DNA of 64,000 nt from a virus. Lineage: Duplodnaviria > Caudoviricetes. The notes under the pieces are model-generated. The model ran no database searches, was not told the DNA's origin, and worked only from the letters and a program-made list of their open reading frames with translations. The DNA is taken from positions 1 to 64,000 of the IMG/VR virus record IMGVR_UViG_2908369612_000002. One strand, written 5' to 3'. A program made the position numbers and the translations under genes. Positions within the stretch are counted from its first letter, which is position 1. Each line of letters opens with the position of its first letter. Of the stretch, positions 1-64,000 are shown piece after piece.

Positions 1-1263
1 TTACATGTACTTCTTCAGTTCGCCTGATATATTTTGTTGGGCTTGTACATATCCTGAGATGTCATACCATTCATTTTCTTCATTAAAATGAATGCGTTCA
101 ACCATTGTTTCTGATTTAATTCTGGCAATCAGCTTTCCTTCATCCGCCGGAACTCTAGCCATATACGGCGTTAAAAGCTCTTCCCGCAAATATTTTTCTA
201 TATTTTCTTTAAATCTCGCAGTATCATCTTCGATTCTGGCACTGAGCATAATATGATGTTTTCCGGTTGACGGGATGAAGTCGGGCAGTTTTTGGTCTCG
301 TTTGTTGTAAGCTGTCAGAATCGGAATATCGTCTGCTTTGAGCTCCTCCAATAGCCGAATAACGGTTTTTTCATGGCCTGTGTAATCCTCGTTTGAGGAA
401 TCAATGACATGCAGAATGACATCTGCTTCCTTCACTTCCTCAAGCGTCGATCTGAATGCCGCAATTAATGTCGTCGGCAGGTCTTGTATAAACCCTACCG
501 TATCCGACAGCAGCACACTGTAGCCGCTCGGCAGCACCATTTTTCTCGTCATCGGATCAAGCGTCGCAAACAAAAGATCCTCTTCATAGCTGTCAGCGCT
601 GGTCAGACGATTGAACCAAGTGGATTTTCCGGCGTTGGTATATCCGACTAAAGCAAGCTGAAGGACTCCGTTTTTCTTTCTTCTATCCCGGTATCGGCTT
701 CTGTGTCGGGTAACCGCAGTCAATTGGGTGTTTATTTCGTGAATGCGATTTCTAATATGACGGCGGTCTGTTTCTAGCTTTGTTTCACCCGGCCCTCTTG
801 CCCCGATGCCTCCACCTTGTCTGGAGAGATTAATACCTTGTCCGCTCAGTCTTGGAAGCGCGTATTGCAGCTGGGCTAATTCTATTTGAAGTTTTCCTTC
901 TCTTGTTTTGGCCCTTTTTGCGAAAATATCCAATATTAATTGGGTGCGGTCAATGATTTTCACTTCAATGGCGGTAGCCAGCGATTTTAACTGGCTTGGC
1001 GATAGCTCGTCATTAAAAATCAAAAGATCTGCTGAGAGCTCTTCGCACAACGCTTTGAGTTCTTCTACTTTCCCCTTTCCTATATAAGTGGCTGCGTCAG
1101 CCCTGTTTCTTTTTTGCGTCACAGTGGTCAATACCGTCCCGTCTGCTGTTTTCGTAAGGGAGGCAAGCTCCGCAAGAGAATTGTTAAAATGCTCGTCTGA
1201 GATATGAGGCAGCTGGCATCCAACCAATATTGCCTTTTCTTGTATCAGTTCTTGTTCATTCAA
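1..1263 (-). CDS. hflX: GTPase HflX (YnbA), host gene
   Basis: 420 aa with GYTNAGKS P-loop, LFATLDP, DTVGF, NKRD and the [12 protein letters not shown] motif. Confidence 0.97.
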
Positions 1264-1413
1264 ATGGATGTTCCTTTCTTTACGTAATGGGCAGTAGTAT
1301 TATCATACCAAACCGATCAGGCGTATACCACAAATCCCTTGATATTTCGGCTTTATATGACACATAGGCAGCTAAAAAAGAGCAAACAAACAGACCTCCC
1401 TGTGACGAGAGGT

Positions 1414-1830
1414 CTATCCTGTGCCCGGTACCTCTTCTTTTATTGTGAGATCCTGGCTTTTTATTGTCATCAAGTCGCTTTTTAAGTATTGATCTCCCAT
1501 TAAGAGCCTCATAGCTTGGGTGCGTATTGATTTTTCAATGACATTTCTCACAAATCGCCCGTTGCTGAATTTGACGGGGCTTGTTGTGCTTTTGACCGTC
1601 ATTAAGTAATCTTTTAATTTCCATTCCGCTTCCTGACTGAATTGATATTCCCTATCTGCGATCATTCGTTTCGCAATATCCATCAGCTGGGATACGGAGT
1701 AATCCGGAAAATCAATACTAATGGGAAATCGTGATTGAAGCCCGGGATTTAATGATAAAAAATGGTCCATTTCTCTTGAATATCCGGCAAGAATTAAAAT
1801 AAATTCATGCTGTTTGTCTTCCATATGCTT
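1414..1830 (-). pseudogene. spoVK: 3' part of spoVK (sporulation AAA+ ATPase), interrupted by the prophage
   Basis: KHMEDKQHEFILILAGY...SNGRFVRN matches the SpoVK C-terminal half; located upstream of hflX as in B. subtilis; similarity stops at about 1831. Confidence 0.92.
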
Positions 1831-3505
1831 GAATATGGTTTAATCTTTTATGCGAGTTTCTAAACTCCCCTCCCTGCTCGCCATTAAGAAAATCCACGTG
1901 ACTATTTTCATTGTTAAGCGAAGAGCTTTTCCACACAACTTCCATATGATCATCATCAAACAGAGTTACTTTTTCAATGAAAAAATCAAGAAATTGACGT
2001 TTTTCTTCTATTGTAATTTCATTTCTAATCATTTTAGAAAACGAACCAATATACTCGATCATTTTTTGTTTTTTATCTTCAGTTTGTTTATTTGCAGCTA
2101 ATTGGGAGTTGATTATTTTTATCTCATTTTCAATATGTTCTTTATTTTTTTCCAATGGCTGAGAAAGCTCATCGAACATACTTTCTTTAATTTTCCCTTT
2201 CCCAAAAAGAATCACATATTTTGCAATTTCATCATCTATCTCACTCAGTTGTTTTTCTAATCGACTTACTTTTGCTTTGATCTCATCAATTTTCTTTTGA
2301 TCGGACGCTTCCTCTAAAAATGATTCTAAAAATTTTTCTGGGTTCTTCATAAGTTTTATAAACCAATTCCAAAAAACTTCATCTACAATATCAACTCTCC
2401 AGTTCTTACCTTCACACGAAACAACTTTCTTACCATTCTGATACCCTTTTGCAGTCTTTGCTCTACAAGAATAATACTTATAAACACCAGATTTAGTTTT
2501 AGAGGTTATTCCTGAACCACATGCTCCTCCACAACGACCGCACTTGGCTTTACTTTTCAGCAAATAGTCTTTTGTTGCACGACTTCTCCCTTTAAAGTTC
2601 CTTTTTAACTGTTCAATAATTTGCTCTCGTGTAGCATGATCCCACAATGGGGGTATTTTTATTAAAATCCATTCTTCTTGGTCTGTCGGCACCTGTTTTT
2701 TCTCACCATTAATTTGAACAACTTTTGATTTACCGTAATAAAAGTCACCGGTATAATCTTCATTCTTCAGCATTCTACTCACGGTAGCCTGATACCATGT
2801 ATTTCCGTTTGGAGGAGCTACTCCTCTTCTTGAGAGCTCTTTTGCTATTTCATTTGAAGACATTTTCTTATTTAAAAGCATATCCTTCATTTCAAACAAA
2901 ATTTCTTTTTCCTCTTCGTTGTACTCAGGAAGATCAGTAACTGTGTTAAATTTGTACCCGTACAACCTTTTAAATGAAGGGAACTCGCCTTTTTTCGCTT
3001 TAGCCAATCTTCCTCGCTTGGAGTTCGCATGGATTTTCGCCTTATTGTACTGTGCAATCGACCCTTGAATGTTGTACATCAACATTGATTCAGGATCATG
3101 AGGGTTGACTTCAAATTCAATAAATTCTATATCAACACCCATGCCCCAAATTCTACGTGATACAACACCTTGCAAAGTATTGTCCCTTGTTAACCGATCA
3201 GGATGTAGCACAATAAACTTTTTTCCTAATCCTCTTTCTAATAAATAAAGAGCGTGATTTAGTGCCGGCCTATTTGGATCATCGCCCATTCCACCTGGTT
3301 CAACTAAAACAATTATTTCACTTTCCTTGTAACCAAATTTCTTAATGGCTCGTTCTTTACATCTTTCAATTTGTGAATCAATTGAAAATCCTTTATTAGC
3401 TTGATCAGTTGTAGACACCCTTGCATAAATAAGTGCATTTATTTTTCCTATAAGGCTCATTATTTTCTCAGTACTTAACTTTTGATCACCATTTAATATA
3501 AGCAA
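1805..3505 (-). CDS. Large serine recombinase (prophage integrase, SprA-like role)
   Basis: YARVST catalytic motif, RPAL, DRL, recombinase domain, CGRCG...YYSC zinc ribbon and coiled coil. Confidence 0.95.
   Translation of the reverse strand: MLILNGDQKLSTEKIMSLIGKINALIYARVSTTDQANKGFSIDSQIERCKERAIKKFGYKESEIIVLVEPGGMGDDPNRPALNHALYLLERGLGKKFIVLHPDRLTRDNTLQGVVSRRIWGMGVDIEFIEFEVNPHDPESMLMYNIQGSIAQYNKAKIHANSKRGRLAKAKKGEFPSFKRLYGYKFNTVTDLPEYNEEEKEILFEMKDMLLNKKMSSNEIAKELSRRGVAPPNGNTWYQATVSRMLKNEDYTGDFYYGKSKVVQINGEKKQVPTDQEEWILIKIPPLWDHATREQIIEQLKRNFKGRSRATKDYLLKSKAKCGRCGGACGSGITSKTKSGVYKYYSCRAKTAKGYQNGKKVVSCEGKNWRVDIVDEVFWNWFIKLMKNPEKFLESFLEEASDQKKIDEIKAKVSRLEKQLSEIDDEIAKYVILFGKGKIKESMFDELSQPLEKNKEHIENEIKIINSQLAANKQTEDKKQKMIEYIGSFSKMIRNEITIEEKRQFLDFFIEKVTLFDDDHMEVVWKSSSLNNENSHVDFLNGEQGGEFRNSHKRLNHIQAYGRQTA
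1826..1836. other. Approximate prophage attachment junction inside spoVK
   Basis: The spoVK frame (AAG CAT ATG GAA) begins at 1830; sequence to the right is AT-rich integrase coding sequence. Confidence 0.7.
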
Positions 3506-3554
3506 TAAATGATCAACCTCCAGAATGTTTTATCTTTTATGTTTCTATATGTTA

Positions 3555-3587
3555 ACAAGTATACCATCGTTAAGACGGTATACTTGT
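3555..3587. promoter_or_regulatory. 11-bp inverted repeat upstream of the integrase (terminator or operator)
   Basis: ACAAGTATACC-N11-GGTATACTTGT. Confidence 0.55.
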
Positions 3588-3591
3588 GGTT

Positions 3592-3738
3592 TCAGGCTTT
3601 TTTGTACTTGTACATTAAAGTAGCTGCAAAATCATAAAATTCCTTAGATGATATCACCTCATTAACCCAGTTTTCCACATCCTTATTTATGTCTGTGGTT
3701 ACTTTATAGTTCTCTGCGCATTCTCTTCGTTTGCTCAT
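3592..3738 (-). CDS. 48-aa protein, candidate recombination directionality factor
   Basis: MSKRRECAENYKVTTDINKDVENWVNEVISSKEFYDFAATLMYKYKKA; ATGA overlap with the upstream gene; occupies the sprB position after yotM. Confidence 0.55.
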   Translation of the reverse strand: MSKRRECAENYKVTTDINKDVENWVNEVISSKEFYDFAATLMYKYKKA

Positions 3739-4334
3739 TGATGTACCACTCCCATAGATGACTTGTCATCAATGTATGAATTAAGTGGGTTGTCCAATAA
3801 CTTGGATTTCTTTATCAAATCATCGCAAAGATTATTCAAATAATATGTATAATTCACTTTCTTTTTCATCCAGCGTACTTCAGTTCCAATCTCTTCACAT
3901 ATTGCAACTGGGATACTAGACTTGTTAACTTTGTGCTTATATGTATGTTCCAACTGTTTTTCAACTATGTTTTTGTATTCTAAGAAATCATTAATATGTA
4001 CGAAATAAACCTTATTCTCAGGCTCTCTAAATTGAAACAGAAAGCCAGGGATTATGTTTGGGTATTGAGTTGCTTCTTTTAAGTATTTAATCTGTTGTGC
4101 TTTTATAATCTTTTCACTGAAGGAAATGGATTTGTTCTTCGTTGATTTAAGCTCAAAAGGGAACAAGTACCCCTTAAAGTGCAGGAAGCAATCATATTTA
4201 TTTTTTGATACTGCAGCTCCCCCTTTCAAAAACATCGGATTAACATCTTTAATCCTGTAGAAGAACAACTTTTGATCACCAGCAGATTTTTCAATGTTCG
4301 CTTCAAAAACTTTCCCTTGATTTGTTGTTGCCAA
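3735..4334 (-). CDS. yotM: RecU-like Holliday junction resolvase (YotM-like)
   Basis: NQGKVFE, D...FELKST PD-(D/E)XK pattern; position in the prophage. Confidence 0.8.
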   Translation of the reverse strand: MATTNQGKVFEANIEKSAGDQKLFFYRIKDVNPMFLKGGAAVSKNKYDCFLHFKGYLFPFELKSTKNKSISFSEKIIKAQQIKYLKEATQYPNIIPGFLFQFREPENKVYFVHINDFLEYKNIVEKQLEHTYKHKVNKSSIPVAICEEIGTEVRWMKKKVNYTYYLNNLCDDLIKKSKLLDNPLNSYIDDKSSMGVVHQ

Positions 4335-4430
4335 TCAATCACTCTCCTAATATATATTGAAGGTAAAATATGGATATGTTATTATTGGATTTGCATTAGT
4401 GTTATGAATGTTAATAATCTGGGAAGGTTG

Positions 4431-4589
4431 ATGAATATGAACCTTTATTTAGTTCCAGCGCTTGTTATTTCACTTTGCCTGAATGTTGTTTTATATATTC
4501 AATTAGCAAAGAATAAAACTGCTGAATCCACTAAAATAAGATTGAAAGAAAGGATAGGACTTAACAATCCCTTAACCGCTTTGATTTAG
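4431..4589 (+). CDS. Small single-TM protein
   Basis: MNMNLYLVPALVISLCLNVVLYIQLAK... hydrophobic N-terminus and basic tail after GGAAGG. Confidence 0.4.
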   Translation: MNMNLYLVPALVISLCLNVVLYIQLAKNKTAESTKIRLKERIGLNNPLTALI

Positions 4590-4724
4590 GCTTTTCTTTG
4601 CATTTCAATAGTGTTAAGTCTCTTTGGCTTATTAGTTGGAATTTTCAATTCATAAAGCACTTGACTAATCCTCTAATTTTATTTTTATTCTTTTTAACCT
4701 TGCTTATAAATTGATTTTTGATTA

Positions 4725-5201
4725 CTAATCCAATTTATAAATCGTCACCTTGTAATCACTAAAGATACTATCAATAAGCTCAGATACGATGTTCCAATCG
4801 CCGCCCGCTAAGCCACACCCAATGCCATATGGAATTGCAACTGATTTATTTAGCTGTTTGGACAACTCTTTCACTTCTTTTAATCCTCTTGTTAAAGCTT
4901 CTGTCTTTGTGTATACAGTTTTATCAAAGCGATTTTTCTTAATTTCAATCTGACCGAACACATTAGCAATGACCTTACCATCAGTGACTCGAACATAATT
5001 GACCAATCCTAATAAATCTTTATCTGTTAATCCTTTGTTTAAGTTAAAGTTTCTAAAAGACTGATATTCACTTTTTACATTTGGATATCTTTTCAGAATA
5101 GCCTTAGCTAATCCTGCGCCCATAACACCTTTACAGTTTACTTGTTGAACAATTATATCTTCAGTTGCATCTAGAATATTGCCTTTTACGATTTTGATCA
5201 T
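4725..5201 (-). CDS. Macrodomain protein (DarG/TARG1-like ADP-ribosylglycohydrolase)
   Basis: GNIL..IVQQVNCKGVMGAGLA and AIPYGIGCGLAGGDW motifs. Confidence 0.88.
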   Translation of the reverse strand: MIKIVKGNILDATEDIIVQQVNCKGVMGAGLAKAILKRYPNVKSEYQSFRNFNLNKGLTDKDLLGLVNYVRVTDGKVIANVFGQIEIKKNRFDKTVYTKTEALTRGLKEVKELSKQLNKSVAIPYGIGCGLAGGDWNIVSELIDSIFSDYKVTIYKLD

Positions 5202-5252
5202 ATATCTGCTCCTTTCTCATAAAAGACCGATTTTATTCAGTTCCTATTTGCA

Positions 5253-5615
5253 TTAATCTAGATAAACAACTTCTTTTACAATTGGAAATGGATTATTGAT
5301 GCTTTCACTTAAATGTGAAACTATTTTAGTTACGTCTTTTGATGTTGCAACGTGAACTGCCTTATTAATTTTAAAATTGAATTCATTTTTGTTTAAGAGT
5401 CGTTTACCTTCTGAAAATAAATCTATTGAGCTAACCGTATAATCACACTTTCCATTTTTTCCATACGGATTAAAGTATTTCACAAAATAACATCTATTCA
5501 ATTCCTTACTTTCGGATAAAACAATGTCAAATTCTACGTCCCAAACAAACGTGTTAATCTTAGAATGGTAAACTAAATCATGGATAGCTTCTGTATCTTT
5601 AAAAATTTCAATCAT
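5253..5615 (-). CDS. yotI: DSAD1 (YotI), inhibitor of the DSR2 NADase defence system
   Basis: 120 aa [31 protein letters not shown]...[12 protein letters not shown], close to the SPbeta DSAD1 sequence as I recall it. Confidence 0.85.
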
Positions 5616-5782
5616 TGAAACAACCCTCCCCAGATCACCCCCGCTGCAATAGCAACAATAAATACTGAAACAAATTTCAATGCACCAATATACACTGCAA
5701 ATTTAATATCCCCTTGGGAATCAATATTTGCTAACAACACAAGCCCAAATGCAACTAACAAAATCCATGCTGTAACAATCAA
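5612..5782 (-). CDS. Small two-TM membrane protein (YotH-like)
   Basis: TTG start with RBS, 56 hydrophobic aa, ATGA overlap with DSAD1. Confidence 0.6.
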
Positions 5783-5818
5783 TCTGTTTCCACCTTTCTA
5801 AATGAAATCAACATTTTA

Positions 5819-5974
5819 TTAAGTTTCTATCACTTCATAATCTTTACTCTTTAACAACACTACTTCATTCCTACCATTCTCAAATGGTACTCTAACAATA
5901 GCTCTTTCATAACGATAACCTTCAATTACATGAAAATCTGCAAAGTGACCTTCAATGATTTTAATAGCGGTTAT
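5819..5974 (-). CDS. 51-aa hypothetical protein with an ATA start
   Basis: Open frame ITAIKIIEGHF...EVIET after RBS AAAGGAGG. Confidence 0.45.
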   Translation of the reverse strand: MTAIKIIEGHFADFHVIEGYRYERAIVRVPFENGRNEVVLLKSKDYEVIET

Positions 5975-6028
5975 ATTATTATTCCCTCCTTTACAAAATA
6001 AAAATTTGAAAGCCTTTATACTGCTCTT

Positions 6029-6142
6029 TTAAATGCTGCTATCTATTTCTTCAATATCGTTTCCTTCGCATTTTGGACAATCAAAATCTGTTTCATCACC
6101 AGTCCAAGCGTAGCCACAATCATTACATTGCCATTGTTTCAT
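6029..6142 (-). CDS. 37-aa rubredoxin-like zinc-ribbon protein
   Basis: MKQWQCNDCG...DCPKCEG, RBS GAGGTG. Confidence 0.65.
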   Translation of the reverse strand: MKQWQCNDCGYAWTGDETDFDCPKCEGNDIEEIDSSI

Positions 6143-6186
6143 ATCTTTCACCTCTGAATAAAATTAGAATTTCATTTGCTTTTGAG

Positions 6187-6405
6187 TCAGTTTTTAAATA
6201 ACCTTCCTGGTATTAAATAGACCCAGTCTAAATTGATACGCCCAACAACTTCTTCCTTACCATTAACTAACTGAGTACCATTTGAATTTTCAATCGTCAA
6301 TTTTGCAGTCTCTGCCTCTATTTTGGAATAATATGAATAAGCCATTGGTACTTCATCATGATCTTTATACACGACTGTCCATACATCAGTTGATTTTTTC
6401 TTCAC
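6187..6405 (-). CDS. Hypothetical phage protein
   Basis: 72-aa ORF with RBS GAGGTG. Confidence 0.55.
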   Translation of the reverse strand: MKKKSTDVWTVVYKDHDEVPMAYSYYSKIEAETAKLTIENSNGTQLVNGKEEVVGRINLDWVYLIPGRLFKN

Positions 6406-6414
6406 GGTCTCACC

Positions 6415-7242
6415 TCAAATTTCAAATGTCTTTAATTCAAAAGTTTTATATGAATCTACTTCTCTATCTGGTATTACATTGACAGTTGGGTATTTATCAT
6501 AGTCGTATGGGTACCCAATACAATTCATGTGAAAGCTGGTATCCTCCTTAACAAACTCAGCTTGCAAATGATCATGGCCACAAATCCAATGTTTTGTGTT
6601 AATGAACGGCACTTCAACCATATAGCATGTATTAGGCTCGAATGGTGAATATGGATTGTGAACCGGTGGAACATGTGAAACAAATACATCAACTTGTGTC
6701 TTTTCAAGCGTTTCATACCAATCCATTGATTCTTTCCACATTGCTCTTACTCCATCTTCTTTGTTGTAGCCATTAATACAAATGTAATTTGAATCATTAG
6801 AGACTCCTTTAAAGAAGTCCCATCCTTCAATTCCTTTTGGCAGGTACCACATAACATCTCCTGCGAAGACTTTCCCTTTGTATGTGTCAGTTGATTTAAT
6901 CAGTGGAGTTACATTCTTGATGTTGGCAGCCTTCTTAATTAAATCGTTCACCCTTCCCAATGAATCGGAAAATTTTCGCTGCTGATTTTTGCTGAGTAAA
7001 TAAAGATCATGATTTCCATATGTAAAGTAAACCTTGTCATAATGCTTGGCTACTTCATCAAGAACCCACAGTGTTTGCTGATTCCATTCAGTGAAGTCGC
7101 CGGCAATGATTAATATTTCTCCATTTCCATTAGATATTAGCCTTCTAATAATCTCCCTTGTCCGCTTCTCCCATTTGATTTGGTTGTTGTTCCAAGGTAT
7201 CCAATGGTTAATATGGAGGTCAGAAACGTAATCAATTTTCAT
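6415..7242 (-). CDS. yotB: Calcineurin-like metallophosphoesterase (YotB-like)
   Basis: SDLH, AGD, GNHD, SH and GHDH motifs. Confidence 0.85.
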
Positions 7243-7320
7243 ATTGTCCTCCTTCCATTAAACATTAGTATTAAAGAAATCAATTACTCATCCTCGACCA
7301 ATAGTCATTTGAAATCAAAT

Positions 7321-7349
7321 GCATAATCTCAGAAAAACTCTCCATAATA
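7321..7349 (+). promoter_or_regulatory. SigG-type forespore promoter of sspC
   Basis: GCATA-N17-CATAATA upstream of the SASP gene. Confidence 0.6.
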
Positions 7350-7393
7350 TGATCGAACAAGCTTGTTTACATATTAATTTAGGAGATGATCAC

Positions 7394-7612
7394 ATGCCTC
7401 AACAAAACAGATCAAGATCAAACAATAATAATGAGTTAGTTGTACCGCAAGCTGCGTCAGCAATTGAACAAATGAAATTCGAAATAGCTCAAGAGTTTGG
7501 TGTTCAATTAGGGGCCGAGACTACTTCTAGAGCTAATGGTTCAGTTGGTGGAGAAATCACAAAACGTTTAGTTCGCTTAGCGCAACAGAACATGGGCGGT
7601 CAATTTCATTAA
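7394..7612 (+). CDS. sspC: alpha/beta-type small acid-soluble spore protein
   Basis: [10 protein letters not shown] and [17 protein letters not shown] signatures; 72 aa from ATG at 7394. Confidence 0.93.
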
Positions 7613-7646
7613 TGTAGGGTTGAGGGGGTTTCCCTCTCTATCCCTT

Positions 7647-7862
7647 TTATTTAGTGCACATGACAGTTGTTTGCTTACGCCTAGCTAACTCGTCTAAAAT
7701 GTCTTGATGCTTTCTCGTTTGGTCTTCAATATAAGTCTGATTGTTACTATGTAATCCGTCATTAATTCTATTTTCTGTATCGTTTTTCACTCTCTCTAGA
7801 TTTTCCAGAGACAATTTCATCAGACCAAACTTAAATAATAAGCTCATTCTAATTCCCTCCAT
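7647..7862 (-). CDS. Hypothetical phage protein
   Basis: ORF; the start is probably at the internal MSLL codon. Confidence 0.5.
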   Translation of the reverse strand: MEGIRMSLLFKFGLMKLSLENLERVKNDTENRINDGLHSNNQTYIEDQTRKHQDILDELARRKQTTVMCTK

Positions 7863-8017
7863 AAAAACAGATTAATATTACGAAAATCCAAAAGATTCCC
7901 CCAGATACTGCAAGAAAACCTTTTGCAATATGTATGAAGTCATGAAGGTCATTCTTTAACGACTCTTTCACTTAATCACCTTTATCTTTAAAATACAGAT
8001 TTTATTTAATAATCACT

Positions 8018-8227
8018 TTACTGAACATTTTTTTCACTTATTTCAATTTCACAGTCTTCCTTAAAAACTACACAAAATTTCATTCTTATGTCGTCTTCAG
8101 TTGTGTACCAAGTTTTAACCAAATATGCTTCTTGTATAAAATCCTCTTCTGCTATTTCATAAACATGGCCTACAAAACTTTTATACCATCCATGCCCCTT
8201 AATAATCCGTAATTTTTCTTGTTTCAT
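8018..8227 (-). CDS. Hypothetical phage protein
   Basis: 69-aa ORF with RBS GGAGG. Confidence 0.6.
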   Translation of the reverse strand: MKQEKLRIIKGHGWYKSFVGHVYEIAEEDFIQEAYLVKTWYTTEDDIRMKFCVVFKEDCEIEISEKNVQ

Positions 8228-8422
8228 TTATTCGTCCTCCTCTTCATTTAGGTATAAACCGATCTCATCGTATATCGGGAAATAATCCATATTCCATTCG
8301 CAGAAAACGTCTTGTGATTTCGATAATAGTTCGTTTGCCTTCGCTAACTCCCCCTTTAACCGCTCATTCTCGCCAATTAAATCAGCTACAGTACAACGTA
8401 ATTCCTTAACTTCTTCTGTCAT
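8228..8422 (-). CDS. Hypothetical coiled-coil protein
   Basis: 64-aa ORF translationally coupled to its neighbours. Confidence 0.6.
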   Translation of the reverse strand: MTEEVKELRCTVADLIGENERLKGELAKANELLSKSQDVFCEWNMDYFPIYDEIGLYLNEEEDE

Positions 8423-9450
8423 TTGCCCACCTCTTCACGTGAGTCGTCGATGATTTTGACATGCCAACGAGTTCCTTGTTTATTAATATCTTTTTGTACA
8501 CTAACCACATCGCAGTCTTTTACCTTGTGTTTAAATCTTAATACTCCTTCCCTAAGTGTTTGCACTACGTCGCCCACACGAACCTCTGTCGGCTGCGGCG
8601 TGTTCAAGTATTCGTCCGGCACTGCCAAGCCTAGCGTACGTCTTAGCGCGATCGCACGACCAATATGAACGTTGAAGCAGTCGGACGGTGCGGCTTTGGC
8701 GATTCCCCTTGCGTAGACCTCACCGGTATACTCACCTTTAATTAACCCAACAACGGTACGTTTATTACGATTAACAATGAGATCAACAACGCAATCTAAT
8801 TGGTTATCCCTGACCAATTCCGCAACGTCCGCCTTCGCCTGCTCAACGATTTCATCACGCCGGGCTTGGGCGAACTTTTCCGGCAGATTCTTAACTCTCG
8901 GCTTTAATAGCGTACTATCCTGAACTATCAGGACATTTTCGTTAACATTTGCGTAATTCATAACGAACTCTTCCGAATAAACTCCACCCAACACAATATC
9001 TCCGAACCTCGATTTATATCCGAGATATTGTCCGTTGTTCTTTTCGAATACCGTATATGCATAATCGATCACCGTTTGTCTTACGTTTTCCATTCCATCA
9101 GCTTCCTCGTTTTTAACTTCATAATTTACGATGACTTCGTATTCATTATGAAATAGCGCTAAAGAGCGTCCAATAACCGATACTCCGTCCGAATATATCT
9201 GCCTGACTTCGTACTCCTTCCCGTTCTCATACGCCTGTGGATCTCCTGTATCTGTAATCAACACACGGTCGCCAACTGCCGCCAGCCGCTTTTCTGTTAA
9301 GATGATTTCAGCGTCACTTTTTCGAACGTATAACCCCCCATCAGGACTATCGATTTTATACGACGTCCCTAACGAAGGGAAAATACGACCCGTCTTATCA
9401 CCGTACTTACTAATGTTCCTTACAATCCGCACATACTTTTTCGTTTTCAT
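8419..9450 (-). CDS. Hypothetical multidomain phage protein (higher-GC segment)
   Basis: Long ORF, probable start MKTKKY; contains the phage-type G.AK..P.D.FN..IG..IAL.R motif. Confidence 0.65.
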   Translation of the reverse strand: MKTKKYVRIVRNISKYGDKTGRIFPSLGTSYKIDSPDGGLYVRKSDAEIILTEKRLAAVGDRVLITDTGDPQAYENGKEYEVRQIYSDGVSVIGRSLALFHNEYEVIVNYEVKNEEADGMENVRQTVIDYAYTVFEKNNGQYLGYKSRFGDIVLGGVYSEEFVMNYANVNENVLIVQDSTLLKPRVKNLPEKFAQARRDEIVEQAKADVAELVRDNQLDCVVDLIVNRNKRTVVGLIKGEYTGEVYARGIAKAAPSDCFNVHIGRAIALRRTLGLAVPDEYLNTPQPTEVRVGDVVQTLREGVLRFKHKVKDCDVVSVQKDINKQGTRWHVKIIDDSREEVGK

Positions 9451-9793
9451 TAAATCTCCCTTTTCCCTCATTTTCTTTAACCCTCTCATCAATCTCTTCA
9501 ATAAACTCATCTAATTTTTCTTCATCAACTTTAACTCTTTTGTTTTTAATTGAAACAATACTTTTCATTCGATCATCCATTAATCTAAACTCTTTGGCTT
9601 GGTTCACTGAAAACATTGCACGATGTTTCTTTATGTATAGAAGAAAGTCTTTCATTATTCCTAACTCAACGATGTTATTTAAGTTTTGGTATTCATTTTC
9701 AATTTCTAGCTTGAGTAATTCCGCTTCCTTTTCCAAAGCTTCAAGTTCTAATTGTTCCTTCTTTATTAGTAGCTCTTCTTCCGTTTGTTTCAA
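9410..9793 (-). CDS. Hypothetical coiled-coil protein
   Basis: RBS AAGGAGGTGA and a TTG start. Confidence 0.6.
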   Translation of the reverse strand: MKQTEEELLIKKEQLELEALEKEAELLKLEIENEYQNLNNIVELGIMKDFLLYIKKHRAMFSVNQAKEFRLMDDRMKSIVSIKNKRVKVDEEKLDEFIEEIDERVKENEGKGRFNENEKVCADCKEH

Positions 9794-9920
9794 TCACTCA
9801 CCTCCTTAAAATCTAAATAAAATATTAGTTTTAACCAAACTTTTAGTTATTCTTATTTTTTATTTTTGTCGATTTGTTTCTCATTTAAAATTAAAAAGAT
9901 TAGGTTAATACCCTACTCAT

Positions 9921-9949
9921 ATATTATACTTATTTTTTATATTTGTCTA
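9921..9949 (-). promoter_or_regulatory. Repeated phage promoter/operator (SPBRE-like)
   Basis: TAGACA-aatataaaaaataagta-TAATAT on the - strand. Confidence 0.7.
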
Positions 9950-10032
9950 TAAGAGATTTAAATTTTTCGTATGTTATATAATCTGATGGCCAATGGCCAA
10001 TGATTTATTAGAGCAAACAATTAGAGGCAGCA

Positions 10033-10872
10033 TTATACTGCTACCTCAAATGAAAGCTTATCCCCGTGTTTATAGTCAATTAATTTGAAGTCATCGATGG
10101 TGAAATCATAAAAATCTTTGACTTCAGGATTGATCCATAATTCAGGTGCTTCAAACTGTTCCCTTTCCATTTGGATTCTCAAATTGTCAATATGACGTGT
10201 GTAAACATGGCAATCACCAATGTTAAAGATATACTCACCGAGCTCATAACCCGTTACTTGAGCAATCATGCGTTGCAATATATTGTACTGGAATACATTG
10301 AACGGATTTCCCAATGCCATGTCATTACTGCGTGCTCTTACCTCCAGGTGGAGTTTTCCTTGCTTAACATACCATTGAGTTTCATACACACATGGCGTTA
10401 ATGCCATTGAGTCTAATTCATCTGGATTCCATAGCATTGTAATGTGCCTACGTGATGATGGATTGTTCTTTAACTGATGGAGAAGATAATCGACTTGGTC
10501 AACTGTTTCACCATTTAAAACTCTGTTCTTCTTACCAAGTTGATAACCATATGCATTACCGATTGTTCCATTGTCTTGTTTCCATTGATCCCAAATATGT
10601 ACACCCATTTTATTTAATTCATTAACATCGTTTGATTTAAGCTGCCAAATCCATAGCAGTTCTTTAATAGCTGTTTTCCAGGCAACCTTCTTTGTTGTCA
10701 ATATAGGCAACTCAGAATTATCGAATCTCATTTGCTTACTAATTACACTCAAAGTATGGGCAGGTGTACCATCAGTATCCCATTTAGTCCTTACATTAAA
10801 TTCCTCGTCAGATATTCCATTTTTTATTATGTCAGTTATTATTGAATTATATTGTATATCAAATTGAGTCAT
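10033..10872 (-). CDS. thyA: Thymidylate synthase (ThyA/ThyP3 type)
   Basis: PILTTKKV, MALTPC, RSND..LGNPFN and HVY..H motifs; 279 aa. Confidence 0.96.
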   Translation of the reverse strand: MTQFDIQYNSIITDIIKNGISDEEFNVRTKWDTDGTPAHTLSVISKQMRFDNSELPILTTKKVAWKTAIKELLWIWQLKSNDVNELNKMGVHIWDQWKQDNGTIGNAYGYQLGKKNRVLNGETVDQVDYLLHQLKNNPSSRRHITMLWNPDELDSMALTPCVYETQWYVKQGKLHLEVRARSNDMALGNPFNVFQYNILQRMIAQVTGYELGEYIFNIGDCHVYTRHIDNLRIQMEREQFEAPELWINPEVKDFYDFTIDDFKLIDYKHGDKLSFEVAV

Positions 10873-10906
10873 TTTCTTATTTCCTTTCATATCCCTAATA
10901 AATGTG

Positions 10907-11311
10907 TCACCAGGTAATAATAAAATTTAAGGCAACTACCATGTTACCGCATACAACTAGCCAATATACGTAATTATTTTGCTTAACACATGTCTCACCT
11001 TCTATAACATCGAGTACTTTAAACATTGTAAGTACAGTGTAGATTATTGTGAATGCTGTCCATAATAGAATAATAACATTTTCGTGCAAAATGAGACCAA
11101 TCAAAGCTAAAGGGATAATAAAAGAGATTCCTTTAAGTAACGTAAACAAGTAAACTAAGTTCTTATTTTTATTTAAATCATGCATTGTTGAGTTGTCTAT
11201 GATTTGTTTAACTTTCTTATAAACATTTGCCTCGCCTCTTGCGATTAGCCTGATTTCATTTATGTTTAATACAATTAAATATGCTACTAAGAATAACGTT
11301 ACATAAATAAT
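10907..11311 (-). CDS. Membrane protein, probably starting at ATT 11311
   Basis: The open frame extends upstream of the ATG at 11185 to a strong RBS (AAGGAGGTG); several TM segments. Confidence 0.55.
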
Positions 11312-11632
11312 ATGAATGCACCTCCTTAATATTTTCTTGAAGAGAAGGAACTAGTCCTCCTCTCTGTGTTCAACTCATTTACACCTGTATATCTTCATAA
11401 CAAATCCTGTCACATGACTGATAATTCCTACCCGTTTGGTACATACATCGCTGATAAGATCTCTCAGCATCATATGACATATACATTTGATATTGAGGTG
11501 CAATTTTTATCCCCCAGTCGCTCTCCCTGTTTATTGCATTGTATTTCCCTCAAAATCAAATGTCATTTGTCCAAGTAAAAATAGGCTTCTTCATCAAATC
11601 TGTATCTATTGAAAAATCATGCGTATCCTCTT

Positions 11633-11938
11633 TTAATCAAACAATCCCCCTTTTAGTTCTTCTTTAAATTCACTTATTTGATCACTTACGGTTTCTTTAA
11701 TGGTTTGTGGTAGTTGATCAATTCCCCGTTGTACTCGCTTATTTCCTGTATTCCTGATATGCAAAGTCAATTCCTTGAAACCTTCCATTGCTGTATCTGC
11801 AATCTGATCATACTGAGATTGCATCTTTGCCAATACACTTATATATTCCTCTTCATCTTCATTAAATAAGGTTAGCGCTTTTTCAAGGTCACTTATTTTC
11901 ATAAGACACTTTTCAATTATATTTTTATGTTTATCCAA
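11633..11938 (-). CDS. Hypothetical protein
   Basis: 101-aa ORF with RBS. Confidence 0.6.
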   Translation of the reverse strand: MDKHKNIIEKCLMKISDLEKALTLFNEDEEEYISVLAKMQSQYDQIADTAMEGFKELTLHIRNTGNKRVQRGIDQLPQTIKETVSDQISEFKEELKGGLFD

Positions 11939-11963
11939 CCACTCATCTCCTTTTATTTTATTT

Positions 11964-12176
11964 TTATTTCAATAAATCCAAGAAGTTTGTAGCTGCAACT
12001 CTGTACCGGTGATCTTCTTCATATTTTGCAACTTCCTTCATATGTTCAATAAATTTATCTTCAAGCCCCTGTTTATTTATAAAGCCTAAGCAAAGTCCAT
12101 TCCTGTACAACAAGTCATTAAACTTTGTTTGTAAGTTGTTGTGTCCATCGGGTTTTATGGCATATTCCCTCCTCAC
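11964..12176 (-). CDS. Hypothetical protein
   Basis: 70-aa ORF; start uncertain. Confidence 0.5.
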   Translation of the reverse strand: MRREYAIKPDGHNNLQTKFNDLLYRNGLCLGFINKQGLEDKFIEHMKEVAKYEEDHRYRVAATNFLDLLK

Positions 12177-12198
12177 AAATCACGATAAAAGTCTTCTT

Positions 12199-12366
12199 TT
12201 ATTTAAACTTTGAACCTATATAAATCCCTTTTCGATCAAGGTGATAATTACCCATTGGAAAAGTTACATACATTTCAGTGGACAGTTTTTCAACTAAGTT
12301 AAACATAGGCTTTCCGTATTTTGTATTGCCTTTCTTCCACATCTTTTTTCTCAACCTTTTTTTCAT
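12199..12366 (-). CDS. Small basic hypothetical protein
   Basis: MKKRLRKKMWKK... after RBS AAGGAG. Confidence 0.5.
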   Translation of the reverse strand: MKKRLRKKMWKKGNTKYGKPMFNLVEKLSTEMYVTFPMGNYHLDRKGIYIGSKFK

Positions 12367-12477
12367 TAAAGATCTCCTTTGAATTATATAAGACTTGATT
12401 GAACATATTATTGAAGTGGCCTTGGCTGCACTCCACATCAGCTTGCTGTGCATCATTAAGACAGCCAAGGTTTTTAA

Positions 12478-13092
12478 CTAAGAAATAATATCAGCAACAT
12501 ACTTAGACCAAGATTCCAGTCGATTAAATACTTCAGGATTATCAAAATCTTTCATATGTAGCCAAAAGCCCTCTAATTGATCTGTTTCTCTTACTGATAC
12601 CTCTGCAATCTCAGGCAATTTGACTACAAGCAATACGCCTAAGTGAACTTTTCCTACTTCATTTAAGTCATCATTAATCAATCCCACAATTTCCAAATTC
12701 AAATTAGATGTAGAGATAAATAATTCTTCTCTAAGCTCTCTTCTTAAATTTTCAGCGACTGCTTCCCAAAAATTTGTGCCTTCAATTGCGTTCATGTGTC
12801 CTCCAACACCAATTGACAATTGATCGTGAAGTCTCTTTTCTCCGCCTTTTTTTAAGCGCTTGTACGCAAATACTTGGCCTCCTTTTTGTAAAACGGCATA
12901 AGGAATTGGTTGTTTATAGTTCTGGTTCTCCTCAGCGTTTCCTCTCCTCATAGTGGTCATGCTTTCAGCGAGATTTTCGATTATTTGATCAACCTTACCG
13001 AGATCAGATTCAATTCCTTGAAAGACCAGTTTTTCATTATCAAATACTTTATCTCTAGATGCTACAACAATTACTTCATCCATTTTCCCCAT
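12478..13092 (-). CDS. YmaB-like NUDIX-fold phosphoesterase
   Basis: YKQPIPY, SIGVGGH, RELREEL Nudix-like helix and VGKVHLG motifs. Confidence 0.8.
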   Translation of the reverse strand: MGKMDEVIVVASRDKVFDNEKLVFQGIESDLGKVDQIIENLAESMTTMRRGNAEENQNYKQPIPYAVLQKGGQVFAYKRLKKGGEKRLHDQLSIGVGGHMNAIEGTNFWEAVAENLRRELREELFISTSNLNLEIVGLINDDLNEVGKVHLGVLLVVKLPEIAEVSVRETDQLEGFWLHMKDFDNPEVFNRLESWSKYVADIIS

Positions 13093-13335
13093 TTAACATT
13101 CTCCTTTTAACTTCTTAATATATTTAAAACAGTCTCTGCATTTGTATTTAACAAAGCCAGCGTCACCTTCATATATACCCATCGCTTGATCGTCAATTTT
13201 ATATAGGTCAGTATGTGGGCATATTTCTTCAATTCTTTTTCTGATTTCAACATTAGCCTTATGTAACCTTGAGCGTTCATCTTCATTGTCTTTATACTGC
13301 CTTTTAAGTTCTAAAAACAACTCATTTTTGTTCAA
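13093..13335 (-). CDS. Hypothetical protein with CPH...CxxC
   Basis: 80-aa ORF coupled to its neighbours. Confidence 0.55.
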   Translation of the reverse strand: MNKNELFLELKRQYKDNEDERSRLHKANVEIRKRIEEICPHTDLYKIDDQAMGIYEGDAGFVKYKCRDCFKYIKKLKGEC

Positions 13336-13687
13336 ACTTTGCTTTCAACTCCTCATAGCGTTTACGTTCTCTTTCTTCTTGCTCTTTGAGATACTTCTCT
13401 CTTTCAACAGCTTGCTTCTTTTTTTGCTCATTCTCGTACTCTTCCCACTCTGATTCATCAATCACACCTTTTTCATGCAAGTCTCTTTTCAGAGGATGTA
13501 AGATTTTTTTGGCTTCGTGCGCGTATAATATACTTGTCTCATAACCATCGTCCCAGTCAGCTTGTTGACTAGCCATAAATACGCCTCCATCTTTCGTAAT
13601 AATTGTTGTTTGCTCACAAAATTGATTTGCCCAAACATAAGCTACTTCCTTACCAATTAAGCCTTCTTGATCCTCAATAAAATACAT
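13322..13687 (-). CDS. Hypothetical phage protein
   Basis: 121-aa ORF with RBS. Confidence 0.65.
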   Translation of the reverse strand: MYFIEDQEGLIGKEVAYVWANQFCEQTTIITKDGGVFMASQQADWDDGYETSILYAHEAKKILHPLKRDLHEKGVIDESEWEEYENEQKKKQAVEREKYLKEQEERERKRYEELKAKFEQK

Positions 13688-13729
13688 TCATTATCTCCCT
13701 TTATTTTATATTTGTTTAAAATTACCCTT

Positions 13730-13972
13730 TTATTGCAATTCCTTTAATAGCTCATCAAGTTCATCAGGCTTAAAACCAATACTTCGCTTTACTTCCTCTC
13801 CTTCTCCATTTATCAAAATGGTTACCGGTACTCCCATAACACCAAATCTTGCTGCTACTTCTGGTTCCTGTGTTACGTCTACTGTTTCAAATTGAATATT
13901 TGCTTGTTCTAAGTAATTGGAGACCATTTTACATGGATTACAATTAGGCTGTTCTAATTTAATCAGTCTCAT
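13730..13972 (-). CDS. yosR: Thioredoxin/NrdH-like redoxin (YosR-like)
   Basis: CNPC motif, GVMGVP; directly after nrdF. Confidence 0.85.
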
Positions 13973-14967
13973 TGAACACACTCTTTCTCGTTAAAAATGA
14001 AATCAGAATCCTTTAAAGGCTCAACAGTCGCTTTCTTATATCCATTACCTTTTAATGAAAAGAAATCAAATGACTTCGTCTTAGTGCTCAATCCATTGAT
14101 AACAATTGGATTAACTTCCTCACCTTCAAACCAATGATCAAAACCAAGATTGTTTAAAGCTTTATTTGCATTATATCTGATGAATTTCTTAACATCTGGA
14201 GCTAAACCAACCTGATCGTAAACATCTTCTGTATACTCCAATTCGTTTTCATAAAGCTCTTGTAGCAAGCCTAAAGCCCATTCATACAGTTCTTTTTGCT
14301 TCTCTGGCGTTTGATTCTTATAAATTTCCTGAGCCAGTAACCCAATGTATGTTCCATGAATTGCTTCGTCACGAATTATAAGGTTAATTATCTCACCGCT
14401 CTGCATTAACTTTCCTTGTCCATAAAAATAAAGTGGGTAATAAAAACCTGAGTAGAAAAGGAAACTTTCAAGAAATACAGAAGCAACCAATCCTTTAAAT
14501 AATGAAACGTCATCATTTCTTTTAATTGATTTATAGACTGAAACAATTGTTCTTGCCTTCTTTTGAAGATACTTGTTGTTTTTCACCCATTCAAATACTT
14601 CGTTTATCTGTTCTGTTGGAGCTAATGTAAGGAAGATGTTGCTGTAAGACTTCGCATGGACAGCGTTCTCCATCATGGCCATGAAGTTAAGTACGGCTTT
14701 CCTTTGGTGCCCTTCTACATGCTCCGCTATAATGGGCATTCCTGTATTACCTTGTTCTGTGTCCAATAATGTTAAACCCGCTAATACTTTCATATAAGTA
14801 TCCTGTTCATTATCACCAAGGTACTTCCAGGTTAGAAGATCGCCATTTAAGGCGATCTCCTCTGGTAACCAGAATTGTTTAACGTTTTGGTTGTAAAACA
14901 TCTGGGTAAAATCATCTTCATGTTGCGACCAGTTAGCAGCAGTATACGAATTGTTAATTTGTGACAA
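13969..14967 (-). CDS. nrdF: Ribonucleotide reductase class Ib beta subunit, no intron
   Basis: [25 protein letters not shown] and RDEAIH motifs; continuous 332-aa ORF. Confidence 0.96.
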
Positions 14968-15078
14968 ATGTTTGTCCTCCCGAAAAAGAAATGTTTTATT
15001 ATTAAAACTAAATAATGTTAATTATGGTTAATTGTGATATATTTTTGTTGTTCAAGTAATCCATTAGGGGGAGAGTAC

Positions 15079-15513
15079 ATGAAAAAGAAATTAATAATCG
15101 GTGCTTTAGCTTTAGGGCTAATACCTACTATTGGCAGTACCTCTGTAACAGCAACGCCGCTTAAAGGTACTGTAAACTTCGTAAAGCCTTTAGCAAATGA
15201 CTCTAGATGCGACGGCGGTACTTTAATCTGTGAAACTGGTAAATACACAGCTAAAGGAACCTTCTTTTTCGATTATTATGGTAGTGAAGACAACAAAATC
15301 AGAGTTCACATTGCAAACGATGGTAAATTTCCTTTTGATTACAGAATTACAGACCCTGACGGCAATAAAATAGCTGAGGGTATTACAGTCAAGCCAGGTA
15401 AGTCGAATACCACAACTTATTATGTTCAAGATTTAAAAGGTACTTATAAAGTCCGTGTAACTAATGATGATGGACAAGATATTAAAGCTTTTGTTAAAGT
15501 AAGGGCACTTTAA
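15079..15513 (+). CDS. Secreted beta-rich protein inserted antisense between nrdE and nrdF
   Basis: MKKKLIIGALALG signal peptide, RBS GGGGGAG. Confidence 0.75.
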   Translation: MKKKLIIGALALGLIPTIGSTSVTATPLKGTVNFVKPLANDSRCDGGTLICETGKYTAKGTFFFDYYGSEDNKIRVHIANDGKFPFDYRITDPDGNKIAEGITVKPGKSNTTTYYVQDLKGTYKVRVTNDDGQDIKAFVKVRAL

Positions 15514-15564
15514 TTAAGAATGCAGGAGTCAGGTGGTGTTATAGTTTGCCGACTCCTTCACTTT

Positions 15565-18500
15565 TTAAACAACGCAGGACAAGCAACCTTCCTGTCCTGT
15601 GTCCTTCGTTCTTGCATAGTACAGTGTCTTGATTCCTTTGTGGTGCGCGTAGAGATCTATTCTGTTTAGGTCTCTCGTTGTCATCGTATCCTTTAGAAAC
15701 AGCGTGAACGAAATGCCTTGATCGACATGCTGCTGAATCGTTGCGATAAGATCAACTACTTTAAACATGTCCATATCGTACGCTTCCTTATAGAAGAACC
15801 AATTCTGAGGTGATAAGCCTGGCATTGGATAATATGTTTTGCTGTTACCGTATGTACGTTCCTCAATCCGCTCCATAATTGGCATTACACCCGCTGTAGA
15901 AGATTGTACATAGGAAATACTTCCCGTTGGTGCAATTGCCTGTCTATATGAATGGTAAAGCCCATACTCCATAATCTGTTCTTTCAACTTTCTCCAATCA
16001 GATTGATCTGGAATATGTTGATCTCCAAACAGCTTCTGAACTTTTTCAAACTTAGGCTTAAAGCTATTCTTTTCATAATTTTTGAAGTACTCTCCTGATT
16101 TGTATGTTGAGCCTTCAAATTTGTAATAGGTCTCCCCTGTCTCTTTTGCTATTTCCATTGAACGCTGCAGAGAATAATAATTGACCATCATAAAGTATGT
16201 ATTAACAAAATCCCTAGCCTCTTCACTTTCATAAGCAATTTTATTTTGGGCTAGGAAACCGTGCAGATTCATTTGCCCTAAGCCAATTGATTTCATTAAC
16301 GTATTTGCTCTTGCAACAGCAGGAGCATTTACGATGTTTGTTTTTCTTGTAACAGTTGTCAGTGAGTCTATCGCAGTTCTAACAGTAGCTGCAATTGATT
16401 GATTAGTCATTACGTTTGCAATGTTCATAGAACCAAGATTACAGGAAATATCTAATCCAATTTCATCTTCTTGATCGTAATCTGTATAGACTGATACTTC
16501 GGATGATTGGAGGACTTCAGAACACAAATTTGAAAACTTCACCTTAGAAATGTGTTCATTAGCATGAACCTTGTTTACATTGTCAGCGAACATAATATAT
16601 GGATATCCTGATTCATATCGTAGAATTGCCAACTTCTCTAAAAGCTTACGAGGATTTGCTTTTGCTTTTCTAACTCTAGGATTTTCAACAAGCTCATCAT
16701 ACATTTCATTGATGTCCAGTTCATCAAGATACTGTCCATACTCCTTGTATACTGAATGAGGATAGAACATGTAGTAATCCTTATCTTCTCTCGCAAGCTC
16801 AACGAACTTATCCGGGATGACAACGCCGATAGAGAGTGTTTTTACACGCACATCTTCATCAGCCGAGATTTTTTTGACATCAAGATAGTCTGAAATATCT
16901 GGATGAAAGACACTTAGATAAGCTGCTCCTGATCCTTGTCTTTGCAGACCATTCAGACGTGTTCGCTAAGCACGCCCCGCCATATGACTGCTTCATGTTA
17001 CCATGAAGGTTAGACTATATCTTCACCCGCTAAGGGTGCCTCCTGTTTCGACTGCCAATAGCTTGCAGCCTACGCCTTTCGGCTAGTCGTTGCACGTTCA
17101 AGACGTTTGATCTAAGTGTTTCCACTTTTGCCGCAAACAGATTTTTGTAATGATTGTTTTACTCGCATATGTATGTAATTCAGCTAGTTCTTTAATGGAC
17201 TTACCACTTTTAAAACCATTTAGAATTGACAGTGCTTGATGTTCAGTAATTTTAGCCTTTGGGCTTTTTTCTCCAATCAAAAGCAGTCCATGTTTTAAAG
17301 CATGCTGAGCATTTCCTTTTGGGGTAACCCACTCCAAATTTGAAAGCTTTGGATTCGCTTTGTTACCGTCGATATGATTTACATAAGGTAAATTTTCAGG
17401 ATTAGGTATAAAGTTGAGTGCAACTAACCTATGCACACGTTTACCGACCTGCTTGCCTTCCTTATATAAAGTCACTTTTGCATATCCTTCACCATCAATC
17501 TTAGTCTTTAAAACAGTCTTCTTTTTCAAATTGACCACTCTGCTAAGGTTTGTAATCCCGTACCCAGGGAAATCAGGAATTGGAGTAACTATCTCTCCCT
17601 TCATTAAAACAAAGGGAATTTGTGTTTTCCTTAGCCCCATCTTTATTACACGGTGATTAATTGCTTCTCTTGATACACCCAATTTTTCTCCTATTTCTTT
17701 AGCAGTCATTGTACTATAATTTTCGCGAATAAAATCTTCATCAATATCTAACTTGTTATGCGGTCGTCTTGCTTCGCTCATGATTGTCCCCCTTTATTTT
17801 GGCTTGTGATTGACCCAAAACATTTGAGGAGTTCCCATGAATTAAAGAGGTTTTCGATCGCCATTACTGACGAAAGGGGCCAAATCAACCCATTTGGTCA
17901 GCATAACGGAACGCGTTATCAAGGAGCTTCATGACGCCGACAACACCTTTTGTCGCGTTCTCAACATCTTTAATCGCTTCGCCTTTAGCTCTTAATTTAT
18001 TTAGGTTTAATGCTACGCCACCGCCTAATTTAGACAACTGCATTGAAATATCAATTGCGCGTGAAATATCATTCAAACTGTCTCCTACTTCGAGTAGGAA
18101 ACAACTGACCATTTCACCTCTTCTCTTACGTCCAGCATTAAGGAAAGTAGGTGTTGCCGGCTGATACTCTTGTTTCATCATGGTGTGTACTTCCTCAATA
18201 GCCTTTTCATAATCACCATCTGCACAATACAAAGCTACAATTGAGACACGATCCTCATATCTCTCCAGGATTTTTGTTTTGTCGTTTGTCTTCAATGCAT
18301 AGTCATTGTAGAACTTAAAAGCACTCATAAAAGATGGGAATCTAAATTTGTAACTGTAAGCAATCTTATAAATTGACTTAATCTGTTCAAATGTATATCG
18401 GTATAAGAATTCTTCTTCGTAATAATCATTTTCAATCAAGTAATCAAGTTTCTCTCTAAGATCATGGAAAAAGACTGTGTTTTGATTAATGTAATCAACA

Positions 18501-18607
18501 AAGTAACTATGTACGGCCTCCTTATCCTTTTCGAATTGATACTTCCCGTCTTTCTGAATCATGATCTCATTATTAAGCTTGATCCACTTTGGTATTGTTT
18601 TTGTCAA
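15565..18607 (-). CDS. nrdE: Ribonucleotide reductase class Ib alpha subunit, two exons (18607-17888 and 16944-15565)
   Basis: Spliced product reads ...YADQMG|QRQGSGAAYL..., 699 aa; FSNLCSE uninterrupted; C-terminal CLSC. Confidence 0.93.
16945..17887 (-). ncRNA. Group I intron in nrdE (943 nt)
   Basis: 5' exon ends in U (GGT|), intron ends in G; conserved GCAACGACT and AAGATATAGTCT core elements near the 3' end. Confidence 0.9.
17098..17781 (-). CDS. Intron-encoded HNH homing endonuclease
   Basis: VHRLVA..F and VNHIDGNKANPKLSNLEW...N..H motifs; N-terminal HTH. Confidence 0.9.
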   Translation of the reverse strand: MSEARRPHNKLDIDEDFIRENYSTMTAKEIGEKLGVSREAINHRVIKMGLRKTQIPFVLMKGEIVTPIPDFPGYGITNLSRVVNLKKKTVLKTKIDGEGYAKVTLYKEGKQVGKRVHRLVALNFIPNPENLPYVNHIDGNKANPKLSNLEWVTPKGNAQHALKHGLLLIGEKSPKAKITEHQALSILNGFKSGKSIKELAELHTYASKTIITKICLRQKWKHLDQTS

Positions 18608-18965
18608 TAAGTTGTACCTCCTGAGTAATCTTCTGTATGTCTTGTTTCGTTCCACTTAGTTCAAACTTTAATAACAATGGTGTGTGGAACTTAGCTGAAA
18701 GCTTGTCTCCAGCTAAACCATAGTTATCACCCCAAACCTTGTTGCCACTAACAGCAACTCCTCTAATTTTACTTTTATTCTTATAAATGAAATTCAATGT
18801 CCTTTCAGGTACTTCCCCAAAGCCTATCGTATATGTAATATGTATGAACTCTTGATTGATGATCATATCATCAGTAATTTCAATTGCCTCAATGCTCAAC
18901 TCTTGTTGTAATGCTTTAACAAACCTTCTTACATTGCCTGTTTTGCTATCGTATGTAATGATCAC
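18573..18965 (-). CDS. nrdI: NrdI flavodoxin-like protein
   Basis: YDSKTGNVRRF, SGNKVWG and KFELSG motifs. Confidence 0.95.
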   Translation of the reverse strand: MIITYDSKTGNVRRFVKALQQELSIEAIEITDDMIINQEFIHITYTIGFGEVPERTLNFIYKNKSKIRGVAVSGNKVWGDNYGLAGDKLSAKFHTPLLLKFELSGTKQDIQKITQEVQLIDKNNTKVDQA

Positions 18966-19306
18966 TAATCGTTATAAGCCCCTGTAATTAAATCTGTAGT
19001 TGCTGTTTCAGCTTCATTTTCTACGTGGTGAAATGCTTCTGATATCTCCAGATTAATTGTAGCCATCTCAGCATAGCCTTGGGCCATCTGAGCTTCTAAA
19101 TCAGACATTTCTTGAACAGGTACGTATTTATCCTTTTGGCTTTGTGGGATAACCATTTGATATCCGTCTTGATTAGTGGCAATAAGTTCTCCTCTTAAAG
19201 CTGTAAATGATTCTCCATTTTGCATATGTATTTTCGTATTCTCTTTTGCTTCGTCCAAAGTCACCAGATCACTACGCTTTACGTATAACTGTCTAGCTGC
19301 CCCCAT
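18965..19306 (-). CDS. yosL: YosL, MazE-mimic inhibitor of host MazF
   Basis: C-terminal MAQGYAEMATINLEISE...EAET resembles B. subtilis MazE MRRGYMEMAKINLNIS; located before nrdI. Confidence 0.82.
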   Translation of the reverse strand: MGAARQLYVKRSDLVTLDEAKENTKIHMQNGESFTALRGELIATNQDGYQMVIPQSQKDKYVPVQEMSDLEAQMAQGYAEMATINLEISEAFHHVENEAETATTDLITGAYND

Positions 19307-19399
19307 TTTACATCTCCTTATTATTTGTCTTTTTATTTGAATAAAACTGTGATTTTATCTAGAATAGAGCCGTATCTATTCGTCCTCCCTAAAAAATCG

Positions 19400-19582
19400 T
19401 TACTCTTCTTCGATCGTCCATCCGTTTAATCTTGCGTACTTTAATTTTCTTGAATATCTACGCTTCCACTCATCCCACTCTTTTGTTTTCCCGCACGTAG
19501 CGAACACGTCTTGGTTTTTCTGTTTTAAAAGAATATCCCCGACCCATCTAGGAACTGACGGTCTATAATTACTTTCCACCAT
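19400..19582 (-). CDS. Hypothetical protein
   Basis: 60-aa ORF with RBS GGAGG. Confidence 0.6.
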   Translation of the reverse strand: MVESNYRPSVPRWVGDILLKQKNQDVFATCGKTKEWDEWKRRYSRKLKYARLNGWTIEEE

Positions 19583-19642
19583 CTATTCGTCCTCCAATTG
19601 TTGCTGTATAAATTTTCATCTAGAGCTAATCTGTTGAAGCAG

Positions 19643-20009
19643 TTAGAGTTTGTTATCAACAATACCTTTAATACTTTGCAATGTTTGCTTATACTGGCTG
19701 TCTAAATCACTTACATCTAATTCTGTTGAAACTCTAAATTGTGAGCTTGTATCATACATAGTAATTACTGATTCAATCCCCTTTTCTTCGGCTATAAACG
19801 AAACACCAAAGACCTCAATATCATCTGCGCCATGCTCCTCTTTAAGTTCTTCTAGAAAACTAAGCTGCATATGGTCAAACAGTTCTTTAGAATTCTTGAA
19901 TATTTTTTGTTCAACATAACTGTTTTCTCCATCAATTGAATCAAAGAGCAAGTTGTAATCGATGTACCCTTTTACAGATTTTCCATGCTTAATGTATTCC
20001 AGGCTTCAT
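19643..20009 (-). pseudogene. Hypothetical gene with an apparent +1 frameshift near its start
   Basis: ATG AAG C(C)TG GAA TAC joins the 19643-19951 frame if one C is removed. Confidence 0.45.
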
Positions 20010-20034
20010 CATCCTTTTATTTTATTTTTATCCT

Positions 20035-20303
20035 TTAAATTAAACTGCCGTCCGTAATCAAAATTGTTTCTGCATTGCTTTGAAGTTCTTCCAGTACATT
20101 TGAAATTGGGGGAAGCTCTTGGTCTTCTGTTAATGTTCGACTATGTTTAACAGCAGCATACAACATACCGACTTCTTTGATTTCATCGCTTAAGTTTCCG
20201 TCCCATCATCTGCAACTGTTTCTGTATATAGCTTCATTGCGTTTCCCTTTGTATTTGCCTTAATTAATGCGTAATATGGGTCGCATACCTCAAAGAATTT
20301 CAT
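20035..20303 (-). pseudogene. Hypothetical gene with a -1 frameshift in a G run
   Basis: MKFFEVCDPYYALIKA...DD then GNLSDEIKEVG...DGSLI in the next frame; span is 269 nt. Confidence 0.55.
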
Positions 20304-20319
20304 CTTATTACATCAGCTC

Positions 20320-20532
20320 CTAATCAATTTTTGTGAACCTATTTATCTCATTTTTATCAACAACAACTTTTCCAAAAAACATATCCTTAGGTCTTGCCCA
20401 AAGAGTTCCATCCGTATCTTCATAAGTTACGAGTTTCTCTTCTGTCTCAGTATGAATGACCTCTCCAATAACCTTATATAGACCACCTTTATAATGTTTA
20501 AACCGACAACCAATTACTTCGTATGTATCCAT
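20320..20532 (-). CDS. DUF1653-family protein
   Basis: FKHYKGGLYKV...HTET.E.LV.Y...LWARP..MF pattern. Confidence 0.8.
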   Translation of the reverse strand: MDTYEVIGCRFKHYKGGLYKVIGEVIHTETEEKLVTYEDTDGTLWARPKDMFFGKVVVDKNEINRFTKID

Positions 20533-20548
20533 TTTGATTGCTCCTTAT

Positions 20549-20740
20549 TTAAGCTTCCTCTAAATGAAACAATAAAACATTTTTATAAAAGTCTACCTGA
20601 ATTTCATTCTCTGTATCTTCTCCATCTACGCGACACTTAAAAGGAGTGTCTCCATATACATCAACCTGATCTTGTAAAACCTTGATAACATCGCTAACCA
20701 TAGGATTAACTAATTTACCTTTGCTCTCATCATAAGCCAT
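20549..20740 (-). CDS. Hypothetical protein
   Basis: 63-aa ORF. Confidence 0.55.
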   Translation of the reverse strand: MAYDESKGKLVNPMVSDVIKVLQDQVDVYGDTPFKCRVDGEDTENEIQVDFYKNVLLFHLEEA

Positions 20741-20910
20741 TACTTCATCATCCTTTATTCTTTTTCATCTTCTGGGGTCAACGACGAATTACTGTTGAGA
20801 TAGTCTAAATAAGACTCTCGGCACTTCTTACTGCAAAACATAGAAACAGATGAGTTCCCACATTCTCTGCATATCATTTCTCATTCCCCTTTCTCAGTAA
20901 AATCATCCTT

Positions 20911-21345
20911 TTATTCAATTAGCTCTGTATTGCGATAAATGTCCCCAATGACTTCGACTTCATCAAACCATTTGATAAACGAATGTATATCAAACGTACG
21001 GTTGCTTTTCACACCACCCACTCTGTTAATGAACAATTCTTCAAAATCCTTAATATCAAAGACAAACGATAAGTCAAATTTGACTTGACCCTTATAAACC
21101 TTCCCTGATCTATGTTTTGCTGTAAAACCATCTCCCTCATAAAGCTCTGTACCGTTCTTGTCCTTTAAACCGGTATATTGCATTTTGTGACAACAAGGAA
21201 AATAATTAAATTGATCACACTCCTCTGTATTTTCTGGAATTGAATATGGTATTCCCTCTGGTGTAATCCCTACTTCATATATCATCTCTTGAGAGTTTTC
21301 ATCCCAAGCTCGAAACTTAATTTCTCTAATTCCATCTCTCCTCAT
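20911..21345 (-). CDS. YopX-family protein
   Basis: REIKFRAWD, MQYTGLKDKNG.E.YEGD and EVIG.IY motifs. Confidence 0.88.
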   Translation of the reverse strand: MRRDGIREIKFRAWDENSQEMIYEVGITPEGIPYSIPENTEECDQFNYFPCCHKMQYTGLKDKNGTELYEGDGFTAKHRSGKVYKGQVKFDLSFVFDIKDFEELFINRVGGVKSNRTFDIHSFIKWFDEVEVIGDIYRNTELIE

Positions 21346-21375
21346 TAACTCTCTATAAAATAAATTAACTTTTAT

Positions 21376-21747
21376 TCAATTACTCAAAAGCTTAGGATTT
21401 TCGTAAATATTCCCGATAACTTCACCATGTTTGACTTCTTCCCACTGCTGAGCAAACTCCTCGATGCCCAATAGAGGAGCATCTTTATCTCCAATTACAA
21501 AAGGATCAAATAGGTATCCGCCGAACTCTGCTGAGAAAACACATCGGTATGCGCAGCCTCTAATTTTCATATAAGATGTTTGGATGATATCCCCCTCATA
21601 AATCTCACGACCGTTCATATCCTTCATTCCTGTGTATTGCATGAGGATGTTTTTCTTACAATGACTAGCCGTTGGTTGTTTTAAGGTAAATTCATAAAGC
21701 ATCTCTTTTTTATCCTTAATCCACGAACGGAATTTAATTTCTTTCAT
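21376..21747 (-). CDS. YopX-family protein
   Basis: EIKFRSW, MQYTGMKD.NGREIYEGD and EVIGNIYENP motifs. Confidence 0.88.
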   Translation of the reverse strand: MKEIKFRSWIKDKKEMLYEFTLKQPTASHCKKNILMQYTGMKDMNGREIYEGDIIQTSYMKIRGCAYRCVFSAEFGGYLFDPFVIGDKDAPLLGIEEFAQQWEEVKHGEVIGNIYENPKLLSN

Positions 21748-22190
21748 TCTACCTCCTCCAAAAGCTCAGGATCTTCGTAAATGTTACCTATGATTTCAAT
21801 TGAATCGTATTCAAGAAGTGACATTTCTTCTTCGTAATCGGAAATCAGATGGCAGCCGAATTCGTCTTTTTGATTGGGTTGAATTGCCTCAGCATAAAAT
21901 CCTATACATTCTGTCGGGCTATATTCTGCGCCGCTTCCATCCTGATTGTAATTTCCGAATTTCACAATAGCTTTAAAAGATTTGTATGCCTTGAATACCT
22001 CTATCACATCCCCCTCATAAATCTCCCGGCCGTTTTTCGTGTCCTTTAATCCGGTGTATTGCATCCATGAACTGTATTTTTCATTTTCATCATTATCATC
22101 AAGTGCTGCCATCTGGAACTGTTTTATATGATCCCAATAGTGCATAACTTTTTTCTTTTTTGAATACATCCGAAATTTTATTTCTCTCAC
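21744..22190 (-). CDS. YopX-family protein
   Basis: REIKFR, MQYTGLKD..NGREIYEGD and EIIGNIYEDP motifs. Confidence 0.88.
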   Translation of the reverse strand: MREIKFRMYSKKKKVMHYWDHIKQFQMAALDDNDENEKYSSWMQYTGLKDTKNGREIYEGDVIEVFKAYKSFKAIVKFGNYNQDGSGAEYSPTECIGFYAEAIQPNQKDEFGCHLISDYEEEMSLLEYDSIEIIGNIYEDPELLEEVE

Positions 22191-22216
22191 TATACCCCTC
22201 CTTAATCTTTAACTGG

Positions 22217-22522
22217 TTATGCGTTCAGAACTCCGCTCCAGTCATTAAATTCTTTAATGTCTTCATCTTTTTTCTTTTTTACCATTTCATCTGCTTCTAC
22301 TTTTCCAATAATGTATTTAACCTTATCAACTAGCGTCAATCGCTTTAAGGGAGAAGGAACATGTAATAAAGGCATCCCATTACCTGCAGCCAGCGTACTT
22401 TTCGTAATAACATCCTTAACCTCCCATTCTAGAATCCTCCATCCTGAGTCCTTTCCTTCTTCAACGAATAATTTAATTTCATATGTACCTCTAGGCGTTG
22501 TAATCTTCTTTGACAAGTTCAC
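22217..22522 (-). CDS. Hypothetical phage protein
   Basis: 101-aa ORF coupled to the upstream gene. Confidence 0.6.
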   Translation of the reverse strand: MNLSKKITTPRGTYEIKLFVEEGKDSGWRILEWEVKDVITKSTLAAGNGMPLLHVPSPLKRLTLVDKVKYIIGKVEADEMVKKKKDEDIKEFNDWSGVLNA

Positions 22523-22923
22523 AACAACTCACTCCTTTTAATGAGCTTCTTCCACCAGGAAGTTTTGATAAGCTTTTGTTTCAGACCAGCATTGCTTTTT
22601 ACTTGCTTCTCATTGAGGTCTTCGCATTCCTTCAAGCTTTTTTCATCTACAATTGTCTTAATCACTCTGTCAGTTTGGTATGTCCACTCGTTATGTATGT
22701 TTCGTTGTCTGTCAGTCACTATGACATATTCATTAAGTCCAGGGATATAAACTTTACCTCCAATTTCTATAGGGTCAATATCTATATGTCCCTCAAAGAT
22801 TGATTCAGTACGAGCAACCTTGCACACTGGCTGGGTAATCCACCTCTCTGTACCTGGTGCACGGTGTGCGTAATAATTTTCTTTCATAACCAATCCTTCA
22901 AACTTTGCTTTATGCCGTCCCAC
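22519..22923 (-). CDS. Hypothetical phage protein (YosD-like position)
   Basis: 134-aa ORF with RBS AAGGAGGTG. Confidence 0.65.
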   Translation of the reverse strand: MGRHKAKFEGLVMKENYYAHRAPGTERWITQPVCKVARTESIFEGHIDIDPIEIGGKVYIPGLNEYVIVTDRQRNIHNEWTYQTDRVIKTIVDEKSLKECEDLNEKQVKSNAGLKQKLIKTSWWKKLIKRSELL

Positions 22924-22956
22924 TCATTCACCTCCTTGCAAAAGATGTTTTTAACA

Positions 22957-23157
22957 TTACATTTCATTAAATGCTTTTATTGCCACCAAAAGTTGATTAG
23001 CTTCAACTTCTGCCATTTGATCTCCAATTTGCACCTTTACCCATGTATCTGGATAATCAATACTCTTACTTGCCATGAGTTTTAGAGTTTTTCTATTTAC
23101 TCCTCTTAAAGTGAATTCGGATGTAAAATCTCTCACAGTATGACCTTCCTTCTCCAT
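22957..23157 (-). CDS. Hypothetical protein
   Basis: 66-aa ORF. Confidence 0.5.
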   Translation of the reverse strand: MEKEGHTVRDFTSEFTLRGVNRKTLKLMASKSIDYPDTWVKVQIGDQMAEVEANQLLVAIKAFNEM

Positions 23158-23169
23158 AAAAATTGAATT

Positions 23170-23643
23170 TTAACCTAATCTCTCCAAAATAATTTTTAGA
23201 TAATCTTTGAAGTCGATAGGTGTAGCTTCTTCACCTTCTACACGTTTCTCATCTCTTACGCCAAAAAACCATCTATCACCTACCCACTGGCTTGCAGTTA
23301 TATTATTTCTTCCAAATACATCATGGCCTTTGAAAGGATTTACCTCTTCTATTTGCTCTAGCATAGACCTTATGTCTGTGAAATACTTAGAACGTTTTTT
23401 AAATGCGTAGAAGCCAGCTTTTGTGGGGTTTTTCACCACTTCATCTTTAAAGAAGTCATATGCTTCTGTTCCTGCACGAACCCCGAAATACTCGGAATGA
23501 TAAAACGAAAAACCTTTATTAATTCCATACGTTTCTTCGAATTTATCAAAAAATTTGTTAATATCCTCTCTTCGTTTCTTCTCAGTCTTATACCAATCGC
23601 TTTCTTGCTTAATCTCGTAAATTGGCGCATCTAATGTTTCCAT
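23170..23643 (-). CDS. Hypothetical phage protein
   Basis: 157-aa ORF with RBS AAGGAG. Confidence 0.7.
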   Translation of the reverse strand: METLDAPIYEIKQESDWYKTEKKRREDINKFFDKFEETYGINKGFSFYHSEYFGVRAGTEAYDFFKDEVVKNPTKAGFYAFKKRSKYFTDIRSMLEQIEEVNPFKGHDVFGRNNITASQWVGDRWFFGVRDEKRVEGEEATPIDFKDYLKIILERLG

Positions 23644-23742
23644 GACTCAATTCTCCTTTTTTGTTTATTCACCTAAAGACATCATTTGTTCCAATTTGTC
23701 GTATACTGCGCTTTCCCAGGAAATCATTTATATTTCCTTTCA

Positions 23743-23916
23743 CTATTTCAATTCCACCACTTCACACCAAGTTCTGAGTGAACTGTCTTTTTTTAAATTT
23801 AAAGCAGCTACACCAGCTGCATCTCGATATTGAAATTTAGCAACTGTTCCATTACTGTCTAGCATTTTTCCCACATATTCTTTTCCAGCCCAAACCTCTA
23901 CTGCGTACTTACTCAT
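23743..23916 (-). CDS. Hypothetical protein
   Basis: MSKYAVEVW... after GGAGAG. Confidence 0.55.
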   Translation of the reverse strand: MSKYAVEVWAGKEYVGKMLDSNGTVAKFQYRDAAGVAALNLKKDSSLRTWCEVVELK

Positions 23917-24058
23917 ATAACATCTCTCCATTCTAGATAAAAGGAATATTTTATCCTCTTATTTCATTTTTAAATACAGTTGCTTTTGACTCAGCGTATT
24001 AGCTGCATTCATTTTAAATTTTATCTTGTTGATGAGTTGTTCTCCTAACTTGTGTTTT

Positions 24059-24087
24059 ATTATATACTTATTTTTTATACTTGTCTA
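24059..24087 (-). promoter_or_regulatory. Repeated phage promoter/operator (SPBRE-like)
   Basis: TAGACA-agtataaaaaataagta-TATAAT. Confidence 0.75.
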
Positions 24088-24094
24088 TTGGTTT

Positions 24095-24277
24095 TTAAAT
24101 CATTTCTTTAATATTTTTTGTAATCACAGAAATCTTTATCAAATCCTTATCTATCCTGCTCCAAATATGCTTATCTTCAGGTCTAATAGTGTTTTCTAAA
24201 TAAACATAAAGCTTATCTAATATCTCTTCAACAGCATCAATATCATCAACTACAAGATCTCTGACAATATCCTTAAT
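24095..24277 (-). CDS. 60-aa protein (YorY-like) with an ATT start
   Basis: [23 protein letters not shown]... after RBS AAAGGAG. Confidence 0.55.
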
Positions 24278-24290
24278 GATACCCTCTCCT

Positions 24291-24518
24291 TTATGAATAT
24301 ATGGTTATGGCTTTTCCGTTGTCATTTTTTATGTACGGGGAATATTTTCGCTCTAGGTAATTCCTTGACGTTCCTTCCCCCAAACTAACATTATAAATAA
24401 CCCTTGCCTTATGTACGTCATATGCTTGTCTTTTTGCTTTCTCAGGTGTTAGCGCCTCAATAATAAGAGACGCATTTTCTCCTTTGTTGTCTTTACATCT
24501 TACATAATACTTTTTCAA
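24291..24518 (-). CDS. YorX-like protein
   Basis: 75 aa from TTG; synteny. Confidence 0.55.
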
Positions 24519-24557
24519 TAAACATCCCTTTATCCTTTCATTTTTCATTGAAACAAC

Positions 24558-24929
24558 TTAATGAATCAAACCTCTATACGTATTTGGTTTAATACTGAAT
24601 TTATCAATCAGATTAGTTAACCGTTCAATTTCCTTGCTCATCGCATAACACTGATCAACATAAAACTTCTTTGGCATAATCACAAACTGCCCATCTTTAA
24701 AACCTTCTGCACCGGCTTCTTGCATTGCAGCAGGAAAGATATCGATCAGATTCCCTTTTTTAAAGCTCTCAATATACTCATCTACTGGAATAGTGTGCAA
24801 AACTTTATTTAATACTTCATTAGTCTTTTCATCGTTATGTACATAAATGCATTGTGTATGTGGTTCAATTGCTATAAAATCAAGAGCGTTTACTAAATCA
24901 ATTTTTTCTTGATCAGTTAACATACTCAC
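24558..24929 (-). CDS. YorW-like protein
   Basis: 123-aa ORF; synteny. Confidence 0.6.
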   Translation of the reverse strand: MSMLTDQEKIDLVNALDFIAIEPHTQCIYVHNDEKTNEVLNKVLHTIPVDEYIESFKKGNLIDIFPAAMQEAGAEGFKDGQFVIMPKKFYVDQCYAMSKEIERLTNLIDKFSIKPNTYRGLIH

Positions 24930-25144
24930 TCCCCTTTTAAGTACGGCTTGAAAAACTCACTTAAATTATCGACCATTGCTGCAGCAACTTCAGAATAATG
25001 TTTATGTCTTTTCTCCTCAGATTTTAAAAACTCAACTGTCGTTTCTGCAATTTCCTTAATCTTATCTTCTCTAAAATGCCCATTCCTAACTCTGTCTTTA
25101 ATCTCCTCTGTCTCTTTTTTTAAAGACTCAGGGTAGCTATTCAT
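24926..25144 (-). CDS. YorV-like protein
   Basis: 72-aa ORF; synteny after mtbP. Confidence 0.6.
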   Translation of the reverse strand: MNSYPESLKKETEEIKDRVRNGHFREDKIKEIAETTVEFLKSEEKRHKHYSEVAAAMVDNLSEFFKPYLKGE

Positions 25145-25186
25145 TATAAATCACCTCTTATTTTATATTTATATAAAAGACAAATT

Positions 25187-26501
25187 TTATTCAGATTCTT
25201 CATTAACGTATGTATGTATTAATTCTTTAAATATTGACTCAAGTACTGTCACTGTAATTGAGTTGCCGGCTTGCTTATACAATTGTGTGTTACTGATGCC
25301 TTCAGCAAAAACTTTTTCAAAATCTTCATCATCAAATGCCTGCAACCGGAAGCATTCTAAAGGTGTCAGTTTTCTAATTTTATATTTAGGTTGTTCCTCA
25401 ATAATTTTATGACCTTCTCCTTTATTGGTGGTAACAGTAGGACTTAATCCGTTTGAATCGTATACTTTCCCGTTCATTCCGTTACCGGATGGATTTAAGT
25501 TCCCGACACATTTAACTGCTATCTTAGGCTCTCTATGACCTCCTCCCATAGTTGTCAATGTTGGAGAAACTCCTTCTGGCGAGTAAACTCTTTTGATGGC
25601 ATCGTGACCTTTTAAATCCACTGTCCCACCATTACCGGTTCCCTTGTTTCTTGCTTTTGCTGCGGTGTGGCTCCCAGCTGCTCAACAAGTTTTTTCGTCT
25701 TTTCTTCATTTAAGTAATACTTTTCATCAACAAAATCCTCAAGAATTTCTCTCAACCTCTTTGTAACAGTGTCTTGTATAGGCCATTTAAAATTAAAACT
25801 CTTTATATTCAATTCTTGCAATCTCTTTTTAGCTTTACTCAGCACATCGTTTCGCTTTTATCTAAAAACCATTGTTCATTTTCAACTAAATCTTCCCTAA
25901 TGCAAATTATGTATATACGTTCCCGATTCTGTGGAACATTGAAAAACTTTGAATTAAGTAGCTCCAGATCAATTCTATAGCCAATACTGTTCATAGTCTC
26001 AATAATTATTCTTAACACTTGTCCATTGCAACTATTAATTAACCCTTTTACATTTTCTAATATCACAAATTTCGGTTTCTTCTCTTCTGCTAACAAAGCT
26101 GTTTCAAAAAAGAGCGTTCCTCGTTCATCCTTAGGCTTAGAAATAGCATTACACTCCGGGCATTTAACTCCCTTTTTATAATCTTCATAAGTAATTAAAT
26201 GCTCATGCGAACATTTGCTACACTTATATTCCATACCATCACGATCGCCTGCTACTGAAAAGGTGGGGCAAGGAAACCCACTTGTTAAAAATTCAAAGTA
26301 AGGAATTTCATTTTTCTTAACTTTACTTATGTCCCCAAAATTCAATGTTTCACTTACATTATGAATTGCACAATATGATTTAATTGCATATTTATCAATT
26401 TCACTAAAGCCAACCAGTTCATATTCAACCCCAATGTTTCTTAGTGCAACTTCAAATGCACCGATTCCACTAAAAAGACTCATTACTCGTAGTTTACTCA
26501 A
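25187..26501 (-). pseudogene. mtbP: Multispecific DNA C5-cytosine methyltransferase (MtbP/M.phi3T family), split by two -1 frameshifts (about 25857 and 25622)
   Basis: FSGIGA, FPC, ENVKG, QNRER, RKLTPLECFRLQ and YKQAGNSI motifs across three ORFs. Confidence 0.88.
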
Positions 26502-26549
26502 TAAACAACCTCCATATATTTTATTTTCATTCTAAATAAAATTGATCTT

Positions 26550-26669
26550 TTATTTAAATTTATTTAGCACCTTATTAATTTCTTTATTTGCTTCATTCAT
26601 TCTTTGATAAGCTTTGTGATGAATTGTAGACTTACATGCTACAGATAACCTTTTTAAAAAACTGTTCAA
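26550..26669 (-). CDS. 39-aa protein (YorT-like)
   Basis: TTG start with RBS AAGGAGG; the stop codon lies within a TAAAA-N6-TTTTA site. Confidence 0.55.
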   Translation of the reverse strand: MNSFLKRLSVACKSTIHHKAYQRMNEANKEINKVLNKFK

Positions 26670-26792
26670 TTAATTCCTCCTTTTCTTTAAAAGAGATATT
26701 TTAATCAGTTTCACAAACACTTCACACATTTCAAATATTTAACATGCTAGACTAGACTTGTAATCACAATCAAAACCTAGGAGGTAATTCTT

Positions 26793-27137
26793 ATGAACAA
26801 GTTTTACAAAGGATTGATTGTTTCAGCTTTATCAATTTCTGCATTGACTCTCCCATCTCTAACAACACATGCTTCTGCTCATGAACCGGTCAATACTGAA
26901 CAAGTTAAACAGCTCGGTGATCCTATAGCAACTGTTGATTTTCATATGTTAAGGAATTCCAATGTCCATTTGTTAAAAGGCTATACACGTTGGGAAATAG
27001 TATCTGGCAGCAATCTAATCAGTATAAGCTCAAGTGGTATTGTATCTTCTCATTCAGCTTTAGGTACTGCATTGGTATACGCCTATGACATCAACGACAA
27101 TTATGTGATTTATAAAATCACTGTTAATGCTCGTTAA
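26793..27137 (+). CDS. Secreted protein, antisense insertion
   Basis: Signal peptide ending ASA, RBS AGGAGG, followed by a hairpin. Confidence 0.75.
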   Translation: MNKFYKGLIVSALSISALTLPSLTTHASAHEPVNTEQVKQLGDPIATVDFHMLRNSNVHLLKGYTRWEIVSGSNLISISSSGIVSSHSALGTALVYAYDINDNYVIYKITVNAR

Positions 27138-27194
27138 TCATATAAAGGGGTGATTTTTCACTCCTTTCTTTAAAACGATTATTTTACCTAGTCT

Positions 27195-27692
27195 TTATCC
27201 AAATAAGTAAGTCAAATCCTCAACAATCTCATCGCTATCACATTGTCCTGTATCCCATGAATATGTATATAAGCCTGCATTGCTCATAACTTCTCTGTAT
27301 AAGCGTAAAATTGAATCAATATCTTTTCCTTCTATGTACTCATCACCTCGTATACTTAAGCGTTCCATAATAATTTTTGGATCAGCATGTAAGTACACAA
27401 CTTTCGCTTTCATTTTAATTTTATCCTCAATGATTCTAAGTTGCTGTTCTGTTAGGATAGAATAATCCTTGAACTTCCTCGCGTAAACCAAATTGGAATA
27501 AATAAACCGATCAATAATCACGTTGTCTTCATCAGCTAACTTGCTAAAGTGTTCAAAAAGCTTTTCGTTTCCGCTTGTGGCTAATTCAAAGCTTGATCCT
27601 TTGATGATTGGATACTTCAATTGTTTGCTCATCTTTATAGCAACTGTTGATTTAAAGCAGCAATCAGGCCCCTCTAAGATAATTAATGTCAT
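27195..27692 (-). CDS. yorR: Deoxynucleotide monophosphate kinase (YorR)
   Basis: ILEGPDCCFKST P-loop and IIDRF motif. Confidence 0.82.
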   Translation of the reverse strand: MTLIILEGPDCCFKSTVAIKMSKQLKYPIIKGSSFELATSGNEKLFEHFSKLADEDNVIIDRFIYSNLVYARKFKDYSILTEQQLRIIEDKIKMKAKVVYLHADPKIIMERLSIRGDEYIEGKDIDSILRLYREVMSNAGLYTYSWDTGQCDSDEIVEDLTYLFG

Positions 27693-27839
27693 TCATTCCC
27701 CACCTTTCTAACCTTGTGAAACCCTACTACTTGATATGTACCATCAGAATACTCAACTTCGACCTGACTGTATTTGTAATCTACTTTTGATATGACACCT
27801 TGCTCTTCAGCGAAATCAACAATAACTTTATCATTCACT

Positions 27840-28055
27840 TTAAGCATATAATTCATCTCCTTGGATTGGATTTAATTCATGTTCCTTAAAGAATGTAATA
27901 TCTCCTGTCTCGTCACTGACTGCGTAGTCGTATGTAGCTGAATGAAGAAGCTCAATAATTTTCCCTTTTCTTCCTACATGATGAGGGCATGTTCGTCTTG
28001 CGTTTTCATTTATTTTCACTATTAAGCCCAATGGATATGACCAGAATTTTGGCAA
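27840..28055 (-). CDS. yorP: YorP-family protein
   Basis: MPKFWSYP...CPHHVGRKGKII...YDYAV, 71 aa. Confidence 0.75.
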   Translation of the reverse strand: MPKFWSYPLGLIVKINENARRTCPHHVGRKGKIIELLHSATYDYAVSDETGDITFFKEHELNPIQGDELYA

Positions 28056-28448
28056 GTTATCACCTCCTTTCGATGTTAATTCCTCATTCTTCAGTAAATG
28101 ACAATTCAATTTGAAGATTATTTTTCATAGTTTGTCACCTTATTTTTTATTTTAAAAAAACAAGAAGAAACTTAAAGTTGATCACCTCCTAAAATATCAT
28201 CGATTTTCCGCTCATCATACGTGCCATCGTAATAGCAAAGTTCAAGACTATTTGTTTCAGGGTATATAGCTGCAATAATACCTGGCTCACCAGTCGATTT
28301 TACGTAGACTTCTTGTTCTAATTTAAACATCTATACCACTCTCTCTATGTATTATTTATATTGTCATATTTTTCTATGTATGTATTGCATCGTACGTGTT
28401 AACGAAATGTTTATATACTTCTTTCAATTGGACACATTTACCACATTT

Positions 28449-29192
28449 TTACCAATCGTTTTCCAGCACTTTCACACTTGCTTGCTGTCTTCCAAATGTT
28501 TTTGCTTCACTTTTTGTGTTCATTAGAATATCTATTCGGTTACTTTTGATATCCCCTCCAGTGTCAATTGCGTATGCTTGAAAGGTCCCTCCTTTATAAC
28601 TGACTTCAACCAAAGAATATAAAGGAATAAGGCTTGGATCTACAGCAATAATTCGTTTTCCTCTGTAATACGATGTATTTGAAACATCGTAGCCTGTCTT
28701 AGTTTTGCCGATGCAGCCTGTTGAACAAAAAGCAGTGTATGCAGTTGCCACAACATTAATAGAATGAGTGTTACTGTGTTCTTCTTCACGTTTCGTTACT
28801 CTTGTTCTGTTTAAATGATTATTTTTTACTTTTGAAGCTGGATTGGTTTGTGTTTTCGTAAATTTTTCTTTCTTTGGGTAAGAAATTTTCTCATAGATGA
28901 ATTTCTTTTGGCTTTCTTTCTGCTTATCCAATTTACTTTTTAATTTCGGAAGCGTGAAATTCCTTTCTTTTTTATGTGTAATCCTTTCAATAGTCTCTTT
29001 TTTGTTCTTATAAAATGACTCTTTTATCGAAACTTGAATGTCTTCTTCATCATCATCTTTTGCGATATTTTTAATGTTGAATACAACACCACCCGTTAAA
29101 ACAATAATGCTGGCTATAATTGTTATATTGTTAATATTATAATATACATATTTTTTATATTTGTCTATGAGTTTTTTGAAAATTTTCATCAC
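28449..29192 (-). CDS. yorM: 3D-domain (MltA-like) cell-wall enzyme with N-terminal TM (YorM)
   Basis: ATAYT, IAVDP..IPL and AIDTGGDIK..RIDI motifs. Confidence 0.85.
   Translation of the reverse strand: MMKIFKKLIDKYKKYVYYNINNITIIASIIVLTGGVVFNIKNIAKDDDEEDIQVSIKESFYKNKKETIERITHKKERNFTLPKLKSKLDKQKESQKKFIYEKISYPKKEKFTKTQTNPASKVKNNHLNRTRVTKREEEHSNTHSINVVATAYTAFCSTGCIGKTKTGYDVSNTSYYRGKRIIAVDPSLIPLYSLVEVSYKGGTFQAYAIDTGGDIKSNRIDILMNTKSEAKTFGRQQASVKVLENDW
29139..29167 (-). promoter_or_regulatory. Repeated phage promoter/operator (SPBRE-like) within the 5' end of yorM
   Basis: TAGACA-aatataaaaaatatgta-TATTAT. Confidence 0.6.
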
Positions 29193-29204
29193 TCCATGAT
29201 TGTT

Positions 29205-32200
29205 TTAAATTTCTACTCTATTTGTGGTTAAACTAATGTTTCCTTCATCATCAACTCCGTCAATACGGCACACAGTATGATTATAAATGCTGTTCTTATA
29301 GACCTTTGGAATAAAGTTGTTTCCTCTTCTAAAGCCGGTAAACATTAAAAGTGTTCCTCTTGTATACCAAGACTTCTCTACAACTTCTTTCTTGCCACCT
29401 CCAACAGAACGGGAGATTTGTTTATTATAATGACTGAAGCTGCCTGACCACTGTTTTACAGTAACCACTCCTGTTGGTGTGAGAAGAGTGATTGTGTGCT
29501 TGTTTTTATCTCTATCTAAAACGGTGCCTATAATCCTGGTTGTTTCATACTCATACAAAGTTTTTCCTCGCCATTGATATGGTTTGCCTTGTATCGGGTC
29601 TTCTGGTAACTCATGAAAATCAGCAATGTTATACTTAGCAAAGTTAACACCAGAAAGCTCATGATCGTTATAATAAAAGCTCAATGAATCCATTTCCCAC
29701 TTACCGTATGTACCGCTAGCATATTTAATCCACTCATTATTGAGTAGGCTTCGATTTAAAAGATTTAGAGCCTCATCAGTCCCCAACCATTTTTTTAATG
29801 CGATCATCTTTTTGTCATATTCTTTTTTAAATGCATCCCCTGAGATTAAGAGATGTTCATTGTGAAAATCTACAACACAATTTTCGTCAAAGTTTTGATT
29901 AAAGAATTCAGACGCTACATCATCTAATAAATAAAGTTTATCATTAGGTGATTCGATTGTTTTAAAGACTTTCTTTGAAATGTATTCTTTAAATTTAAAG
30001 TACCTAATTTCTAAGGCAAATTGTTCAGGAATTAAATTGTTTTCTAACATCATACTTATATTTGCCATTGTTAACTTCTTTTTAGGTTCGGTAATTATCG
30101 TGATGTACTTTTTCATGATGCTTTTTCGATCATCAAAGGTATCAAAGCACCCACCTTTAATCAATTGTATTACTTGACCTTTTTGGATTTTTCCTGAATA
30201 GAATAATTTATCAAGAAATTCTTCAAAGGACTCGTAGGGTCTATGTGAAATTATCCGGTGAACTATTTCATCTCCAATTCCATTCATACCTTTCATTCCA
30301 AAAATAATCGAATTGTTTTGAATATCTGCCTTAAAGCCAAAACTAGCTTTATTAACATCCGGTAAATCAACCTTAATACCTCGATGGCGTATGCTTCCTA
30401 TAGCCGAGGCAACTTTCCCATAATCTGTTTTCTGAGTCTTCTTGTTTCCATCTTGATGGCCTATTTCTTCTTCATTTTCAACTCCCCCACTGTTTACCGT
30501 TAAACAGGCAGTATTCCAGTATAAAGGGTTATATCGATAGTTTAAGTTCAATTCCTGTAACGCAATAATTGAATACGCTAAAGTATGAAGTAAACTAAAA
30601 CTGTAGCCAAACTGTCTTTTAAATTGAACATTCCATATATAATTCAAAAGATTGTCTGACGCACCAACTTCCTTCCCTTTTTTGAAGAATAAATTCTGAA
30701 CCTCTTTTAATACATCTTCTTTTTTCTTTGCTATGGATTTTCTTAAATAATTTGATTCTTTAATATCGAATCCAGCTATATTTTTATCCATTACCATTTG
30801 CATGACTACTTCTTGAGTGTCAGCAACTCCATAAATGTCTTTTAAATATCTCTCAATGACCTTTATCCCATCATTACTTAGACCATAATTACGCATTTCT
30901 TCATACCAAAGTGACATATTGTTTTTATATTTCACATATGTGTCGACAGGCTGCTCTTCGCCATCAGACATCAACCTCATTAGAGAATTTGTGACTGCAG
31001 CCTCAAGTAAATTCTTGGGTTTAACTTTAATCACGGCTTGGTGACCGATCTCGGTCGAAAACTGGAACAAGTCCATTACCTCTCCATTACCAGCCATTTC
31101 CCACAGCCTTTGATCTTCATACTCAATTACGTCTGGATGAATGTATTTTTTATATGTTTCCTTTAAGCTTCCTTGCCATTCAATTTCTTTGTTCTCGATT
31201 AATTGGTCTAAGGTTACTCGAATTTTATCTAGAGCCTCAATCGTTAGAAGATCAAACTTTACCGAGCCCATGGCTTCACTGTCACCCATATTAAACTGTG
31301 TAATATAAGCTCCTTTAGGAGTTTTCATCATTGCATTCGACTTTGTATATTCGTCGTTAAAGATAATAACTCCAGCTGCATGAGAAGACCGTTTATTAGT
31401 TAATCCTTCAATTTTCAGAGCAGTTTCTTTAAGATTAGGGTATTGTTCAACCTCCCTAATAAACTCTTTAATCGGCTTTCTGTCTGTTTCTTTGTCACCA
31501 TAAAAACAATGCGTTAAAGGCCAGTTAGACCCTCTTTCATAAGGAATCATCCCACTTAAATATTGAGATATATCATTATCTATTCCTAAGCCTCTACATG
31601 CTGTCTGAAGCGCTGATTTTGAACCTTCAGTTCCAAAAGTAGCAATTTGAAGAACACGTTTGTCTCCAAACCTTTCTCTAAGTGCCTTAAGTATTTTTTG
31701 TCTTTTTGATCCTTCAGTATCAATATCGATATCTGGAAGGTCAGGTCTTGATTTATGTATATGTCTCCAATGTGGTAAATCATATTGCATTGGATTAAAT
31801 TGAGTGTTGTCGAGTAGATAATTAACTAAGTAACCTGCAGCACTTCCCCTGGCTGCCCCAACTAAACTATCTCCTCCACACTCATCATCCCAAATAATAT
31901 TAATGATTTCTCTGACTGTTATGTAATAAGAAGGCATAGACTGGTTCAGCTTTTGGCTGATTTCCCAAAGTTCACCTAGCTCAACATTAATCCTATTCAA
32001 TATTTCATGAAAAGTCTCTCTCGTCAGTTCATTTGTCTTTAATTTATCTTCAAATCCGTCTTCAATTAACTTAAGGAGATATCTATCTTGTTCATCTGCT
32101 GATTCAGACATCTTTTTTATATATTCATATTGATCATATGCTGGTTTAAATAAATGTCTTAATTTAAAGTTTGGAAGCTCCACCTTAGGGATAATTGGTT

Positions 32201-33134
32201 CGTGCTCTATAGTATAGTCTTCAATCATCTCGCCAATCAGTATTGTATTTTTTATGGCCTGATCAATGACTTCTTTATCAATGTAATCCATTCTCTCATG
32301 AATTTCATCAACGTTTTGAACGAAACAGGCTTCATAAAAGGAATCAACTTCTCTTTCTCCATCCTTAGCGTTTAAAAAGGCTTGATGAATTGCTCTATCT
32401 TCTGGTCTAAGATAATGAGCATCCGTTGTAACGATCATTCTCAAGTCATACCCGTGGGCTATATCTATCAGCTTCCTGTTACAGTAAATCTGTTCTTCAC
32501 TCAAAGCGGGTTGGAGCTCGATAAAAAACTTATCCTTCCCAAAAACCTTAATACACCATGTTATAAACTCATGAATCTTTAATTTATGCTGCTTAATTGA
32601 CTGAGAGTCACTAATTTCTTCAAAAGCCTTAATTTTTAACAGGTGAATGTTTACTTCAGACCCTAGACAAGCTGTGGTAGCAATGATGTGTCCAGGATCT
32701 TTGCTTAATAACTCCTCTACATCCTTTTTAACTGTTGGTACTCTTTCCATTGTTCCTGTATAAAACGAGTTTCCCCAGGCTTGAGATGATAGAATTCTTA
32801 GCTGCTCATGTCCCTTTGGATCAATTGCCAACATCAAAAAATGAGGAAACTTTGTCTCTCCTGATTTATAGCTATCTCGAACTTCCTCTAAAGAATCGAC
32901 TAAGTAAGCTTCATTACCTAATATTAATTTGAAGTCTTCAGGCATATCGCCATCCTTTTTCATCTCTCTAACTGTACGAATAGCATCTAAATGTGCCGAG
33001 AGGACTTCATGGTCAGTTATGGCTAGACCTTTATAATTCATCTTCACTGCAGTTTTCAGTAGCTCTTTAACTGAGTTCGTTGAGTCTAGAAGCCTTATGT
33101 TACTCCTATCTGTGTGGCAGTGACATCCTATCAA
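29205..33134 (-). CDS. yorL: DNA polymerase III alpha (DnaE-type, YorL)
   Basis: PHP domain (HCHT, TDH), RGSAAG, PDIDID, HAAGV and GYSF motifs; 1309 aa. Confidence 0.95.
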   Translation of the reverse strand: MIGCHCHTDRSNIRLLDSTNSVKELLKTAVKMNYKGLAITDHEVLSAHLDAIRTVREMKKDGDMPEDFKLILGNEAYLVDSLEEVRDSYKSGETKFPHFLMLAIDPKGHEQLRILSSQAWGNSFYTGTMERVPTVKKDVEELLSKDPGHIIATTACLGSEVNIHLLKIKAFEEISDSQSIKQHKLKIHEFITWCIKVFGKDKFFIELQPALSEEQIYCNRKLIDIAHGYDLRMIVTTDAHYLRPEDRAIHQAFLNAKDGEREVDSFYEACFVQNVDEIHERMDYIDKEVIDQAIKNTILIGEMIEDYTIEHEPIIPKVELPNFKLRHLFKPAYDQYEYIKKMSESADEQDRYLLKLIEDGFEDKLKTNELTRETFHEILNRINVELGELWEISQKLNQSMPSYYITVREIINIIWDDECGGDSLVGAARGSAAGYLVNYLLDNTQFNPMQYDLPHWRHIHKSRPDLPDIDIDTEGSKRQKILKALRERFGDKRVLQIATFGTEGSKSALQTACRGLGIDNDISQYLSGMIPYERGSNWPLTHCFYGDKETDRKPIKEFIREVEQYPNLKETALKIEGLTNKRSSHAAGVIIFNDEYTKSNAMMKTPKGAYITQFNMGDSEAMGSVKFDLLTIEALDKIRVTLDQLIENKEIEWQGSLKETYKKYIHPDVIEYEDQRLWEMAGNGEVMDLFQFSTEIGHQAVIKVKPKNLLEAAVTNSLMRLMSDGEEQPVDTYVKYKNNMSLWYEEMRNYGLSNDGIKVIERYLKDIYGVADTQEVVMQMVMDKNIAGFDIKESNYLRKSIAKKKEDVLKEVQNLFFKKGKEVGASDNLLNYIWNVQFKRQFGYSFSLLHTLAYSIIALQELNLNYRYNPLYWNTACLTVNSGGVENEEEIGHQDGNKKTQKTDYGKVASAIGSIRHRGIKVDLPDVNKASFGFKADIQNNSIIFGMKGMNGIGDEIVHRIISHRPYESFEEFLDKLFYSGKIQKGQVIQLIKGGCFDTFDDRKSIMKKYITIITEPKKKLTMANISMMLENNLIPEQFALEIRYFKFKEYISKKVFKTIESPNDKLYLLDDVASEFFNQNFDENCVVDFHNEHLLISGDAFKKEYDKKMIALKKWLGTDEALNLLNRSLLNNEWIKYASGTYGKWEMDSLSFYYNDHELSGVNFAKYNIADFHELPEDPIQGKPYQWRGKTLYEYETTRIIGTVLDRDKNKHTITLLTPTGVVTVKQWSGSFSHYNKQISRSVGGGKKEVVEKSWYTRGTLLMFTGFRRGNNFIPKVYKNSIYNHTVCRIDGVDDEGNISLTTNRVEI

Positions 33135-33146
33135 CTTTCTTCCCCC

Positions 33147-34877
33147 TTAAAACACAAGCTCTTTTTGTTTTGTGCGAACCACCTCCAATTCATAAATCTC
33201 TATTTGAGGTGTTTTCTTGCCTTTGTATTCATTTGCCTTTGCTTTGCCTATTGCATTAATGACTAACGTTCCATTTGTTTCTGTAAGTTGATTAAAGTAA
33301 TTTTCATCACTTTTAAATCTTATGTATTCAATATCACTGTGCTTAAATTTAACCGTTGTCTTATTCTTTTTTCCTAAGTGTTCAATTTGATCAGCATCAA
33401 TTTCAAGATCCGTTATAGCTATTAATGGTTCTTCAACTTTGTAACCCCAATAATCTTTGTAGCTATTAAGCTGAATGACAAATTCTTTTCTTAGTTGTTT
33501 GGCAGGTATCTCAAAATCCACAGTCTGGACATCTTCCCAAGTATCCATGTCTTTAAATTTATGATTAAGCATTTCATTTACAAGGATCAAGTTATCCCGT
33601 TTAATTGCAAATCCTGCCGCATTTGGATGACCTTTAACAAACTCAAATAAACCAGTTTCTATAAGCACTTTTTTGAAGTCTTTAATAACTCCCTTGTCAT
33701 AGCCTCTTATAGATCCACTCAAAATTCCTTTCCCTAGCTCTGGATCATTCCTAGCCAATAAAGCAGGTCTCTTATATTGTTCTGCAAGTTGGTTAGCTAC
33801 TAAGCCAGTAAGGTTTTTATCCAATATCCCTTCGATGTAGACAATTAGAACTTTGTTTACAGCTAAATTTTTGTCCTCAATTCTTTGTTTTATTTCTTCG
33901 GTTGCTGCGTCAGTAATTCGTTTCTGTTTAGCCTTTAAATTTCCTAGAATCCTAACTGTGTCATCATGAATTGACACAAGATCAGTTTCACTTTGCCCAC
34001 GTTTTTTGTAGGGAACCTTTTCTTTAGAAAGCAGGAATGATCTCATCATTTGATCTTTTTCTTCACTGCTTCCGACCCTAATAGCAGCGTTAATTAAAGG
34101 GTTAATAAAGAACTGTGTATTCTGTATGTTCTTCTCACCCTTAGTTGAAAACTCTTGCTTCTTAAACAGTTTCTTTATTAATGGATGCTTAATTTTCTTC
34201 AAGCCTTCATTCATAAAATACCTGGTTTCAAGGTTTCTTGAATCAGCCGAATCTGCAATGTTACCAATAGATACAAGGTCTAAGAATTGTTCAGCTTCAT
34301 TTTTATTTAGCTTTTCATCTACTGCTTGGCAAAATTTATAGGTCATCCCTGCACCTGTCAGGGTTTTATTTGAATAATTAGGTGAAAGTTGATTATTTAC
34401 AACGATCGCATGCTCAGACACTCGTTCACATTCATGGTGGTCAATAACGATTACATCTGCCCCTCTCTTATTAAGGACCTCATGTTCCACATATTGACTT
34501 GATCCTGCATCTGGGATAATGACTAAGTTAACATCATCAGGAATTGTATCAATAATAATTCCGTGTTCCTTCCCATCATGTATTCTGTATTGAATATCAG
34601 CTTTGGGGTAAATCTTTTTTATGTAATTTATTATAATTGAGCTGGATGTGTACCCATCAACATCACTGTCCACCTGAACAAACACTTTATTTTTTTCCTT
34701 TAAATGTTTAATCAGACAATCTGCTGCTTTATCAATATTATTGAGTTTTGAATAATGAATAACTGAACTTTGATCAATATTAGCAAACAGCTTTGGATCG
34801 TCTATGCCTCTATTTTTTAAGATTGTAGCTAAAGGATCAAAATTATAATCGTTGTCACCGATCAGTCTATACGCCAT
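33147..34877 (-). CDS. yorK: RecJ-like ssDNA exonuclease (YorK)
   Basis: DSDVDG, DHH and GHPNAAG motifs. Confidence 0.92.
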   Translation of the reverse strand: MAYRLIGDNDYNFDPLATILKNRGIDDPKLFANIDQSSVIHYSKLNNIDKAADCLIKHLKEKNKVFVQVDSDVDGYTSSSIIINYIKKIYPKADIQYRIHDGKEHGIIIDTIPDDVNLVIIPDAGSSQYVEHEVLNKRGADVIVIDHHECERVSEHAIVVNNQLSPNYSNKTLTGAGMTYKFCQAVDEKLNKNEAEQFLDLVSIGNIADSADSRNLETRYFMNEGLKKIKHPLIKKLFKKQEFSTKGEKNIQNTQFFINPLINAAIRVGSSEEKDQMMRSFLLSKEKVPYKKRGQSETDLVSIHDDTVRILGNLKAKQKRITDAATEEIKQRIEDKNLAVNKVLIVYIEGILDKNLTGLVANQLAEQYKRPALLARNDPELGKGILSGSIRGYDKGVIKDFKKVLIETGLFEFVKGHPNAAGFAIKRDNLILVNEMLNHKFKDMDTWEDVQTVDFEIPAKQLRKEFVIQLNSYKDYWGYKVEEPLIAITDLEIDADQIEHLGKKNKTTVKFKHSDIEYIRFKSDENYFNQLTETNGTLVINAIGKAKANEYKGKKTPQIEIYELEVVRTKQKELVF

Positions 34878-36012
34878 TAAATTCCCCCTCTTCTGTGCCG
34901 ATCTCAATTTTTCTTCTCATCAGCTCCTCTAGAATTTCCTTTCCCTTATCAGCAGGACTGTCCTTATAATCCAGTAAATCTTCATAATCCCACAAAACAA
35001 ATACACGAACATAAGGAGTAAATTTTGCTGCGAGCTTTAGAATTTTTTTCTGATATTCAACCAGTTTTTCTTGATATTCCTCTTCTGTTTCATGTTCTTT
35101 TGGTGGTCGGTATTTATCAAGGGCAATAAAAACTTCTTCAACACCAAGAGACAATAATATGTCACGGTGAAAATTAGAGATATTGCTTGAACAGACAGCA
35201 CAAGTAAAGTTTGCTTCTCCATAAAAGTCCTGACATTTCAATACAGACTTTTCAGATTCAAAAATTAGTGCTTTCTTAAACCTTCCTATAGAACTTTTTG
35301 TTTTATGTAACCCATATAAATTCATCATGGTTTGATGATTATATAAGATGTTCCCAACCTTTAGAGGCATGTATTTATATCCCGCTTTAACTTCTTCCTG
35401 AATCATAGAACGTTTACGGATGCCAACTAACCTATTATTTAAATCCCGATGAGGAATGGTAATCCCTTCTGTATGAGGTCTAAAATAGTACCCAATCTCA
35501 AACTCTTTTAATGTCTTGTGACTTATTCCCTCACCTAGCCACAATTGGTGAGGATAAGGCACAAACACATCTAGAACAGTTTCATTAAAGCTGGGGAGCT
35601 CAATATGTATTTTTTTCTTCTTTTTGAACTTCCCCATCCAATCCCAGTCATCAATCAAATCATTGTTTATGTATGTCTCTCTATTCCCGAATCCAAATGT
35701 TCTTCCCGCTATTTTGGCAACATATTCGATAGCCTGATTAAAAGAGATATTAATTCCTTTTTGGCTTTTTGCTCTTATAACAAGTTCAAATACATCAAAA
35801 TTATCTCCACACTCTGTATAACAGTGAAACTGTTTTGCTTCATGATAGTAATACAGCTTATAGCTCCCACCAGAAGCATTGTGACAAACGGTTCTGTAAA
35901 TCGGATTTCCTTGTTGATCCCACTGATTGTTCTCGCTACCTAAATCTTTTAAAATCTTATGTATATCCTCAATGGTCAGGCTTTCTTTTACTCTGTCTTT
36001 ATCATACTTCAA
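34867..36012 (-). CDS. yorJ: DNA primase (YorJ)
   Basis: Zn finger CH...CYTEC, TOPRIM FESEKS and ALD motifs. Confidence 0.85.
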   Translation of the reverse strand: MKYDKDRVKESLTIEDIHKILKDLGSENNQWDQQGNPIYRTVCHNASGGSYKLYYYHEAKQFHCYTECGDNFDVFELVIRAKSQKGINISFNQAIEYVAKIAGRTFGFGNRETYINNDLIDDWDWMGKFKKKKKIHIELPSFNETVLDVFVPYPHQLWLGEGISHKTLKEFEIGYYFRPHTEGITIPHRDLNNRLVGIRKRSMIQEEVKAGYKYMPLKVGNILYNHQTMMNLYGLHKTKSSIGRFKKALIFESEKSVLKCQDFYGEANFTCAVCSSNISNFHRDILLSLGVEEVFIALDKYRPPKEHETEEEYQEKLVEYQKKILKLAAKFTPYVRVFVLWDYEDLLDYKDSPADKGKEILEELMRRKIEIGTEEGEFNGV

Positions 36013-36027
36013 AGGGCGCTACACCCC

Positions 36028-37545
36028 TCATCCTGCTTTTATATTCAATTTTTCAACTGTAATTAATTCGTTATCAATATTTGTGGTAAAACAATCTTCT
36101 GTTCTCATGATATCCATGTTTATGCACGTAAAAATCTTAAGCTTATCATGCTTATTTCCACGATTTTTAAACACGTGTACAACAAAATTAGGTTCCTTAT
36201 ATCCAAAGCCATTCTTCATTATGTCTGCAGCAGCTTCTTTTTCCTTTTTGCTTAATGGAAGAATAATCATCGCTACGTCAGTTTTATCAGCAATAGCCTT
36301 ACTTCCTCTTAAATAGTTAGCATCAATTTGTAGCCCTTTTAGCCAAGCGTCTTTCCAATCACCATTTAACTGCGTTGCACTCATCATAAAAACATCATAT
36401 TTATTACATAAAGCCTTTAACTTATCGGCCATGAGCAGTAAAATTTGATCTTCTCTTAAGCTAATTCCACTGTTTCTACTCATTTCTGAAAAAATAGTTA
36501 CAGAGGAATGGATATAATCAAAATAAACATAACCGACATTGTGTTTTCTGACGTTTTTCTCAATAGTCTCTTCTATTTCTTTGATATTGAAATCCGGTAA
36601 ATGTTCGAACCAAATAGGTGATTCCTCTAATATATCTGCCGCCTTTCTAATTCTTTCTTCTTCAGACTCTGTAACAGAATTTTGAAGTATTTTCTCTTCT
36701 GGTACACCTGAGATATATGCTATTGCGATACTTTGTAGTTCCTCAGGTACCATTTCCGTTGAAATTACAGATGCATTCTCTCTAAAAAGGTTATCTTCCC
36801 ATTGTTTTTCTTTGATGTTGTAAATTTGGGTTGCGCCTAAGAAACAGGCATCTGCAACCATGTTTCTTGTCTTACCTCCTCCAGTAGTACCGGATCTCAA
36901 ATAAAATTTTTTCCTCCGAGATCCCCTAAAAATCGAAGTTTGAATTTCACTGTTAAAAGGTACACCAATATCTGGTGAGAGCTTTAACCTATCTAAAAAC
37001 TGATGAACACCCTCTCCAGCCTGAATACCTTTGCTTTGACTATTTGTTTTGAATTTATCTTTTACTTCAATAATCTTCATTTCGTAATGTGAAAGTATTT
37101 CTTCTATTGACTTCTTATCAAAACGTTCCTGCATAGCCTCTTGTTCTCTAGGATCAATTATTGTGTGGTCATAAATTTCCCTAACGTCAAACCCAAGTCC
37201 GTGCATTTCCCTGACCAAACTAAACTTTTTTAAACGGTTATAATAAAACTCAAAGTTTTCAACTTCCGCCAAATTCTGTATTGTTTGAATATAATTTATA
37301 CCGTCATTATCATTAAAAACTTTGTACTGGATTCCATAGTTTTTTAGATATCCATCAATCTCTACTTCATTTATAACCTCTGTTCCTTGATTAAATAAGT
37401 TATACATTGCAGCAAAGAGAATGGAATGAAATCTTTCGGGAAAATCGGTCTTTGATAAGGTATATCCGTTACTTTCAGATAAGAGTGAGGGTTCCTTCAA
37501 TATGCTCCCCAACACTTGGATAATTGCTTTTTTGTCTTGTAGCAA
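36028..37545 (-). CDS. yorI: DnaB-like replicative helicase (YorI)
   Basis: GTTGGGKT, STEM, FDYI and ATQLN motifs. Confidence 0.9.
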   Translation of the reverse strand: MLQDKKAIIQVLGSILKEPSLLSESNGYTLSKTDFPERFHSILFAAMYNLFNQGTEVINEVEIDGYLKNYGIQYKVFNDNDGINYIQTIQNLAEVENFEFYYNRLKKFSLVREMHGLGFDVREIYDHTIIDPREQEAMQERFDKKSIEEILSHYEMKIIEVKDKFKTNSQSKGIQAGEGVHQFLDRLKLSPDIGVPFNSEIQTSIFRGSRRKKFYLRSGTTGGGKTRNMVADACFLGATQIYNIKEKQWEDNLFRENASVISTEMVPEELQSIAIAYISGVPEEKILQNSVTESEEERIRKAADILEESPIWFEHLPDFNIKEIEETIEKNVRKHNVGYVYFDYIHSSVTIFSEMSRNSGISLREDQILLLMADKLKALCNKYDVFMMSATQLNGDWKDAWLKGLQIDANYLRGSKAIADKTDVAMIILPLSKKEKEAAADIMKNGFGYKEPNFVVHVFKNRGNKHDKLKIFTCINMDIMRTEDCFTTNIDNELITVEKLNIKAG

Positions 37546-37559
37546 ATGGACTCCCCTTC

Positions 37560-38030
37560 CTATAAAGTTGAGATGTCAACAAGTCCTCTTTTCTTTCTCA
37601 ATCCCTTTTTTATAATTAACGTAATTTCTTCTCTTTTGTGATTTTTAGGGTCTCCAGCTGATTTTAGGATTGCCTTTTGTCTTATGTAGTGCCGCTTTGC
37701 TTCATCATAAACAAAAGGAACGATCCCAATGCCATCTCCTTCCCTTGGTTGATTCTCCAGTGTTTCGTAAAAGTACTTAAGCGCTAGTTCAATTCCTTTA
37801 AGTTTATAACCATATTCCTCTTGAAACTCTTTGATTTGTTTCAACATCATGCCGGTTGGAGATGCAAGACCGTATAAATTGCATATGTACTGAATTAACT
37901 CTTTTCTGTGATCTGCTTCTTGCTTCCAGGTATTAAAACACTTTTCATGGTAATATCTTTTTTTATAAGGAATTGCTGAGTCTTTGTCTAATTTGGTCTC
38001 GCAATATGGACATTTAACTTGTCTCCCCAA
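37560..38030 (-). CDS. yorH: YorH zinc-finger protein (possible helicase loader)
   Basis: CPYC...HEKC; synteny. Confidence 0.7.
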   Translation of the reverse strand: MGRQVKCPYCETKLDKDSAIPYKKRYYHEKCFNTWKQEADHRKELIQYICNLYGLASPTGMMLKQIKEFQEEYGYKLKGIELALKYFYETLENQPREGDGIGIVPFVYDEAKRHYIRQKAILKSAGDPKNHKREEITLIIKKGLRKKRGLVDISTL

Positions 38031-38075
38031 ATAATAATCACTCCTAATAAGGAGGAGAGAATAATCCCTCCTCTT

Positions 38076-39047
38076 TTATTCAGCTAGAAGGTCTTTTAGA
38101 TCATCTAGAATTACAGACATGACACCTACTTGCTTACGGCTGCACTCAGTAACTTTTACACCCTTACCTAAATGTTTTTCTGTAATCTCATTTACTTCTT
38201 CTAAACGGCCTTCTTCATTAAGCTTCATGCCAATTTCTTTAATTTGATCCATTAATGAGTTGAAATCAAGTTCTTCTGAAGCGTTGTTTTGTTTTTGCTC
38301 TTCATATGTAACAGCAACAATTCCTTCTGCTTGTTCTTGTCTTTCAACTGCCTCGACAATGGCTTTTTCCAGGTTCTCCGCAGTGAATTCAGGAAGGTAT
38401 GTGTCAATGTAATCGAATCGGCTACGAGCAAAATGCTCATCTGTTTCAGCCAGCCAGGCGCTTGATTTGATAACCTTTCTATCTTCATCAACACCATTAG
38501 AGCTTAGATAAAGTACAATATCACTGTTATCAATAACTGGGGCTAAAACACGTTTATCACCCTTAGGATGCACTTTTCCTTTCTTGTCCTCCGCAGCGTG
38601 AGCAATAAAGATTACGGTAAAACCTACACCAATTAATTTATTGATCTCTTCCCAAACTTCTGTTTCATACTCTTTCCAAAGGCCAAAGCCATCATTTCCG
38701 TCTTTAATCCGTTCTACATCATATTGCTCACAAACATATCTGGTTGCATACTTAGCGAATGCATCTACTTCATCAACAATAATTGTCTGATACATTTCTT
38801 TTGCCTTTTCAGCATTTTTAGTTAACTGCTTGTTTACCTTTTTAAAATCAGCCCAACTATTTATAGCCATGAATTGGACACCGGCTATAGCATTCAATCC
38901 TTTTTCAAATGGAAGATATAACGGTTTTTTCATCCGTGTACTTTGCTTTGTTTTACCCAAGTTATTAGAACCATAGATTGTGATAACTTTTCCTTCTAAT
39001 CCTTTTGCTACTACTGAAATTTGTGGGTTGAAAATATCGATTGCCAT
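38076..39047 (-). CDS. yorG: AAA/Sak4-like NTPase (YorG)
   Basis: YGSNNLGKT, IIVD and FIAH motifs. Confidence 0.8.
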   Translation of the reverse strand: MAIDIFNPQISVVAKGLEGKVITIYGSNNLGKTKQSTRMKKPLYLPFEKGLNAIAGVQFMAINSWADFKKVNKQLTKNAEKAKEMYQTIIVDEVDAFAKYATRYVCEQYDVERIKDGNDGFGLWKEYETEVWEEINKLIGVGFTVIFIAHAAEDKKGKVHPKGDKRVLAPVIDNSDIVLYLSSNGVDEDRKVIKSSAWLAETDEHFARSRFDYIDTYLPEFTAENLEKAIVEAVERQEQAEGIVAVTYEEQKQNNASEELDFNSLMDQIKEIGMKLNEEGRLEEVNEITEKHLGKGVKVTECSRKQVGVMSVILDDLKDLLAE

Positions 39048-39128
39048 TTAAGCTCTCCTTTAATTTTGAATTTGTTGGGTGAGTCGAAGCTCACCCCAAT
39101 TATGTATTAGATTATTGTAATTTTATTT

Positions 39129-40049
39129 TTAAAAAGGAAGATCATCATCTGAGATTTCAACTGGCTTAGAAGGTTTGTTATTAGGAGCGCTTCCACCAAA
39201 TCCGGATTTCTTATTGTTTTCTTTACCATTTTCGCTTTTCTTCTTCATCTCTTCTAAATAAACTTCTCTTTCAGTCAGTGCTTGTCTAATTGTGCCTGAA
39301 TTAAAAGCATTCTTACTATCCTCATCATAAGGATCATCACCGCCTGTAACTAGATACTCCCTTTTTGTAATAGATGTGATTTCTTTCTTGTCTTCACCAA
39401 ATGCTGCTGCCTTGGTTGTTACTTTTTGTTCTTTGTAGTTAATGATCTTGCCAAAGACGTTAACTGTAGCACCCTTTTCGTAATTATTTTCAACATATTG
39501 GGAACCTTCTTTTGATACTACAAATGTAAAAGGAATGACTTTCCCGCCATACAAAGGGATATAACCATTTAAAATGACTCTACCTGTTTCTTCCCCTTTT
39601 ACTTTTTCTTCGGTTACATTTTTTACAAACAGCTCAACATCAAATTCTGCTTTAGGATTGAATTCTTCATTAGCATCTAGTCTGTTCACAAAGTTAGTCG
39701 TTAATTGTGGATATGACTTTAAATTTCCTTGTGTGTAATACTCATTTAAACCGATTTTCCCTTGAGTAATTCTCACTTTGTCAGCTTCATCTCTCCCATG
39801 TTTATCAACTGACTTATAATCATTAATAATGGTCTGATATCCTTTTGCAATAGCATTATCAGTACCATCTTTCTTTTTATATCTCGACATTCCATTAACT
39901 GTCTGTACTTCATTCTCAGCAGTTTCAATATCAAGCTCAATACTTAATCCTTCTTTGTTTTTCCATTCATTATGTCTGACTTCGAGTAGTAGTCCCTCAA
40001 TAAAGACCTTGTTCTCAGCTTCACGTAATACTGTATTATTTTCGCTCAT
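39129..40049 (-). CDS. yorF: Putative ssDNA-binding protein (YorF)
   Basis: OB-like repeats and an acidic DDDLPF tail. Confidence 0.78.
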
Positions 40050-40069
40050 TTATAAAAACTCCTCTAATT

Positions 40070-40438
40070 TCATTTTTGTTTATTTTGCTTTTTTGAATAT
40101 GTACTCTTCGTAAACTTACAGTCTTTAATTCCAAGTTCTTTATTAAGTTCTATGTATCTCCTCTTAGGAAACTTCCAATCAGGATCATAACTTTCATTGC
40201 CCGACTTATTGATAATCTCAAACACTTGCTTTTTTCTGTTTACTTTAATCAACATATTCCCATAGGCATATTGAGTATGTAACAAACGTTTTTTAACTCT
40301 TTTTGGATGAGTTTCTTTGACAAGCCTTACATTTCTAATTATCTTTAGAACAGCTTGATCAGGGTTAATTGATTTATTGCCTTTTACATTGTCCTTATAA
40401 TACTCCAGCGCCTTTTTCGTAATCCCTAATACCTCCAT
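40070..40438 (-). CDS. yorE: YorE-like protein
   Basis: 122-aa ORF; synteny. Confidence 0.6.
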   Translation of the reverse strand: MEVLGITKKALEYYKDNVKGNKSINPDQAVLKIIRNVRLVKETHPKRVKKRLLHTQYAYGNMLIKVNRKKQVFEIINKSGNESYDPDWKFPKRRYIELNKELGIKDCKFTKSTYSKKQNKQK

Positions 40439-40470
40439 TATGTCGCCTCCTTCCCTTTAACTTGATTTTA

Positions 40471-40499
40471 ATTATATGCTTATTTTTTGTATTTGTCTA
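40471..40499 (-). promoter_or_regulatory. Repeated phage promoter/operator (SPBRE-like) heading the replication operon
   Basis: TAGACA-aatacaaaaaataagca-TATAAT. Confidence 0.78.
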
Positions 40500-40594
40500 C
40501 TGTTTTTTAAAAATAAATTTCCTTATTTTTTATAAATTTTTATATAAAATGATAATTTTATCTAAAGAAAAAGCCCCTAATAAGGGACTCTTTA

Positions 40595-40909
40595 TTAGTT
40601 TGTGCCTTCAACCTTACTTGTTAAGTAAGCTACCTGTTTTTCTAAATCAGCAACTCTTTCCTCAAGAGTTTTCGGCTTAGGTACATTTTTCTTCTCTTCC
40701 AGCTCAATCGCTGCTTTTTCAATTTCTTCAACTGTAGGAATTGGCTCTTTTAAATTCCAGTCAGCAAAAATATGTCTTCCATTATCATTTATAAAACTCC
40801 ATGAGCTAGTTTCATCTGCTCTTGGAAACATAAACAATAAAACTTCTGGCAAAATTGAACCATGAATATTCCAGATTTCTGATACATCTTGTCCTACTTT
40901 AAATTCCAC
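40595..40909 (-). CDS. yorD: YorD (XkdW-like) protein
   Basis: 104 aa, WNL..PIPT.EE motif; synteny. Confidence 0.65.
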   Translation of the reverse strand: MEFKVGQDVSEIWNIHGSILPEVLLFMFPRADETSSWSFINDNGRHIFADWNLKEPIPTVEEIEKAAIELEEKKNVPKPKTLEERVADLEKQVAYLTSKVEGTN

Positions 40910-40979
40910 AAAAACATCCCCTTAATTATCAAATTCTTCTACATAATATCATATTTTCTTAATATAGGTAAACAGTTTG

Positions 40980-41363
40980 CTATTTTACAATCTCACTCCA
41001 TAGCCACATATCCATTGTCTGCAAAGCAAACCCTTCCGGTAGCTGCTTCATCTTCACATTAACATTGAATCTCTTGCCGGTTGTTTTATGTACAATAGCT
41101 AATTCTTCGCCCTTAAAGAAGCGTACGATAGCCTCATTAAACTCAATAGGCTGATTAACCACATACCCTTCCTTTAAAGCCCTGATAAACAAATATGGAT
41201 CACTTTTATATAGCTCATAAAGAATGTTCGCATATTGTTCGTGCTTGTCTCGAAGCAGATCGAAATTAATCAGTGGTATGTATAAGTCTTTATCAGATAA
41301 ATTTAATTTGTTTCTAAAATATTTGATTGCTCCATCCTGTTCTTTAGAAATAATATTTGGCAT
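40980..41363 (-). CDS. yorC: YorC-like protein
   Basis: 127-aa ORF; synteny. Confidence 0.6.
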   Translation of the reverse strand: MPNIISKEQDGAIKYFRNKLNLSDKDLYIPLINFDLLRDKHEQYANILYELYKSDPYLFIRALKEGYVVNQPIEFNEAIVRFFKGEELAIVHKTTGKRFNVNVKMKQLPEGFALQTMDMWLWSEIVK

Positions 41364-41429
41364 ACAAGCATCCCCTTTAAATTCTATATTGCTGGGTCAA
41401 TCTTTTACTAACCCAGCATTTTTCTTAAC

Positions 41430-41717
41430 TTAGCTTTCTAGACCGTAGTTCTTAGCGCCTTCGGCAATTAACATATATGCAGCTAAAAGGTGCTCTTTGA
41501 TTTTCTCTTCTGTGTCTTTTCCAAATACCCCGTACCCTAGCTTTACTTCATTTGCAAAATCAATTTGTCTAGATCCTACTTGTGCTACATTTTTCTTTGA
41601 AACTAACATATCAAACGAACCATTGACCACTTTTCCTAAATGTTCTTCTGTAAATGGATCATAATCATCGAAAACTTCATAGGATATCTTTCTAATCTCT
41701 AGTTTTTGTTCACTCAT
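41430..41717 (-). CDS. yorB: YorB-like protein
   Basis: 95-aa ORF with an SOS box upstream; synteny. Confidence 0.6.
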   Translation of the reverse strand: MSEQKLEIRKISYEVFDDYDPFTEEHLGKVVNGSFDMLVSKKNVAQVGSRQIDFANEVKLGYGVFGKDTEEKIKEHLLAAYMLIAEGAKNYGLES

Positions 41718-41778
41718 TGTTTCATCCCCTGTTTTGTAATTTTTGGTACTCTTGAATTATATAGCAAAACAGAGAATA

Positions 41779-41792
41779 AGAACAAGTGTTCT
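41779..41792. promoter_or_regulatory. LexA (DinR) SOS box
   Basis: AGAACAAGTGTTCT fits GAAC-N4-GTTC. Confidence 0.8.
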
Positions 41793-41817
41793 TGTGTATT
41801 TTTTAATTACTGCGCAT

Positions 41818-43563
41818 TTAGATTACAATATCATCTACTGCCAATCTAAGTGTACCGCTGTTATAAGTATTATGTATTAAAGTCGTATTTGAAGATTTAA
41901 ATGTGGCATATGGATGTGAAAGCACTCTGTCACCAATCCCCTGAACATCATTCCTGATTAAACGTACTTTCTTTGTGCTCTCCAAATATATGCCGTATCC
42001 TTGATCCGCTTCCCTCTTGAACATGATTTCATTCCCTCTAAGCATATGCTCAGATCCACCAAGCAAATGGATTGCAACTAGCGCTTTGCAATTATAAATT
42101 TGGTTTTCACTAATCCTTATATTGTATATATCAGTAGCACCAGTAATTGCAATGTTTCTTGGCTCATAAATCTCATTCCTTGTTAAGAAAACTTCTGAGC
42201 TCTTATCCCAATAAATCCCGTACCCTGTTCCACTCATTAGGAAATCATTTGACTTTACCCTGACTGCTTGGGATCGTTCACAGTAAAGTCCACCGTAAAT
42301 ATTTGAAAATTCATTTCCAGTGAAAGTCACATCTTTAGAATCAATTACTTTAAGAGCATATGATGAAGTTGTTCCCTTTCCTGTATTGCCGTTAACTTTA
42401 ACATCTGAAGAATTTCTCACTTGAATCTGTATACAATCGCTGTTTTCTATTTTGTTTTTTGCAATAAAAACCTCTTCTGCTGTATGGGTGGCTATCGCAC
42501 AATTAGATGAATTCCCAATAGTATTATTTTTCGCTGTAACTCCTCTGCCTCTAACCATTATTCCTATTTTAAATCCTCGAACAGTGTTATCAGTTATTTT
42601 GGCTCTATTTCCTGTTTCAGTGCTTGAAACACCAATAGAGTCTATCCCGTATTCTTTTGGTTCTCCTTCATTGATTATCTTGTTTCCTTTAATGCTCACG
42701 TCTGTACTAAAGCCATATGAAATAACATTGTCACAGTAATTATCTTTAATAATTACTTTTCCACTTGTATGAGCTGTAATCGAACCACGCCCATTTTTTT
42801 TAAACCTGCAATCTGCAATAGTTAATTCATAAGGATGATCATATTTTATGCCTTTTTCAGCGAACCCTTCTAAATCAATTCCCAATTGTGGACCAATAGT
42901 GTCACCTCCAGCTTCTTCAATATCACAGTCCTCTACAAGAAGTCCTTCACAACCGTTTGTTGCCAGGTTATTTCTTCTTCCACGTTTTAATCTGCACTTC
43001 CTTACAGTTACACTTCGTGAAGGTGTGTAAGTCCCAGCAGTGTTCATCATTCCGTCAGCAGCTATCCAAATATTATCACCAATGCAATCTGATACACTTA
43101 CATTCTCAATCAATACATTTCTGCTACCATGTACGTGTATACCATATCCCCATTCATGTGTTTTCTGTGTTGTGTTAATTTTGGAGTAATCGTGCTCATA
43201 GCGATCCCCAATAATACGCCCGCCACGTATAGTCACATTTTCTGCTTGTCCAATGTAGAAGCAAGAATATCCTTGGTATCCATTAGGATTAACTCTAAAT
43301 ACTGCTTCTGGGTGAAGAATCAACTCTATATTAGAAGGAATCTTTATACCGCCACCAAACTCAGGTAACCGTTTAGATGTATTTACTGCATCAATCAAAT
43401 AATTGCCCTTTGGCACTTCAACTACGGAATAAAAGTTAGATGCAGCAGACTGAAGAGCATCATTGAATCCCTTAGTAGTTTCAATTGGGTTTAAACCTTC
43501 TGGATTGATTCCCCACTGCTCAAAATCAACATGAACTCGAAGAGATTTGTCTATCATATTCAT
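41818..43563 (-). CDS. yorA: Right-handed beta-helix (pectate-lyase-like) protein YorA
   Basis: Repeated parallel beta-helix pattern; VEVPKGNYLI and GIDLE motifs. Confidence 0.82.
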   Translation of the reverse strand: MNMIDKSLRVHVDFEQWGINPEGLNPIETTKGFNDALQSAASNFYSVVEVPKGNYLIDAVNTSKRLPEFGGGIKIPSNIELILHPEAVFRVNPNGYQGYSCFYIGQAENVTIRGGRIIGDRYEHDYSKINTTQKTHEWGYGIHVHGSRNVLIENVSVSDCIGDNIWIAADGMMNTAGTYTPSRSVTVRKCRLKRGRRNNLATNGCEGLLVEDCDIEEAGGDTIGPQLGIDLEGFAEKGIKYDHPYELTIADCRFKKNGRGSITAHTSGKVIIKDNYCDNVISYGFSTDVSIKGNKIINEGEPKEYGIDSIGVSSTETGNRAKITDNTVRGFKIGIMVRGRGVTAKNNTIGNSSNCAIATHTAEEVFIAKNKIENSDCIQIQVRNSSDVKVNGNTGKGTTSSYALKVIDSKDVTFTGNEFSNIYGGLYCERSQAVRVKSNDFLMSGTGYGIYWDKSSEVFLTRNEIYEPRNIAITGATDIYNIRISENQIYNCKALVAIHLLGGSEHMLRGNEIMFKREADQGYGIYLESTKKVRLIRNDVQGIGDRVLSHPYATFKSSNTTLIHNTYNSGTLRLAVDDIVI

Positions 43564-44381
43564 GCTGCCTCACCTGCCAAACCACCTACATTTTCATCTA
43601 TGAACTGTGAGACAGCGTTTACAAAATCGTAAAACATTTCATTCTTAGTCCCGTCACGCCCTTTTAATGAAAAAGTGTTAAACATTGATCTACGCTGCTC
43701 CGTGCTTATCTCAAGCTGAATACTCATTCCAGTCTTATTCTTATTAGCAATGTTATTTGGATTTGTTCCAGCTAAATGAGCTCCAACCGGTAGCAGCTCA
43801 GCAGAGAAACCGGCATCATTTAGTACGGCTGTCATCTGTTCAGCTTTTTCTCTGTCGGTACCCCCAACTAATGTGTGTTTCTCACTAGACGCATAACCAT
43901 GAAGTGAAATGGTCAAATCGTGATTGTTCAGTATTTCTAAGGCTTGTGGCTCGTCAAAATTTACACTGGTGATATGTAGGTCAGATGATCCTGAAGTTTT
44001 CAATGCTTCAAACAGATAAGTAGAGTGGGATTTACTCAGTTCCCTGGCTAATTCACTTGTACCTCCCTCTATTCCACCACCATGAGGAGCAAAAATTAAC
44101 ACTGGTGTACCTAGATTATTTGTGAAAATGTTATAGGTAAGTGGTGATTCATTTGCTTTTAACTCCTCGAAGTTATTGTACTTATCTGCCGCTAATACAC
44201 TGCATGGATTCAGAAATGAAGACAACGCTGCCAACAATGGAAAAGTCTTCTTAAATATGATATACTTATGTAGCTTCGTAACCTTGCGAAGTGCCAGGTG
44301 AAGAAGGGATTGCCGTCCAAAGCTGCCCTTCTTTGCCCCAAATACCTTGTTTGGACTTTCCTCTATTCTGTTTTTATTCAT
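43560..44381 (-). CDS. pghZ: Poly-gamma-glutamate hydrolase (YoqZ/PghZ)
   Basis: APHGGGIEGGTSE, HITS..FDEP, SLHG and QLEIS motifs. Confidence 0.9.
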   Translation of the reverse strand: MNKNRIEESPNKVFGAKKGSFGRQSLLHLALRKVTKLHKYIIFKKTFPLLAALSSFLNPCSVLAADKYNNFEELKANESPLTYNIFTNNLGTPVLIFAPHGGGIEGGTSELARELSKSHSTYLFEALKTSGSSDLHITSVNFDEPQALEILNNHDLTISLHGYASSEKHTLVGGTDREKAEQMTAVLNDAGFSAELLPVGAHLAGTNPNNIANKNKTGMSIQLEISTEQRRSMFNTFSLKGRDGTKNEMFYDFVNAVSQFIDENVGGLAGEAA

Positions 44382-44402
44382 TAATAATAAAACACTCCTT
44401 TT

Positions 44403-44762
44403 TTATATTCCTATTCCTGCGCTCAACAACCGTTTTTGGATATTAGTCAAAGTAGATGATTCGACTAACTGAGGATTATTCATAAGAAATCTCCCAACTT
44501 TTTTTCTAATTTCACTTTGCTTTTCAACTGATATAACCTTCAACATCGACCAATTAAGTTTTTCATGTTTAATTTCTATCTCGTAAAAACGATCATATGT
44601 ATTTCCTGCATGAAACAAAGTATCAAGCAGTACTCTCCTCTCTATATTTTCTCTTGCAATAAACCTTTCCAAATCAACCTTCATACTGTGAAGGGACTCT
44701 TGTGATTGAATTAGTACACAGTGAGAGTAATTTTCCCTCTTTAGCTTCATTACCTTAAACAT
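44403..44762 (-). CDS. Orphan RnlB/LsoB-like antitoxin
   Basis: VLLDTLFHAGNTYDRFY and LMNNPQLVESSTLT resemble E. coli RnlB ILFDLLCANGPEWNRFV and LRNHPEYLEASVLS. Confidence 0.65.
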   Translation of the reverse strand: MFKVMKLKRENYSHCVLIQSQESLHSMKVDLERFIARENIERRVLLDTLFHAGNTYDRFYEIEIKHEKLNWSMLKVISVEKQSEIRKKVGRFLMNNPQLVESSTLTNIQKRLLSAGIGI

Positions 44763-44878
44763 AAAACGCCCACTTTCTTATATACTTTCTTATATTTCAC
44801 TTTTAAGCAACGATATGAATTACATTAAGAACACCCCCTTAACTCAATTAAAAAATTACTTTTATTTAGACATACAAG

Positions 44879-45022
44879 TTAAATCCAAGACACAATACTA
44901 CCGCATTCTAAATGCACGTGTTCCCAATCTCCTTCCCAAGGCCCTTCTACCAAGTCAACCTCATAATCAACTTCATCTTTTTCGATTACTTTTTTACATT
45001 CGTTGCAGAAGCAGGTAAACAT
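44879..45022 (-). CDS. 47-aa acidic zinc-binding mini-protein
   Basis: MFTCFCNECKKVIEKDEVDYEVDLVEGPWEGDWEHVHLECGSIVSWI, RBS GAGGAGG. Confidence 0.65.
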   Translation of the reverse strand: MFTCFCNECKKVIEKDEVDYEVDLVEGPWEGDWEHVHLECGSIVSWI

Positions 45023-45055
45023 TTTCACTCCTCCTCTTTCTGTAAAATATCGTTT

Positions 45056-45328
45056 TTATTCAGTTTCTTTTCTTACCCATTTTCTAACCTTCATTTCTTT
45101 TAACTCCACTTCATAACAATCCACTTGATCTTCAAATTCCCAAGGGCTCTCATATTGGCTTTCAGTGGCGCCCTTGCTATAGAATGTTTCAAAAAAGCGT
45201 CCTTGATATGGAAATACAATTCTATAGTGAACACTCCACCTAGACGTGTCAGTGATTTCTTCCAAAAGTGAGGATTCCGGCAGCCCCAATTCATTTAGCA
45301 TGTAGTCCTTGTCCAATTTAATTTTCAC
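45056..45328 (-). CDS. Acidic 90-aa phage protein coupled to gad1
   Basis: ORF overlaps the gad1 stop; RW...VF...Y..GATE.Q..PW motif. Confidence 0.7.
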   Translation of the reverse strand: MKIKLDKDYMLNELGLPESSLLEEITDTSRWSVHYRIVFPYQGRFFETFYSKGATESQYESPWEFEDQVDCYEVELKEMKVRKWVRKETE

Positions 45329-46205
45329 TTAAGATAACCCCTCTTCCTTCGCAGCATTTGCATTCGACCAAAGGCTCATTGATTTTATCCATTAGATCGT
45401 CTAAAAAATTCTTAATATTACTCTTTAAATCTTCAACATCTTTTCCACTAAACGGTTCTACAATTGGGTAACTCTGATAGGCTTCAGGTGCAACCTTGTA
45501 AATCTCAACCTCTCGCTTTGTTTGAAATCTTTTTTCAAGTTTAGGCTTTCTCCGTTTGTACATTGCATTAAGATCAACTACATACTCGTGAGGCTTGTAA
45601 AGTTCCAAAACCTTTACCACAGTAAAACAAAAATCATAATCACTTGTGATTCTTGCAAATTTAGGGTTTATATTGGCTTTAATATGGTTTCTAATAATTT
45701 TATAGCTTTCCGCTCGAGACAAGTAACACGGCTTTGTTTCAAGAAGCATTGGATGCGTTTGAATTCTATCCAGTAGGTTATATTTCAAGTTGAAATTTTG
45801 ACTTTGCATCTTAAGTTCCCCGTTAACTTCTTCAATAATGTTCATTTCAAACTCAATCTTTTGATTCTGTTGTGGGACTTCTTCAAATTTCAATTCATAT
45901 AGACCCTTCACTTCATAGTATTCATTGTCTTCACCTATGTAAGAAGCATAAATTACTTTTGGAGTTAATTCAGATTCCTGGAACCCCTCTTTCAATTCAT
46001 ATCTATGATTAATTTTTTTAGCCGGCATTCGCTTTTCAATAACACTTGGCTCCTTCACCAGCTTAAACCAGTCTGATTTATACGTTGCAGTTGCTCGTTC
46101 CCCATCGAAAAGCAATCCTTCTAATTGACTATGAAAATAGCTACTACCTTGAACATTGTCAGACACCAAAAAACAGTTATTTGTTTTAATACCAATCAGC
46201 TTCAT
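45318..46205 (-). CDS. gad1: Gabija anti-defence protein Gad1
   Basis: 295 aa MKLIGIKT.NCFLVSDN...ARITSDYDFC...ECKCC.GRGVIL, close to phi3T Gad1 as I recall it. Confidence 0.88.
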   Translation of the reverse strand: MKLIGIKTNNCFLVSDNVQGSSYFHSQLEGLLFDGERATATYKSDWFKLVKEPSVIEKRMPAKKINHRYELKEGFQESELTPKVIYASYIGEDNEYYEVKGLYELKFEEVPQQNQKIEFEMNIIEEVNGELKMQSQNFNLKYNLLDRIQTHPMLLETKPCYLSRAESYKIIRNHIKANINPKFARITSDYDFCFTVVKVLELYKPHEYVVDLNAMYKRRKPKLEKRFQTKREVEIYKVAPEAYQSYPIVEPFSGKDVEDLKSNIKNFLDDLMDKINEPLVECKCCEGRGVILSEN

Positions 46206-46258
46206 CATAAATCCCCTTTATTGTTTTATTTCCATCACTATAAAATCTCTATTTAGAT

Positions 46259-47452
46259 TTAATTGGCACTTATGTATTCTTTCCATTCATCTTTCGAAAC
46301 TTCTCTAATTACATGGCATGCTGCGGCCTCAACTTTACCACTATCCGCATCTACAAAATCCTTTTCTTTAATCTTAACCTCAATAAGTACTCCGTCTTCC
46401 TTACCATAGTAAGTTGATTGTTCGATCGCTGCTTTTTCATTAAAAAATAACCTTCCGCTGTTCGACCAACTATCTATTACTCCTTCTGCTTTAGCTTCTT
46501 CTCCAATCACATACTCAAAGTTCTTGTCATAGAAGCTCGTCAATTTTCCGTTCTGTTTTCTTACAAATTTATAGAAATTAGTTTTATCAAAGAAATCCTT
46601 TGTATCTAATTTAATTTCAGTACATGGCGCTGATACAGATTCTTTTAGAAACCCATCAAGACCAATTCTGTAATGATCATCATTAATCTTCAGCGTCAAA
46701 ACTGGACTCTTATTAATGTCGTTTAAAAGATCGTCTAAGTCATTAAACTCTAAATTAACCGGCTCTTTAAAGTAGTCTTCGTCTAAAACCATGTCAGCAA
46801 TTTTGTCTACAGCTTCTCGTAGGTTAAAGTCTTTTTCTTCTTCGTCTTCGAACAATTTGTCATAGTTTATCCCATACATACCTCCCATTTGATCTTTCAA
46901 TTCTTCATATGTATTAATGGTTAAGTCCATGCATGTTAGCACAATACGAATGAATTCTGGCTTAGAAATTGTGTATTCTTTATCTGTGTATTTTTGCACT
47001 CTTAACAATGAGACAATTGGAAAAGCAGTTTGGCTATTAAACTTTAAAATTCTCTGCGAGTTATGTTTCAAAAAATCTTCATGTAGAGTAAAAGCTTCGG
47101 TCTTAAAATCAAAAGCTCCCATGCAGACTGTAAAATCAAATGTATTGAAAATTGACTCAGCATCAGAGAAAAATTTAAAGTGGATCATTTGTAGCTTTAG
47201 TCCTTTTTTGATAAACATCGTGGCTTTTTTAGTGTGTGAGGTTACATAGACATTGCTATTCCAACACTTTTCTAAGAATGAACATGCTTTTTTATCACTT
47301 CTAAAATAGATATCCACATCATTTATCTCTTTATTATTAAATAGACTTGTAATTGTCCCACCTGCAATAATAGCTTCATTCCTTTTAAGTGCTTCAACTA
47401 ACTCTTCACCTAAATATGAGTACAGTTTATTCTTTTCAAATTGATAACTCAT
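46259..47452 (-). CDS. gad2: Nucleotidyltransferase-fold protein, probably Gad2 (copy 1)
   Basis: IAGG...NDVDIYF pol-beta-type NTase motif and FDFTVC; about 400 aa; directly upstream of gad1. Confidence 0.72.
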   Translation of the reverse strand: MSYQFEKNKLYSYLGEELVEALKRNEAIIAGGTITSLFNNKEINDVDIYFRSDKKACSFLEKCWNSNVYVTSHTKKATMFIKKGLKLQMIHFKFFSDAESIFNTFDFTVCMGAFDFKTEAFTLHEDFLKHNSQRILKFNSQTAFPIVSLLRVQKYTDKEYTISKPEFIRIVLTCMDLTINTYEELKDQMGGMYGINYDKLFEDEEEKDFNLREAVDKIADMVLDEDYFKEPVNLEFNDLDDLLNDINKSPVLTLKINDDHYRIGLDGFLKESVSAPCTEIKLDTKDFFDKTNFYKFVRKQNGKLTSFYDKNFEYVIGEEAKAEGVIDSWSNSGRLFFNEKAAIEQSTYYGKEDGVLIEVKIKEKDFVDADSGKVEAAACHVIREVSKDEWKEYISAN

Positions 47453-47505
47453 CAAAATTCCCCTTTTTAATTTTATTTTTATCTTTATAAAATCTCTGTT
47501 TAGAT

Positions 47506-48699
47506 TTAATTGGCACTTATGTATTCTTTCCATTCATCTTTCGAAACTTCTCTAATTACATGGCATGCTGCGGCCTCAACTTTACCACTATCCGCATCTA
47601 CAAAATCCTTTTCTTTAATCTTAACCTCAATAAGTACTCCGTCTTCCTTACCATAGTAAGTTGATTGTTCGATCGCTGCTTTTTCATTAAAAAATAACCT
47701 TCCGCTGTTCGACCAACTATCTATTACTCCTTCTGCTTTAGCTTCTTCTCCAATCACATACTCAAAGTTCTTGTCATAGAAGCTCGTCAATTTTCCGTTC
47801 TGTTTTCTTACAAATTTATAGAAATTAGTTTTATCAAAGAAATCCTTTGTATCTAATTTAATTTCAGTACATGGCGCTGATACAGATTCTTTTAGAAACC
47901 CATCAAGACCAATTCTGTAATGATCATCATTAATCTTCAGCGTCAAAACTGGACTCTTATTAATGTCGTTTAAAAGATCGTCTAAGTCATTAAACTCTAA
48001 ATTAACCGGCTCTTTAAAGTAGTCTTCGTCTAAAACCATGTCAGCAATTTTGTCTACAGCTTCTCGTAGGTTAAAGTCTTTTTCTTCTTCGTCTTCGAAC
48101 AATTTGTCATAGTTTATCCCATACATACCTCCCATTTGATCTTTCAATTCTTCATATGTATTAATGGTTAAGTCCATGCATGTTAGCACAATACGAATGA
48201 ATTCTGGCTTAGAAATTGTGTATTCTTTATCTGTGTATTTTTGCACTCTTAACAATGAGACAATTGGAAAAGCAGTTTGGCTATTAAACTTTAAAATTCT
48301 CTGCGAGTTATGTTTCAAAAAATCTTCATGTAGAGTAAAAGCTTCGGTCTTAAAATCAAAAGCTCCCATGCAGACTGTAAAATCAAATGTATTGAAAATT
48401 GACTCAGCATCAGAGAAAAATTTAAAGTGGATCATTTGTAGCTTTAGTCCTTTTTTGATAAACATCGTGGCTTTTTTAGTGTGTGAGGTTACATAGACAT
48501 TGCTATTCCAACACTTTTCTAAGAATGAACATGCTTTTTTATCACTTCTAAAATAGATATCCACATCATTTATCTCTTTATTATTAAATAGACTTGTAAT
48601 TGTCCCACCTGCAATAATAGCTTCATTCCTTTTAAGTGCTTCAACTAACTCTTCACCTAAATATGAGTACAGTTTATTCTTTTCAAATTGATAACTCAT
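47506..48699 (-). CDS. gad2: Nucleotidyltransferase-fold protein, probably Gad2 (copy 2)
   Basis: Translation identical to copy 1. Confidence 0.72.
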   Translation of the reverse strand: MSYQFEKNKLYSYLGEELVEALKRNEAIIAGGTITSLFNNKEINDVDIYFRSDKKACSFLEKCWNSNVYVTSHTKKATMFIKKGLKLQMIHFKFFSDAESIFNTFDFTVCMGAFDFKTEAFTLHEDFLKHNSQRILKFNSQTAFPIVSLLRVQKYTDKEYTISKPEFIRIVLTCMDLTINTYEELKDQMGGMYGINYDKLFEDEEEKDFNLREAVDKIADMVLDEDYFKEPVNLEFNDLDDLLNDINKSPVLTLKINDDHYRIGLDGFLKESVSAPCTEIKLDTKDFFDKTNFYKFVRKQNGKLTSFYDKNFEYVIGEEAKAEGVIDSWSNSGRLFFNEKAAIEQSTYYGKEDGVLIEVKIKEKDFVDADSGKVEAAACHVIREVSKDEWKEYISAN

Positions 48700-48785
48700 C
48701 AAAATTCCCCTTTTTAATTTTATTTTTATCTTTATAAAATCTCTGTTTTAATTAGATTTTTTAATTACCTCTTCTAATTTTATAT

Positions 48786-48980
48786 TTATCCAACCAAATC
48801 AATTATGTAAGTCTCATACATGTCATCCCAATAAGGATCTGTTCTTGCTATGTACTTCTTTGTTCTTCCATTCTCCTCAATCTTAAAGGTTTGCCCCTTT
48901 TGGATATTAGTAAACTTTTTCTTTCTCCAGATTCCTCTAATCAACACTTCAACTTCTTTAACATCAACTGTTCGCTGCAT
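48786..48980 (-). CDS. YoqX-like protein
   Basis: [26 protein letters not shown]. Confidence 0.6.
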
Positions 48981-49133
48981 CTCATTCCTCCTTTTTGATT
49001 TTCGTATATCAAGCCTGGAGATAACTATTCTCTTTAGAATGACAGCAAAATCGAATCCCATTAAGTACCACTGCCATTTTGCTTTATATATCACGTTTGC
49101 TTAGCTATTATGTTGTAAGTAGGAGGTGATATT

Positions 49134-49946
49134 TTGTTTGTATCGCCAATGTTATTGCATTCGATAAAGGAACCATTTGAGGACGAGGACTATATCACTG
49201 AGCTCAAATTTGATGGAATTAGGCTCATTCTTTCTAAGTTTGATAACCAGATTAAGCTGTACACTCGTCACAATAACGAAGTAACAAGCAAGTTTCCTGA
49301 ACTCTTAGATTTAAATATCCCAGATGGAACCGTACTCGATGGTGAAGTCATTGTAGCTGCCCCAGGCGGTGCTCCTGACTTTGAAGCTGTAATGGAACGT
49401 TTCATGTCCAAAAAATCAGCTCATAAGATTGTTTACTGTGTCTTTGATGCTATCTACAAAGACGGTCAGTCAATTGCAGCTAGGCCGCTCACTGAGCGTA
49501 AGACAGTTCTGAACTCACTGGAATTGAATCATCCCAATGTCTTAGTGATCGAAGGTATCCAAGGCAACGGAAGAGCTTACTTCAATCTGGCCCAAGAAAA
49601 GAACTTAGAGGGAATCGTACTCAAAAAAGCTGACTCCCCTTATGAAATTAATAAACGTTCTCATAATTGGCTGAAAGTGATCAATTATGATTACACTGAA
49701 GTTCTCATAACCGGCTACACTAAAAAGGATATAAAATTCCTTCTGTCTTATCCCGATGGAACTACAGCTGGGTTTATGGAATTCATGCCACATGCAGAAC
49801 GAAGTAAGTTCCACTCTATGAAACAAGTAAAGTCTGAATCTGATGAATATGTATTTATTGAGCCTATATTATGTAAGGTTAAGCACAGATTTAAGACTAA
49901 GCATGGTAAACTCCGCATACCATCCTTCGAATCTTGGAGAGTCTAA
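49134..49946 (+). CDS. ligB: ATP-dependent DNA ligase (LigB/YoqV)
   Basis: ELKFDGIR, LDGE, VFD, EGIVLK and WLKV motifs. Confidence 0.93.
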   Translation: MFVSPMLLHSIKEPFEDEDYITELKFDGIRLILSKFDNQIKLYTRHNNEVTSKFPELLDLNIPDGTVLDGEVIVAAPGGAPDFEAVMERFMSKKSAHKIVYCVFDAIYKDGQSIAARPLTERKTVLNSLELNHPNVLVIEGIQGNGRAYFNLAQEKNLEGIVLKKADSPYEINKRSHNWLKVINYDYTEVLITGYTKKDIKFLLSYPDGTTAGFMEFMPHAERSKFHSMKQVKSESDEYVFIEPILCKVKHRFKTKHGKLRIPSFESWRV

Positions 49947-50443
49947 TCTCTCCGTTACATAACTCCTTAGTGCCTTTTGAATAACAAAATTCAAAATCTA
50001 TTACATTAAGTTAGTTCTATTCCATTTCAATCCACTTATAATACTTTCCCATTTGATAATCAAAGCGCCAACCATCCTCAAGGACTTTCGAATGACTATT
50101 CTTATATTTCGAGTGATTTAATAACACCCTAGGAGAAAACATTATTCTCTGCCAGTTAAATAATTCTTTCATTTTTCATTCCCCGTTTCTTATAAATTCA
50201 AATTTGATTCAATTATATAAAATAAATATTTTATTTTGATTGTAATGTGATCACCAATCCAGCCCTAAATCGTCGATAATACTTGTCATTGCCTCATCCT
50301 CTTCTTCAGTTAACCCGTAATCAGCAAGTTTTTAATTAATACTCTCTTCCCCTTTAATTCGATATTAATTTTCAATTTAAAAGCAACAGGTTTTCTAAAC
50401 ACCTTACCTCATGGTATAATTTGTTTAAAAAGGAGGTATTTTC

Positions 50444-50833
50444 ATGTATAGCAGTAAAAAAGACCAAGAAATAATGGATTTTGTAATTCGTAGTATTGAA
50501 GAAAGCCCTAAACGTAATCTAAAAGTTAGTGATTTTAATGGAACAAGTATTAGAATAACTGGATTCTACTTGGATATGAACTCCCTTGAAGATGCCGAAC
50601 GTCTACACGATCTCCTTCCTCCCGCTCATCAAAAGGTTAAATTGGATGACAAAGAACTAGGGCGAAAGATTAGTTCCGCATTAGATAAAAGCGGAAATCT
50701 AGATATCATCAAACAAAAAGCAGAAGTAGAAGCTAAGGGTAAAATCGATTTTTCTAAAATTAAACTCGATGCTCCTTCCCTTCCAGGAGAGGACGGTTTA
50801 GCTATTACTTTCAGTATTCCTTACGAAAAGTAG
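50444..50833 (+). CDS. Hypothetical protein with its own SigA-like promoter
   Basis: RBS AAGGAGG; TG-N-TATAAT upstream. Confidence 0.7.
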   Translation: MYSSKKDQEIMDFVIRSIEESPKRNLKVSDFNGTSIRITGFYLDMNSLEDAERLHDLLPPAHQKVKLDDKELGRKISSALDKSGNLDIIKQKAEVEAKGKIDFSKIKLDAPSLPGEDGLAITFSIPYEK

Positions 50834-50988
50834 TACCTGACCAACCGAATCCACCCTCACCTCGATCGCTATCGCCGAGCGCATCAACTTCCGTAAACAC
50901 CGCCTGCTCAACTGGCTTGATTACGGCTTGCGCGTGCGTAGATCGGAATCTGTGCGTCCGGCGATAAGCGTTTTATATTTCCGTTCAT
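50831..50988 (-). pseudogene. dut: Internally deleted dUTPase remnant
   Basis: MNGNIKRLSPDAQIPIYA fused out of frame to AQAVIKPV...DRGEGGFGWSG (dUTPase motifs 4 and 5). Confidence 0.8.
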
Positions 50989-51016
50989 TTCGTTCCTCCT
51001 AACAATTGATTAAAAA

Positions 51017-51472
51017 CTATCTTTTATTTAGACTTAATGGGATAAAATCTTCATTGTAAAACTCTTCCCACTCAGCAATTAAGTTTCTATAATAGTTTTG
51101 GTTAGAGTCGGTTGGCATAGATTCAATATTGTCAAAACCATTAATACCGACATCTAATTCTGCTGTCACTAATCCTTGGTAAAACTTCTTATAATTCTTT
51201 TTAATTACTTTGAAAAATTCAACATCAAAGAAGTCTTCATATTCAGTTGCTCCACTCCAAGAATCATAAGAGGACTCAACACGATAATTAAAAAGAACCA
51301 AAACTAACTCATCTTTCACATCTTTTGATATTTGCTCCATTAATTGATTTAGTCCTTCACTGGCATTAAAATCTACAATGCCTAATCGGAAGTCAATCCA
51401 AGTAACAGCTTCATCTTTTAACCTTCCTTCTCCGTCTTCATTCACTTCAATTAATACATATCCGTCAGCCAT
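51017..51472 (-). CDS. Acidic hypothetical protein
   Basis: 151-aa ORF with RBS GGAGG. Confidence 0.7.
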   Translation of the reverse strand: MADGYVLIEVNEDGEGRLKDEAVTWIDFRLGIVDFNASEGLNQLMEQISKDVKDELVLVLFNYRVESSYDSWSGATEYEDFFDVEFFKVIKKNYKKFYQGLVTAELDVGINGFDNIESMPTDSNQNYYRNLIAEWEEFYNEDFIPLSLNKR

Positions 51473-51595
51473 AATTCCCTCCTAATTTGTTTAAAATCAC
51501 GATTTTAATTTAACTTTAATGTGTATCATCTTGAGAAAATCCCCTTTAATTGGTAAGCTGACACCAGATCATACTTATACAAAGCAGGTGATGTC

Positions 51596-51970
51596 ATGAA
51601 TAAAATAATCGGAATGGCTGGATTAATTATCTCCTTAATTGTGTCAGGGTTTTCAACAAGTGATTCATTGACTAAAAAGATCGCTATGGCTTGTCTATTT
51701 TTGTTCTTATTGATTTATAATTTTGAACATACTAAGGAGTTCTCTAAAAAGTCTTTGGCTATTATAGGCTCTTCCTTCATTGTATTAATGCTTGGAATTT
51801 ATGAATTGCTCTCTATAACTGGTGATTATTTTGAGAGCCATGGCTTAAATATGGGCCTTATCATTTTACTTGAGATTGTCTTAGTTATTGTATTAGTGTC
51901 TGCTGCGCTAAGTTTAATTAAGTATATGGCTGATCGGTTAAGGAAAACACCTGATGGTAAAGAGCTTTGA
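51596..51970 (+). CDS. Multi-TM membrane protein (YoqO-like)
   Basis: Four hydrophobic segments. Confidence 0.7.
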   Translation: MNKIIGMAGLIISLIVSGFSTSDSLTKKIAMACLFLFLLIYNFEHTKEFSKKSLAIIGSSFIVLMLGIYELLSITGDYFESHGLNMGLIILLEIVLVIVLVSAALSLIKYMADRLRKTPDGKEL

Positions 51971-51983
51971 CTCTTTGCCTTTT

Positions 51984-52199
51984 TTAAGCTAAATATTTCT
52001 TCTTATGCCGTCTTCTATGTACAAAATCAAATGCGATATCAGCTTTTGCTGGTTCCTTCACCTCTGCTACTCGCTCCGTAACAACAATCACTTGGCCATT
52101 TTCCTGGCGATCAATGCTCTGAACTGAATATCCTTTAGCAGCGTAATACTCTCCTATAATTTCATCAACCTGGTTGCTATGCAGATTCATCTTCATCAC
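51984..52199 (-). CDS. YoqN-like protein
   Basis: 71-aa ORF with RBS GGAGG. Confidence 0.55.
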   Translation of the reverse strand: MMKMNLHSNQVDEIIGEYYAAKGYSVQSIDRQENGQVIVVTERVAEVKEPAKADIAFDFVHRRRHKKKYLA

Positions 52200-52403
52200 T
52201 AATATAACCTCCGCTTATTTTATTTTTATTCTATATTTTTTATGATTCCATCCTATAATCCATCTCTCCATTTGCCTTCTCATCTATCACGACATTAACC
52301 GACACACAATTTCCATATATATGGGAGTAATTTCGCTATTTCCCTATCCGCAAAAACCATATAATGTAATTGCAAGAAAAAATTATAAGAATGGGGGATT
52401 TAC

Positions 52404-52685
52404 ATGAGTTACAAAAAAGCATTAACAGGTGTTGCATTATCTATAGGTTTACTTGTTTCAGCATCTCCAGCATTCGCTGCAAGTACAAGCCCAAGCCCGG
52501 ATCAGGGAATAGCTAATGTTGCAAGTGATGATTTTAAAGCTCAAGCTATCACTTGGGATTTACCTAGCAGTACAGGTATTTTTGCCAACTCATTTGAAGA
52601 CGGCGGATATCGCTGGTATTTAAAAGGTATTACGAAAGTTTCAGATGGATATTGGATTGGGCACTATGAAGGTGTACGAATATAA
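52404..52685 (+). CDS. Secreted LCI-family antimicrobial peptide precursor
   Basis: Signal peptide; C-terminal AITWDLPSSTGIFANSF..G..W.LK...GYWIGHYE aligns with LCI AIKLVQSPNGNFAASF..G..W..K...GYWVGIYE. Confidence 0.72.
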   Translation: MSYKKALTGVALSIGLLVSASPAFAASTSPSPDQGIANVASDDFKAQAITWDLPSSTGIFANSFEDGGYRWYLKGITKVSDGYWIGHYEGVRI

Positions 52686-52820
52686 GATCGCAATTGGGGG
52701 CTTCTAGCTCCCTTTTTAAATTCAATGTTTTTCTTCGAAGTAATATAAAATATGAACTTACGATAGAGTATTATTATTGATTATTTTGTCCAGTCCTCTC
52801 TAGATAAAATAATCCTTTTA

Positions 52821-52997
52821 TTATGATTTATATTTCAACGCTTTTATTTCTTCTTCATACAAAGGAAGAATAACCTTTTCAGCTTCGGTTTTAGACACAC
52901 CATGCTGCTCCATATAAGTTACAATATCCATTCCAATGTTATTCCCTAGTTCAGTTTCCCAAACTATGTGATTAGCCATAGCAAGATTGCCGTCCAT
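52821..52997 (-). CDS. Hypothetical protein
   Basis: MDGNLAMANH... after GAGGGG. Confidence 0.55.
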   Translation of the reverse strand: MDGNLAMANHIVWETELGNNIGMDIVTYMEQHGVSKTEAEKVILPLYEEEIKALKYKS

Positions 52998-53049
52998 TAA
53001 GTTTGTCCCCTCTCTCTTTAAAACAGTCTTTTTATTCAGATCCATGAGT

Positions 53050-53244
53050 TTACTCGTATTCAACAACGACCTCCTCATTGTCTACAAACAGATCATTCCC
53101 ATTTGATAAGTGTACCCAGAAAGCTTCCTCAGGTTCTTCTCTATAGTCATAAATTGCGACCACCTTTGTATTTGATTCTTTGCTTATCGGTTTCCCGACA
53201 GTTATTTTTGTATTCTCTTCAGGTAAAATAATTGATTTAATCAT
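53050..53244 (-). CDS. YoqI-like protein
   Basis: 64-aa ORF. Confidence 0.55.
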   Translation of the reverse strand: MIKSIILPEENTKITVGKPISKESNTKVVAIYDYREEPEEAFWVHLSNGNDLFVDNEEVVVEYE

Positions 53245-53292
53245 TTATATCAATCCAATCCAAGTTTGTTTTACACTGTTGCCCCAAGACTT

Positions 53293-53745
53293 TCAATAAC
53301 AGGATTCAATATTTTTCGTTAATATACTCGGCCCCAACTTTTGTGTGCTAGAATTTGACAGACGCACTTGCACTTTAACATTCTTCATTTCGGCCGAAAT
53401 TGTGTCAATTCTTCCCGCCCAACTAGGACTCTCTTCCTCAGGAGTAGGATAAAGTTTAAACCGCCAACTAATCTCACCTGGTTTAGTAGCAAATCCTTCG
53501 TAACTGTCGTAATTTCCAAAAGAAGAAGGTGCAGGAAGATGGACAGCAAGAATGCTTATATTGGTTCTGGCAGCACTCGGTGGGTTCAATTGCACCTTAT
53601 AGATTAATGCTACACCTTTAGCATTTTTAAGATTTTTATCTACCGGTTCCAGTATTACACTGCAAGGCATTGGACTGGCGTTTGTTTGAATGGGATAGGC
53701 AACAATAATACTTAATAAGGATAAAACTAAAATAAATTGTTTCAT
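53293..53745 (-). CDS. Secreted protein (YoqH-like)
   Basis: Signal peptide MKQFILVLSLLSIIVAYP. Confidence 0.7.
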   Translation of the reverse strand: MKQFILVLSLLSIIVAYPIQTNASPMPCSVILEPVDKNLKNAKGVALIYKVQLNPPSAARTNISILAVHLPAPSSFGNYDSYEGFATKPGEISWRFKLYPTPEEESPSWAGRIDTISAEMKNVKVQVRLSNSSTQKLGPSILTKNIESCY

Positions 53746-54255
53746 TGAAAGTTCCTCACAATTTTTTTAGTTAATTTTCCTTATTTCTGGCTTGATTATT
53801 CATATGTATTTAATTAGAACTTCAATTTTAATTAGATTCTGTTTTTTCATCCCAATTAAAGTGTTTGGGTCTAGCGACAAATTCGTAGTTCTCCTCCCAA
53901 TCAAATTGTTTTAAACCATCTTTTTCAAATTCCCAGCATTCGCCGAGTAAAGGGTCATCTAATTCAGGAACTCTTTTTTTAAAGTTCGAAGTTTGTTGAA
54001 ATGACTATCTGTTTTAAATTTAACTTTATCCATTGGTGCAAATTTCACTTTTCCATCTACTTTCTTTTAATTTTTCTTATTTCAAAACGCCATTAGTATG
54101 CATCTGTACCAATTCGATTGAATAACTCTTTTCTTGCTTTTGTTTTTGAAGGCTCCTCAATTCCAAAGCAAAACTTTCGTGACCTAGTACTGTAAACTCC
54201 GTATAAAACATCATTCTCCATCTTCCATCCTCCCTTTTTCAATAAAATTTTACTT

Positions 54256-54492
54256 TTAATCTGATTCCCTCATGTCCTCCCGCTGCTCAATATAACTTTT
54301 AAAGTCCTCCCACTCCCTATCGATCTCTTTAATATTCCTAGCAATATAGGTTTCTGCAATGTCTGGTTCAATCAACTTTTGAAGAGAAAGTTGGTACATA
54401 AATTCAATCTTTGACACTGTTTCTAGAAATGACTGCGCATAACTTTTTGCTCTATTTAAACGATATTGACTCATTCCATGTTTTGATTTCAT
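54256..54492 (-). CDS. Hypothetical protein
   Basis: RBS AAGGAGG. Confidence 0.6.
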   Translation of the reverse strand: MKSKHGMSQYRLNRAKSYAQSFLETVSKIEFMYQLSLQKLIEPDIAETYIARNIKEIDREWEDFKSYIEQREDMRESD

Positions 54493-54504
54493 GCTGTTAC
54501 CTCC

Positions 54505-54723
54505 TTAATTTATACTTTTACAATGATCAGCATAAACAGTGGCTTTTTTACCATCATTAAAGATTACATGGTAAGCGCTGTATGTATATGGGTGCCAGTA
54601 CGGACGTTCATATGCACCAACAACAGTTGCTTCCCCAATCATATCTTGTGAATATGCTCGATTTTCTCGACAAGAGTAAACCAATACTTTAAACGGTTTA
54701 CCAACAGATTTAATATTTTCCAT
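54505..54723 (-). CDS. Hypothetical protein
   Basis: RBS GAGGAG. Confidence 0.6.
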   Translation of the reverse strand: MENIKSVGKPFKVLVYSCRENRAYSQDMIGEATVVGAYERPYWHPYTYSAYHVIFNDGKKATVYADHCKSIN

Positions 54724-54963
54724 ATACTCTCTCCTCTTTTCTGTTTAAAATGCATCTTTTATTAAGATTGACTTTTTCAGTTAGCACCTAATACGCATCG
54801 TAATAATACACGTCATCGTATGCAATTTCCTTTGCTTCTTCATACTCCTCCATAAACCTACTAATAAAAGCACTTGCTTCTCGAATAGTGTTCCCTGTGA
54901 ATTTTTCATTCAAAAACAATTCCATGTCTCTGATTAATCTCAATTGTTTTTCTGTTGCTTTTC

Positions 54964-55365
54964 TCACTCCGCACCCTCCGTTTCTGGCGTGTATCTCATA
55001 TTGATTAACGCTTCGTATGTTGTATTAATAACTGCGTTTACACTGTTTGTATTGTATGACCTATACGGCATATCCTCATTTTCATTTATCGCAAATTCGT
55101 ACATGTTGATATCATTATCAAAAGCAAGTTTAAAATTATTGAATCTGGAATCAGTTTCTAACGCTTTGAAAATATCACTGACAAAGTCCGCACCTCTCCA
55201 CATGTGACGAATACGACACACGTAGTTACCGCCTTCATCGAATAAACTCACAGGAGATTTGTACCCTGTACTTGAGTACGGACTCATTCTTAATAAGTCG
55301 GTGATGATTAATTTAACTTTTCCGTCTGTATTCTCCCAAAAATCGATTGTGTTTTTCGCCATCAC
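54964..55365 (-). CDS. Hypothetical protein
   Basis: Coupled ORF ending EGAE. Confidence 0.65.
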   Translation of the reverse strand: MMAKNTIDFWENTDGKVKLIITDLLRMSPYSSTGYKSPVSLFDEGGNYVCRIRHMWRGADFVSDIFKALETDSRFNNFKLAFDNDINMYEFAINENEDMPYRSYNTNSVNAVINTTYEALINMRYTPETEGAE

Positions 55366-55547
55366 TCCGCGCCCTCCTCATCTTCTGCATATCTGAAACA
55401 AGTACAATCTTCTATTTCCAATCTTAATTCCCGATTCTCTTCCTTCAGCCGCCGAATTTCTTCCTCATCAACCCTAGATTTCCTTTTCAACCGCAGGACT
55501 TCGTTGAATAAATCTGCGTTTATTTGCTCTTGCGACAAATTACTCAC
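55362..55547 (-). CDS. Small coiled-coil protein
   Basis: Coupled ORF ending EGAE. Confidence 0.6.
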   Translation of the reverse strand: MSNLSQEQINADLFNEVLRLKRKSRVDEEEIRRLKEENRELRLEIEDCTCFRYAEDEEGAE

Positions 55548-55951
55548 TCCGCGCCCTCCAATAACTCAGGATTTTCAAACACGTTGCCAATTACTTTGAC
55601 TTCATCACGCCGCAACCATAAGTGCCTATAAAAACCTTCTTTTTTGCTAACGTGATCCATTCTGTCAAATCCGTTTTTTCGCTCTATCACATAACGATCA
55701 ATGATATTTTCCTTAGACATAGGATGTATATAGGATTCCTCAGTAATATCCTTGTGGTATATCTCTCCGTCGTGCTTATCCTTCATCCCTGTATCCCACA
55801 TGAGAGCCGTTCCTTCTTCGTAACTTGCCGCAACAATAACCCTGCAACCGTCACACCATAAAATCCACTCAGTACCTTTGATTTCAAGACTCAACCCTTC
55901 ATCATCCCAATAATGCATCTGCTGTCCGTCCCACACTCGGTATGCTGTCAT
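55544..55951 (-). CDS. yopX: YopX-family protein
   Basis: YRVWD, TGMKD..GEIY..DI and VIGNVFENPELLE motifs. Confidence 0.8.
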   Translation of the reverse strand: MTAYRVWDGQQMHYWDDEGLSLEIKGTEWILWCDGCRVIVAASYEEGTALMWDTGMKDKHDGEIYHKDITEESYIHPMSKENIIDRYVIERKNGFDRMDHVSKKEGFYRHLWLRRDEVKVIGNVFENPELLEGAE

Positions 55952-56325
55952 TCCGTAGCCTCCTTCAATGCCAGGTTGGCTGTAGTAATTGCAAATTGAA
56001 GGTTGCAAGCGTTAGTTTCATTGTTAATCAAAGGCTTGAGAACAGCGATTTTATTTAAAGCTTTTTTGAAACCGTCATTCTCATATTTCAGCCGGTGAAT
56101 CTCTTCCTGAGCCTGCCGGAATTGATTGACCGTGACTTCCTGCTGGCGCTGATATTCCTCAATAATGGTCTGTTGCTTTTTCATGAAGCCGATCATTATG
56201 TCTTTGACATAACTCTGCTCGATGATGTAGCAAGGCCCTGCATTTATATCGAGTGGCTTCAATTCCTCTTCTGAAGCTAAATGCCACAATGACAAGTCAC
56301 TTATAATTTCCTGTAATTTATCCAT
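55948..56325 (-). CDS. Hypothetical coiled-coil protein
   Basis: 125-aa ORF with RBS GGGGAGG. Confidence 0.65.
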   Translation of the reverse strand: MDKLQEIISDLSLWHLASEEELKPLDINAGPCYIIEQSYVKDIMIGFMKKQQTIIEEYQRQQEVTVNQFRQAQEEIHRLKYENDGFKKALNKIAVLKPLINNETNACNLQFAITTANLALKEATE

Positions 56326-56388
56326 GCACGTTCCTCCCCATGTGTTAATCTAAATAAAACTTGCATTTTATATACTTATATTTTATTT

Positions 56389-56622
56389 TTACGGGTGATG
56401 TATCATCATAGCGTAATGTTTTGTACATCCTATGTATTCTCTTCGGTATTTGCTCCCTTTTTTATCAGAACCTCCAGCAACAAATTCATAGTAATGACTC
56501 TCAATTGGTTTAACGCATTCGTATCCAAGCTTCTCTTTTTCTATAATTCTTCTAACCAAACTTGCTTTATTGTTGTCGCTTAAAGTGATCATACGGTTTG
56601 TTGCAGATTTTACTATGTTCAT
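56389..56622 (-). CDS. Hypothetical protein
   Basis: 77-aa ORF with RBS. Confidence 0.55.
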   Translation of the reverse strand: MNIVKSATNRMITLSDNNKASLVRRIIEKEKLGYECVKPIESHYYEFVAGGSDKKGSKYRREYIGCTKHYAMMIHHP

Positions 56623-56916
56623 TAGCCTTCTCCCTCTTGGTTAAGTATTGTTTCTGTTATGTACATTCCTTCATATGCATAGTCAATAATTGAATGAAAT
56701 TCCCCAATCACTCTCCTTAAATCACCATTACTTTTATGATTAAGTAAAGCCACATATGAATCATTCAACTTGTTTAGTTTTTCATCTAAAAGCATCTGCC
56801 TCTACATCTTACCTCTTTAATATCCTTATTTTTTATACTTAACTATAACATAAATCACTTTACTGTTATTGTCAATCAAATTCGATCAAGTTTTTAAGAA
56901 TGATCGAATTTGATGT

Positions 56917-57114
56917 TTAATCAGTGAACCTAAATATTAATTCATTGATATTGTCTCTTATTTTAATAAGATTCTCTGGGGTCACAGAAACTGTGAGGTC
57001 TAGCCTTTTGCCGTTAAAGTTTAAAAGGAATTGATAATTCTCAGAAGTCAGTACTTTTTTTGTCAGTTTTAGGTTGACGTTGTTGTAATCCTGAAGATCA
57101 ACAGATAATTTCAC
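56917..57114 (-). CDS. YopU-like protein
   Basis: 65 aa from GTG; follows yopT. Confidence 0.5.
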   Translation of the reverse strand: MKLSVDLQDYNNVNLKLTKKVLTSENYQFLLNFNGKRLDLTVSVTPENLIKIRDNINELIFRFTD

Positions 57115-57182
57115 GTGTTCACCTACAAAGCTCCAACTATGCTGTGATTCATGCTGCAATGGAGTCTTCCTATTTATTTTAT

Positions 57183-57404
57183 TTAATACGTTTCTTCAGT
57201 GTTCGTTATTTCGTATTCAATGTCGCACAACTTAAATTTCTCAACAGTACCGTCAGCTTGGGCAAAGGACACCTCTCTTGCTACCAGCAATTTTTCACAA
57301 AGTCTTTCTACAATACCTACTGAGATTTCTTCATTTTTCGCCTTATTTTTTAATACAATTTCAAGATTTAACGAGATGTTGTTCAAATAACCTGCCATCC
57401 TCAT
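57183..57404 (-). CDS. yopT: YopT
   Basis: MAGYLNNI.LNLEIVLKNKA...EYEITNTEE. Confidence 0.75.
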   Translation of the reverse strand: MRMAGYLNNISLNLEIVLKNKAKNEEISVGIVERLCEKLLVAREVSFAQADGTVEKFKLCDIEYEITNTEETY

Positions 57405-57446
57405 TCTCCTATACTATAATTTTCTCTTTTTTGACAGCTCGACAAG

Positions 57447-57460
57447 GGAACAAGCGTTCT
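57447..57460. promoter_or_regulatory. LexA SOS box between yopT and yopS
   Basis: GGAACAAGCGTTCT fits GAAC-N4-GTTC. Confidence 0.75.
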
Positions 57461-57582
57461 GTTTTGTTTAATAACATTATACATTTAATGTGGGTATTAC
57501 GCTAGTGGTTATTTGAAGTCATCGTATGGTATGATATGTATTATGTCTTTCCATAACAGAACTAGCAGGAGGATGTCCGATT

Positions 57583-57807
57583 ATGATCAAAGTTGAGATC
57601 GGGCAATGCTTGATACCTGAACTTTGTAGAAAGAAAGACATTACAATCAATGAGCTGGCAGAAATAGTCGGCATGAAGAAACAGCAATTGAGCGATTATA
57701 ATCGGTTGAAAAAGACAGAAATGACAATTAGAACTGCTAAAAGAATCGCTGCTGCATTAGATTGTAATGTGGAAGACCTCTATGAATTCAAGGTTGAACG
57801 GCATTGA
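57583..57807 (+). CDS. yopS: XRE-family HTH regulator (YopS)
   Basis: INELAEIVGMKKQQLSDY...IAAALDC.VEDLY. Confidence 0.85.
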   Translation: MIKVEIGQCLIPELCRKKDITINELAEIVGMKKQQLSDYNRLKKTEMTIRTAKRIAAALDCNVEDLYEFKVERH

Positions 57808-57991
57808 GTTAATGACTAAGACTAATGTCTTGGTCTCCTCCTGAGTAAACCATATGGTTTACATGACTATATTACTACAGGTTACCAATTGTGGAAAGGG
57901 TTTATTTTGTCTTAATTTGTCGAATTTCAAATTATTTTTAAAATCAGTTTAAAATATAATATTTATACTTATTTTTACTTTTTGTCTCAAT

Positions 57992-58019
57992 AAAAAACCC
58001 ACTCAAGATTGAGTGGGTT
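57992..58019 (-). terminator. Rho-independent terminator of the sro operon
   Basis: AACCCACTCAA-G-A-TTGAGTGGGTT hairpin with a T tract on the - strand. Confidence 0.75.
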
Positions 58020-58026
58020 GATGAGA

Positions 58027-59016
58027 CTATATGGTTTCTTCTTTTAATCCTAATTCCTCCGCATAACATTTCTTTACTTCGTCTTCATTTATATAGTCTT
58101 TCATATTGTAGACCGCTCTGTGTTTATTGCTAACAATCAAATTAAAGTCATCTATGATTTGGTATCTGACAGAGTTATCAATCACGCCCTTCTCTTTATA
58201 TAATTGGTAAGCGCGATATAAGTGCCCTGACCTAACAATAGTGTTTGGAGTGAGGAAATTAATTTTAAAGAAATCTGAGATATCGGTAATTAGATTTGTA
58301 ACTATGTGTTTACCTGCTTCCCCATCGTGTTTACTTCTTGTTTTCTTTGTCTTGATTACATAATCATTTTCAGCTAATGATACTTCTTTCGTTTGACCCT
58401 CTGCTCTACCATTTTTTAATTTATATTTAGTCTCCTTGGAAGCATTTAACGCTATAACAAGACAATCACTACTTACTTTTAATTTCCGAATACCGTTCTT
58501 TTTGTCATGTAGCGTCAATACATTGTCATTTAACATTGCTTCTTCTATTTGCTGTTTCGACAAACTAAGGAGTTCAGAATGTGCTAGTCCTGATATGCCT
58601 TCAAATAAGCATCTTAAGACTGCTTTAGACTGGTAATTAAGCAATTTATCTTGCATGTCCTCTAGTTCACTAAAAGAAATGTAAAGTTTCTTATCACCTA
58701 GACATTCATACAATTCATCAGTTGAAATAGTTCTTGCTAAATTCACTGTTCCTTTACTTAAATTATAAGATGCCGCCCAATCTATATACATTGACAATAA
58801 TGATAAAGTTCTTTTTACGCTCCCAATTGTCGTTTGATCATAAGACCTAATTAATTCAAGAATCTGCATAGAGGTAAAATCGTAGATGTCTTTACTATAG
58901 AGATTTTCTGTTATCTCTGATTTTGAAAACAAAGGTTTTAATTGATGAGCTACCGCTTCTGAAACAGTATCTAGGTACTTTTCCTTAATATCACTATTGT
59001 ACATTACGTCAAACAT
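58027..59016 (-). CDS. mrpR: Master repressor MrpR/SroF (YopR), integrase fold
   Basis: MYNSDIKEKYL, LFEGI.G..HSEL and TPNTIVRSG; last gene of the six-gene operon. Confidence 0.85.
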   Translation of the reverse strand: MFDVMYNSDIKEKYLDTVSEAVAHQLKPLFSKSEITENLYSKDIYDFTSMQILELIRSYDQTTIGSVKRTLSLLSMYIDWAASYNLSKGTVNLARTISTDELYECLGDKKLYISFSELEDMQDKLLNYQSKAVLRCLFEGISGLAHSELLSLSKQQIEEAMLNDNVLTLHDKKNGIRKLKVSSDCLVIALNASKETKYKLKNGRAEGQTKEVSLAENDYVIKTKKTRSKHDGEAGKHIVTNLITDISDFFKINFLTPNTIVRSGHLYRAYQLYKEKGVIDNSVRYQIIDDFNLIVSNKHRAVYNMKDYINEDEVKKCYAEELGLKEETI

Positions 59017-59024
59017 CTCCTAAG

Positions 59025-60428
59025 CTAATTGAATTGCTGATTTATCTCGATTTTTCTAAAGAAATCACAGATTTTTTGTGGTGATTTAGCATTTCCGTTT
59101 TTATCAACTGTTCCTAGTTGATCCCAAAGTTTATTATCTTTATTAAAATCAATGGGTTTTAGAACTTCTTCAATTTTAGATTCAATATCATCGATTGAAA
59201 TCTCTAGATCATGGAATCGTTTTGCTAACAAGACGTATCCATTAAAGAAAATATGACTATTAACGAAGGATTTCTTTCTTTCTCCTGCAATATCCCCTAA
59301 AAATTCATCTATATAAATAGTGGCCAGAGCATCAAAAAAGGCAGCCAAATATCTCCCTGTCTTCAAAATGTCTGCTTGGTTGTTAAAATCCTTTTTATAA
59401 TAGCTGCGCTCAATTGCTTTCTTAAAATCAGAGAAAGTAATCAACATATTTTGATCCTGCTTAACCCAATCTCCATTTGTCTTTATATAATCTCCGATTA
59501 GACTGTTATCTTGAATAAATTTAACTATTTTATTTGAATAATAATGCTGATTCATCTCAGCAACTTTAGATTTTTTAACAGGATTTATGGTGTTTTGTTG
59601 TCCAAAGTGTTCTCTAGCTTGTTTTTGAGTATAGTTGTATATATCGACTTTAAACACACGCTTCAATAAATGTTTTAATTCAGGATACTGTCTAATTGCC
59701 GTAGTAATACCTACCAACCTGTGATAGCCATCGAGCACATCTAATATAGTCCCTTCCTTTACAGTAAGAGTCATATCCTCTTCATGATAATCTAATTCAA
59801 TTCCTTCATTGGAACTTCCTAAACGTGCATTAAAGGTGAACATTGAACTGATAAGTTTTCCCTCTTTAAACAATTCTTTAATTTCCTCTACAGATTGTTT
59901 GTTTAACTGAGGGACAGGGATTTCAACATCAGAACCCTCTATTTTTTTTATTTTATTTGTCCTTTGAGCATTAGGATTATAGTGAAGAAGCTTATTTTCA
60001 AACAACCTATAAAGTTCTTCCGCAGTTATTTGAAAAGTCAGGTTACTGTCAGAGTATTTAACTGCTCCATTAAAAGTATAAGGCAGCTTAATCTCTTCCT
60101 CTATTTCACCTTCCCATAGTGTTTCAATCTCTTGCATATCTTTTTCAGTAAAATAGTTGGCTGGATTAAATCTTTCTGATTCCAGAATGGTGTACAAACA
60201 CTTTGCTAAGAAATACATATACTCCTTAGACAAATCCATATCAGGATTCTCTAATTCGTTAATTACTTTCTGTGTAGAACCAGGGGATATTTTGTATTCA
60301 GCCATTATTATATGAACATCATTAATAAAAGATCTAATATGCTTTCTTTTAGAAAACACGTCTCTCATTTCGGAGAGCAATTTCTCATTTGCTGCCTCGT
60401 CAAAGATTACTGTCATTATTGCTTTCAC
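59025..60428 (-). CDS. yopQ: Repressor SroE (YopQ), ParB/DGQHR-like domain
   Basis: YNPNAQR and VLDGYHRL motifs; synteny. Confidence 0.8.
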   Translation of the reverse strand: MKAIMTVIFDEAANEKLLSEMRDVFSKRKHIRSFINDVHIIMAEYKISPGSTQKVINELENPDMDLSKEYMYFLAKCLYTILESERFNPANYFTEKDMQEIETLWEGEIEEEIKLPYTFNGAVKYSDSNLTFQITAEELYRLFENKLLHYNPNAQRTNKIKKIEGSDVEIPVPQLNKQSVEEIKELFKEGKLISSMFTFNARLGSSNEGIELDYHEEDMTLTVKEGTILDVLDGYHRLVGITTAIRQYPELKHLLKRVFKVDIYNYTQKQAREHFGQQNTINPVKKSKVAEMNQHYYSNKIVKFIQDNSLIGDYIKTNGDWVKQDQNMLITFSDFKKAIERSYYKKDFNNQADILKTGRYLAAFFDALATIYIDEFLGDIAGERKKSFVNSHIFFNGYVLLAKRFHDLEISIDDIESKIEEVLKPIDFNKDNKLWDQLGTVDKNGNAKSPQKICDFFRKIEINQQFN

Positions 60429-60507
60429 CTCATATCATGTTGCTAAAATAAAGTTACCAAAGGGACACTTTATTATCAAGAGAAATATAAATAATAGTCA
60501 TTATTAA

Positions 60508-61588
60508 TCAATAGTCATTTGATTCCGATAAGAATTTAAGGAATTTCTTTAGTGCCACCGGTTCTGTATTTTCAAAATAAGTGATAAAATCCTCTTTGCT
60601 TGCTTCGTATAAGGGCTGATATCAATTTCTTCATCCATAGTTACACCAGCTGAGTTAGTAATATCACTCCTTTTGCTCATATACCTCTCGGTAGTTGAAA
60701 CACTACTGTGATTTCCCTGTTCCCTTGCTGCCAATAGATCGTGGCCAGTATGCTCATAAACATAATCAATACCAACGCCTTTAAACGAATGAAATTTCAA
60801 GTCTCTTTCTGGAGGGATACCCAGCCTCTCTTTTGAACGCTTTAAAGAGTCTCTTACTGATTGTTCAGAAAGTCCTTTAAAGACATAGTCTGTTTCGAGC
60901 GAGTTCTCTTCTCTTAGTTGCGACAGCTCTTCGTAAAACACCTGGTTTATACCCGTTGTAACTACTCTGGATCCTTTATCAATAACTGTTACTACATAAT
61001 GCCCTGTGAGAGCATCATGTTCAAAATCACACCATCTAATTCTTAAAAGAGCATTTAAACGAAAAGAAGTTCTAGTTGCTGCCTTTACAAAAAGCTTTTT
61101 CATCAAAGGTTTTTGTCGTTCATTTATAAATAAATCTTCAGCTATTAAGTCTGCCTCTTCTTTGTTTGTTCTGCCCAGTTTCTATCTATTGTTTTCAACT
61201 TTCCTACAGTATCAAACACACTTAAATCTACATATTCTTTATAATCATGATTAAGGTATTTGTAAAGCATTTTAACAGCAGTTAGTTTTCTTTTAATGGT
61301 TTTGTTTACGAGCCCTTCACTTTGAAGATGTTTGATGTAACTAGTCAATTCACTTTTCGAAATTACTAAATCATTTTCAGTTAAATGTTCTATTTCTTTT
61401 CCTTTTAGAGTTCGAAAGAAGTTTTTTATATCTCCAGTATAATTCTTTCTTGTGTTGGATATACTTGTTGCATCTTGCGAAAGATACTTTGAATTCCCTG
61501 AGCTGCTGGCTATATCCTTACTGTAGAGATAGCTCATAATGTCATTAAATACATTATAATTCTTTATTGATTTAACTTCTGCGTTCAA
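60508..61588 (-). pseudogene. yopP: Tyrosine-recombinase-fold SroD (YopP), split by two -1 frameshifts (about 61175 and 60614)
   Basis: SAM-like N-domain; TSFR, FHSFK, GNHSS..TTERY motifs; restoring 2 nt gives 360 aa. Confidence 0.82.
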
Positions 61589-61592
61589 TTGA

Positions 61593-61799
61593 TTATTCCT
61601 CCCTTCGTTTTGAATCGGTTAATAAATCATCAATAGAGACATCCAATACCAAAGCAATAAGCTTCATGGAAACAACATCTCCCTCATCTGGTTCATCGAT
61701 GATTCTTTTAAGACTTTCAATATCAATCATCGTTTCCTCGGACATCTGTTCAATTGTTATGTTACGTTTCTCCATCAGCTTTTTTATCAGCTTTGACAT
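61593..61799 (-). CDS. yopO: XRE HTH regulator SroC (YopO)
   Basis: HTH ITIEQMSEET...IALVLDVSIDDL; synteny. Confidence 0.75.
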   Translation of the reverse strand: MSKLIKKLMEKRNITIEQMSEETMIDIESLKRIIDEPDEGDVVSMKLIALVLDVSIDDLLTDSKRREE

Positions 61800-61841
61800 A
61801 GAGTCCCCCTTATATAGCAATATGTATAATAAGGATAATGC

Positions 61842-62195
61842 CTAATGCAACTTATAGTTGTGGTTTATAGATAAACTGCTCAAATTCATTTGAAATATGT
61901 TTTTTAATTGAGTAATGAAAATTATCAATGAATTAAAATGCGGATTACAATCAGCACTCCTGGATAATCCATCTCCGCCTAAAAGAACTCGGTCAATATC
62001 CCGTTGCAGTGCATTAACTTCCATCTTCGCTAATCTTAAATCATTTTCTGTTTTTGCATTAAGTATCATTTTTCTGATATTAAGGATACTATCTAGATAT
62101 GTTTGCTTGGCCATATTAGCAAAGCTTTCATCAATCTCTTCATATCTGCTCTTCTTCTCCTTTGCAGACTTAAAGTTTACTACTTGCATTACCAT
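61842..62195 (-). CDS. yopN: SroB (YopN)-position protein; C-terminus possibly frameshifted
   Basis: Second gene of the operon; an alternative frame after an A run reads KKHISNEFEQFIYKPQL. Confidence 0.55.
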   Translation of the reverse strand: MVMQVVNFKSAKEKKSRYEEIDESFANMAKQTYLDSILNIRKMILNAKTENDLRLAKMEVNALQRDIDRVLLGGDGLSRSADCNPHFNSLIIFITQLKNIFQMNLSSLSINHNYKLH

Positions 62196-62404
62196 TAGTC
62201 CTCCTTTTGGGCACTTAGCATCTTAATATATCCTTTAGTGAGATCCTTTCTGATTTCCTTCCTTCTCTTTATATTTTCTTTTTCAATTTTCTTTTCGTAA
62301 GCAAAGAAATCGTCCTGCACAATAGCACTAACTTTTTTCTGATATATATTTTTATGTAATGTCATGCTGCTTTGTAAGTATTGAATTGCTGACATATTCC
62401 ACAC
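62195..62404 (-). CDS. yopM: SroA (YopM)-position protein
   Basis: First gene downstream of aimP. Confidence 0.55.
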   Translation of the reverse strand: MWNMSAIQYLQSSMTLHKNIYQKKVSAIVQDDFFAYEKKIEKENIKRRKEIRKDLTKGYIKMLSAQKED

Positions 62405-62643
62405 CCCTAAATTAATACTTATTTTTTGTATTTGATATCTAAACTCATTTTAATCCATTAGGATGAATAAGTAAAGGTGTTTTAACGACAAATAGCACAT
62501 TCTTTTTGAATTTTTTTGAATGTGCTTAATCATTATTCAGTTAGTCCTAGAGCTGTTATGTAAAGAAGTGAAAATGTTTATCTATTTTCATCCCTTAGTT
62601 ATGCGAAATTGAATTTATCTCGTGGTGGTCTTTAAATTACAAA

Positions 62644-62672
62644 AGACGCTTAGCTCATTGAGCCAAACGTCT
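62644..62672 (-). terminator. Terminator after aimP
   Basis: AGACG..TAGCTCA/TGAGC..CGTCT hairpin followed by TTTT on the - strand. Confidence 0.6.
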
Positions 62673-62741
62673 CTTCCACTTGTACCTGGATAATTTGATT
62701 AAGTAAAATTGTAATATTTATCTTGGTATGTGTCAATAATT

Positions 62742-62866
62742 CTATGCGCCTCTTGGCATACCAGCAACTTTATATTCTCCTTCAGCTTGTTGTTTAGACG
62801 CATGTGCTCCTGTAAAAGAAGCAGTCAACGCTGCTAAAATAACTAATGTCATCATAATTTTTTCAT
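62742..62866 (-). pseudogene. aimP: Arbitrium pro-peptide AimP (mature GMPRGA) with a 1-nt deletion after codon 3
   Basis: ATG AAA AAA TT ATG ATG ACA...GTT GCT GGT ATG CCA AGA GGC GCA TAG; span 125 nt; RBS AAGGAGGTG. Confidence 0.88.
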
Positions 62867-62883
62867 ATTATCACCTCCTTTAA

Positions 62884-63990
62884 TTAAAGTGCCAGTAGCT
62901 CTAAGAGTCTTTGATTTTCTCCCATATTTCTGAGCATTATTAACGGCAATTTAATAAGAAACTTATCGTTCGATTTTTTAAAATGTTCTATCGATAAATA
63001 AAATAAATCTTTGTCACCTTCTAATTTTCCTTTTAGATAGTAGTGCATAGCTAACTCATTATCATTGTGCTCATAAGACTCTAACTTTTCTAATAAAATC
63101 CTTGCAGCCTCTTTATTATTGCAATTAATCAACATATGAGCATTTTCTTGTAGGTCGATAACTTCTTTAGATTCAAAGTTAATCCATTCGTTTTCTTTTT
63201 CCCAAACATTACTCAAAAAACAAAGTGCCTGTTTAAAAACTTTTGTATAGAGGACGTTTCCTGAAGAAACAGATAATCCTTTTATAAAATACGCCTTGGA
63301 ATCATTGTAATTTGTAAATAAAAGTGAATTCCCTGCTGTAAGATAACTAAAAGCTTGAAATCGCTGAATGTTTGTGCTCTCAATAGCTTTCTTTGCATAA
63401 TTTCTACATTCAATTAGTTCATTTTCATTTAATTTAATATTAGACATTAAGACAAACACCCTAGTCTGATAAAGGCTTTTAATGTATTGATTTTCTACTA
63501 TCTCTGATAATTCGATTTGTTGAATCAGCCTTGACATCGGGGTGAAATTCCCTGTATCAAGATAATGATAAAGCAAGGATATTCTAGAAAAATTATTCAT
63601 TTCAGGTGTTTTAATATTTAACCTCCCAAGCCTTTTAGTGGCCTCAAATTCATTTATTGTTCCATTATTCAATTCCCTGTGAACTTCGTAGACTTTTCCA
63701 TACTCTTTACTTTTTCCATTGCTGCAGTTTACCATTAAGCTAATTAACTGATCCTCAATTTCATAAAATTTATTTGCATCTGCATACTCTAGCGCACTTC
63801 TCGCAGCTTTGGTTTTCACATCGAGGTGTAAACAATAATCTTTCATAAATTCATATTCGCGATCAGAATATTGACTTTTCACAATATTCACAAGAGAAGA
63901 AAACTCATTAAAAGTCTTTCCATCATGATTTAGAAAATCATAAAGAGGATTTGGATTTTTAAGTCCAGCTACCGTAGCCCATTTACTCAT
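62884..63990 (-). CDS. aimR: Arbitrium receptor AimR (true start probably beyond the window end)
   Basis: HTH plus TPR; NPNPLYDFLNHDGKTF, ARSALEYADAN and SNDKFLIKLPL motifs. Confidence 0.93.
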   Translation of the reverse strand: MSKWATVAGLKNPNPLYDFLNHDGKTFNEFSSLVNIVKSQYSDREYEFMKDYCLHLDVKTKAARSALEYADANKFYEIEDQLISLMVNCSNGKSKEYGKVYEVHRELNNGTINEFEATKRLGRLNIKTPEMNNFSRISLLYHYLDTGNFTPMSRLIQQIELSEIVENQYIKSLYQTRVFVLMSNIKLNENELIECRNYAKKAIESTNIQRFQAFSYLTAGNSLLFTNYNDSKAYFIKGLSVSSGNVLYTKVFKQALCFLSNVWEKENEWINFESKEVIDLQENAHMLINCNNKEAARILLEKLESYEHNDNELAMHYYLKGKLEGDKDLFYLSIEHFKKSNDKFLIKLPLIMLRNMGENQRLLELLAL

Positions 63991-64000
63991 GAGTGTTTTA

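Follow-up and report, generated by a model that had tools for sequence, protein, structure and literature searches.

A recent tandem duplication of the anti-Gabija gene gad2 in an SPbeta-like prophage, probably through misaligned leaders

Introduction

When a counter-defence gene stands twice, head to tail, in one phage genome, the question arises of how the second copy was made. The case considered here lies in IMG/VR record IMGVR_UViG_2908369612_000002 (Duplodnaviria; Caudoviricetes), which has 140,743 nt and comprises the provirus only, with no host genome; the window is the whole stretch of DNA that was analysed, positions 1 to 64,000 of that record. According to the accessible text of bioRxiv 10.1101/2023.05.01.538930, Gabija inhibition is known for the gad2 of SPbetaL7 and for a Brevibacillus homologue, a gad2 knock-out renders SPbetaL7 sensitive to Gabija, and gad1 or gad2 sit at one dedicated locus.

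An earlier, sequence-only reading of the window explained the two gad2 copies by strand exchange at the edge of a 6-bp overlap. The analysis instead favours, with a probability of roughly 0.7, a very recent tandem duplication (segmental amplification) of the complete gad2 expression unit in an SPbeta-like prophage via misaligned leaders. Most likely, this is a natural segmental amplification of a counter-defence gene, an event of a kind already known, and misaligned recombination or copying between similar leaders is its most likely route, rather than a dedicated cassette recombinase.

Structure of the duplicated locus

The repeat has a period of 1247 nt, on which an offset comparison and a separate repeat search agree. 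The longest exact run at this offset (46252-47501 against 47499-48748) covers 1250 nt with no mismatch, which is one 1247-nt unit plus the three nucleotides TTT. To the left of the run there is a single A/G mismatch (46251 vs 47498), and beyond it another 12 nt match. A chance origin of an exact 1.25-kb repeat is excluded. When the whole record was compared with itself, no further near-exact long repeat was found, the other pairs being two at 74% identity; Tandem Repeats Finder gave no rows for the window, its longest period being 500 and a 1247-nt repeat thus beyond its reach.

Units and sites (unstranded):
46252 to 47498: duplicated unit 1, 1247 nt
47499 to 48745: duplicated unit 2, 1247 nt, an exact repeat of unit 1
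46241 to 46256: left site, TAAAA-TCTCTA-TTTAG, consisting of left arm, spacer and an outer flank in place of the right arm
47488 to 47503: hybrid (middle) site, TAAAA-TCTCTG-TTTAG, defined by its sequence and by marker analysis of the tract
48735 to 48750: right site, TAAAA-TCTCTG-TTTTA, a full copy of the family-wide palindrome

The letters of the three sites are TAAAATCTCTATTTAG at 46241, TAAAATCTCTGTTTAG at 47488 and TAAAATCTCTGTTTTA at 48735, and together with the exact run they confirm the earlier description of a 1247-bp unit bounded by three such sites. The two parental spacers (TCTCTA and TCTCTG) do match at 5 of 6 positions, and the middle site is, as had been proposed, a hybrid of the other two, right-type in its left part and left-type after the TTT. 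The interpretation of TTTAG as a right arm has to be abandoned: it is the start of an outer flank, TTTAGAT, and the right arm is missing from the left and middle sites, each of which is 5 nt shorter than the full pattern. TAAAA-N6-TTTAG occurs in the record at these two sites and at no others. In L010, a relative with one gad2 copy, the same 16-nt frame as at the left site is found with the spacer CCTTTT.

Genes (all on the minus strand):
45318 to 46208: gad1 (Gabija anti-defence 1), 296 aa, matching Pfam PF25705 Gad1 (E 4.5e-146, profile positions 1-292 of 293)
46259 to 47455: gad2 copy 1, 398 aa, an intact open frame, 100% identical to copy 2
47506 to 48702: gad2 copy 2, 398 aa, intact, identical at 383/397 residues (96%) to a CDS annotated as Gad2 in phage SPbetaL6
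48786 to 49094: yoqX-like open reading frame upstream of the gad genes; 48735-49017 is homologous to the SPbeta yoqX region

The gad1 gene, which directly adjoins the duplicated gad2 region on the left, is about 89% identical at the nucleotide level to the corresponding regions in phi3T, SPbetaL4 and BUCT083. No family in Pfam or NCBIfam was matched by the Gad2 copies, and a comparison with solved structures gave 0 matches. The gad2 of the window is homologous to the experimentally tested Gad2 and occupies the same locus beside a yoqX-like gene; judging by this homology, both copies encode the anti-Gabija protein Gad2.

The sites do not stand alone. Each parental site forms the end of a 53-nt tract in which 43/53 positions are identical (81%), leaving 10 informative positions, and the repeat search also paired the left and right tracts, at 84% identity over 63 nt. 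These tracts are the paralogous leaders of gad1 and gad2, and they end in TATAAAATCTCT followed by A or G and then TTT.

Tracts (unstranded):
46202 to 46254: left tract, with the gad1 start codon, ribosome-binding region, leader and left site
47449 to 47501: middle (junction) tract, with the leader of gad2 copy 1 and the hybrid site
48696 to 48748: right tract, with the leader of gad2 copy 2 and the left part of the right site, from repeat and marker comparison

The same 50-nt leader precedes each gad2 copy. The anti-Gabija slot has a common upstream region, made up of leader and site: near-identical copies stand ahead of gad1 in BUCT083 and SPbetaL4 and ahead of gad2 in SPbetaL6, L009 and L010.

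In the middle tract, the right-hand letter is present at 10/10 informative positions, and the switch to the left-hand type occurs inside the last shared TTT (47499-47501). The placement of the crossover within 3 nt at the edge of spacer and arm thus holds, to the right of the A/G difference, provided that the junction arose in a single event. The argument built on it does not hold. It had been argued that the switch avoids a longer shared 12-mer, where slippage would have given TCTCTA. However, the homology is the whole 53-nt tract, and copying of that tract before a template switch, or an annealed heteroduplex strand, gives the junction that is seen. Since this pattern is what a template switch or strand annealing leaves when it takes place at the outermost edge of the homology, a recombinase is not required.

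Copy number among relatives

Relatives with a single gad2 between the equivalent sites, as well as relatives with none, had been suggested as a check, and both exist. The combination of gad1 and one gad2 is present in BUCT083, in L010 and in a contig of sequencing run X1. The IMG/VR locus L010 has the same gene order and is 93% identical across window positions 44832-47501, while the X1 contig is ungapped over 45043-47501 and then joins 48770, which corresponds to one gad2. Forms with gad1 only are SPbetaL4, phi3T and contigs in runs X2, X3 and X4; forms with gad2 only are SPbetaL6, Goe11 and L009.

The two-copy form itself was not encountered a second time in the collections scanned. Exact scans for the left and middle junctions gave 0 loci in viral, genome and metagenome contig collections, and scans for the window-type gad2 3' flank gave 0 in viral and metagenome contigs. 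A looser pattern returned 9 loci, 8 of them unrelated chance matches and the other the L010 contig. Among 24 sequencing runs listed, 20 contain part of the stretch and none resembles its source; the best match, X1, holds 0.57 of the sampled words. Four of the 24 runs (X1-X4) were compared at the locus as contigs, whose uncovered parts are uninformative, and none was at least 99% alike over the locus, with one small piece from X2 scoring 99% or better.

A spontaneous 1249-bp deletion of gad2 in SPbetaL7 was considered as a mirror event and rejected: its size is similar, but it does not run from motif to motif. According to the accessible text of bioRxiv 10.1101/2023.05.01.538930, one of its ends falls outside the right-type motif, by 6 nt, and the other within gad2, 12 nt from its 3' end, with no microhomology.

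Origin of the duplication

In a one-copy ancestor, gad2 would have lain between the gad1 leader on the left and its own leader on the right. Misalignment of the two tracts would then have placed the start of a second unit directly after the end of the first, either because a nascent strand copied the entire right tract and re-paired on the left one, or because sister or concatemer copies annealed or exchanged unequally. In this way the junction would have retained all right-hand markers, the G included, with the join in the last shared TTT. The outcome would be two identical gad2 genes beside gad1, each with its own ribosome-binding leader, and presumably a doubled dose of the anti-Gabija protein, for which Gabija may have selected. 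Head-to-tail identical units, a complete gene with its leader and a short-homology junction, by which tandem amplification is recognised, are all present.

Two features of the join weigh against this explanation. Had crossovers been equally likely at every point of the tract, few would be expected to fall in its last 3 nt; a mechanism acting at the end of the homology (template switch or annealing) therefore seems to be needed. Proofreading might remove a G-T mismatch that lies 4 nt from the re-paired 3' terminus and so leave A at the junction, not the G that is seen. The structure should be unstable, because a perfect direct repeat of 1.25 kb invites collapse by homologous recombination; the two-copy arrangement may represent a single stage of a gene accordion, a form of segmental amplification of which poxviruses offer a further related case.

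Both the two copies and the G at 47498 have the assembly as their one source. An assembly artefact or a wrong copy number, with one copy, a mixture or more than two in the real molecule and a loop introduced by the assembler, is nonetheless unlikely. In favour of such an error, the units are 100% identical and short reads could not count them; one N at 65094 in the record suggests a draft assembly, no run was found at 99% identity or more to the stretch, and the best one, X1, shows a single copy. Against this, the hybrid junction (...TCTCTGTTTAGATTT...) is found nowhere else in the record, and the assembler could therefore have written it only from reads that carried it. Assemblers usually collapse such repeats instead of expanding them, and the record has no other duplicated block.

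In another alternative, about as improbable as an artefact, the duplication took two steps: an exchange within a then-perfect repeat of TATAAAATCTCTGTTT or longer, and a later G to A change or partial conversion at the left site. G could be the ancestral letter there, given that phages with gad1 only have TCTCTG as the spacer ahead of that gene; the gad1 leader of the window is the most diverged among those compared, and the T/A runs of this region vary by small indels between relatives. However, this order of events requires a substitution at exactly 46251, while the 1250 nt of the repeat show none, and in L010, with one copy, the left spacer (CCTTTT) already differs from that on the right.

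The intercistronic palindrome

The palindrome at the right site is a separate question, and probably a more interesting one than the doubling of gad2. TAAAA-N6-TTTTA occurs in 38 copies in the record, against 0-5 at any other spacing from N0 to N14, and the window has 26 exact sites where 1.02 are expected. Between 30 and 43 copies are present in SPbeta (34), phi3T, BUCT083 and SPbetaL6. The motif is a real, family-wide element with strict spacing, present in all SPbeta-like genomes examined. Every one of the 38 exact sites has a different spacer, and the TTTTA arm is normally followed by the conserved outer flank (full pattern TTTTA-TTTAGAT).

As a general boundary of insertions and deletions the motif does not serve: of 39 clean indels among five genomes, 0 are flanked by it on both sides and 7 on one side, while 32 lack it at either end. 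This census misses events with diverged flanks, among them the gad2 of SPbetaL6 relative to SPbeta, where a site stands on each side. When four relatives were compared with the record, homology ended at the edge of 17/38 motif sites. Gaps with a motif hold such ends in 20/31 cases and gaps without one in 42/121 (p 0.004); within the early region and at matched gap size, the contrast is 8/14 vs 13/37 (p 0.2).

Several identities were tried for the motif and rejected. The three sites have no match to a sigma70-type promoter or an intrinsic terminator, and a stable RNA hairpin does not fit the fold z-scores at the sites (-1.24 to +0.71). A YonO promoter was also considered; this promoter is undefined in the literature, with one start placed upstream of yonK. 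The motif is unmentioned in the accessible text of the SPbeta papers that were searched.

It is improbable, slightly more so than either an artefact or two steps, that the motif is a recombinogenic module boundary besides a regulatory mark, bound or nicked by a phage protein for gaining, losing or amplifying counter-defence cassettes, with the doubled gad2 as a fresh product. A candidate for such a role would be, for example, one of the proteins with a tyrosine-recombinase fold.

Least probable of all is the related proposal that a phage recombinase, bound to the TAAAA and TTTTA arms, carries out strand exchange at the border of the 6-bp spacer and in this way inserts, excises or doubles motif-bounded cassettes. 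The specificity of the motif across the family speaks for it, as do the SPbetaL6 gad2 unit, an insertion relative to SPbeta between two motif copies, and the homology ends at motif edges. Tyrosine-recombinase chemistry would be in keeping with the makeup of the junction, in which one parent contributed the left arm and spacer and the other the right side, and the record encodes a 273-aa Xer-like protein of the tyrosine-recombinase family, a yopP homologue and a large serine recombinase. However, the two Phage_integrase-family matches and one Resolvase match in the record are not linked to the sites, the yopP homologue is split into two frames, and the locus has no recombinase gene next to it. 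Left and middle sites without a right arm are not what a conservative exchange between two complete sites would yield; sites whose spacers all differ are a poor fit to an overlap-dependent recombinase, and the motif-gap excess of homology ends drops at matched gap size. The shared sequence, moreover, is the whole 53-nt tract, beyond the site. Strand exchange at a 6-bp overlap is thus not supported, in view of the tract, the missing right arms, the all-different spacers and the absence of clean motif-to-motif indels (0/39).

Comparison with known systems

The closest parallels to a duplication via misaligned leaders come from T-even phages. Laboratory-evolved T4 amplifies the counter-defence gene tifA in tandem, the dmd-tifA amplification being directed against toxIN, and recombination between homologies of 2-10 bp in T4 is cited in the accessible text of the same paper (eLife 2022, PMC9391042); for T6, the accessible text of a further paper describes amplification promoted by SegB (Nat Commun 2026, PMC13096335). 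As far as these texts show, the present case shares with them head-to-tail units, a complete anti-defence gene with its expression signals, a short-homology junction and an expected reversibility. In contrast, the T-even amplifications arose under laboratory selection in lytic phages and run to many copies, whereas the present record, a natural prophage from a temperate Bacillus phage, has two. The homology here is also longer (53 nt, 81% identical) and comes from paralogous leaders, and the doubling is known from sequence alone, not from selection, a copy-number ladder or an endonuclease. Until now such amplification has been known chiefly from T-even phages evolved in the laboratory; if reads confirm the two copies, the locus would be a natural case, in a temperate Bacillus prophage, of tandem counter-defence amplification through short homology.

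The locus agrees with the anti-Gabija locus of Yirmiya et al. (bioRxiv 10.1101/2023.05.01.538930) in its slot between yoqY-like and yoqX-like genes, its leader and its gad1 and gad2 occupants. The phages in the accessible text of that study carry gad1 or gad2, whereas here gad1 stands with two gad2 genes; the homologue tables of the paper may list such cases. On the condition that reads confirm the two copies, the anti-Gabija slot of SPbeta-like phages can stack genes in this way, and its shared leader would supply the homology for stacking. Both gad2 dosage and the stability of the repeat are directly testable with ordinary phage and B. subtilis experiments.

For the palindrome, three comparisons can be made. 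[quoted passage not shown] Like them, the motif is short, is repeated between small genes of a variable early region and marks some module boundaries; PeSL, however, combines a sigma70-like promoter with a terminator stem-loop, while the sites here have neither such matches nor a stable hairpin, and indels are not generally motif-bounded. Core sites of the loxP, dif and attC type, which are used by tyrosine recombinases, resemble the complete sites in having inverted arms (here of 5 nt) round a spacer (here of 6 nt). They differ, in a comparison limited to sequences, in that the arms here are very short and consist of A and T alone, no two spacers are the same, the left-hand two sites are one-armed and no linked active recombinase was found.

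The third is SPBRE, the operator of MrpR (YopR) in SPbeta, known from ten ChAP-seq peaks and nine sequences in a motif search (NAR 2023, PMC10516654). The 16-bp 'palindrome' annotated upstream of yopM in SPbeta is TTGTAATGCATTACAA, and the list of bound promoters in PMC10516654 suggests that it is SPBRE. The motif was rejected as a form of SPBRE: its sequence differs from TTGTAATGCATTACAA, which has no occurrence in this record. Like SPBRE, the motif is a palindromic element repeated intergenically in SPbeta, and the binder of SPBRE has a tyrosine-recombinase fold; the ten ChAP-seq peaks of SPBRE contrast with the 34 SPbeta copies of TAAAA-N6-TTTTA.

Organisation of the gad2 repeat

The doubling of gad2 in this provirus is most likely a recent, homology-driven tandem duplication, a reading to which we give a probability of about 0.7. 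The window covers the initial 64 kb of a 140,743-nt provirus record, a member of the SPbeta group of Bacillus phages. Each of the 24 phage records matching the locus comes from a Bacillus phage, and all six of those opened are classed as Spbetavirus. The locus contains the following genes.

45318-46208: gad1, adjoining the gad2 units on the left (Pfam PF25705, E 4.5e-146, full length)
46259-47455, minus strand: gad2 copy 1, intact ORF of 398 aa within its unit
47506-48702, minus strand: gad2 copy 2, intact ORF of 398 aa within its unit

A yoqX-like ORF and an ATP-dependent DNA ligase lie to the right of the units. The 398-aa product is identical to the SPbetaL6 CDS annotated Gad2 at 383 of 397 positions (96%), and sequence comparison with solved structures gave no match to Gad2. 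The two units share an exact run of 1250 nt (46252-47501 and 47499-48748, offset 1247 nt), bounded on its 5' side by a single mismatch (46251 A vs 47498 G) that is preceded by 12 matching letters. Self-comparison of the whole record found no second near-exact long repeat; Tandem Repeats Finder, with its period limit of 500, did not report the 1247-nt repeat. The units are bounded by left (TAAAA-TCTCTA-TTTAG, 46241), middle (TAAAA-TCTCTG-TTTAG, 47488) and right (TAAAA-TCTCTG-TTTTA, 48735) sites, which agree letter by letter with those given by the sequence-only reading.

An assembly artefact, or a wrong gad2 copy number, is improbable. The sequence at the hybrid junction is unique, and no assembler would write it without reads carrying it, although whether there are two copies, more, or a mixture rests on the assembly, as the run search returned relatives and not the source. 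The provirus record contains one N, at position 65094 beyond the window, a hint that the assembly is a draft.

The same locus in related phages

The available parts of the preprint in which gad1 and gad2 were named (10.1101/2023.05.01.538930) describe a dedicated locus of SPbeta-like phages that takes gad1 or gad2, one or the other per phage, and report that Gad2 is a predicted nucleotidyltransferase-like enzyme and that SPbetaL7 becomes Gabija-sensitive when gad2 is deleted. SPbetaL4 and phi3T have gad1 only, as do joints in contigs of sequencing runs X2, X3 and X4, while SPbetaL6, Goe11 and IMG/VR locus L009 have gad2 only. SPbeta has neither, and carries one site, TAAAATATCGTTTTTA followed by TCTAGAT, between yoqY and yoqX. 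In IMG/VR locus L010, one gad2 directly follows gad1, with TAAAA-CCTTTT-TTTAG on the left and TAAAA-TCTCTG-TTTTA on the right; in BUCT083 the order is gad1, two small ORFs, gad2. In run X1, one contig gives an ungapped alignment to 45043-47501 and then joins 48770, and therefore has one gad2 copy. Given these layouts, the one-copy and empty states that the sequence-only reading had suggested looking for in relatives both exist. A second instance of the two-copy junction was not found in the three sequence collections scanned.

The window carries three consecutive anti-Gabija genes (gad1, gad2, gad2; 45318-48702). The two kinds also occur together in BUCT083, L010 and the X1 contig.

Origin of the hybrid junction

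The left and right sites are not isolated 16-mers; they form the end of a 53-nt tract (46202-46254 on the left, 48696-48748 on the right), which starts at the start codons and takes in the ribosome-binding region before reaching the site. The two tracts are identical at 43 of 53 positions (84% over 63 nt by repeat search). It precedes gad1 or gad2 in relatives and is the leader shared across the anti-Gabija slot. At each of the 10 informative positions the middle copy matches the right-hand tract, and after TTT it continues with left-hand sequence. The earlier narrowing of the crossover to within 3 nt is correct, provided that there was a single event; a two-step history of the junction is unlikely.

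Under homology-driven duplication, a nascent strand, having copied the right tract in full, could re-pair on the left tract, where it would be paired over 15 of its final 16 nt and further upstream, yielding exactly the observed junction. Alternatively, an annealed heteroduplex, with one strand segregated by replication, would give the same junction. The objection that slippage should have produced TCTCTA assumes a switch within the longest perfect block, which need not hold.

The sequence-only reading instead proposed a cassette event by strand exchange at the edge of a 6-bp overlap. Site-specific recombination at the TAAAA-N6-TTTTA motif is very unlikely, being disfavoured by the 53-nt tract, by right arms that are missing and by spacers that differ among all 38 motif copies of the record. 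TTTAG had been taken for an arm; it fits the outer-flank consensus that follows TTTTA at the 26 exact window sites (TT-y-A-g-A-t), and hence at the left and middle sites the spacer runs straight into the outer flank, leaving them 5 nt short. TAAAA-N6-TTTAG occurs in the record only at these two sites. The same frame is present in L010, so the shortening predates the duplication.

Three recombinase candidates are encoded in the record; none adjoins the gad locus or is tied to the motif.

Large serine recombinase
273-aa tyrosine-recombinase-family protein, annotated xerC-like in Goe phages
60549-61106 and 61145-61588, minus strand: SPbeta yopP homologue, split into two ORFs in different frames (one of 147 aa, one of 185 aa); yopP of SPbeta is one 1077-nt CDS annotated as a site-specific integrase

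If the duplication reading holds, the gad2 doubling is a natural counterpart of the counter-defence segmental amplifications of T-even phages, and thus of a kind already known. For T4, one study (PMC9391042) reports tandem amplification of a counter-defence gene and cites recombination at homologies of 2-10 bp.

The TAAAA-N6-TTTTA palindrome

The motif occurs 26 times in the window (e.g., at 5220, 7989, 12186, 25174, 45043, 48735 and 54243), against 1.02 expected, and 38 times in the record; SPbeta, phi3T, BUCT083 and SPbetaL6 have 30-43 copies each. Its spacing is strict (other spacers from N0 to N14 give 0-5 each in the record), and outer flanks widen it to a palindrome of about 28 bp. Most copies (33/38) are intergenic, typically with the next start codon 8-35 nt downstream, and in about 10 cases the TAA of the arm is the preceding gene's stop codon. 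The three gad-locus sites gave no sigma70-like promoter match, terminator-like match or stable hairpin. Identity with SPBRE, the MrpR operator, was rejected, as the sequence differs. No mention of the motif turned up in the two SPbeta papers searched. As a tentative guess, it may be a binding site of a dimeric phage protein that punctuates early operons.

Homology ends were located by BLAST of the record against four relatives. Thirteen of 211 end clusters have a motif no more than 5 nt away, compared with 0.7% when positions are drawn at random and 4.4% when they are drawn at random from intergenic sequence, and 17 of 38 motifs have an end at their edge. The ends fall at the outer edges, as expected since the motif is common to the sites. 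Intergenic gaps with a motif hold an end more often (20/31 vs 42/121, p 0.004); the contrast is weaker at matched gap size (10/17 vs 19/65, p 0.04) and within the first 72 kb is 8/14 vs 13/37 (p 0.2). Overall, the association is about that of any intergenic element. Among 39 clean indels in five genomes, none has an exact motif at both ends, seven have one at a single end, and the remaining 32 have no motif at either end. The census does not capture events whose flanks have diverged; one example is gad2 of SPbetaL6 when compared with SPbeta, where a motif lies on either side.

Other observations

The SOS response-associated peptidase gene yoqW (about 690 nt) is missing from the window at 49017-49053, where the yoqX-like and ligase flanks are only about 33 nt apart and no TAAAA-N6-TTTTA motif is present. 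It lies between these genes in SPbeta, SPbetaL4, SPbetaL6, Goe11, BUCT083 and run X1, and is shorter in phi3T than in other relatives. In SPbetaL7, the gad2 knock-out obtained by Cas13a selection in published work is a deletion of 1249 bp (109505-110753 of the SPbetaL7 record), nearly the size of the 1247-nt unit; its reported ends lie 6 nt outside the right-type motif on one side and 12 nt within the gad2 3' end on the other, without microhomology. Finally, 52186-52237 is a short dispersed repeat with several scattered matches per related phage genome, for example near 132.8 kb in SPbeta and near 111.5 and 125.1 kb in phi3T.
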